Shown: positions 1 through 37,665 of the stretch, in pieces
Position numbering within the stretch: the stretch's first letter is position 1
Layout of the letters: every line of letters begins with the position of its first letter
Assembly: GCA_003228585.1 (NCBI GenBank)
Contig: QIEJ01000109.1
Span: 1 to 37,665 of the forward strand
Direction of reading: 5' to 3'
Origin: Pseudomonadota bacterium
Lineage (GTDB): Bacteria; BMS3Abin14
DNA: 37,665 bases
Translations under genes and position numbers: made by a program
Notes under the pieces: model-generated
Told to the model about the DNA's origin: nothing
The model's database searches: none
Seen by the model: only the letters and a program-made list of their open reading frames with translations

Positions 1-610
1 CATACGGTTCACCCAGGCCAGGAATTCGTCCATCCGGGAGATAGGCCTTTGCCGATGTGGGCCAATCCTCCTGGAACTGCCGGGAACTCTTCTCTAGGGC
101 TGCCTGAAGCCGCTCGTACATGGGAAATCCCCGATCCGCGAGATCAACGGTGGGCTCCAGGACCTGTGACAGGTTCATGGTCCCGTAATGTGATAAAGCC
201 GCTATCCAAGTGGATACCGCATCCGGTACCGCGGCGGCCAACAGACCATCACCGGGAATCGTATCGATGCCGTTCTTTTTAAACCAGTCAATGGTCGCCC
301 TTCGCGGGGCGGGGCCCTGCCCGCAGAGACTCACTACGCGGTTCTCATCAGCGAGGTAGATGAGGATCGGAACCTCGCCGCCTATGCCGTAGATATAAGG
401 TTCCAACACAGAGAGGGCAAATCCCATCGCCACACCCGCATCGATGGCATTTCCACCTTGCTCCAGGATGTGAAGCCCGATCCTGCTGGCCAGATAATGC
501 CCGCTTGTAACCATTCCATGTGTTCCCATGATGACGGGGCGGGTCGTAAAAACCTCCGGATCAGCTCCGGCCAGAACGCTGAGCATGTTTGATGTATCTG
601 GGGTTGTCAT
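1..610 (-). CDS. ggt: Gamma-glutamyltransferase-family Ntn hydrolase, N-terminal part (runs off the window start), no signal peptide
   Basis: Absent from the ORF track because it has no stop in the window. Manual translation from ATG 610 (SD AGGGAGG) gives MTTPDTSNMLSVLAGADPEVFTTRPVIMGTHGMVTSGHYLASRIGLHILEQGGNAIDAGVAMGFALSVLEPYIYGIGG...IPGDGLLAAAVPDAVSTW...LADRGFP, a typical GGT N-terminus. Confidence 0.9.
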   Translation of the reverse strand, partial: MTTPDTSNMLSVLAGADPEVFTTRPVIMGTHGMVTSGHYLASRIGLHILEQGGNAIDAGVAMGFALSVLEPYIYGIGGEVPILIYLADENRVVSLCGQGPAPRRATIDWFKKNGIDTIPGDGLLAAAVPDAVSTWIAALSHYGTMNLSQVLEPTVDLADRGFPMYERLQAALEKSSRQFQEDWPTSAKAYLPDGRIPGLGEPY

Positions 611-666
611 GGGTATCCTCCCTTTAGTCTGGTAGTTAATGAAGTTATTTTAACATGGTGTTGAAT

Positions 667-711
667 GAGATTGCCACGGCAGCCCCAAATTGCAGGCCAC
701 CTCGCAATGAC
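667..711. repeat. Half copy of a GTCATTGCGAG...CTCGCAATGAC short palindromic (REP-like) element
   Basis: GAGATTGCCACG...CTCGCAATGAC matches the right half of the full element at 16546-16660. Confidence 0.65.
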
Positions 712-742
712 AACCGCTTTCTACTTGCTCTGTGGTCATTAT

Positions 743-811
743 TTTGGAATGTGGAATTTGGAGGCTGTAATTGTTTGTAAGTCTTGGATTTTGGATGTTG
801 GATTTTGGATT
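743..811. repeat. Degenerate heptamer tandem tract
   Basis: TTTGGAATGTGGAATTTGGAG (743-763) and TTGGATT-TTGGATG-TTGGATT-TTGGATT (784-811). Confidence 0.75.
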
Positions 812-815
812 TAAC

Positions 816-861
816 AAAAGAAAAGCTCCAGGCCGTCCGTTGAACCCGGACAACCTGGAGC
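816..861 (-). terminator. Rho-independent terminator after the ArsB/NhaD permease
   Basis: Minus strand GCTCCAGGTTGTCCG-GGTTCAA-CGGACGGCCTGGAGC followed by TTTTCTTTT. Confidence 0.75.
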
Positions 862-900
862 CGCCAGAAAGGAGATGGCCTCTGGAACCAGAACCCTGGA

Positions 901-2241
901 TCACATGAGTGGTAAGACCCAGATAAGCACCATGAAAATATAGCAGATCACCAGGGAGGATATGACATAGGGCACTGTGTAGGAGAAGAACTCCTTGAGG
1001 GCCATCTTCTCACCATCCTCTTTCTCCCCCATCGAAAGGGCCACAAACAGGGCCGGCGCGCCCGCTATGGTGAGATTGCTTCCCAGTGTCCCCGACCAGA
1101 CGAGTGCCCAGTAGTAGGGCCAGACGTTCAGATCCATGGTTTCACCAAGGTCCCGGATCACGTAGAGGAGCGTCAGGATGAACGCGTCGTGCTCAACCAC
1201 CCCAACGATGGGCGCCGTCACCCAGTAGAGAACCGATGTCCCCACCAGGAGACCCTGTTCGATAAAGGGTACGAACCAGTTGGCGACGATTTCGAGGATG
1301 TGGGTTTGCTCCATGCCTCCCACGAGAGCGAAAAGGGCCGCGTAAAACGCGATGGCGTTCCATTCGATCTCCGATAGCATGTGTTCGAGGTCAGGGACGT
1401 CGAATTTAAGGGGTTTTTTCAGGATCTCTACGGCCAGGACCATGAGGAGCGTCCCCGCGAAGGCGATGAACCCGAGCTTGACCCCAAGGAACTGCCGCAT
1501 GGCCATGGCGATTATGGTAAGGACAAACCCACCGACGACAAGAACGGCGAACTTCTTGTCCTTGATGTGCTCTGTCGTCTGTCCTGCTGCTTCGTGGGCC
1601 GCTTCCTCGTCAAGAACACAGAACGCGAGATCGGACTTCAGGAACTTGAAATAGAAGAGGACGAGAACGATGAGGTAGGTCGCCGTCAGGATGAGGAACG
1701 ACGACGGCCTCCCTGAATGCCAGATGAAACCGAGGAACTCCACGCCGGACACGCTATGGAGCATCTGGGGCGGTAGGTCGCCGAGAAGAAGAGCCGTTCC
1801 CATGAAGTTCGAGCAGAGGCCGATAAACAGGATGGGGCCAGTAGCCTTGAAACCATAAAGCTTGCGGATGTGGAAGATAATGGGCGCCAGCATCAGCACC
1901 ACCACCACATTGTCGATGAACATCGACACGAAGCCGGCGAGTCCGCCGATGAGGGTGACAAAGAGGGGGATGTTGCCCTTGGACCAGTGAAGCGTCCTGT
2001 CACCGAGATATTCGGGGATACCGGTTTTGCCGAAGTAACCGGCGATGAGCCAGACGCTGATGAGGATCATCATGACGTTCCAGTCCACAAAGGTAAATGC
2101 CTGGACCTCGGTCATGCTGCCAACTGCTACCATGGCGACAACACCCAGCAGGGCAGCCACAACAGTGTCGATTTTACGAATGATGACAAAAATAATCGTG
2201 ACTGCGAAGATTATCGCAGTGGTGATCTGGATCGGTTCCAT
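901..2241 (-). CDS. ArsB/NhaD (ion transporter superfamily, CitMHS-like) permease, probably for an anion or carboxylate
   Basis: Many hydrophobic helices; motifs FVDWNV, SMFIDNV, SNFMGTALLLGDLPP, GTLGSNLTIAGA. Start moved to ATG 2241 (MEPIQITT) with SD GGGAGG. Confidence 0.85.
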   Translation of the reverse strand: MEPIQITTAIIFAVTIIFVIIRKIDTVVAALLGVVAMVAVGSMTEVQAFTFVDWNVMMILISVWLIAGYFGKTGIPEYLGDRTLHWSKGNIPLFVTLIGGLAGFVSMFIDNVVVVLMLAPIIFHIRKLYGFKATGPILFIGLCSNFMGTALLLGDLPPQMLHSVSGVEFLGFIWHSGRPSSFLILTATYLIVLVLFYFKFLKSDLAFCVLDEEAAHEAAGQTTEHIKDKKFAVLVVGGFVLTIIAMAMRQFLGVKLGFIAFAGTLLMVLAVEILKKPLKFDVPDLEHMLSEIEWNAIAFYAALFALVGGMEQTHILEIVANWFVPFIEQGLLVGTSVLYWVTAPIVGVVEHDAFILTLLYVIRDLGETMDLNVWPYYWALVWSGTLGSNLTIAGAPALFVALSMGEKEDGEKMALKEFFSYTVPYVISSLVICYIFMVLIWVLPLM

Positions 2242-2318
2242 GTTCCTCCCCTTCCAAGGATTTAACTGAATGAACCAGGCAAAAACCGGTTCAAAACAGT
2301 AGTGCGCAATCTGAATAC

Positions 2319-3269
2319 TCAGGCTCGTTCGCTGCTTGTCTTCATTGCCTCCCATCGATTGGAGATGGCCGTTTTCAAGGCGTCCTTTGCTTCTGAAGCC
2401 CCCATGGGACTGTATCCCAGAAGCTCTCTCGCCCGGGTGTCATCCAGTTCCCAGGGATCGGCCAGAAAAGCACTGCCCTCCCATTGATCCTTTGGGATAC
2501 ATCTGACTTCACACAGGGACCCGGTTACCTCTCGAACCATCCGGGCAACCTCCTCCCAGGTTACGTAGACGGTGGAAAAATTGAACGTCTGTCCGAAAGC
2601 CCCTGGATTAAACAGGCACAGCTCCATTCCCTGATACAGATCCGCCATGTGTACGAAACTGCCCCCGGAATCTGCCGGAACCTCCAGAGGTTCACCGCCA
2701 GCGGCTATCTTGAGCATCTGCCTTAAATGTTTTCCAGCTATGTCATCCCCGTATGCCCACCAGAAACGGATGACTGTCGCGGGCAGATCGTTCTGACTCC
2801 AGTACATAAGGCAGAGCTTCTCGGCGGCTGCCTTGGCGATGCCGTAAAGGGGCTTTCGCGCCTCCTCCACGACAAGAGGGTGTTTTTCGTCGAGGGGTGA
2901 ATACTGAGGCTTTCCGTAAACTACCGCCGTACTCGTGTAGATCAGGTGCTTGACCTTCTGAGCCACCATTTCCTCAAGAAGGTATATATGACCGATCAGG
3001 TCGTGCTCAAAAACCTCCAGAGGTTCTCCCGAGAAAGACCAGGCCAGGTGGAGAACCGCATCCACGCCTTCAACCGCTGCTTTCACAGCATCCTTGTCCT
3101 CAATGCCGGCCTGGAAAAGGGCCAGTTTGTCACCCTCCATGGACCGAAGCGGGCCCACTTCACGGTCAATGACCCTGATCTCGTACCCCTTTTTCAGAAG
3201 AGCAGTTGTCCAGTAACTCCCGCAGGACCCTGCTCCTCCAGTTATCAGGATTTTTTTTGGCGATTCCAT
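2319..3269 (-). CDS. NAD-dependent epimerase/dehydratase (extended SDR)
   Basis: ILITGGAGSCG Rossmann motif, VLHLA, YTSTAVVYG, catalytic YGIAK (YxxxK). Start is ATG 3269 or GTG 3278. Confidence 0.85.
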   Translation of the reverse strand: MESPKKILITGGAGSCGSYWTTALLKKGYEIRVIDREVGPLRSMEGDKLALFQAGIEDKDAVKAAVEGVDAVLHLAWSFSGEPLEVFEHDLIGHIYLLEEMVAQKVKHLIYTSTAVVYGKPQYSPLDEKHPLVVEEARKPLYGIAKAAAEKLCLMYWSQNDLPATVIRFWWAYGDDIAGKHLRQMLKIAAGGEPLEVPADSGGSFVHMADLYQGMELCLFNPGAFGQTFNFSTVYVTWEEVARMVREVTGSLCEVRCIPKDQWEGSAFLADPWELDDTRARELLGYSPMGASEAKDALKTAISNRWEAMKTSSERA

Positions 3270-3318
3270 GATTTCCACCTGTAATCAGGGTTTATAACAG
3301 AATTCATATCAGGAATTG

Positions 3319-3363
3319 AGAAAGAAACGAGGTCCGGGTGAGTTGAAATCCTCACCCGAACCT
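3319..3363 (-). terminator. Probable terminator after tctA
   Basis: Minus strand AGGTTCGGGTGAG-GATTTCAA-CTCACCCGGACCT followed by CGTTTCTTTCT. Confidence 0.6.
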
Positions 3364-3376
3364 TATCTCTATTTAA

Positions 3377-4900
3377 TTATGCCGGGGCTTCCTCATCTTT
3401 GCTCTTCATCTTGTCCTTGATCAGCTTGAATGCCGGAAGAGCGAAGAGGAATAATGCGACAACCATGAATATTGCCGAAATAGGCCGGGTGAAGAAAATA
3501 CCGAAAGACCCGTCACCGATAATCAGGCTCTGGCGCAGGAACCTTTCGGTCATGGCCCCGAGGACCAGGGCCACCGCCAGCGGAGCGAGGGGATACTTGA
3601 GCTTCTTCATGACGTACCCGAGACCTCCGAAAACAAGGGTACACCACACGTCAAACATGAGGTTCCGCATTACATAACTTCCTATGAAGCAGGCGATGAC
3701 GATGACCGGGGTCAGGAGACCCCATGGTATCCTCATGATGGAAGCCAGGACCGGTGTCCCGATGAGGCAGATGATCAGGCAGGCCGTTCCGGAAAGGAAC
3801 AGACTGGCAATAAGCCCCCACACGAAGACTGGCTCCTCCAGGAACAACCTCGGCCCGGGCCACAGGCCCCACATGTAAAGACCCGCCAGAAGAACGGCCG
3901 CAGTGGGGGAGCCGGGGATCCCCAATGAGATCATGGGAAGCAGGGCGCCGGTGCCCGCCGCATTGGCGGCTGCCTGAGGAGCGAGAATCCCCTCGATGGC
4001 CCCTTTTCCGTACTTTTCAGGGTTTTTCGAGTATTGCTTGGCGATACCGTAGCCGAGGAACGAGGCCGGAGTGGCTCCCGTACCGGGAAGGATGCCCACA
4101 AAAAAGCCCATAAGGGCACTCAGTAAGGTCAGGCCGAAATGCTCTTTGGTAGCCATTATGCCGCCCTTGATATCCTCCCAGCCCAGCTTGGCATGGATGA
4201 CTTCCTTGATCTCTATGCTGAGCCGCTCCTCGCCGTCGATCATGATCTCACCGAGACCGAAGAGTCCGATGGTCACCGGAACGAAATGAAACCCACTTAA
4301 AAAAGCCATAGTCCCGAAGGTCAGACGCGGTGAACCCGTAACCACGTCCAGGCCCGCCATGGTCAGGAGAAGACCGAAGCTTGTGCTGATGAGGGTCTTC
4401 AGAGCGCCGCCGGTTCCCAGACCCACGAAAGTACTGAAGGCCAGCATCATGATGGCGAACATCTCGGGCGGCCCGAATTTCAGGGCAAACAAAGCCAGAG
4501 GCATGGCGAGGGTCACGAAAAAGACGGCCGCGACCATGATTCCCACGAAGGAGGACACGAAAGCGGCCGCCAAAGCCAGGCCCGCCTTTCCCTGCTTGGC
4601 CATGGGATATCCATCGAAGATCAGAGCCACCGACCAGGGTTCCCCGGGTATGGCAAACAAGATCGAGGTGATCACCCCTCCGTACAACGCCCCCCAGTAT
4701 ATGGCGGCCAGGAAGATGATGCCGACCTCGGGGGGAACGAGAACGGTGACAGGCAGCAAAAGCGCCACGCCGGCGGTGCCTCCGAGTCCTGGAAGAACAC
4801 CCACCGCCAGACCCAGTAAAAGGCCCACGGTCATCATGAACAGGGACAGAGGTTGAAATGCGACCCCGAATCCCACCAAAAGGTTAGCAAGTGTTTCCAT
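3377..4900 (-). CDS. tctA: Tripartite tricarboxylate transporter large permease TctA
   Basis: GVLPGLGG, YWGALYGG, GILPGTGAT, ANAAGTGALLPMISLGIPGSPTAAV motifs; 507 aa; adjacent to tctB and tctC. Confidence 0.95.
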   Translation of the reverse strand: METLANLLVGFGVAFQPLSLFMMTVGLLLGLAVGVLPGLGGTAGVALLLPVTVLVPPEVGIIFLAAIYWGALYGGVITSILFAIPGEPWSVALIFDGYPMAKQGKAGLALAAAFVSSFVGIMVAAVFFVTLAMPLALFALKFGPPEMFAIMMLAFSTFVGLGTGGALKTLISTSFGLLLTMAGLDVVTGSPRLTFGTMAFLSGFHFVPVTIGLFGLGEIMIDGEERLSIEIKEVIHAKLGWEDIKGGIMATKEHFGLTLLSALMGFFVGILPGTGATPASFLGYGIAKQYSKNPEKYGKGAIEGILAPQAAANAAGTGALLPMISLGIPGSPTAAVLLAGLYMWGLWPGPRLFLEEPVFVWGLIASLFLSGTACLIICLIGTPVLASIMRIPWGLLTPVIVIACFIGSYVMRNLMFDVWCTLVFGGLGYVMKKLKYPLAPLAVALVLGAMTERFLRQSLIIGDGSFGIFFTRPISAIFMVVALFLFALPAFKLIKDKMKSKDEEAPA

Positions 4901-5021
4901 TTATACCTCCTGCGCTGATGCCGTTCTCCAAAAAAACTCCAACGGTCTATTGGAGGCTATCAAATCGGCAACAGCCCTGTATCATCTCGTTGATTGAATG
5001 AATTGGATCTCAATAATCAAG

Positions 5022-5060
5022 TAAATAGGAAACAGTCCCTCTAAATAGGAAACAGTCCCT
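5022..5060. repeat. 19-bp perfect direct repeat duplicating the 3' end of tctB
   Basis: TAAATAGGAAACAGTCCCT at 5022-5040 and 5042-5060. Confidence 0.9.
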
Positions 5061-5514
5061 TCCGCCAGAGAAGGCTTTTGGGCAGAGGAAGCTTCAACCC
5101 TTTCTCCATGCCGAAATAAACGGCCCCTGTCATAATAATAGTAAAGATAATAACCGTGGCCCAGCGGTGTTTCCCGAGCCACCGGACGAAAAGAAGGCAA
5201 TAGCCTATAGTCGCGAAATAGACCCCAGTGTAGACGATCCCGATTGCGAGCAGAATCGCCGTGAAGAAGATCCGCACCACCTCTGCAAGACCCTCCTTGT
5301 TTTCAAAGAATCTGTCACCTGGATCTGTTTTCTTCAGGTTAATGACGACGAGTAATACAGCACAGACCAGCAGCAGCAAAGCCAGCCAGAAGACGGAAAA
5401 ACCCGCTTGAGGACCGTCTGCCTCCCAGCCGAAACCCAGCCGGGAAGCGTCCATAATCCCAATCAGGGCCACGAGAATAAAGAGCCCCGCCGTAATGATC
5501 TCACCTTTTTTCAA
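5041..5514 (-). CDS. tctB: Tripartite tricarboxylate transporter small subunit TctB
   Basis: About four TM helices, GPQAGF motif, C-terminal LKLPLP; TTG start with SD GGGAGG; lies between tctC and tctA. Confidence 0.9.
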   Translation of the reverse strand: MKKGEIITAGLFILVALIGIMDASRLGFGWEADGPQAGFSVFWLALLLLVCAVLLVVINLKKTDPGDRFFENKEGLAEVVRIFFTAILLAIGIVYTGVYFATIGYCLLFVRWLGKHRWATVIIFTIIMTGAVYFGMEKGLKLPLPKSLLWRKGLFPI

Positions 5515-5616
5515 AACTTGCCTCCCAGGGGTGCGACAAGAGGGGGCGCAGGATCACCGTAGTAACCCTGCACCCCCAATGTCAGCTTTCGTAAGTGAAT
5601 ACTCCTTAATCGAAGG

Positions 5617-6600
5617 CTACTTGAGCCAGCCCTGCGCCTTCATGATCGTGATGTGTTTTTTCTCATAATTCTCAACGAATTTCATCAGATCGTCACCCGT
5701 GATGGAGGTCGGCTGCAAGCCGGTTTTGGCCGCAAATGCCAGCCAATCCGGATCTTTGGAAATGTCCTTGAACAGAGCTACCAATCCTGCCTGCTCCGAT
5801 TTGGAAATACCCGGAGGAGCGAAGATGCCCCGCATCATGTTGTAGCTGAAGTCGAAGCCCAGCTCCTTGGCCGTGGGGGTGTCCTCATAACCCTTGACAT
5901 CGAGGCGCTCGTCCTGGAAGACCACCAGAGGGCGCACGAACTCGGGATAGAATGGACCGGCCTCACTGACCTGGTTCACGCTGGCCTCAATATGACCACC
6001 CACGAGGGCCTTGGCCACAGCACCGCCGCCCTTGAAGGGAACATACTTGAAGGGCTTGGTTTTGCCTATTTTCTCGATAGCGCGGAAGACGATCTCATCC
6101 TCCTGCTTGGAACCGGTTCCACCAACCAATATGCTCCTCTTCCTCGCCTCGCTGAGGAAGTCCTCGAAGGTCTTGAACTTGCTGTCCTTCTGGACCCAGA
6201 GCGGGAAGTTGTCCAGAGCAAGCAAGAAAACAGGCGTGAAGTCCCGGAATGTGAATGGAAGTTTCTGGAACAGCGGCGTGGTGACAAAGCTGTTCAGGGT
6301 GATGAGCATCATGTGGCCATTGCCCTTCTGGGTGAGAAGGTACTGCATGGCCACGGCCCCCGCGCCACCGGGCTTGTTAACCGGGATTATAACCTCGTCG
6401 ATGTACTTGTTCTTGACGTTGAGGCCGACCAGGAAACGGGCATATTTGTCGGCACCACCGCCCGCACCGGCTGATATGACGAACTCGACAGGCCTGGTAG
6501 GCCAGTCAGCGGCTTCGGCTACCTCGCCGAAGACAAACAGAACGGCACATACCATAATCGTAATAAGCACAAATGAATAACGTGATCTAATTCCACTCAT
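5617..6600 (-). CDS. tctC: Tripartite tricarboxylate transporter substrate-binding protein TctC (Bug family)
   Basis: Signal peptide ending AEA-A, then WPTRPVEFVISAGAGGGAD, NKPGGAG, VPFKGGG, ALVGGHI; SD AAGGAGG. Confidence 0.95.
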   Translation of the reverse strand: MSGIRSRYSFVLITIMVCAVLFVFGEVAEAADWPTRPVEFVISAGAGGGADKYARFLVGLNVKNKYIDEVIIPVNKPGGAGAVAMQYLLTQKGNGHMMLITLNSFVTTPLFQKLPFTFRDFTPVFLLALDNFPLWVQKDSKFKTFEDFLSEARKRSILVGGTGSKQEDEIVFRAIEKIGKTKPFKYVPFKGGGAVAKALVGGHIEASVNQVSEAGPFYPEFVRPLVVFQDERLDVKGYEDTPTAKELGFDFSYNMMRGIFAPPGISKSEQAGLVALFKDISKDPDWLAFAAKTGLQPTSITGDDLMKFVENYEKKHITIMKAQGWLK

Positions 6601-6890
6601 GGTCTTTTTTCCTCCTTCAATAGGGTCTTCAGACCGTGGTTAACTTCTTCTCCCCCCCTCCTTCGCATTCTTCCGAACATTTCTTCGATTACACCCCCTT
6701 TTCTATTAGAATGGTTGGGTTTTAAACCCCTGGAAAAGGCGACAGTCCCCTTCTCGAGATCAAGGGACTTTCCACCGGTGATCTTATCACAGGGGCCTCA
6801 GTTTTGCAGCAGCTTAAGGCCTGAATGAACAGACCATTCGCCCACTTTGCAAGACCATTTCCCTACCCTTTTGATCTGTAAGAATCCCTT

Positions 6891-6926
6891 TCGGGCATCC
6901 TCCCTTATGACGGGGAGGATGCCCGA
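6891..6926. terminator. Perfect 14-bp hairpin after oorB (terminator or mRNA-stabilising stem)
   Basis: TCGGGCATCCTCCC-TTATGACG-GGGAGGATGCCCGA; no U-tract on the minus strand. Confidence 0.5.
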
Positions 6927-6954
6927 TTGATGTTTATGTCCTGTGATGTCTTTT

Positions 6955-7950
<996 letters not shown>

Positions 7951-7998
7951 TTATCAGCATCTATCAATCTGCTGACAGGCTAAAGACATTGATATCGC

Positions 7999-9189
7999 CT
8001 AGACCTTGTCGAAGTTCACCCAGTATACGTACTGGTCGACCTTGCCGTCCTTGGCTGCCTGGGTGAGAACCTTCGCCATGCTGTAGAACTCCTCGAGGGA
8101 GACGACCTCACCACCGAGACCGGCCATGAAAGAGGTAACAGGCGGAGGGTTGGGCACGTCGTACAGAGCGGACCGGACCTCATGAATAAGGTTTCCACCC
8201 TTCATGGCTCCACCGTAGGAGGTGCTCGTCTCGATGGTTCCAACAGCCTTGAACTTGGAAAGGCTCTCGGCAACAGCTTCTGTGGGGAACGGCCTCATGA
8301 AGCGCAGCCTCACCATACCAGCCTTGACGCCCTTTTCCCTGAGATGGTTCACGGCAAAACGGGCCGTCCTTGCGTGGCCGCCCTGCAGGAAGAAGACGAA
8401 CTCAGCATCGTCCGTCATGTACTCCTCCAGGAAGGGGTCGTAGTTTCGGCCGAACTGCTTGTTGAAGTCAGCGACGGCCTCTTCAATGACCTTGGGGGTA
8501 TCGATAAATGCCTGGGCTCTCTGGAGATCGATGGCCGGTCCCTGGTCGGGAAAGATCTGCGGACCGTGGGAGACAGGCTTAGTGGGATCCAGAGGATGGG
8601 GGTTGTTAAAAGGCGGCAGATACTCGTCCACAGCCTTCTGATCGGGGATGCTCACCTTCCCGGGGATGTGGGAAACGAAGTAACCGTCCTGGCAGCAGAA
8701 CTGGGGCAGCAGAACCCTGGCATCCTCACCGATCTTGAAATACATGATGGTGTTGTCCAGGACTTCCTGCGGATCGGCAGCCCAGCCCATGATCCATCCC
8801 TGATCTCGAGCGCTCATGACGTCGGTGTGCTCGGACCCGAAGTCACCTGGAGGATCAAGCGCGCGGTCTGCGATGGCCATCTGGCAGGGCAGTCGCCCGC
8901 CGGCGGCAGGAGAGTAGCACTCCATTGCGTAGGTCACACCCACACCGGAGCTTCCCGTGTAGGCCCTTGCCCCGGCAGCGGATGCTCCGTAAGCAATGGA
9001 AACCTGGGCATGCTCACCCTCGCCGTGAACAAACTCGGCATCGAGCTCGCCGTTGGCGACCAGTTTGGACAGTTCCATCATAATCCCCGTGTAGGGGCGA
9101 ATGGGGTAAGAGCTGATAACCTCGACTCTTGACAACATGGCACCGTAAGCTGCAGAAGAGCAGCCAGCCAAAAACATTTCTTTCGCCAT
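7999..9189 (-). CDS. oorA: Oxalate oxidoreductase alpha subunit
   Basis: YPIRP (Arg31, where PFOR has YPITP), GEGEH (Glu59), ADRALDPPGDFG (Arg109, Asp116, Phe117), GPQ (Gln211); these positions match the M. thermoacetica OOR numbering. Confidence 0.9.
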   Translation of the reverse strand: MAKEMFLAGCSSAAYGAMLSRVEVISSYPIRPYTGIMMELSKLVANGELDAEFVHGEGEHAQVSIAYGASAAGARAYTGSSGVGVTYAMECYSPAAGGRLPCQMAIADRALDPPGDFGSEHTDVMSARDQGWIMGWAADPQEVLDNTIMYFKIGEDARVLLPQFCCQDGYFVSHIPGKVSIPDQKAVDEYLPPFNNPHPLDPTKPVSHGPQIFPDQGPAIDLQRAQAFIDTPKVIEEAVADFNKQFGRNYDPFLEEYMTDDAEFVFFLQGGHARTARFAVNHLREKGVKAGMVRLRFMRPFPTEAVAESLSKFKAVGTIETSTSYGGAMKGGNLIHEVRSALYDVPNPPPVTSFMAGLGGEVVSLEEFYSMAKVLTQAAKDGKVDQYVYWVNFDKV

Positions 9190-9204
9190 TTTATATTCCT
9201 CCTC

Positions 9205-9552
9205 CTAGAAAGGTTTCTCCAGGCGGACCACACCACCTTTGAATTCCAGTTCGTTGACTGCGCTGATGCAATCCACGGGGCACTCGTTTTCACAGATGAG
9301 GCAGCCCTTGCAGTAGTCCGCGTTCCAGACCATCTTCTCTTCCTTCTCGTCCAGATGCCAGGTGGCATCGGGGCAGAAGAGAAAACAGTTCAGGCACAGA
9401 GTGCAGGCCTCATGGTCGATAACCGGACGGACAGTTCTCCAGTTCCCGGTGATCATCCCCTTGTTCTCTTTCTTGTTCGCGGGGAGAACCGCTCCCAGGG
9501 GGACCTGCAAGTGTTTAGGAATATTGAACTTTTCGCAGTACTTTTTGCTCAT
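9205..9552 (-). CDS. oorD: Oxalate oxidoreductase 2x[4Fe-4S] ferredoxin (delta) subunit
   Basis: GMITGNWRTVRP, CTLCLNCFLFCP and CKGCLICENECP; has its own SD (AAGGAG). Confidence 0.85.
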   Translation of the reverse strand: MSKKYCEKFNIPKHLQVPLGAVLPANKKENKGMITGNWRTVRPVIDHEACTLCLNCFLFCPDATWHLDEKEEKMVWNADYCKGCLICENECPVDCISAVNELEFKGGVVRLEKPF

Positions 9553-9581
9553 AACTTTCTCCTTCCAGGCTCAAAGACGTT

Positions 9582-10187
9582 TTACAGGTCTTTTACCACT
9601 GCTGACTCGTAGCCCGCTTTGGCACCCTCTTTGTTGGCCGACACCGCGACCAGGCTGTCAATGGTCAGGTTGTCAGTTCCGTGGCATGCAGCACCGGCCA
9701 GCACCGCCGAGATTCCAGCACCGACAGCGGAGACTTCAACGCCACCCTCAGATCCCATGAAGTCCAGACCTTCCATGGAGAACTCCTCCTCGGCGTCAAC
9801 ACAGATGATCTTGCTGAGCAGGTCCTTGTTGGGGATGAACTTGAGGATCTCATCGGGAGATCTCTTGGAGTTGACGACCAGGACTCCGCCTTTATCCATG
9901 CCCCAGAGAATATTCAATCCCTTGACGATGGTGTCGTCCATGATCACGACCAGGCTGGGGTTTTTGTTCTCATACTCGTAGCGCATCTCGATCTCTTCAT
10001 CGCTGATGCGGACATACTTCCGCAGTGGAACTCCAACTCTGTCAGGCAGGTCCGCATAATCGTCCCACGCCTGAACAAACTTGCCGTCCTTGTCCGCTGA
10101 GCTGGCCATGATAAGGGTCATGTGTCGCCCTTCCATATCCTGGACCACCCCGCGCGCCCAAATAGTAATTTCATATACATCGGACAT
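9582..10187 (-). CDS. Oxalate oxidoreductase gamma subunit (OFOR domain III)
   Basis: ITIWARGVV, VQAWDDYADLPDR, YENKNP, GSEGG (candidate Glu plug loop), GAGISA; matches the N-terminal domain of the fused M. thermoacetica third subunit. Confidence 0.85.
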   Translation of the reverse strand: MSDVYEITIWARGVVQDMEGRHMTLIMASSADKDGKFVQAWDDYADLPDRVGVPLRKYVRISDEEIEMRYEYENKNPSLVVIMDDTIVKGLNILWGMDKGGVLVVNSKRSPDEILKFIPNKDLLSKIICVDAEEEFSMEGLDFMGSEGGVEVSAVGAGISAVLAGAACHGTDNLTIDSLVAVSANKEGAKAGYESAVVKDL

Positions 10188-10263
10188 AATGATTTTCCTC
10201 CCTTGTTCTATTGGTAGAACTCCAGTTTTCTACATAGGATGATAGTCCTATATCCCCCCCCTT

Positions 10264-10980
10264 CTAGTCGGGTTTTACTGGTTCCTCCTTTCCTTTCACC
10301 CCAAACAGACTGATTTCTATATCCTCAAGGTGCTCACGCATGATGTCGGCCGCGAGCTCCTTATCCCCGGCTTTTACAAAATTTAACAACTCTCTATGAC
10401 GGACGAGAGACTTCTCGGGTCTTCCCTCTACCTGAAGGTACTGGTCACGGCTTTCAGCCAGAGCATCCATAACGCTGTCCATGATTCGAATGAGTATCTG
10501 ATTTTTCGTCGCCTGGACAAGCGTGCAATGGAAGGTCTTGTCGAAATCAGTGCCGGTCTCTCCCCTGGAAATCTGCTCTTCCTGCACGCTCAGGATCTTC
10601 TCCATCTCAGCAATCTCATCCGGTGTGGCTCGCTCCGCGGCCAGATAGGCCAACTGCGGCTCAATGAGGCGCCGCATCTCAAAAAGCTCCGCCAGAGCGT
10701 CCTTCTTCGAAAGGATTGCGGAGGCCAGCGGCTGGACCAGTGTTTCAACAGATTGGCTGGCTATATATGTTCCGTCTCCCTGCCGGCTCTCCAGATAACC
10801 CTGACTTTCCAACGTGCGAAGTGCCTCCCGGACGGATGACCGGCTCACTTTGAAAACTTCCGACAGCTCGCGCTCCGTAGGAAGTTGATCTCCGGATTTG
10901 AGTTTGCCCTGGCTGATCATGTCTTTTATTTTTGAAACAATCTCCTCGTAAACTCTGGTTTTTTTTACCGGCTTGAACAT
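10264..10980 (-). CDS. FadR/GntR-family transcriptional regulator (HTH plus FCD domain)
   Basis: LPTERELSEVFKVSRSSVREAL, QGDGTYI, C-terminal DKTFH...N...H...MREHL. Confidence 0.93.
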   Translation of the reverse strand: MFKPVKKTRVYEEIVSKIKDMISQGKLKSGDQLPTERELSEVFKVSRSSVREALRTLESQGYLESRQGDGTYIASQSVETLVQPLASAILSKKDALAELFEMRRLIEPQLAYLAAERATPDEIAEMEKILSVQEEQISRGETGTDFDKTFHCTLVQATKNQILIRIMDSVMDALAESRDQYLQVEGRPEKSLVRHRELLNFVKAGDKELAADIMREHLEDIEISLFGVKGKEEPVKPD

Positions 10981-10995
10981 TTGCAGGCTTTACAC

Positions 10996-13170
10996 TCAGT
11001 GCATCTGCTTGGGAACTATGGGATTGGTCGACACAATTGTGTGCTGGGTGGCAGCTTCCTCAAAATGCCTGGAGGTCACGACACAGCCCGTAAGATCCTT
11101 ATCCTTCCCACTCCCAAAGGCCTCTTCAATGGCCATCATAATGGCTCTTTTGCAAAGAGCCTCGATATCGGCTCCGGTCCATCCCTCGCCAGCCTGCAGG
11201 ATGGAATTGATATCCACATCGGTATCCAGTGGAAGAGAATCAAGATAGGTCTTCAGAATCGCCTCTCTTGCTTCTCGATCGGGAAGAGGAAATTCCATGA
11301 TGTAATCGAATCGCCCCGCCCTGAGCAGAGCCGGCTCAACAAGATCTATCCGGTTAGTGGCAGCAACTACGAAAACCCCCAGGGACCCGTGAAGCTCATC
11401 CAGTTCCCGGAAGAGCTGGCTGACTACCCTCTGGGAGACATCACTGGAGTACTCGGCCGAACGAGCCTGGGCGATGGCTTCGATCTCGTCCAGGAAAAGG
11501 ATGCACGGTGAAGCCTGCCTGGCCCTCTTGAACACTTCCCTCAGGCCCTTTTCTGTCTCCCCTACCCATTTCGAAAGAAGGGATGGGGGATCAACCATTA
11601 TGAGGGTCATGCCCATCTCTCCTGAAAGGGCCTTGGCCATCAGGGTCTTTCCGGTGCCGGATGGACCTGTGAACATGATACCCTTCGGTGGGCCGATACG
11701 GGTATTCGCGAAGATTGGCAGGTCGCGGGATGGGAGCTGCAGGATGGATTTGAGATTCCGCTTTATCTCCTTTAATCCTCCAACATCGCTGAAGGTAATG
11801 CGGGATCTTTCAGTCAGGAATTCCCGGGTTGAGGTTGGTTCCACTCCTTTGAAGGCCGTCAGGAAATCATCGGAGGTGACCTCGATCTTCATGCCCTTTT
11901 TCAGAGTCGGTTTGCTGTCTACTTCAAACTTGATGCCAGGCAGAATACGGCGAAGAGCCGCCATCCCAGCCTCTTTGCAGAGGGCGGCGATATCGGCCCC
12001 CACATATCCATGGGTGATCTCTGCCAGTTTATCCAGGTCCACATCGGCAGTCAGCGGCATCTTGCGGGAGTGGATCTTCAGGATCTCCAGGCGACCAGCC
12101 TGATTGGGCACACCTATGGTAATCTCACGATCGAAACGCCCGGGGCGCCTGAGGGCCGGGTCCACAAGCTCCGGCATATTGGTAGCGCCGATGATAACCA
12201 CCTCACCCCTTGCGACCAGGCCATCCATCAGGGCGAGAAGTTGAGCCACAACACGTTTCTCAACATCACCGATAACCTGGGCCCTCCTCGGAGCCAGTGC
12301 GTCTATCTCATCGAGGAAGATGATGCTGGGAGCATTTCTCCGGGCCTCTTCGAAAACATCCCTGAGCTTTGCCTCGCTCTCTCCATAGAACTTGTGGATG
12401 ACCTCTGGCCCGTTGACGTGGATGAAGTGCGCCCTGACCTCATTGGAGATAGTACGGGCCACGAGGGTTTTTCCCGTCCCGGGCGGTCCGGACAAAAGAA
12501 CACCCCGGGGTGGATCGATGCCCAGGGAGGTAAAGAGATCAGGGAACTTCAGGGGAAGCTCGATCATTTCCCTGATGTGAGTCAGTTCACTTTCCAGGCC
12601 TCCAATGTCCTCATAGGAAACTCTGTTTGCTTTCTCATGGGAGACGTCGGCAGCCTTAAAGTTGATATCCGTGTTGGCGGTAATACGCAGCGCGCCTCGC
12701 GGACTTGCCCCGTCAATGAAGAAAAACTGGGGACGGGTCCCAAACAGAGTAACCTGAACTTTATCCCCCTGTACGACGTGCTTTCCGGCAAGCAACTGCC
12801 TTATATGGGGAATCTCCGATTCTTTCGGGATGATGCTGGAGGTTTCCATGGGTGAGAGAAGGATACTCTCAGCCGATTTGTGGGGGACCTTTTCGATGGT
12901 GCACCATTCGTCTACTGTTACTTTTGCATTATCTCTGGTGATACCGTCGATCTGGATCAGATTCTGGCCGGAATATTCCGGAGTGGTCTGGGCAGCTCGA
13001 GCGACTGTCGATCCCCGACCGGAAATCTTAAGTGTTTCTCCGGGTACCGCTCCCAGACTCTTCAATACTGCCTCATCCACACGGGCAAGACCTTTTCCGG
13101 CCTCCTCGATAAATGCTTCGGCAACCCGCAGAGATACGTGCTGTATCGATTTAAATTTTGTTTTTTTCAT
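10996..13170 (-). CDS. Cdc48/VCP-family double-ring AAA+ ATPase
   Basis: CDC48 N-domain (GKGLARVD...IQIDGITRDNA); D1 GPPGTGKT / FLDEID / ALRRPGRFDRE; D2 GPSGTGKT / FLDEIE / ALLRAGRFDY. Confidence 0.93.
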   Translation of the reverse strand: MKKTKFKSIQHVSLRVAEAFIEEAGKGLARVDEAVLKSLGAVPGETLKISGRGSTVARAAQTTPEYSGQNLIQIDGITRDNAKVTVDEWCTIEKVPHKSAESILLSPMETSSIIPKESEIPHIRQLLAGKHVVQGDKVQVTLFGTRPQFFFIDGASPRGALRITANTDINFKAADVSHEKANRVSYEDIGGLESELTHIREMIELPLKFPDLFTSLGIDPPRGVLLSGPPGTGKTLVARTISNEVRAHFIHVNGPEVIHKFYGESEAKLRDVFEEARRNAPSIIFLDEIDALAPRRAQVIGDVEKRVVAQLLALMDGLVARGEVVIIGATNMPELVDPALRRPGRFDREITIGVPNQAGRLEILKIHSRKMPLTADVDLDKLAEITHGYVGADIAALCKEAGMAALRRILPGIKFEVDSKPTLKKGMKIEVTSDDFLTAFKGVEPTSTREFLTERSRITFSDVGGLKEIKRNLKSILQLPSRDLPIFANTRIGPPKGIMFTGPSGTGKTLMAKALSGEMGMTLIMVDPPSLLSKWVGETEKGLREVFKRARQASPCILFLDEIEAIAQARSAEYSSDVSQRVVSQLFRELDELHGSLGVFVVAATNRIDLVEPALLRAGRFDYIMEFPLPDREAREAILKTYLDSLPLDTDVDINSILQAGEGWTGADIEALCKRAIMMAIEEAFGSGKDKDLTGCVVTSRHFEEAATQHTIVSTNPIVPKQMH

Positions 13171-13206
13171 CGCCTAACGCCAAATCCTCCACACACATGA
13201 CGGCTT

Positions 13207-13339
13207 GGTGGTCAGACCAGACAGCCTGGCTAGCGTTGGTGGTACGGTGGTCAGACCAACAATCAACTAAAATAACCCTCAACAGCCTTGTTTGAGCTAA
13301 ATGTTCCTTGTTTGGTGTTGAGGTATGGTGGTCGGACCA
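13207..13339. promoter_or_regulatory. Three FadR/GntR-type operators GG-TGGTC(A/G)GACCA
   Basis: Palindromes TGGTCAGACCA at 13209-13219 and 13248-13258 and TGGTCGGACCA at 13329-13339, each preceded by GG. Confidence 0.8.
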
Positions 13340-13341
13340 AT

Positions 13342-13370
13342 AATGTAGGCCATGGAAAAGTCTTTGTCAA
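13342..13370 (-). promoter_or_regulatory. Sigma70 promoter of the cdc48-gntR-oor operon
   Basis: TTGACA (13370-13365), 17-nt spacer, TACATT (13347-13342); the predicted start site falls within the operator at 13329-13339. Confidence 0.7.
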
Positions 13371-13405
13371 TAGAATTCAGTATATGTGAGATCGCCCTCC
13401 TCTTT

Positions 13406-13431
13406 TACCTGTTTCGTCTACCTGTTTCGTC
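13406..13431. repeat. 13-bp tandem duplication
   Basis: TACCTGTTTCGTC twice (13406-13418, 13419-13431). Confidence 0.85.
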
Positions 13432-13507
13432 TTTTTCCCTTAAAAGAGTGGGATATTAATATTATAGCACTGAAATTCCCATTTTGAGAGAGAGGATGGA
13501 ATTTCTG

Positions 13508-13546
13508 AAAAAAAACACCAGCCCCCCCTGAAAGTGAGCTGGTGTT
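13508..13546 (-). terminator. Rho-independent terminator of pckG
   Basis: Minus strand AACACCAGCTC...GGGCTGGTG followed by a run of 8 T. Confidence 0.8.
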
Positions 13547-13573
13547 CTGGTATCGGCACTCTGAATTGTTAAG

Positions 13574-15367
13574 TCAGGCCTTGGCCAGTCTTTCCTTGAA
13601 GGCGTCCAGTTGGGTTCTCATGCGATCTGTTAAATGGCTGCCGAACTGCTCAAAATACTCCTCGATATCCGGTATCTCGCCCTGCCATAATTGGGGATCA
13701 ACCTCGAGAAGCTTCCTGAGATCCTCAGATGGGATGGAAAGACCCTCGAGATCAAGGTCACCCTCTCCCGGCATCAGACCGACAGGGGTTTGTTTCGCCC
13801 CCGCTTTACCATCGATCCTTTCACACATCCACTTCAAAACCCTGCTGTTCTCACCGAAGCCGGGCCACAACCATCGACCGTCTTCTCCCTTCCGGAACCA
13901 GTTGACGTAAAAGATCCTGGGAGCGTTCTCCCCCAGCCGGTCACCCATTTCGAACCAGTGCTGGAAATAATCGCCCATGTTGTAACCGCAGAACGGTGAC
14001 ATGGCGAAGGGATCCCGGCGTATCGGGCTGACCTTGTCGAGGATCGCCGCCGTGGCTTCGGAAGAAGCCGAGGCCGCCATAAAAACGCCATGATCCCAGT
14101 TAAAGGACTCGTACACCAGCGGGATGACCGAAGAACGGCGGCCGCCGAAGATAAATATGTCTATGGGGATCCCCTCGGGATCCTCCCAGTCGGGAGCTTC
14201 ACTGGGACACTGGCTTACGTGAGACGTGAAGCGGGCATTGGGATGGGCTGCCGGTTCATCACTGCCCGGTGCCCAATCCCTGCCTTTCCAGTCGATGGCG
14301 TGAGCCGGTGGAGGCCCGTCCATATCTTCCCACCAGACATCCCCATCGTCCGTCAGGGCACAGTTGGTGAAGATTGTCTTTTCCTTCAGCATTTCGTTGG
14401 CAACCGGGTTGGAAACACTGGAGGTGCCCGGGGCCACACCGAAGAACCCTGTTTCGGGGTTGATGGCGTGAATCCGGCCGTCAGACCGGATCTTCATCCA
14501 GCAGATATCATCACCCAGGGTCTCGGCCTTCCACCCCGGTATGGTCGGTTGAATCATGGCCAGATTGGTCTTGCCGCACGCGGATGGGAAGGCTCCGGCT
14601 ATGTGATATTTGCGGCCCTCGGGGCTGATGAGTCTCAGGATGAGCATGTGCTCGGCCAGCCAGCCTTCTCTTCGGGCCATGGAGGAAGCGATACGAAGGC
14701 TGAGGCACTTTTTGCCCAACAAGGCGTTGCCCCCATACCCGGAGCCGTAGGACCAGATGAGATTCTCCTCGGGGAAGTGGCTGATGTATTTATCCTTGAT
14801 GGGAGCGCAAGGCCATGGAACGTCTTTCTGGCCGGGCTCCAGCGGCGCTCCAACCGAGTGCAGGCAGGGGATAAACTCCCCGTCATCGCCGAGGGCTTCG
14901 ATCACCCTGTCTCCTACTCGAGTCATAATGTGCATGTTGCAGACCACATAGGGGCTTTCGGTTAACTGGACGCCGATCTTTGCCAGAGGAGAGCCTATGG
15001 GACCCATGGAGAAGGGAATGACATACATGGTGCGCCCCCTCATGCAGCTGTTGTAAAGACCCTTCATCGTTTCCTTCAGTTGGGTGGGATCGATCCAGTT
15101 ATTGGTCGGGCCCGCATCCTCCTCGGAAAGGGTACTGAGATAGGTGCGGCCTTCGATACGTGCGACATCGGTGGGATCAGACCGGAAAAGAAAACTCTCT
15201 GGACGCTTCTTCAAAGGAATGGCGGCGCCACTTTCCACCATCAAGGCCGTCATGCGATCGTATTCTTCCTTCGAGCCATCACACCAGCGGATCTGGTCAG
15301 GCTTACAAAGAGTGGCCATTTCATCGACCCACTGATTCAGTCCCTCATGTTTACACACCGCGGTCAT
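13574..15367 (-). CDS. pckG: Phosphoenolpyruvate carboxykinase (GTP)
   Basis: [58 protein letters not shown]; probable start ATG 15367 after SD GGGAG. Confidence 0.96.
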
Positions 15368-15453
15368 AGAACCATCTCCCAATTATCGTTTTATCCGGAA
15401 AGTAAAAAGGCATTCCCGGCGCATACCGGAGAACAGAGTTCTCCGACAGACTC

Positions 15454-15936
15454 CTAGCAGCGGTGAACCAGCACGGGGATCTTCGAATAACGGAGGATCT
15501 TTGTTGTCACGCCCCCCAGAATTGCGCCAACCATGCTGCTCACTGTGCTGTGCGATGCCATGAAGATAAGATCACAGTTCTTTCTTTCCGCGATCTTCAA
15601 TATGCCATCCACAGGGGATTCTCTGTCGATAAAGACGCCTTCAAAAACCACATCCGCATCGCTTGCCATCTTTTCAAGTTTTGACAGGACCTCGTCCGCC
15701 ATAGCCTTGTGTATTTTTTCAACCTGAGCCAGCGCATCCTGTGCTTTGTCGGCATCACCGCGTCCCCACAGGATGTCGGGCTGGTAGGTCTCCAGAATCT
15801 CCCCCGGAGAGAGTTTCGGCTCAACATGAACCCCTGTCACCCTGGCGCTGATGGCCTTGGCAAGCTTGACACCCTCTGTGAGGGCCTCTTCACAGTTCTT
15901 CGAGCCCTTTGTCGGAATGAGAATATTTTTGTACAT
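15454..15936 (-). CDS. Universal stress protein (UspA family)
   Basis: MYKNILIPT, CDLIFMASH, ILGGVTTKIL, IPVLV; ATG 15936 with SD GGGAGG. Confidence 0.92.
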   Translation of the reverse strand: MYKNILIPTKGSKNCEEALTEGVKLAKAISARVTGVHVEPKLSPGEILETYQPDILWGRGDADKAQDALAQVEKIHKAMADEVLSKLEKMASDADVVFEGVFIDRESPVDGILKIAERKNCDLIFMASHSTVSSMVGAILGGVTTKILRYSKIPVLVHRC

Positions 15937-16132
15937 GCAACCTCCCTTTTCACTGCCAATCGGTTCATGGAGAAACAAAACCACTTTTCTGATACCGAAG
16001 AGAGCGCGCCCCCCTGCCTCTTACACATCGGAATCAAGTACGACCGATGTGCCGCTGCCAACAACGGACCAAGCTTTAAATATTGGTCCAGCCCGTGTTT
16101 GTCAAGCCTGAACTGTAAATTCTATCACAAAT

Positions 16133-16423
16133 TCAACCCAAAACCACCTGCCCCACAAACACCGTGAGGCTCCCGATAACCATTGTCAGGACCAGGCTCT
16201 TCGTTCTCACAGCTATGATGAAGCTTGCCAGAAGCGCCATGACGTTCGGATTGGCGAGACCGGCGTCGATAGCCCCATCGGCGGTGATGGCGCCTGGAAG
16301 GATAAGCGCTGAAAGGATGGCCGCGGGGAGGTAGCTGAGCCAGGTCATTACGACCCGCGGCAATCGCACCTGGGAGAGGGCCGCAAGGGGAATCAGGCGC
16401 GGGAAGTAGGTGACGGCCCACAT
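16133..16423 (-). CDS. azlD: AzlD-family branched-chain amino acid transport small subunit (short N-terminus)
   Basis: VTYFPRLIP, WLSYLPAAILSALILP, RTKSLVLT; downstream of azlC. Confidence 0.8.
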   Translation of the reverse strand: MWAVTYFPRLIPLAALSQVRLPRVVMTWLSYLPAAILSALILPGAITADGAIDAGLANPNVMALLASFIIAVRTKSLVLTMVIGSLTVFVGQVVLG

Positions 16424-16545
16424 GCCTTCGTCTCCATACTCATTTTCCTGAGAGTTTTAAAGTTTCAGGTTTCAAGTCAACTCCAGATTCAAAGTAAAAA
16501 ATTCAGATTCAAATTTACTTAATTCAACATCCAAGATCAAAAACA

Positions 16546-16660
16546 GTCATTGCGAGGAATCACGCCAGCGGCGTGATGACGCGGCAATCCCGTGGAGCAC
16601 AGCGACCGCGGAAGTCTCATCTAACTGAGATCGCTTCGCTCGGGTTCAGCTCGCGATGAC
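16546..16660. repeat. Short palindromic REP/MITE-like element, about 115 bp
   Basis: Ends GTCATTGCGAG and CTCGCGATGAC (10/11 inverted match), inner hairpin ATCACGCC-AGC-GGCGTGAT, and a GCAATC...GAGATCGC pair. Confidence 0.75.
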
Positions 16661-16711
16661 GGCGCTTTTTCTCCGTTTCACCGATTCCCCGGTTCCCCAG
16701 CTCCAACATTA

Positions 16712-17443
16712 TCAACCCGCGCCCCTTCGCCCATGCGCCCCATCCCCTCTTCTCCGTGTCCCCTCTTCAAGGAGCAAACCGAGGGTCGCGCCTGTCATGG
16801 CCGCGGCGATAATGTGCCGCCAGGTACCGCCCATGAAGCGTGAGAAAATGATGGACATGGATGCTGAAAAAACAGCGATCAACATGTGAAGCCGGTTCGA
16901 AAGCTGAAGAATCAGCAACCCGACAAACATGGAATAAAGAGCAAATTCCAGACTGCTCTGAAGAGCGGCCGGCACGATATATCCGGCGAAGGCACCCATT
17001 ACCGTCCCGGTGATCCAGCTGGCGTAGGCCGTATAGTTAAGAGCCAGGCTGTACCTGTAGTCAGCCTGCCGGGCATTGAATTTCCCTATGGAAATCGCAT
17101 AGGTCTCATCGGTGACTCCCCAGGCGACAAAGGGGATAATCCTGCTGCTGACTTTCTTGAAAAAGGGGGAGAGAGATGCGCTCATGAGAACATGTCTGAG
17201 ATTGACGAAGAAGGTTGTCAGAACCACCTCGAAAGGCGAGGCTCCTCCCGCCAACAGACCTACCGCTATGAACTGACTGGCTCCTGCAAAGACGATCAGG
17301 GACATGAGGATGGCCGGGAACAGACCCATACCGCTCTGCCTGGCTATGATTCCGTATGCAGCACCCATGGGAACGTACCCGATAATTATGGGGACTGCGT
17401 CATTGATCCCGCTCTTTATCATCTGTCCTGAACTGAAGTTCAT
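16712..17443 (-). CDS. azlC: AzlC-family branched-chain amino acid permease
   Basis: PIIIGYVPMG, FAGASQF, VNLRHVLMS, VTDETYA motifs. Confidence 0.93.
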   Translation of the reverse strand: MNFSSGQMIKSGINDAVPIIIGYVPMGAAYGIIARQSGMGLFPAILMSLIVFAGASQFIAVGLLAGGASPFEVVLTTFFVNLRHVLMSASLSPFFKKVSSRIIPFVAWGVTDETYAISIGKFNARQADYRYSLALNYTAYASWITGTVMGAFAGYIVPAALQSSLEFALYSMFVGLLILQLSNRLHMLIAVFSASMSIIFSRFMGGTWRHIIAAAMTGATLGLLLEEGTRRRGDGAHGRRGAG

Positions 17444-17455
17444 ATGGTAAACAGT

Positions 17456-18058
17456 TTAAGGGGTGACAATCTTCAAAAATGCGCCGACCGCGAGGGGGAT
17501 GGTCAGGTTATCATTGAAAGGGCGGGGGAGTGCCTCGGCCAGGGTTCCTATAAGGGAAGCACCCAGCAGAACCGGAAGGCCGATATGCTGGATGGATCCG
17601 AAAAACCTTCTCAGGATCAGATAACCGGTGATAGACACCACAAAACAGGCGATGCTTCCCTCGAGGGTCTTGTCTCCGATCCTGATCCTTCCGAATCCCT
17701 TTCCAGCCAGGGCCGCCGCTCTGTCACCGAGAACCAGGGGGACCAGCGACAGCACGGCTATTTCCCGGGGGAAGAGCAGGAAGACCAGGAAAACCCCGCC
17801 CACGAAGGCCGGGGTCCCGGTAATTCCATCATGTTCGGAAGGGCGCATGAAGATGCCAAGGCTGCTCCGGGTAAACCTGTTGAAGGGAGGGCTGAAATGC
17901 CTTGCCGCCTCCACAGCCATTGTGACAAGCAGGATCGTGCCCAGCGCAACCCTGTTGGAGATCCCTGGAAGGTGATATCCCAGCGCCGCGAGGAAGATCC
18001 CTCCCACAGCATGAAAAACCGTCCTGGGCAGTTCAGCCTTTACGCTGCCGAATGCCAT
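17456..18058 (-). CDS. CTP-dependent lipid kinase of the phytol/dolichol/Dgk1 (CTP_transf_1) family
   Basis: ELPRTVFH, MRPSE, GDRAAALAGKGFG, KTLEGS, NDNLTIP; membrane protein starting 1 nt after the bCerS-like stop. Confidence 0.8.
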   Translation of the reverse strand: MAFGSVKAELPRTVFHAVGGIFLAALGYHLPGISNRVALGTILLVTMAVEAARHFSPPFNRFTRSSLGIFMRPSEHDGITGTPAFVGGVFLVFLLFPREIAVLSLVPLVLGDRAAALAGKGFGRIRIGDKTLEGSIACFVVSITGYLILRRFFGSIQHIGLPVLLGASLIGTLAEALPRPFNDNLTIPLAVGAFLKIVTP

Positions 18059-18059
18059 A

Positions 18060-19187
18060 TCAGACGTCCGGGAAATCTTTACGGTAGATCCGGTAGGTCT
18101 TGTAGTGGCGGGCGCCGAAGATCTTGGTCACGGTTTCGTTAACGATTCGATTGTCCTCGAGGATCCAGGACAACTCCCCGTACCAGTACCCGCTCCTGAC
18201 ACCGTAACCCCAGACCTCGGCGAACATGATGGCGTCGATACCTTTCTTCCGGAACTTCTCCCTCACACCCAGGGTCAGACACCGGCCGCTTTTAAAGTTT
18301 TTGGATGCCTTTATTGCTTTTATTATTCCCAGTGAAGTGAGCCGTCCGTTGAGATGCTTCAGGACCTGGTTGTAGTCAGGCAGCGACAGAATGAAGCCCG
18401 CAGGCTCACCATCGATAAAGGCGAAGGACACCATCTCCGGGACAACCAGGGGCTTGAGTTTTTTGGCCATGTGATCGAGTTCCTCATCGGTCATGGGTAC
18501 AAAACCCCAGTTTTTCTCCCACGCTTCATTGTAGATCGAGCGCACGACCTCCAGCTCCTCCTTGAACCGGGACATGTCCAGCGGCCGGACAACGAGGTCT
18601 TTCTCCCTCTTTCTGATCCTCCTTGCGATTTTCTCCAGGCGGTCCGGGATGCCTCCCCCCGCATCGAAAAAATAGGCGAAAAGGTCCTTTTCCTTCAAAT
18701 AGCCGGCTCCTTCAACCAGTTTCGGGTAATAGGGCGGGTTGAAGGTCATCATCACGAAGGGAGGTGAGACGAAATTGTCCACCAGCATCCCGCACTCCTC
18801 ATTGGTGCTCGGGTTGACCGGCCCGCGGCAGAACTCCATCCCCTTTTCCTTGAGCCAGCCTTCAGCCGCATCCAGCAGAGCGAAAGCCACCTCCGGATCC
18901 CGGACCGCCTCGAAAAAACCGAAAAATCCTGCTTTCTCGCCGTGGAACTCGTTGTGCCGGTGGTTGACGATACCGACGATCCTTCCCGCGGGAATCCCGT
19001 TCCTGAGACAGAGAAAAAGTTTTCGCTCCGCATGCCGGTAGAAAGGGTGCTTCGGGGACAGAAGCTCCGAGACGTCCTTCCTCAGTGGGGGAACCCAGTA
19101 AGGATTATTACGATAGATCTTCCAGGGAAGTTTGATGAAATCTTTGTAATGACGCCCACGCCCAGCGTCAACTATTTGAAGAGTCAT
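18060..19187 (-). CDS. YghO-like double-GNAT acyltransferase; putative bacterial ceramide synthase (bCerS)
   Basis: FIKLPWKIY...WVPPL, GFFGFFE, GPVNPSTNEECGML, NPPYY, AWEKNWGFVPMT, PDYNQ, ELSWILEDN; adjacent to spt. Confidence 0.8.
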   Translation of the reverse strand: MTLQIVDAGRGRHYKDFIKLPWKIYRNNPYWVPPLRKDVSELLSPKHPFYRHAERKLFLCLRNGIPAGRIVGIVNHRHNEFHGEKAGFFGFFEAVRDPEVAFALLDAAEGWLKEKGMEFCRGPVNPSTNEECGMLVDNFVSPPFVMMTFNPPYYPKLVEGAGYLKEKDLFAYFFDAGGGIPDRLEKIARRIRKREKDLVVRPLDMSRFKEELEVVRSIYNEAWEKNWGFVPMTDEELDHMAKKLKPLVVPEMVSFAFIDGEPAGFILSLPDYNQVLKHLNGRLTSLGIIKAIKASKNFKSGRCLTLGVREKFRKKGIDAIMFAEVWGYGVRSGYWYGELSWILEDNRIVNETVTKIFGARHYKTYRIYRKDFPDV

Positions 19188-19297
19188 TGGAAAATTCCAA
19201 ACTCCAAATCCCACATTCCAAACTCAAGATAAAACCTGAAAAACTTGATTCGAAATGGCAACAAAACCAGCTCCTTCTCTTTGGAATCTGAAATATG

Positions 19298-19335
19298 CCT
19301 TTCGACTCCGCTCAAGGCCCTGAGCCTGTCGAAGG
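19298..19335. repeat. Short palindromic element (TTCGAC..GCTCA/TGAGC..GTCGAA type)
   Basis: CCTTTCGACTCCGCTCAAGGCCCTGAGCCTGTCGAAGG, an imperfect hairpin with an unpaired 3-nt internal loop. Confidence 0.65.
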
Positions 19336-19351
19336 TAAATCTGGAATTGGC

Positions 19352-20533
19352 TTAAGTGATAAGCCCCAGCTCTCGGCCTACTTTGACAAAGACTTCCAGC
19401 ACCCGGTCCAGATGCTCATCCGTGTGGGTAGCCATATAGCTGGTCCTGATGAGGGCTCTGCCTGAGGGTATGGCAGGGCTTACCACAGGATTGGCGAACA
19501 CACCTTCATCCTGGAGCATGAGGGCAAACTGAAACGCCAGAAGATCCTCACCGACGACAACGGGAATGATGGGAGTCGCCGCACCACCGATATCGAATCC
19601 GTAGGATTTGAATCCGTCCATCATGCGGTGGGTGTTCTTCCAGAGCCGCTCCCGGCGTTCCGGCTCCTGATCGATGATATCCAGAGCGGCGCTGACCGCA
19701 GACACCAGGGCCGGGGCCAGGCTTGCGGAAAAGATCATGGACCTGCTCATATGCTTCAGGTAGTCGATGATCTCTTCGGATGAGGCCACGAATCCTCCGA
19801 TGGTGCCCAGGGACTTGCTGTAGGTACCCATGATGATATCGACTTCGTCCTCGAGGTCGAAGTGCTCACACGTTCCGCGCCCGGTCCTGCCCAGAACTCC
19901 TACCCCATGGGCATCGTCAACCATGAGTCCGAATTCATGTTTCTCCTTGAGCCGGACAATGTCCGGCAAAGAGCTGATGTCGCCCTCCATGGAAAAGACC
20001 CCGTCCACAATGACCAGCTTGCTCTTGTCCCTGTATTTTTCCAGAAGGTGGTCCAGATCCCGGGAATCGTTGTGGTGGAATTTTTTTGTCTCGCCGAAGG
20101 ACAGCCGGCAACCATCTATAATGGAGGCGTGATTGAGCCTGTCGTTTATGGCTATCTCTCCCCTCTCCACCAGTGCCGAGATCACTCCGAGGTTCGTCTG
20201 GTATCCGGTCGCATAGACCAGGGCGGATTCCTTGCGGAAAAAATCCGCAAGCTTCTCCTCAAGAGCGACATGGATATCCAGCGTTCCATTAAGATACCTG
20301 GATCCGGCGCAGCCCGTACCGTACTTCATGACAGCTGCGGCAGCGGCCTCCTTGACCTTGGGGTGTGATGCCAATCCCAGGTAGTTGTTGGACCCGCACA
20401 TGACGACTTCCTTACCGTCCATGATAACCACCGGATCCTGTTGCGACTCGATCACCCTGAAGTAGGGATAAAGACCAGCAGCCCGCACTTGCTCGAGCCT
20501 TTCGAAATGATGACATTTATCGAAGATTCCCAC
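19352..20533 (-). CDS. spt: Serine palmitoyltransferase (alpha-oxoamine synthase family, PLP)
   Basis: YPYFRVIES, GSNNYLGL, GTGCAGSRYLNGTLDIH, NHASI, DDAHG, GTYSKSL (PLP Lys); resembles Bacteroides-type SPT more than BioF or Kbl; GTG 20533 with SD CAGGAGG; context supports the call. Confidence 0.8.
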   Translation of the reverse strand: MGIFDKCHHFERLEQVRAAGLYPYFRVIESQQDPVVIMDGKEVVMCGSNNYLGLASHPKVKEAAAAAVMKYGTGCAGSRYLNGTLDIHVALEEKLADFFRKESALVYATGYQTNLGVISALVERGEIAINDRLNHASIIDGCRLSFGETKKFHHNDSRDLDHLLEKYRDKSKLVIVDGVFSMEGDISSLPDIVRLKEKHEFGLMVDDAHGVGVLGRTGRGTCEHFDLEDEVDIIMGTYSKSLGTIGGFVASSEEIIDYLKHMSRSMIFSASLAPALVSAVSAALDIIDQEPERRERLWKNTHRMMDGFKSYGFDIGGAATPIIPVVVGEDLLAFQFALMLQDEGVFANPVVSPAIPSGRALIRTSYMATHTDEHLDRVLEVFVKVGRELGLIT

Positions 20534-20553
20534 TCTTGCCTCCTGAATCATCG

Positions 20554-21546
20554 TTATTTCAACCAGTGGTTCTCCCTGTACCAATCAGCTGTGATAACAA
20601 AAGCTGTTTCCAGCGGGATTTTGGCCATAAAACCCAGTTCCGCTTTTGCCTTCCGGGTGCTGCACACCCATCCGAACGCAGTGAGTTCGTTGACCTTGTC
20701 GCGGTTGAAAACGGTCATTCGACCCGAGACCTTTCCCCACAGTTCAGATCCGGCGGCAGCAGCGGCCAAAACCGGCCTCGGTATGAAAACTCCCTTCACT
20801 TTCCTGCCCAGCGCTTTCCCCAGAATACCCGGAAGCTGTGTCATGCCCAATGGTATCGGGTTGGCGATAAAATACTTTTCTCCGATCCTCCCCGATTCGG
20901 CAGCCTGCCAGACACCTTTAACCAGGTCGTCCACAAAGATCATACTGACCATGGAACGCCGGTTAAGAATGGGGAAGATACCCATGGAAGCCAGGCGAAA
21001 GAAGATAAATGCCTCCCTGTCCCTGGGACCGATAACCGTCGGCGGGCGAACCACAACCAGGGGCAGTGCTTTCATGTTGTGCAGGATGTTTTCACCCTCG
21101 AGCTTGCTCCGGCCGTAATCGGTGATCGGCACAGGAAGAGCGCTCTCCGTTAACGGACCTCCGGTTCCGCTGGGTCCCGAGACAGCCTGACTCGAGACAT
21201 AGACAAACACATCCGGCGGTTTACTGCAGTCCAGGGCGGTCCGGCCAATATTCCTGCACCCCTCGGCGTTGGTCCGAAAGTACTCCTCCCGGTTTCCCGC
21301 GGCGAGAGTGCCGGCAAGATGAAAAACGGCGTCGGCTCCTGAAACACCTTCCCTGAGGGCATCAGTGTTGTCAAGGTCACCCTGAATCATCTGGATTGAC
21401 TTGCCATCAAGCCATCCCGGGTTTGACGGTCGGCGAACCAGGCATCGCACCTCAACTCCCCGTTCAAGAAGAAAATCAACAAGGTGGCTTCCAATAAACC
21501 CTGTTCCACCGGTAACGAAGCAGGTGCGGATTTCCCGGGAAAACAT
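20554..21546 (-). CDS. NAD-dependent epimerase/dehydratase (extended SDR); putative ceramide reductase CerR
   Basis: VTGGTGFIGS, VFHLAG, YVSSQA, YGRSK, RPPTVIGPRD; immediately upstream of spt. Confidence 0.8.
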   Translation of the reverse strand: MFSREIRTCFVTGGTGFIGSHLVDFLLERGVEVRCLVRRPSNPGWLDGKSIQMIQGDLDNTDALREGVSGADAVFHLAGTLAAGNREEYFRTNAEGCRNIGRTALDCSKPPDVFVYVSSQAVSGPSGTGGPLTESALPVPITDYGRSKLEGENILHNMKALPLVVVRPPTVIGPRDREAFIFFRLASMGIFPILNRRSMVSMIFVDDLVKGVWQAAESGRIGEKYFIANPIPLGMTQLPGILGKALGRKVKGVFIPRPVLAAAAAGSELWGKVSGRMTVFNRDKVNELTAFGWVCSTRKAKAELGFMAKIPLETAFVITADWYRENHWLK

Positions 21547-21577
21547 GTGAAAATTTAACACATCAGCTTGATAACGG

Positions 21578-24259
21578 TCAATGAGCTTCAGCCCAGTTGT
21601 CACCGAACCCTATATCGACCACCAATGGGACCCTGAGTTTCATGACCCCTTCCATGGCCTCCCGGACGACTGCGGCTGTGCGATCTTCATCTCCTGCAGG
21701 GACCTCGAACACGAGTTCATCGTGGACCTGGAGGATCATTCGTGCCTCGGACACCTTCTCACCGAGGTTCCGATGGACATTTATCATGGCCACTTTTATC
21801 AGATCAGCTGCCGCACCCTGGATCGGAGTGTTGACTGCCATCCGCTCGCCCAACTGTCTCTGGTTCGGGTTGGACGACTCAAGCTCAGGAAGGTAACGTC
21901 TCCTGTTCAAGAGGGTCATGACGTATCCCATCTGCCTGGCACCTTCCAACGTACGGTCAATGTAAGACTTGACACCTGAATATACGGAGAAATAATCCTC
22001 AATGATCTGGCCTGCCTCTCGGGGATGAACCCCCATTTCTCTGGAAAGCCCGAAAGCGCTCATACCGTAGATGATCCCGAAATTGACAACTTTGGCCCGT
22101 CTCCTCAGTTCAGGCTCAACTTCCTCTCCGGCTCCGAAGACCTGCCTCGCTGTACGCGCATGGACGTCCTCCCCATTGCGGAATGCCTCCAGAAGTTCTT
22201 CATCCTCGGACAGATGGGCCAGGATTCTCAACTCGATCTGGGAGTAGTCGGCCGACATTAAAACCCGCCCCTCCGGAGCTATGAACGCCTCACGAATCTT
22301 CCTGCCTGTCTCCGTGCGCACCGGAATGTTCTGCAGGTTGGGATCGGAACTGGAAAGCCGACCGGTGGCAGTTGCTGTCTGGTTGAAAGAGGTGTGGATC
22401 CGCCCGGTACCGGGATTGACCAGCACAGGCAAAGCGTCGCTGTAGGTGGACTTGAGCTTTGAGAAGCTTCTGTACTCCAGGACCATGGACGGAAGCTGAT
22501 GTCTTTCGGAAAGTTCGAGAAGAACATCCGAGTTGGTTGAATATCCGGTCTTGGTCTTCTTTTGCACCGGCAGACCCAGCTCCTCGAACAGGACCTGGCT
22601 TAATTGGCGGGGAGAGTTGATATTGAAATCCCGGCCTGCTTCACGGTGGATTCCGGCAGCCAGATCTCCGATCTTTACCGCCAGCTCCGAAGAGAGCCGG
22701 CCAAGAAGCGTTGTGTCAATCATGACACCAGCCATTTCCATGTCTGTAAGAACCGAGATCAGCGGCATCTCCACTTCCTGAAAAAGGTCCATTATCTTCA
22801 TGTCTTTCAGGTCATCGAGGAGCGGCTGCATCACTCTCAGGGTGACATCAGCATCCTCGCAGGAATAGACCGCCGCTTCCTCCACGGACACGTGGTTGAA
22901 GGGGATCTGCTTCCTTCCCTTCCCGGTAAGATCCGTGTAGCTGATCATTGTGTGGTTGAGCCTCTCTGAAGCGATCTCAGCCAGACTATGCGTTCGCTTG
23001 GAGGGATTAACCAGGTAGGAAGCGACCATTGTATCGCACACGATCCCCTTCAACTGCCATTGTGATCCCGCAAGCACTTTCATATCGTACTTTATGTTCT
23101 GCCCGATCTTTCCGATCCTTGAATCAGCCAGTACGGGGCCAAGAATCTCCCTGGCACGGGCCTCGGTAATCTGTTTCGGGACCCCCAGATAATGGTGCGC
23201 AAGGGGGATGTAAACAGCCTGCCCCGGTTCCCATGAAAGGGAGATACCTGCCAGGTTCGCTCTCATGGCGTCCCTGTTATCGGTTTCCACATCAATGACA
23301 AATTGACCTGCCCCCTTAAGTTTTCCGATCAGGTTCGACAATTCATCCTCATCAACGATCATGCGGTAACCCTCCCGGCTCAGGGATGTCCGGGGTGCTA
23401 CCTCATTGATGAGTCGTGTAAATTCCAGTTCCTTGAAGAGGTCTCTCAGGGAATTGCTGTCCGGCTCCTGTGCCCGAAGATCCTCCAGGGAGATGCCCAG
23501 TTCCAGATCCTTTTCCAGAGTGACGAGAGACAGGCTCAGCAATGCGTCATCGATCCCGGCGGCCAGGTTTTTCCCGGCGCTGCCGCCCACCTCTGAGCTC
23601 CGGTCCAGAAGTTCCCCCAGGGTTCCGTAGCTGGCGATAAGCTTCCCTGCGGTTTTAATGCCGACACCGGACACGCCGGGAATATTGTCGCTGCGGTCCC
23701 CTGCCAGTGCCAACACATAGCGGATCTGGTCGGGTTCGACGCCGAATTTTTCGCGCACTTCATCAACCCCCACCCATCGATCCTTCATGGTGTCCAGCAT
23801 CCGGACCCTTGATGAAACCAGCTGCATGAGGTCTTTGTCCGAGGAGATGATAATTGTGTTGTCCACATCCTCAGCGCACTGATGGACAAGGGTGGCGATA
23901 ATATCATCGGCCTCAACCCCTTCCTTCCTGATGGCAGGGATATGGAACTCCTTGATGATCTGCTCAATGTGAGGGAGTTGGACCGCCAGTTCATCGGGCA
24001 TGGGAGGGCGGTTGGCCTTGTACTGGGGAAATTTTTCGTGGCGCATGGTTGGTCCCTTTGAGTCCAGGACAACCGCCAGGTAGGTGGGCCTATGCTCTCT
24101 GAGGATTTTCAGGAGCATGTTGGTAAAACCGTAAACAGCGTTGGTGGGGAATCCATCCCTGGTGGAGAGCCCGCGGATGGCATGATAGGCACGGTAGATA
24201 TAGGAGCTACCGTCAATGAGGTATAGGGTCTTTTCTCCCTCGTTCGGTTTGTCGGTCAA
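21578..24259 (-). CDS. polA: DNA polymerase I
   Basis: 5'-3' exonuclease (LIDGSSYIYRAYHA, EADD), intact 3'-5' exonuclease motifs (DVETD, NIKYD, YSCED), polymerase motifs ADYSQIELR, AKVVNFGIIYG, QVHDE. Confidence 0.98.
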   Translation of the reverse strand: MTDKPNEGEKTLYLIDGSSYIYRAYHAIRGLSTRDGFPTNAVYGFTNMLLKILREHRPTYLAVVLDSKGPTMRHEKFPQYKANRPPMPDELAVQLPHIEQIIKEFHIPAIRKEGVEADDIIATLVHQCAEDVDNTIIISSDKDLMQLVSSRVRMLDTMKDRWVGVDEVREKFGVEPDQIRYVLALAGDRSDNIPGVSGVGIKTAGKLIASYGTLGELLDRSSEVGGSAGKNLAAGIDDALLSLSLVTLEKDLELGISLEDLRAQEPDSNSLRDLFKELEFTRLINEVAPRTSLSREGYRMIVDEDELSNLIGKLKGAGQFVIDVETDNRDAMRANLAGISLSWEPGQAVYIPLAHHYLGVPKQITEARAREILGPVLADSRIGKIGQNIKYDMKVLAGSQWQLKGIVCDTMVASYLVNPSKRTHSLAEIASERLNHTMISYTDLTGKGRKQIPFNHVSVEEAAVYSCEDADVTLRVMQPLLDDLKDMKIMDLFQEVEMPLISVLTDMEMAGVMIDTTLLGRLSSELAVKIGDLAAGIHREAGRDFNINSPRQLSQVLFEELGLPVQKKTKTGYSTNSDVLLELSERHQLPSMVLEYRSFSKLKSTYSDALPVLVNPGTGRIHTSFNQTATATGRLSSSDPNLQNIPVRTETGRKIREAFIAPEGRVLMSADYSQIELRILAHLSEDEELLEAFRNGEDVHARTARQVFGAGEEVEPELRRRAKVVNFGIIYGMSAFGLSREMGVHPREAGQIIEDYFSVYSGVKSYIDRTLEGARQMGYVMTLLNRRRYLPELESSNPNQRQLGERMAVNTPIQGAAADLIKVAMINVHRNLGEKVSEARMILQVHDELVFEVPAGDEDRTAAVVREAMEGVMKLRVPLVVDIGFGDNWAEAH

Positions 24260-24278
24260 TAAGTACTCCTGCTTCTAC

Positions 24279-25199
24279 TTACTTCACAACCGTGATCCAG
24301 TCCTGATAGCGGGAATCCCCTCCGTGAACAACTTTAAAATAGGCATCCTGGATGGCACGGGTTACGGGTCCCGGCCTGCCCTCTCCTATGGCCCTGTCGT
24401 CCACTTCCCGGATAGGCGTTATTTCCGCGGCCGTCCCGGTAAAGAAAGCCTCATCGGCAACATACAGTTCATCTCTGGTGAACCTGTCCTCGACAACCTC
24501 GTATCCCAGCTCGGAAGCCAGAGTGATAACTGTGTTACGGGTTATCCCGTTGAGAACGGAGGTCAGGGATGTGGTCTTGATACGACCGTCCCTTACAATG
24601 AACAGGTTCTCACCGCTGCCCTCGCTTACGAAACCATCGGTATCCAGCATGATCGTCTCGTCATAACCCGCCTGGATCGCCTCTCTTTTGGCCAGGATGG
24701 AGTTGACGTAAGCGCCGTTGATTTTGGCCTTGGTCATCATGGCGTTCACGTGGTTGCGAACGAAGGAAGATATTTTGGTCCGGATACCGTTTTTCAGTCC
24801 CTCCTCTCCCAGATAGGCGCCCCACGCCCATGTGGCGATAAAGACGCCCACAGGATGATCTTCGGTAACCAGCAGACCCATCGGACCATCTTTGAGATAG
24901 ACTACCGGGCGGATGTAGCCGTCCTCAAGCTTGTTAACGCGAACGATCTCGATATGGGCATCCCACAGGACATCCCAGTCGAAGGGGATTTTGATGCGAG
25001 AGATATGGCAGGAATCGTGCAATCTTCTGAGATGCTCCTTCAGCCGAAAGATTCCCGGACCCTCCGGAGTTTTGTAGAATCGGATCCCCTCGAAAACGCC
25101 GAGACCGTAATGAAGGGTATGGGTCAGAACATGGACCTGGGCTTTCTGCCAATCGACCATCTCCCCGTTCATCCAGATCTTTGTCACCGGTGTAACCAT
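24279..25199 (-). CDS. ilvE: Branched-chain amino acid aminotransferase
   Basis: HTLHYGLGVFEGIR, YIRP, KAKINGAYVNS, EGSGENLF, LNGITR, GTAAEITP. Confidence 0.97.
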   Translation of the reverse strand: MVTPVTKIWMNGEMVDWQKAQVHVLTHTLHYGLGVFEGIRFYKTPEGPGIFRLKEHLRRLHDSCHISRIKIPFDWDVLWDAHIEIVRVNKLEDGYIRPVVYLKDGPMGLLVTEDHPVGVFIATWAWGAYLGEEGLKNGIRTKISSFVRNHVNAMMTKAKINGAYVNSILAKREAIQAGYDETIMLDTDGFVSEGSGENLFIVRDGRIKTTSLTSVLNGITRNTVITLASELGYEVVEDRFTRDELYVADEAFFTGTAAEITPIREVDDRAIGEGRPGPVTRAIQDAYFKVVHGGDSRYQDWITVVK

Positions 25200-25258
25200 G
25201 AATATTCCTCCATTATCTCCAGGTCTGTCTTCAGACGCTCACCGCCTAATCCAGAGCT

Positions 25259-28200
25259 TCAGTCGTTTTCCTTCTCAATGGATACCATGAGGTTCTCATA
25301 TTCTGACCTGATCAGAAACTTTGTGTCCCTGACCTTCTCGAGAAAATCGGCCGGCGATCCGGCCTCACCAACATATCCCAGGCTTCTGGCCAACGGCTGG
25401 ACTTTTTTTTCATCAGCGGGTATTCGAGGGTCTGAGCGATCCTGATAGAGCTGCGAGCGGTTCTCAATCTCTCTGAAAAAAATGTACGCGCGGTGCAACG
25501 CATTATACTGGTTTTCCTCGACAAGTCCAGAATCCTTGAGGGCCTTTAAGGCCTCCATTGTGGAAGCTGTGCGTACCTCGGGCAGGTCGTGCCCGTAGTA
25601 AAGCTGGAGAACCTGAACAGCAAACTCGATATCCACAAGACCCCCCTTGCCCACCTTGATATCATGGAACTGTCCACTGGACTCTCCTGCGATCTCATTT
25701 TCCATTCTGTCCCTGACCCGCCGGATCTCTCTAACTTCCTCTTTTCCTATGGCATGCGAATAGGTCAGTTCATCGATGGTCTCGGCAATATTCCCGCCAA
25801 ATTCCCTGTCTCCGGCAACCCAGCGCGCTTTGATCAGAGCCTGGCGTTCCCACACCATTGCATTCTCCTGGTGATGTCGTCGGAACGAGTCCAGCGTTGT
25901 GACGAGAGGACCGGCATGCCCAGATGGCCGAAGCCGCATGTCAGCACGGTAAAGCACCCCCTCACCGGTGGGGCTTGTAATAATGGTGATCATCCTCTGG
26001 GCCACCCGGGTGTAGAACTCCCTGCTTCCCTCCCCCCCCTGGAAGAGAAAAACAAGGTCAAGGTCTGAGCTGTAGTTCATCTCACGACCGCCCATCTTGC
26101 CCATGGCCACAACACCGAAAGATCCTGGAGGGTCGCCCCTGTCCACGGCAACATCTCTAACCGCCATATCGAAAGATGCCCGGAGAAGGCCTTCAGCGAG
26201 CGCTGTGAGTTCCAGGTTCACACCAGGCAGTTTTCGGAGCCCAAGAAGATCTCCCAGCCCGATCCTGAGGATCTCCCCATTCCTGTAACGCCTCAACATT
26301 ATCAACTCATCCTCAAAGGATGGGCTGGGGCCCAGTATTTCCCTGATCTCCTCTTCCAGGTCCTCAAGGCTCCTGCCCTCGGACAGGTCGGTTCCGGAAA
26401 TCATGAGATCGAGCAGGTCCGGTTGTCTGAGGAGAAACCCGGACAGAAAAGGACTCGATCCGAAAAGCGACGCGAGCAGCTTTATCGATTCGGGATTCCT
26501 GGCCAGCATGGAATAGTAAGAGGCCCTGGCCCCAACCTTTCCTATGAACCGATTCAGGTTAACCAGGACGGCATCGGGATCAGGAACACCTTTCAGTTCA
26601 GCCAGAAGACGGGGGGCGATTTGCCTGAGCAGGTGACGACAGGTGTCCGTGAAGTGGCCGTAGGAAGGCCCATCCCGGAGAAGGAGCAGATTTCTGTATG
26701 CGGCCTCCGGATCCGAAAAACCCGCTGAACCAAGTTCTTCAACGGCTTCCTTCTCGGTAAGATCTTCCCTGAGCAGGTTTGGCTCCTGCATATCTCTCGA
26801 GGACCGAGGCACGTCCTCTGTAAAGAACAGATGGTCATAACAGACCCTGACGTCCTCGGTCACCCTGTTCAGGGCCTCCCTGAATCGTGGTTCATCCCCG
26901 TTCCCATCCCTGATGAAGCCCATAATATAAGCCAGTTTCGAGATCTCATCCGCACTGTGCGGCAGAGTGTGTGTCTGTCTTTCCTCGACAAGCTGGACGC
27001 GGTGTTCCACCGTGCGCAGGAAAATATAAGACTCTCGAAGAGTTTCGGCGTCCCTCTCTGTCAGGAAACCGTTTTTCATAAGCCGGTCCAGAGCCCTGAG
27101 GCTGTTTTTCTCACGGATTGCGGGGTTTCTCCCCCCGTGAATGAGCTGGAGGCTCTGGATCAGGAATTCTATATCCCTGATCCCGCCGCGGCCCAGTTTG
27201 ATGTCCCTTATTCCATGGGTTTCCTCATCGATTTGCCGGTGGATCTTCTCCTTGAGAACACCGATCTCCTCGATAGCGGTGTAGTCCAGATGCCGACGGT
27301 AGACGAACCGGATCATACTCTCGAGAAACACCTCGCCCAACCGCCTGTCTCCTCCCACGGGTTTGCCTTTCAGAAGAGCCAGCCGGTCCATGGTCCTGCC
27401 CCAGGATTGATAATAGACGTCCAGACTAGGCAGGGAATAGGCTATCTCCCCCGATTCGCCCTCCGGTCTCAACCTGAGATCGACTCTGAAAACGATTCCG
27501 TCAGCGGTTCGTTCATTGAGCAGCCGGGTTATGGTCTCACCAAGACGAACGTAAAACCGATGATTCTCGACTGAGTCCCTGTAGCCCCCCGATTTCGAAG
27601 GCCTGCCGGTGGTCATGCCCTCATGGGAGGAATACAGGTAGAACAGGTCCACATCAGAGCTGTAGTTCAGCTCCTCCCCACCCAGTTTTCCCATTCCAAG
27701 CACACAGAATTTTCCGGGTCGGGTAACTCCCCTTTCAGTAACCCTCAGGGGGACTCCATGCTTCTGTTTCAGATGGGTCATGGCGATTTCCACGGACGCA
27801 TCGATGGAGGCTTCCGCCAGGTTTGAGATATCGTGGACCGTCTCCTCCAACGTGGCCGCGCCGAGAAGATCCCGGACCCCTATCCTCAGCATTTCCCTGT
27901 ACTTGTTGATCCTGAGTATCCGACCCGCATCCTCCAATTCAACCCCAGCAGAAAGCCGCATTGTCAGATCATCATGCATGGCGGAGGAGTATCTGGTGCC
28001 TGAAAGACCAACCTCTCTCATGAGCCAGACGTAGTCCCCAGGTGATCTCTGGATCAGAGAGGACAGGAAGTTGCTGTATCCGAGAATGGCGAGCAGGGAT
28101 TTCAACCCGTCCGGATCCTCCAGGAGGGACCGAAAATTCGGGTCATCGATCATGGTCAGGAGCCTGGCCAGGCGGTTCAGTGCGGCCTGGGGATCAGCTG

Positions 28201-28366
28201 TCCCCAAGGCCCCGCTTACAGCCTGCTCGGCGAAGTTCTCAGAATACCCCCTGGCTGCGGCGGCATCGTGAATGGATTGAAGCAGGGATGTCAGAGAGTC
28301 GGTTACAGGGAAGCGGCCGATTTTTCTGACCAGGGAGATCAGCGATTCGAGGGTGCCCCCAGGCAT
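25259..28366 (-). CDS. glnE: Bifunctional glutamine synthetase adenylyltransferase/adenylyl-removing enzyme
   Basis: Two nucleotidyltransferase domains: GMGKLGGEELNYSSDVDL / RVDLRLRPEG / KLGRGGIRDIEF and AMGKMGGREMNYSSDLDL / DMRLRPSG / GGLVDIEF. Confidence 0.96.
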   Translation of the reverse strand: MPGGTLESLISLVRKIGRFPVTDSLTSLLQSIHDAAAARGYSENFAEQAVSGALGTADPQAALNRLARLLTMIDDPNFRSLLEDPDGLKSLLAILGYSNFLSSLIQRSPGDYVWLMREVGLSGTRYSSAMHDDLTMRLSAGVELEDAGRILRINKYREMLRIGVRDLLGAATLEETVHDISNLAEASIDASVEIAMTHLKQKHGVPLRVTERGVTRPGKFCVLGMGKLGGEELNYSSDVDLFYLYSSHEGMTTGRPSKSGGYRDSVENHRFYVRLGETITRLLNERTADGIVFRVDLRLRPEGESGEIAYSLPSLDVYYQSWGRTMDRLALLKGKPVGGDRRLGEVFLESMIRFVYRRHLDYTAIEEIGVLKEKIHRQIDEETHGIRDIKLGRGGIRDIEFLIQSLQLIHGGRNPAIREKNSLRALDRLMKNGFLTERDAETLRESYIFLRTVEHRVQLVEERQTHTLPHSADEISKLAYIMGFIRDGNGDEPRFREALNRVTEDVRVCYDHLFFTEDVPRSSRDMQEPNLLREDLTEKEAVEELGSAGFSDPEAAYRNLLLLRDGPSYGHFTDTCRHLLRQIAPRLLAELKGVPDPDAVLVNLNRFIGKVGARASYYSMLARNPESIKLLASLFGSSPFLSGFLLRQPDLLDLMISGTDLSEGRSLEDLEEEIREILGPSPSFEDELIMLRRYRNGEILRIGLGDLLGLRKLPGVNLELTALAEGLLRASFDMAVRDVAVDRGDPPGSFGVVAMGKMGGREMNYSSDLDLVFLFQGGEGSREFYTRVAQRMITIITSPTGEGVLYRADMRLRPSGHAGPLVTTLDSFRRHHQENAMVWERQALIKARWVAGDREFGGNIAETIDELTYSHAIGKEEVREIRRVRDRMENEIAGESSGQFHDIKVGKGGLVDIEFAVQVLQLYYGHDLPEVRTASTMEALKALKDSGLVEENQYNALHRAYIFFREIENRSQLYQDRSDPRIPADEKKVQPLARSLGYVGEAGSPADFLEKVRDTKFLIRSEYENLMVSIEKEND

Positions 28367-28371
28367 TTCTA

Positions 28372-29424
28372 TTATTCCGTGACCAATAGAGAGGCAAGCC
28401 CCGGACCGAAGGGGGTCAGGACGATCCCCTTCTCCGTGACAATGGCAGTGATCAGTTCGGCCGGCGTCACATCGAACGCGGGGTTGTAGATGTGAATCTT
28501 CTCCGGTGCCCAGGACAGATCACCATATCCGGCGACCTCATCCGGGGATCTTTCCTCGATGGGTATGGATTCTCCCGTGGGAAGGGACGGATCCACTGTG
28601 GTAAGGGGAGCGGCCACCACGAAGGGTATGTTGTGACGCTCGGCGAGCACCGCGACGTTGTATGTTCCTATCTTGTTGGCCACATCGCCGTTGGACGCAA
28701 TACGGTCGGCACCGACCACGACAAAATCCACCTCACCGGCGGCCATTATGGCGCCCGCCGCGTTGTCTGTGATCAGGGTGGCGGGGATGTTCTCTCTGGC
28801 CATCTCCCAGGCGGTTAATCTTGCCCCCTGGAGGACGGGGCGGGTTTCATCCACCCACACCATGGAAACCTTGTTGTCCCTGAAGGCTGAACGGATGACC
28901 CCCAGGGCTGTTCCGTAACCGGCGGTGGCAAGAGCTCCAGCGTTGCAGTGGGTGAGGATCTTCGAATTGGCCGGCACCAGTTCCGACCCGAAATCCCCGA
29001 TCCGTCTGCAAGCCGCAAGATCCTCATCCAGGATTGCCAGGGCTTCCTTTTCCAGGTCCGACTGAATCCGGTCACATGGAACTTCTGTAAGGGTGTCGAG
29101 GAACGATCCCATTCGATCGAGAGCCCGGAAAAGGTTCACAGCCGTGGGACGGGTCGCGCCCAGAGTCTCCATGGCGCTATTGACAAGAGCCTTCAGTTCC
29201 CCGGTTTCGGTCCCTGTGTACCTCATGGATGCCAGCACCACACCAAATGCGGCAGCGCACCCTATGGCCGGGGCGCCTCTTACAACCAGGCTGCGAATGG
29301 CCTCCGCCACCTCTTCCGGATCGGCATATTCATTGTAGACCTCTTCGTGTGGGAGGAGGGTTTGATCGAGCAGTGTGAGAATTTTGGTGTCCGCGTTCCA
29401 TTTTATGGGATAAATATCGCTCAT
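28372..29424 (-). CDS. mtnA: Methylthioribose-1-phosphate isomerase
   Basis: LDQTLLP, VRGAPAIG, TRPTAVNL, THCNAGALAT, ETRPVLQGARLT, NKIGTY, NPAFDVTP. Confidence 0.96.
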   Translation of the reverse strand: MSDIYPIKWNADTKILTLLDQTLLPHEEVYNEYADPEEVAEAIRSLVVRGAPAIGCAAAFGVVLASMRYTGTETGELKALVNSAMETLGATRPTAVNLFRALDRMGSFLDTLTEVPCDRIQSDLEKEALAILDEDLAACRRIGDFGSELVPANSKILTHCNAGALATAGYGTALGVIRSAFRDNKVSMVWVDETRPVLQGARLTAWEMARENIPATLITDNAAGAIMAAGEVDFVVVGADRIASNGDVANKIGTYNVAVLAERHNIPFVVAAPLTTVDPSLPTGESIPIEERSPDEVAGYGDLSWAPEKIHIYNPAFDVTPAELITAIVTEKGIVLTPFGPGLASLLVTE

Positions 29425-29447
29425 TATTCAGAATCCTCTTATCGCCC

Positions 29448-29538
29448 GAGTGGGAGCATGGGCGATTGGGAGAGTGGGCGCAAAAGCTTCTTTTCTGAGT
29501 GGTTTCTCCCCGTCCCCCCCTCTCCCCATCTCCCCCTC
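29448..29538. repeat. Degenerate 8-mer tracts in inverted orientation
   Basis: G-rich GAGTGGGAGCATGGGCGATTGGGAGAGTGGG faces C-rich TCTCCCCGTCCCCCCCTCTCCCCATCTCCCCCTC in the gatB-mtnA spacer. Confidence 0.65.
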
Positions 29539-29542
29539 ATTC

Positions 29543-30976
29543 TCACTTGGATAGAAGTTCCCGCAGAATTTCATTGACCAGTTTCGGGTTTGCTTTCCCC
29601 TTCGTCGCTTTCATCACCTGACCGACCAGGAAACCGAGGACTTTCTGCTTGCCGGCCCTGAACCTGGCAACATCATCGGGATGATCGTCCAGAACCCGCT
29701 GAACCTCCTCACGGATCGCGCCCTCGTCGGACACCTGAGCGAGGCCCTGCTCCTTCACAACCCTGTCCGGATCCTGCCCGGTATCGAAAACCTGTTCGAA
29801 TACCGCTTTTGCCGCCGATCCGGAGATGGCCTGGGTTTCCACCAGCATAATGATGTGTGCGACCTGTTCCGGAGTAATTTTCGCTGCCTCAACACCGGCT
29901 TCCTTGACCAGGCGCATGAACTCTCCCATAACCCAGTTGCTCGCGGCCTTTGGCTTTGCCCCTCCCCGGACAACGTTCTCGAAGAACCGGGCTGTGACGG
30001 GATCGGAGGTAAGAACCTGTGCGTCGTATTCCGACAATTTCATTTCCCCGACATATCGGCCAATCTTTTCGTCTCTCGATTCGGGGAGGCTTTGCCTTAC
30101 CTGCTCAACCCAATCCGGACCAATTCTCAAAGGGACCAGGTCCGGCTCGGGGAAGTAACGATAGTCGTGGGCCTCTTCTTTGCTCCTCATGGAGGAGGTC
30201 ACCCCCCGATTCGAATCAAACAACCGGGTCTCCTGGACAACATGTCCATCGTCCCTGATGAGGTCCACCTGTCTCTCGAATTCATACTCCAGGGCCGCCT
30301 GCAGGAACCTGAAGGAGTTCATGTTCTTGATCTCGGCTCGGGTCCCGAATGTGTCCGATCCTCTGGGCCTGATCGAAATGTTGGCGTCGCACCTGAGAGA
30401 GCCCTCTTCCATATTTCCATCGCAGATCCCAAGGTAGATAACTATGTCCCGAAGTTTCCGCATGTAGGCCCCGGCCTCTTCCGGAGATCGGATATCCGGT
30501 TCGCTGACAATTTCCATGAGGGGGACGCAGGCCCGATTCAGGTCCACAAAGCTGGAGTGGGAGGAATCGAAGGCTCCCTCGTGTACAAGTTTTCCGGCAT
30601 CCTCTTCCATGTGGATCCGAGTGATCCCGATGCGCCTGGCCTCTCCGTTGGCTTTGATCTCGACCCACCCATCCTCGCAGATGGGCGCTTCGTACTGGCT
30701 GATCTGATATCCTTTGGGCAGATCGGGATAGAAATAGTTCTTTCGGGCGAAGATGCTTTCTCCGGCTATGCGGCAGTTGGTCGCCAGACCCATCATGACC
30801 GTGTACTGGACCACCTTCCTGTTGAGAACGGGAAGGACACCGGGCATGCCCAGGCATACTGGGCAGGTGTTGGCGTTTGGTTCCTTGCCGAACCGGGTGC
30901 TGCAACCGCAGAAAAGTTTACTGTCGGTTTTCAGCTGGGCATGAACCTCTAATCCTATGACGGGTTCGTATTCCAT
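29543..30976 (-). CDS. gatB: Asp/Glu-tRNA amidotransferase subunit B
   Basis: [45 protein letters not shown]; ATG 30976 with SD GGAG. Confidence 0.98.
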
Positions 30977-30995
30977 TCTCGCTCCGTTAAATGGG

Positions 30996-31112
30996 ATTCC
31001 ACATTTCAAATTCCATATTCCAAATCAGAACCTCTATCAGAACAACCTGTGAAACTTTAGTTTTTTCTCCAATCCGTTGAAGTTTGGAATCTGGAATCTG
31101 GAGTTTGGAATT
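30996..31112. repeat. Inverted pair of heptamer tracts in the gatA-gatB spacer
   Basis: ATTCCAC-ATTTCAA-ATTCCAT-ATTCCAA versus TTTGGAA-TCTGGAA-TCTGGAG-TTTGGAA. Confidence 0.75.
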
Positions 31113-31116
31113 GTCT

Positions 31117-32574
31117 TTACAACGGGCATTCCGGGAACTCTCCCCTCTCCTGCTCATACGCATAGGCTACATTGAGCAGGGTCTCCTCCTTGAAGGAGGG
31201 ACCAATGAGCTGGACACCCACAGGGAGACCCTCGGAAGAGAGCCCGCACGGCACCGAGATACCCGCCACCCCGGCAATGTTGACAGGAATGGTGAAGACA
31301 TCGGACAAGTACATCCTAAGGGGATCGTCCACCCTGTCGCCAATGGGAAAAGCCGCCGTAGGCGCCGTGGGAGCAAGGAGCACGTCCACTTTGGAGAACG
31401 CCTCGTCCATCTCACGGCGGATCATTGTCCTGACTCTCTGGGCTTTCCCATAATAGGCATCATAATATCCGGCTGACAGCGCGAATGTGCCCAGCATAAT
31501 CCTGCGCTGCACCTCTACCCCGAAACCCTGACTACGGGTCTTCTTGTACATCTCCATCAACCCCTTGGCCTCCGGATACCGGACACCGTAGCGAACGCCG
31601 TCGTATCGGGCCAGGTTGGAGGAGGCCTCAGCGGGCGCGATAATATAATAGGTGGCCACGGCGTATCTGGTACTGGGTAAAGAGATGGGTACTGGTTTCA
31701 TCCCGCGTTTTTCAAGAATCGTAACCGCAGCTCTGACAAGTTCTTCCACTTCCGGATCCAGCCCCTCTCCAAAATATTCCTCCGGAAGCCCCACCCTCAT
31801 CCCCTCCACGTCACCTGTGAGAAGGGATGGGTAATCAGGTACCGGTATCTTCGCTGACGTGGAATCGGCAGGATCGTGGCCGGCGATGGCTTTCAGAAGG
31901 ATGGCACAGTCCCTGACGTCCCTTGTCAGGGGGCCGACCTGGTCAAGGGAGGAAGCGAAAGCGATAACCCCGTATCGGCTCACTCTCCCGTAGGTGGGCT
32001 TCATGCCAACGACCCCACAGTGGGAAGCGGGCTGACGGATAGAACCGCCCGTGTCGGTTCCCAGAGCACAGATGGCCTCTCCTGCAGCCACCGACGATGC
32101 CGATCCGCCGGATGATCCCCCTGGGACCATGTCAGTGTTCCAGGGATTATGGGTTGGGAAAAAACCGGAGTTCTCGTTGGACGAACCCATGGCGAACTCG
32201 TCCATGTTGACTTTTCCCGTGATGACCGCGCCCGAATCCTTGACCTTGGCTACAACCGTTCCGTCATAGGGTGCGATGAAGTTTTCAAGGATCTTCGAGC
32301 CGCATGTTGTTTTAACACCATCCGTCATAAAAATGTCCTTGACCGCCATGGGTATTCCATCCAACTGTCCGAGGAAGTCGCCCTTTCGATACCTCTCATC
32401 CGCCTCGTCCGCCGACTCCATGGCTGATTCCCGCGTGAGGGTAAGGTAGGCCCGGACCTGGTCGTCCACATCATCGATGCGTTGAAAAACGTCCTCGGTT
32501 ATCCGGGTGGAAGAAACGCGGCCTTCCTTTAAGTCTTCATGCAGGTCGTGGATGGTTTTGTTGTAGAGTTTCAT
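31117..32574 (-). CDS. gatA: Glu-tRNA(Gln) amidotransferase subunit A
   Basis: [43 protein letters not shown]; start ATG 32574 or GTG 32580. Confidence 0.98.
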
Positions 32575-32691
32575 GGCCACCTATCGGTAATTTGATACAA
32601 AGGGCCGTTTGGTTCAAGGTTCAAGGTCTAATAAAGGCTCGTCAGGCTGGCCCTCATCGTCAAGACTTCATTAACATATTGGATGTTGAAC

Positions 32692-32721
32692 TGAAGGTCT
32701 TCGCCTATGCGAAGACCTTCA
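32692..32721. repeat. Perfect 13-bp inverted repeat with the thiC stop codon in its loop
   Basis: TGAAGGTCTTCGC-CTAT-GCGAAGACCTTCA. Confidence 0.85.
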
Positions 32722-33973
32722 TGGCGCACATCTCCGCGCACATGGAACATTCGTCCTCGAGGTTCTCTCTGTCTCTGAGCCTGTATCTGACCTCAATGGG
32801 ATCGAGGGACTGATCGATCTGACCCTGCCAGTCGAGGGCGGCACGGCACTGCGACATCTTAAGATCCTGCTCTATTGCCGCCTTGTTGCCCCTGGTGATA
32901 TCCACTGCGTGAGCAGCAATTTTGGTGGCAATGACACCTCGTCGAACATCATCCACATCCGGGAGAGCGAGGTGCTCGGCCGGGGTGACATAGCACAGGA
33001 AGTCCGCACCGGCCATTCCAGCCAGAGCTCCGCCGATGGCTGCGGTTATGTGATCATACCCTGCACCCACATCCGTCACCAGAGGTCCAAGAACGTAGAA
33101 CGGGGCCCCGTGACACAGCCTCTTCTGAAGAACCACGTTGGCCTGGACCTGGTGCAGCGGAACATGACCCGGTCCTTCAACCATCACCTGGACACCTGCA
33201 TCCCATGCCCGCTGTGTCAGCTCACCCAGGGTCATCAGTTCCTCGATCTGGGCGGGATCAGTGGCGTCTGCCAGGCAGCCGGGCCTCAGACCGTCTCCGA
33301 GGCTGATGGTCACGTCGTGCTCCCGCAGGATCTCGAGGAGTTCATCGTATCTGGTATAGAGCGGATTTTCCTCGTTCTCCCTCTCCATCCAGGCCGCCAG
33401 AAGTGAGCCTCCCCGGCTGACAATCCGCGTAACCCTGCCTGAAGACCTCACCCGTTCCACAGCCGACCTTGTGACACCGCAGTGCAGGGTAACAAAATCC
33501 ACCCCGTTCTCGGCATGGAGCCGAACCGTGTCGATCAATTCGTCAGGTGTAACCATGGATGGATCACCGTGTTTCTCATGGGCCCGTACCGCTGCGTCGT
33601 ATATGGGCACTGTTCCAACAGGCACCGTCGATCGGGCGATGATCTCCCGCCGCAATTCCTCCAGTTCACCGCCGGTGGAAAGATCCATGACGGCGTCGGC
33701 GCCCGCCTCGATGGCTGTCTCCAGTTTCTGAAGTTCCAACTCGGGGTCGTAACACGCCATGCTGGTGCCGATGTTAGCGTTAACCTTAACGGTGAAAGGA
33801 CCACCTACACCCCTCGGCTTCAGGGAAGTGTGTGCAGGATTGGCAGGAATAGCGGCTTTGCCGCTGGCCAATGCAGAACGGACTTCTTCGACATCCACGC
33901 CCTCTTGCTCGGCGACGTATTTCATGGCCTCTGTGATGCGGCCATCGAGAGCCGCAAGTCGCTGTGTACTCAT
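32705..33973 (-). CDS. thiC: Phosphomethylpyrimidine synthase ThiC (short anaerobe-type form)
   Basis: KVNANIGTS, MDLSTGG, GTVPIY, IVSRGGS, SLGDGLRPG, EGPGHVP, GYDH, LCYVTPAEHL, C-terminal CSMCAEMC; the upstream TPP riboswitch favours ThiC over BzaA/B/F. Confidence 0.92.
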   Translation of the reverse strand: MSTQRLAALDGRITEAMKYVAEQEGVDVEEVRSALASGKAAIPANPAHTSLKPRGVGGPFTVKVNANIGTSMACYDPELELQKLETAIEAGADAVMDLSTGGELEELRREIIARSTVPVGTVPIYDAAVRAHEKHGDPSMVTPDELIDTVRLHAENGVDFVTLHCGVTRSAVERVRSSGRVTRIVSRGGSLLAAWMERENEENPLYTRYDELLEILREHDVTISLGDGLRPGCLADATDPAQIEELMTLGELTQRAWDAGVQVMVEGPGHVPLHQVQANVVLQKRLCHGAPFYVLGPLVTDVGAGYDHITAAIGGALAGMAGADFLCYVTPAEHLALPDVDDVRRGVIATKIAAHAVDITRGNKAAIEQDLKMSQCRAALDWQGQIDQSLDPIEVRYRLRDRENLEDECSMCAEMCAMKVFA

Positions 33974-34068
33974 TGTCGATTTACCTCCTCAATTTTAATT
34001 TCAAATTCCAAATTCCAAACAACTAACCATTTCTCCTCGCGTCCGAGATCTGGAATGTGGAATTTGAA

Positions 34069-34359
34069 TCATCCCTCGATGATCCGCGGCACCTTAAATG
34101 CGGTTCCGGCCCTCTCAGGCGCGTTTGCCAGACCCTTACCCACGGGAAGGGACTCTTTGACCTCATCTTCACGAAAGACATTATGAACATCAATAACGTG
34201 AGAAGTTGGTGGTACATCAGAGATGTCCAACTCATCGAGAAGACCGATGTACTCCAGGATTTTCCCAAGTTGATCCTCCATCCTCTCCTTCTCCTCTCCA
34301 GAGAGCTCAAGGCGCGCCAGGTTGGCGACATGTTCAACAAGTTCCGGTGTAATTTTCAC
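34069..34359 (-). CDS. gatC: Asp/Glu-tRNA amidotransferase subunit C
   Basis: VEHVANLARL, PTSH, REDE, NAPE...FKVPRII; SD AAGGGAG. Confidence 0.96.
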   Translation of the reverse strand: MKITPELVEHVANLARLELSGEEKERMEDQLGKILEYIGLLDELDISDVPPTSHVIDVHNVFREDEVKESLPVGKGLANAPERAGTAFKVPRIIEG

Positions 34360-34450
34360 TTGATGATCTCCCTTCGGGTTTATTCAGAACTCGGGAAAAT
34401 AACACAGTTGAGTTGATTGAGAAAGTGTTTCCATTTTCCTCCGCCTGAAT

Positions 34451-34480
34451 AAAAAAGCCCCCGGACATCAATCCAGGGGC
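34451..34480 (-). terminator. Riboswitch expression-platform terminator
   Basis: Minus strand GCCCCTGGA-TTGATG-TCCGGGGGC-TTTTTT. Confidence 0.85.
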
Positions 34481-34498
34481 AAACCTTACAACTCTATC

Positions 34499-34590
34499 GG
34501 CAGACCTTCCTTACGCTGGTATGACCCAGATCAAGTTCGAGGGGTTTTTCTCAGGCCTCGCCGCGCTCAGCCTCCCCCGATCTGCCCCTG
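34499..34590 (-). ncRNA. TPP (THI-box) riboswitch
   Basis: Minus strand GGCAGATC-GGGGGAG...CTGAGA-AAA-ACCCC-TC-GAAC-TTGAT-CTGG-GTCATA-CCAG-CGTA-AGGAA-GGTCTGCC; contains P1 (GGCAGAUC/GGUCUGCC), UGAGA, P5 and the GCG junction. Confidence 0.92.
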
Positions 34591-34598
34591 CACATTTA

Positions 34599-34627
34599 AC
34601 TTTACATTTTATGGGTCACAGTTTCAA
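34599..34627 (-). promoter_or_regulatory. Putative sigma70 promoter of the riboswitch leader
   Basis: TTGAAA (34627-34622), 17-nt spacer, TAAAGT (34604-34599); predicts a start just 5' of the antiterminator strand. Confidence 0.55.
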
Positions 34628-34695
34628 GTCAAGATTGCGCTTTCAAACTATCAGTGAAGCCGCCCCTTCATGATATTGATCAAACAGGGTTTTCC

Positions 34696-35055
34696 CTATT
34701 TCTTCGACTGCGCCTGCAAATAACCCTCTATAAGAATCGCGTCTTCCTCGGGCATCTCCCGAAACTGGATACCCATTCCGGGAGGTGTTTTGCCGCCAGA
34801 GGGAGAATTCCACACAACCTTCCCCAAAATTACGAATTTGTGACCGCTCTCGGGCAATGTAAAACTCAGGTCGATCTCCGTGTCGAGACCAAGAGGCTCA
34901 CTGGTGTTGACATACACACCACCCCGACTTATATTCGACATGTATCGTGAAACCAGATCCTCACCGGATTGAAAGGTCACTTCCAGTTTGACGGGCGCAC
35001 GTTCGTGCTGCCTCTTTTCCTTTATGTTTTTTTTATTTTCACTCACACCAGACAC
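34696..35055 (-). CDS. Single-domain PilZ protein (c-di-GMP receptor, TIGR02266-like)
   Basis: RQHER (RxxxR), NISRGG (D/NxSxxG), GKVVW...PPGMGIQF. Confidence 0.88.
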   Translation of the reverse strand: MSGVSENKKNIKEKRQHERAPVKLEVTFQSGEDLVSRYMSNISRGGVYVNTSEPLGLDTEIDLSFTLPESGHKFVILGKVVWNSPSGGKTPPGMGIQFREMPEEDAILIEGYLQAQSKK

Positions 35056-35240
35056 CTTCTCTCAAAGATTCATTGCTTATGGGCAAAAACACGCTCGTGG
35101 ACCATACATGGAAACGCTTGAACACGCCATAATATTCAGGTATTAGTCTAACGATTGTGGCGGACATTGTCAAAAATTGGGTAAAAGAGACAGATCTCAA
35201 ACGGCATCTCGCCCTGAAGGTTCTGCGCAAATAATTATGG

Positions 35241-35268
35241 TTGACGTTTGATGTATTTTCACTAAACT
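35241..35268 (+). promoter_or_regulatory. Possible sigma70 promoter of purU
   Basis: TTGACG, 16-nt spacer, TAAACT. Confidence 0.4.
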
Positions 35269-35339
35269 GCTATCTCTCATAAATTTCTGTGGCAACACTT
35301 TGGATATTCAGGATTATTTCAACTCACAGAGGCAGGATT

Positions 35340-36209
35340 ATGGACGAGAAAAGCTCACCGATCATAACAGCTTTGATCCAGGGTAAGGACACCAAGGGGA
35401 TCATCGCCACCATAACGAGCTGGATCTTCGACAACAGCGGCAACATCGTATACCTCGACCAGCACACCGACCCGGTGGAAGACATGTTCTTCATGCGCAT
35501 CCGCTGGGATATGGACGGGTTCCAGGTCCCGAGGGAAGAACTGGATGAGGAGTTCGGCAGAGTGTGCTGGCGCCTGGGCATGGCACACCGTCTCTTCTTT
35601 TCCGATAAAAGGATGAGGGTGGCAATCATGGTTTCCAAGCAGGGACACTGCCTCCTCGATCTTCTCTACCGCTGGAGGAGCCAACAGCTCGAGATCGACT
35701 TGCCCTGCATTATCAGCAATCACGATGAACTCAAGGACATGGCCGGGTACTACAACATTCCGTTCCATCATCTTCCGGTGACCAGGGAGACCAAACCTGA
35801 GCAGGAAAAGAAGGCCATGGATATCCTGCGGAAGGAGAAGGTGGACACCATCGTTCTTGCTCGTTATATGCAGATCCTCACTCCCAAGCTCGTCAATGCA
35901 TACCGCAACAGCATCATCAACATCCACCATTCCTTCCTTCCCGCCTTTATTGGAGCCGATCCCTACCTCCAGGCCTTCAAGCGCGGTGTCAAGATCATCG
36001 GAGCCACCAGCCACTACGTCACTGAGGAACTTGACCAGGGACCGATCATCTATCAGGACGTGGTTCCAGTAACGCACCGGGACAATGTGGAGACCCTCAA
36101 GAGGAAGGGTGAGGACATCGAGAAAATGGTGCTGGCACGATCGGTGGCCATGCACGTGGAGAATCGCGTGTTGATTCACAACGGGAAAACCGTGATCTTC
36201 GGGGGGTAG
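35340..36209 (+). CDS. purU: Formyltetrahydrofolate deformylase
   Basis: N-terminal ACT domain (DTKGII, FFMR), VSKQGHCL, SNH, LARYMQIL, INIHHSFLPAF, GATSHYVT, LDQGPII; ATG 35340. Confidence 0.96.
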   Translation: MDEKSSPIITALIQGKDTKGIIATITSWIFDNSGNIVYLDQHTDPVEDMFFMRIRWDMDGFQVPREELDEEFGRVCWRLGMAHRLFFSDKRMRVAIMVSKQGHCLLDLLYRWRSQQLEIDLPCIISNHDELKDMAGYYNIPFHHLPVTRETKPEQEKKAMDILRKEKVDTIVLARYMQILTPKLVNAYRNSIINIHHSFLPAFIGADPYLQAFKRGVKIIGATSHYVTEELDQGPIIYQDVVPVTHRDNVETLKRKGEDIEKMVLARSVAMHVENRVLIHNGKTVIFGG

Positions 36210-36330
36210 GTGTCCGATAAGGCATCATCTACTGTGTTATCGGGCTTCGTTGGTCCTCGGAGTACTTACAACGTACGCCTGCGGCCCCCTCAACCCTCTG
36301 GCCTTGTATCTAATACCTTCTCGAACACCT
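36208..36330. mobile_element. MITE-like/palindromic non-coding element, about 123 bp, abutting the purU stop
   Basis: Left end AGGTGTCCGATAAGGCAT versus reverse complement of right end AGGTGTTCGAGAAGGTAT (15/18); central GTAC...GTAC hairpin. Confidence 0.5.
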
Positions 36331-36448
36331 TTATAAAATTATTTTGGGTTAATAATTCGATTATTCCGGATTTACTGGAATTTTCGATTGATACCGATAT
36401 AGCCTCGTGAAGAGCCGTTCGGAGCAAAGATGAACTTGAAAACCTTTC

Positions 36449-36485
36449 ACCCCCACCTCGGTCCTCCCCCCTCCAGGGGGAGGAA
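36449..36485. repeat. Short GC-rich palindromic element
   Basis: ACCCCCACC...TCCTCCCCC-CTCCA-GGGGGAGGA. Confidence 0.55.
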
Positions 36486-36543
36486 GAATAGGGAAGGTGG
36501 TCCACTTACAGCCTGATTTTAAGAGAACTGGGCGAGCGAAGAT

Positions 36544-36572
36544 TTGACTCCGAACGGCTCTGCGGTTAATAT
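36544..36572 (+). promoter_or_regulatory. Putative sigma70 promoter of the OYE gene
   Basis: TTGACT, 17-nt spacer, TAATAT. Confidence 0.55.
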
Positions 36573-36614
36573 TTTCTCCTAATTACTGATTACTGGATTC
36601 ACAGGAGGTGAGTC

Positions 36615-37665
36615 ATGCCACAGGAGACAGGGCTCTTTTCACCCTACACACTCGGACCCATCGAACTTCAAAACAGGATCGTCATGGCGCCCATGACCCG
36701 CAACCGGGCAGGGGACGGCAACGTTCCCCGGGAGTTGAACGCTCTCTATTATGAGCAGCGGGCCAGCTGCGGACTGATTATCACCGAAGCGGCTCAGATC
36801 TCCCCACAGGGTGTTGGTTATCCGGCCACTCCGGGCATTCACACGCCTGGGCAGATAGAGGGCTGGAAAAAGGTCACCGACTCGGTCCATGGGGCCGGAG
36901 GAAAGATTTTCCTTCAGCTCTGGCACGTGGGCCGCATCTCCCACCCTTCCCTCCAGCCCGGCGGGGAGCTTCCCGTAGCCCCATCGGCCATAAAGCCGGA
37001 GGGGGAAGCTTTCACATATGAAGGTTTAAAACCGTTCGTGACACCCCGGGCCCTGGAAACCGATGAGATACCCGGTATCGTCGAACAATACCGCCAGGCA
37101 GCCATAAACGCCGGGGACGCTGAATTTGACGGAGTGGAGATACACGGGGCCAATGGATACCTCATCGACCAGTTTCTGAGGGATGGGACGAACCGGCGCA
37201 CCGATGCTTACGGAGGACCACTGGATAACCGAACTCGACTTCTCCTGGAGATTGTCAAAGCCGTGGCAGGCGTCGGGGGAGCGGATCGCGTGGGTGTCAG
37301 GATCTCCCCCCTGAATCCCTTTAACAGCATGAGTGATTCCGATCCTGCCGCAACGTTCGCCCATGTGGCAGGGGTTCTTGGAACATTCGGGCTGGCTTAC
37401 CTTCACGTTGTTGAAGCGGCAATCAGTGAGGAGGGAGCGGCACCGGTTGATTTTGATTACACCGGACTGAAAAAAGCTTTCGGCGGAACCTATATCGCCA
37501 ATGGAGGCTACGACAGGGAGAGGGCAGAAGCAGTTTTAGAGGAAGGCCGGGCGGATCTGGTATCTTTTGGAGCGTCCTATCTCGCCAACCCGGACCTGCC
37601 CGAACGGTTGAAGGCCGACTCCCCTCTCAACGATCCCGATCCTTCCACTTTTTACGGAGGGGATG
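36615..37665 (+). CDS. nemA: Old yellow enzyme-family alkene reductase (NemA-like), truncated by the window end
   Basis: Absent from the ORF track. ATG 36615 after SD AGGAGG gives NRIVMAPMTR, YYEQRAS, QLWHVGRISH, GVEIHGANGYLIDQFL, NRRTDAYGG, ANPDLPER, TFYGG. Confidence 0.93.
   Translation, partial: MPQETGLFSPYTLGPIELQNRIVMAPMTRNRAGDGNVPRELNALYYEQRASCGLIITEAAQISPQGVGYPATPGIHTPGQIEGWKKVTDSVHGAGGKIFLQLWHVGRISHPSLQPGGELPVAPSAIKPEGEAFTYEGLKPFVTPRALETDEIPGIVEQYRQAAINAGDAEFDGVEIHGANGYLIDQFLRDGTNRRTDAYGGPLDNRTRLLLEIVKAVAGVGGADRVGVRISPLNPFNSMSDSDPAATFAHVAGVLGTFGLAYLHVVEAAISEEGAAPVDFDYTGLKKAFGGTYIANGGYDRERAEAVLEEGRADLVSFGASYLANPDLPERLKADSPLNDPDPSTFYGGD

Follow-up and report, generated by a model that had tools for sequence, protein, structure and literature searches.

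Why does a bacterial operon for oxalate oxidoreductase (OOR) begin with a gene for a Cdc48-type ATPase? The locus was found on a contig of a Pseudomonadota bacterium (QIEJ01000109.1, assembly GCA_003228585.1), the whole of which, 37,665 nucleotides, is referred to below as the window. Apart from the proteasome-linked actinobacterial members, the Cdc48-type ATPases of bacteria have, to our knowledge, been assigned no job. As this gene heads the OOR operon and travels with OOR across many bacterial phyla, it probably encodes a previously undescribed helper devoted to OOR alone. In the literature searched, no paper reports this pairing; the primary OOR papers may mention it.

The cdc48 gene (positions 10996..13170, minus strand) is an uninterrupted reading frame for a 724-aa protein that was assigned to the Cdc48/VAT-type AAA+ ATPases from its translation, Pfam and NCBIfam matches, solved relatives and an AF2 model. 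It consists of an N domain (residues ~1-185), D1 (~186-455), D2 (~456-705) and an unconserved tail. Pfam detected CDC48_N (60-63 bits, cut-off 35.1), two AAA modules that together score 282 bits, and two AAA_lid_3 domains; CDC48_2 was marginal when the N-terminal 185 residues were searched alone (22.0 bits, cut-off 22.4). The model TIGR01243, "CDC48 family AAA ATPase", aligned with the product over model positions 2-706 of 733 at 800.5 bits (801.8 in the genome search), missing its cut-off of 802.65 by 1-2 bits despite the full-length alignment. The closest solved structure by sequence was Thermoplasma VAT (5g4f, 630 bits), and the AF2 monomer model (mean pLDDT 80.6) matched full-length p97/Cdc48 chains, N domain included, over ~710-730 columns (E 4e-74). 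Residues 11-171 of the model are largely strands (pLDDT 82-92) which, together with the CDC48_N score and the fold match, identifies the N domain as a double-psi barrel plus a beta-clam. The two tandem modules belong to the classic clade and have the Walker A, Walker B, sensor 1 and second-region-of-homology residues: GPPGTGKT, DE 287-288, N331 and R341/R342/R345 in D1, with the pore loop KFYGESE, and GPSGTGKT, DE 561-562, N606 and R617/R620 in D2, with the pore loop KWVGETE. An earlier reading made from the sequence only had described a full N-D1-D2 Cdc48 with both ATPase modules intact, and the Pfam matches, motifs and fold agree with it. Its view that Cdc48 is mainly archaeal and eukaryotic needs correction: such ATPases are no rarity in bacteria, with 246 stretches of species-representative genomes encoding a relative.

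We then considered a link to the proteasome. Docking on the 20S particle relies on a C-terminal HbYX motif (hydrophobic-Tyr-X). The protein ends in ..PKQMH and, as the penultimate residue is Met, does not fit this motif, just as the sequence-only reading had claimed. No conserved C-terminal motif was found among the Cdc48 relatives, and a PF00227 search of the genome revealed a single gene, hslV, beside hslU, and no 20S proteasome. A role as proteasome activator was therefore ruled out, with neither a 20S particle nor a tail motif present. VAT (VCP-like ATPase of Thermoplasma acidophilum), which has aromatic pore loops in both rings, and archaeal/eukaryotic Cdc48/p97 are the best solved relatives, by sequence and by fold respectively; the window's Cdc48 shares their N-D1-D2 layout and also has aromatic pore loops in both rings. 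Unlike them, it is bacterial, has no HbYX tail and no genomic 20S partner, is encoded in a catabolic operon, is co-inherited with a single enzyme and scores 2 bits below the TIGR01243 cut-off. A bacterial Cdc48 homolog to which a physiological partner has been assigned is the actinobacterial Cdc48-like protein Cpa, described in the portion of the source consulted as a proteasome interactor (PMC6017811); in the present case a proteasome is missing and a metabolic enzyme is the putative partner. Among bacterial Cdc48 proteins, the closest sister group (~50% identity, same motifs) sits in gas-vesicle-like clusters and forms a separate clade in the tree (20 rows, SH-aLRT 100). It likewise goes with a single gene cluster and not with general proteostasis, but its neighbors are GvpH/Hsp20-like, GvpF/L, GvpK and GvpN-like proteins and a sigma-54 activator, with no OOR.

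The genes following cdc48 and gntR, all on the minus strand, are oorG (9582..10187), oorD (9205..9552), oorA (7999..9189) and oorB (6955..7932), and then tctCBA. OorA, the 396-aa alpha subunit, scored 601 bits with NF045791 (cut-off 500) and is nearest to the crystallized alpha subunit of Moorella thermoacetica OOR (PDB 5C4I, 5EXD, 5EXE), with 536 bits over 392 residues to 5c4i_A and 213 bits to the next solved OFOR. In this alignment R31, R109, D116 and F117, to which roles in OOR are ascribed, are identical. Genome searches for OorA showed a gap between scores of ~540-627 bits and those of 422 bits or less. There are four OOR genes here and three in Moorella because the 316-aa Moorella delta subunit is split in two: OorG (201 aa, domain-III or gamma-like) corresponds to its N-terminal two thirds (NF045790, 206.3 bits, model positions 13-206) and OorD (115 aa, a two-[4Fe-4S] ferredoxin) to its C-terminal third (96.2 bits, positions 225-315). 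It should be noted that these two scores lie below the delta cut-off of 230, and that the 325-aa TPP-binding beta subunit OorB scores below the cut-off of its own model (NF045792, 562.7 bits, cut-off 590; TPP_enzyme_C present), although the OOR models were the best matches of all three proteins by a wide margin. The tripartite tricarboxylate-type (TTT) transporter genes tctC (5617-6600), tctB (5041-5514) and tctA (3377-4900) are kept behind oorB in related loci and likely encode the oxalate uptake system of the operon; in Moorella-type loci, the transporter is of the MFS type.

At 13370-13342, the minus strand carries the hexamers TTGACA and TACATT, 17 nt apart, a site that is promoter-like by its consensus match alone (10 of 12 positions). 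It is the only one on this strand between the PEPCK gene and cdc48. A pattern search placed three palindromic operators of the FadR/GntR type, TGGTCYGACCA, at 13339-13329, where the operator abuts the -10 hexamer, 13258-13248 and 13219-13209. With up to one mismatch, the pattern has seven strand-matches in the window against 1.58 expected, a number reached in 0/100 shuffles; six of the seven are the three palindromes counted on both strands. The cdc48 stop codon TGA (10996-10998) is followed by a spacer of 15 nt and the ATG, at 10980, of gntR (10264..10980, minus strand), which encodes a 238-aa GntR-family regulator with an FCD domain (Pfam/NCBIfam). Both the 15-nt gap and, as far as sequence matches go, the operator-controlled promoter ahead of cdc48 had been pointed out before. 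Strong Shine-Dalgarno sites precede oorG, oorD, oorA and oorB, whereas gntR lacks one and that of cdc48 lies at a distance of 14 nt, an arrangement that fits a sub-stoichiometric helper. Contigs of two metatranscriptomes cover oorB to oorG and barely gntR or cdc48; they show 90-95% likeness, and so stem from relatives. As contigs cannot rank genes and cdc48 diverges faster than oor, this coverage carries no weight for the transcription of cdc48.

Cdc48 and OOR are tightly and specifically coupled in genomes. Among 80 genome loci with a Cdc48 relative, 23 have one of at least 62% identity: OOR genes are in the same locus in 13 of them, eight loci end in or just past cdc48/gntR, and the remaining two (L016 and L019) lie inside oxalate clusters, in genomes with an OorA above the cut-off. 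A complete operon is present even at 52% identity (L022). The reverse analysis of 80 metagenomic OorA loci found cdc48 immediately upstream on the same strand in 39 and elsewhere in the locus in 7. It was clearly absent from two, and 32 were uninformative (27 with less than 1.5 kb upstream, 5 with a cdc48-downstream gene order whose contig ends early). Most informative loci thus carry Cdc48 (46 against 2), the synteny that the sequence-only reading had anticipated, in counts that include many close kin and are not independent. One of the two exceptions has no cdc48 within 21 kb (L139) and the other retains a 28-aa remnant (L125), so OOR can exist without an adjacent intact copy.

Genome samples led to the same picture. 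In the window's phylum, OorA was found in 13/16 genomes, Cdc48 in 14/16 and both on one contig in 12/16; G012, which is 97% complete, has neither. Ten of the 151 genomes of a second phylum encode an OOR-type Cdc48 (at least 64% identity), all with adjacent OOR genes (oorA 1.1-1.8 kb away in nine, oorG/oorD at the contig end in the tenth), and the other 141 encode none. A sample of 201 genomes from one order contains 33 with oxalyl-CoA decarboxylase (Oxc) above the cut-off; OOR and this Cdc48 both occur only in the genome at the center of the sample, and none of the 32 Oxc-positive genomes lacking OOR has a Cdc48 of this type. This points to a Cdc48 specific to OOR and not to oxalate, a distinction that only the order-level sample can draw, as 0/151 second-phylum genomes reach the TIGR03254 (Oxc) cut-off (19 score 513-537 bits). 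Outside the phylum, the sole OOR-bearing genome among 85 sampled (G055) has its OOR genes on a contig of just 2655 bases and is thus uninformative. The Cdc48 and OorA trees mirror each other (correlation of tree distances, Mantel r 0.91, 0/2000 permutations as high, 21 rows), part of which could be due to shared organismal descent. A recent chance import of an archaeal gene was ruled out by this deep, bacteria-wide clade that mirrors OorA. The sequence-only reading would have been weakened by closest homologs in unrelated contexts; these share the OOR context instead.

What surrounds the pair varies: the regulator is GntR, upstream or downstream, or a Crp-like protein, the transporter is TTT or MFS, and the electron module is a ferredoxin-type delta or a delta fused to a GltD/SudA-like flavoprotein. 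Only cdc48 and oor are constant across loci. The sequence-only reading had suggested an AAA ATPase and a regulator beside the oor genes of Moorella; two kinds of Moorella-like loci, with OorA ~76-79% identical to the crystallized Moorella subunit, have the order gntR-cdc48-oorG..B. In Acidobacteria-like loci, stop and start codons overlap between cdc48 and oorG (ATGA). All OOR-linked lineages retain the D1 motifs and the KFYGESE pore loop. In contrast, D2 is degenerate in some, with the Walker B E changed to T, and its pore loop and arginines are lost in Moorella-like loci, so that the lineages do not uniformly share a two-ring mechanism. Conservation is lowest in the N domain, where Cdc48 proteins usually bind clients or adaptors: distant OOR-linked lineages share 27-40% identity there, no more than they share with the gas-vesicle clade, and the lineage comparison revealed no conserved OOR-specific N domain.

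From the sequence data, we consider it likely, if far from certain, that this Cdc48 is a dedicated helper acting on OOR; within this, reactivation would take about half of the weight, and assembly or maturation a third. OOR as the physical client, and the effect of remodeling it, are what we infer from the genomic coupling. The cdc48 product would be a hexameric Cdc48/VAT-type unfoldase with OOR as its single client, made from the oxalate-controlled promoter of OOR itself and probably in smaller amounts. With the aromatic pore loop of its conserved D1 ring, it would hold an OOR subunit and use ATP to loosen the complex or pull it apart. Where a damaged cofactor or a dead-end TPP adduct blocks the active site, that site could then be emptied and reloaded, which would make the protein an "OOR activase"; first assembly and cofactor loading of OOR could be served in the same way. 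Uncontrolled co-folding runs of the N domain (residues 1-185) with OorG, OorD and OorA, each entered as an alignment, gave scores of 0.00 and 0.00, which speak neither for nor against contact. The C-terminal tail of OorD (ELDFxDGVVRLEKPF) is conserved, but as it is missing from the Moorella-like locus L156 it was set aside as a handle for the Cdc48 pore.

Known ATP-driven remodelers that are encoded beside one enzyme, and that clear a tightly bound or damaged ligand from its active site, include the AAA+ Rubisco activases Rca, CbbX and CbbQO; the reactivases of diol dehydratase and glycerol dehydratase, which are not AAA+ proteins, offer an analogy. The proposed likeness is one of function, as the AAA+ activases belong to other clades, with none of these proteins known to be a two-ring Cdc48 or to act on a TPP/iron-sulfur oxidoreductase. 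OOR is presented as the sole OFOR without a CoA acceptor in the part of the source consulted (PMC12337175), and the title of a 2017 paper, as given in a reference list, speaks of its "suicide inactivation by pyruvate". One tentative version of the helper reading, which we hold to be possible but doubtful, is that OOR poisons itself: as it lacks a CoA acceptor, pyruvate and other off-target 2-oxoacids would leave dead-end TPP adducts, and OOR-using bacteria would therefore carry a Cdc48-type activase that pries the complex open with ATP for cofactor exchange.

Other explanations were weighed against an OOR helper. The same synteny, the unfoldase-competent pore loops of both rings and the habit of Cdc48-type ATPases of feeding degradation would all suit a quality-control factor that dismantles OOR or unfolds damaged or surplus copies for a housekeeping peptidase, so that the radical-forming, iron-rich enzyme is removed and not repaired. 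We find this unlikely, given the lack of a 20S proteasome, an HbYX tail or a conserved C-terminal docking motif; expressing a destroyer from the promoter of its own target would also be wasteful, though not impossible. Less likely still is a general stress chaperone, co-induced because growth on oxalate harms many proteins (through metal chelation, radicals, and CO2 and acid load) and with no special tie to OOR. Such a protein could afford the poorly conserved N domain, and proteobacterial cdc48 genes do lie in a big cluster with Oxc-like, Frc-like, FTHFS and formate dehydrogenase genes, but its absence from all 32 Oxc-positive OOR-less genomes and from the 141 OOR-less genomes of the second phylum is not what this predicts, and cdc48 stays the neighbor of oorG when gene order changes, with translational coupling of the two in one lineage.

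The position of gntR, 15 nt past cdc48 and with no ribosome-binding site of its own, and the presence of a GntR/FCD gene at many loci could suggest that Cdc48 acts on the repressor, for example by stripping or unfolding GntR to tune induction. We regard this as very unlikely: NC10-, Acidobacteria- and Moorella-like loci have the regulator upstream in a separate position, proteobacterial clusters have a Crp-like protein in its stead, and the cdc48-oor link persists throughout. The least probable reading, which we give hardly any weight, is that cdc48 is a passenger of a horizontally mobile operon with no role in oxalate metabolism: the operon is patchy over many phyla, suggesting transfer as a unit, but Cdc48 is kept alongside OorA from 79% down to ~40% identity with invariant D1 motifs, survives several gene-order changes and is lost together with OOR in G012.

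With a whole bacterial Cdc48 clade tied to one enzyme, OOR becomes a concrete candidate client. If Cdc48 repairs or assembles OOR, this would explain the upkeep of a radical-forming, CoA-independent thiamine enzyme and would extend the idea of enzyme activases past Rubisco and B12 enzymes; Cdc48 would also be required for active OOR in other hosts, as for oxalate removal or CO2-reduction catalysis. Should self-poisoning be the reason, OOR would be the first client defined for a bacterial Cdc48 and its helper the first thiamine-enzyme activase, and together with the gas-vesicle clade this would portray bacterial Cdc48s as client-dedicated machines driven mainly by D1. The loci also show that anaerobic oxalate oxidation based on OOR, as predicted from gene content, is widespread in sediments, soils and groundwater, far beyond acetogens; the sequencing runs holding the window itself come from hydrothermal-vent and marine-sediment samples.

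The gene cdc48 (10996-13170, minus strand) encodes a protein of 724 residues in which Pfam models for CDC48_N, two AAA domains and two AAA lids were detected; CDC48_2 reached 22.0 bits (cut-off 22.4) when the first 185 residues were searched alone. The NCBIfam CDC48 model aligned over model positions 2-706 of 733 with 800.5 bits (cut-off 802.65), and the closest solved protein was Thermoplasma VAT (630 bits). An AlphaFold2 model built from 25 relatives (mean pLDDT 80.6) matched full-length p97/Cdc48 chains (E 4e-74, approximately 710-730 columns). Both its sequence and its fold place the protein in the Cdc48/VAT family, with a score 2 bits under the curated one. Walker A, Walker B, the sensor-1 Asn and two arginines are intact in both D1 and D2, and the pore loops read KFYGESE (D1) and KWVGETE (D2). 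The protein ends in ..PKQMH and is not a proteasome-docking form. The ATG of the gene coding for a GntR/FCD regulator (gntR) lies 15 nt past the cdc48 stop codon. The sequence-only reading, that a Cdc48-type unfoldase with two complete rings heads an oxalate oxidoreductase (OOR) operon, was thus confirmed.

The three models for Moorella OOR subunits find their best matches in the four genes after gntR, with 601 bits for alpha (cut-off 500) and 562.7 bits for beta (cut-off 590). Delta is encoded by two genes, one for a domain-III protein of 201 aa and one for a ferredoxin of 115 aa, whereas gamma and delta are fused in Moorella. OorA scored 536 bits with the crystallised Moorella alpha chain and 213 with the next solved 2-oxoacid:ferredoxin oxidoreductase (OFOR). 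R31, R109, D116, and F117, which we take to be substrate-site residues, are identical between the two alpha chains in the printed alignment. The OorD tail, ELDFxDGVVRLEKPF (9205-9250, residues ~101-115), is kept in most loci with a split delta and is absent in the Moorella-like L156. The transporter genes tctC, tctB, and tctA (3377-6600) directly follow oorB, as they do in related loci, where TctC and TctA are 73-86% identical; Moorella-like loci have an MFS transporter instead. Oxalate uptake by a TTT system would be a new substrate assignment.

The 403-nt spacer 5' of cdc48 contains a single promoter-like site and three TGGTCYGACCA palindromes, the first at the -10 hexamer; there is no other perfect copy in the window. 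Four terminator-like matches were found in 9100-13700, which is no excess, as shuffled sequences gave a mean of 5.2. Shine-Dalgarno sequences are strong 5' of oorG, oorD, oorA, oorB, tctC, and tctA; that of cdc48 is badly spaced (14 nt), and gntR lacks one.

Relatives of Cdc48 were found in 246 stretches of species-representative genomes, and the best 80 were searched with the proteins of the window. Among these 80, 23 loci encode a Cdc48 62-83% identical to that of the window. OOR genes are present in 13 of them, eight are cut by contig ends (four after gntR, four in or at cdc48), and two (L016 and L019) carry other oxalate-related genes. The genomes of L016, L019, and L020 each encode an OorA above the cut-off on another contig. 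The closest homologs, at least 62% identical, share the OOR context. The whole operon is also present in L022, with a Cdc48 that is only 52% identical. In the beta- and gammaproteobacterial loci, the order is oorGDAB, a second OFOR, SudB/SudA-like genes, and cdc48, followed by Crp-like, Oxc-like, and Frc-like genes or by FTHFS and formate dehydrogenase. In this second OFOR, gamma is fused to delta (356 aa) and alpha to beta (773 aa) (L101:12281-17861, L107, L121, L012:3171-8823).

No OOR was found in the remaining 56 of the best 80 loci (L023-L080), whose Cdc48 is 47-53% identical to that of the window. These loci encode a GvpH/Hsp20-like protein in 51 cases, mostly upstream of cdc48, and GvpF/L in 42; genes for GvpK, a GvpN-like AAA protein, Hsp70, a sigma-54 activator, or a protein with a DnaJ-like zinc finger are found in some. 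Examples of such gas-vesicle-like clusters with the ~50%-identical sister clade are L026:9375-12103 and L069:5946-8904; in L052, Cdc48 lies among envelope housekeeping genes. A literature search on gas vesicles and Cdc48 found no paper.

The converse analysis, a metagenome scan with OorA, gave 80 loci (56-99% identity), of which 27 have less than 1.5 kb upstream and are uninformative. In 39 loci, cdc48 is the immediate upstream neighbor in the same orientation, with no more than 289 nt separating it from gntR or oorG. It is found elsewhere in seven others, truncated just upstream in one and 44 nt to 5.7 kb past oorB in the rest. No cdc48 is visible in the last seven; five of these are arranged as tctCBA-oorGDAB on contigs that end at oorB or 5.9 kb beyond, and their sister loci hold cdc48 further downstream. 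L125 retains only a 28-residue C-terminal remnant of Cdc48 (2445-2528) in front of oorG, and L139 has gntR-oorG without any Cdc48 in 21 kb. Most OOR loci thus carry the ATPase, which is present in 46 informative loci and missing in two, although the 46 include many close relatives and independent lineages number nearer eight. In the Moorella-like lineages L163 and L167, OorA shares ~79% (702 bits) and ~76% (672 bits) identity with the Moorella chain, and the order is gntR-cdc48-oorG-(D)-A-B ahead of an MFS transporter gene; gamma and delta are fused in L168, as in Moorella.

The window's phylum comprises 16 species genomes of a single family (1.5-3.2 Mb). Of these, 13 have an OorA above the cut-off and 14 a Cdc48 (68-81% identical); 12 have the two on one contig, separated by ~1.8-2 kb. 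Contig breaks account for the exceptions to this pairing (genomes 71-100% complete), and one genome that is 97% complete (G012) has neither gene. When 85 genomes from other families were sampled, one had OOR, vs 13 of 16 here. Sequencing runs containing the window come from hydrothermal vents and marine sediments, and this lineage may be specialised in oxalate.

In the phylum of L018 (151 genomes), OorA is above the cut-off in eight genomes and frameshifted in a ninth. A Cdc48 at least 64% identical was found in exactly these nine, on the same contig, and in G102, where the contig breaks off after oorD; the remaining 141 genomes have none. A related OFOR alpha subunit scores 372-422 bits on the OOR model in 30 of the 151 (including G114, G141, and G152), with no Cdc48 beside any of them. 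These scores are lower than those of true OOR (580 or more) but higher than those of other OFORs, and the proteins are a sister enzyme family. In the order of L016 (201 genomes), oxalyl-CoA decarboxylase is above the cut-off in 33 genomes, and OorA and OOR-type Cdc48 occur solely in the centre genome. Cdc48 therefore tracks OOR and not oxalate use generally, the positive side of this comparison being one genome picked for having the gene.

For the Cdc48 tree, 117 full-length sequences were reduced to 76 by removing near-copies (at least 88% identity) and to 55 by dropping every second gas-vesicle-type row. In this quick LG+G4 tree, which is unrooted (no outgroup) and thus does not separate a single from a multiple origin of the OOR linkage, all 20 gas-vesicle rows group in one clade (SH-aLRT 100). 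The OOR-linked rows all lie opposite it, divided among several lineages, and L052 groups with L022 on long branches. The co-phylogeny of Cdc48 with OorA was borne out for the window and 20 loci with both proteins complete: the trees show the same main groups, and patristic distances correlate (r 0.91, 0/2000 permutations as high), as would also be expected from shared organismal descent. The clades mix phyla, which suggests that the operon moves as a unit.

The association of cdc48 with OOR is among the tightest that gene neighborhoods can show. We favor a reading in which Cdc48 would act as an ATP-driven reactivase of OOR, with an assembly helper as second choice, because of several clues. 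D1 motifs are invariant in all OOR-linked lineages, while D2, intact in the window's clade, has a Walker B E to T change in the Acidobacteria-like clade (L140, L159) and, in Moorella-like loci (L163, L168), a pore loop and arginines that are lost or degenerate; D1 is therefore the common motor. Handover to a proteasome is unlikely, as the C-termini are unconserved among relatives and hslV-hslU are the sole proteasome-like genes in the genome. The cdc48 stop and oorG start overlap (ATGA) in Acidobacteria-like loci, and cdc48 and oor stay together while the regulator, transporter, and electron-acceptor module vary. One paper reportedly describes suicide inactivation of OOR by pyruvate. OOR alone among OFORs works without a CoA acceptor (PMC12337175). 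Two observations weigh against any strong claim: two OOR loci are without cdc48 (L125 and L139), and conservation of the N domain is no higher within the OOR-linked lineages than between them and the gas-vesicle clade. Of the dedicated OOR activase or maturase proposed from the sequence, the genomic coupling stands (46 vs 2 loci; 0/141 OOR-less genomes), and the mechanism is one that we infer.

Rubisco activases and B12-enzyme reactivases restore their enzymes, and would be the nearest functional analogies. A role in OOR, as deduced from sequence comparisons, would be new for the Cdc48 family. Our literature search, which did not reach the primary OOR papers, found none linking Cdc48 to OOR or any OFOR. 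The only bacterial homolog with an assigned partner found in print is the actinobacterial Cpa (PMC6017811), a proteasome interactor unlike the Cdc48 of the window.

Other features of these loci were also observed. In Acidobacteria-like loci (L131:8092-9924; same in L127-L166), a 610-aa GltD/SudA-like flavoprotein (Fer4_20 and Pyr_redox_2), encoded between oorG and oorA, includes the delta ferredoxin as its C-terminal part, which suggests an OOR wired straight to NAD(P). ThiC, the thiamine pyrimidine synthase, is encoded at 32705-33973, ~20 kb from the operon of the TPP-dependent OOR, among PolA, GlnE, and GatAB, with no apparent link to it in these housekeeping surroundings. Genes for a GTP-dependent PEPCK and a universal stress protein (13574-15984) lie upstream of the operon and adjoin it, in either orientation, in own-phylum and Deferrimicrobia-like loci. 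In a contig from run X10 (depth 142), the 153 nt at 13383-13535, in the spacer that leads from the end of PEPCK to the promoter-like site, are replaced by five letters; this is a strain variant that leaves the promoter-like site and operators untouched.
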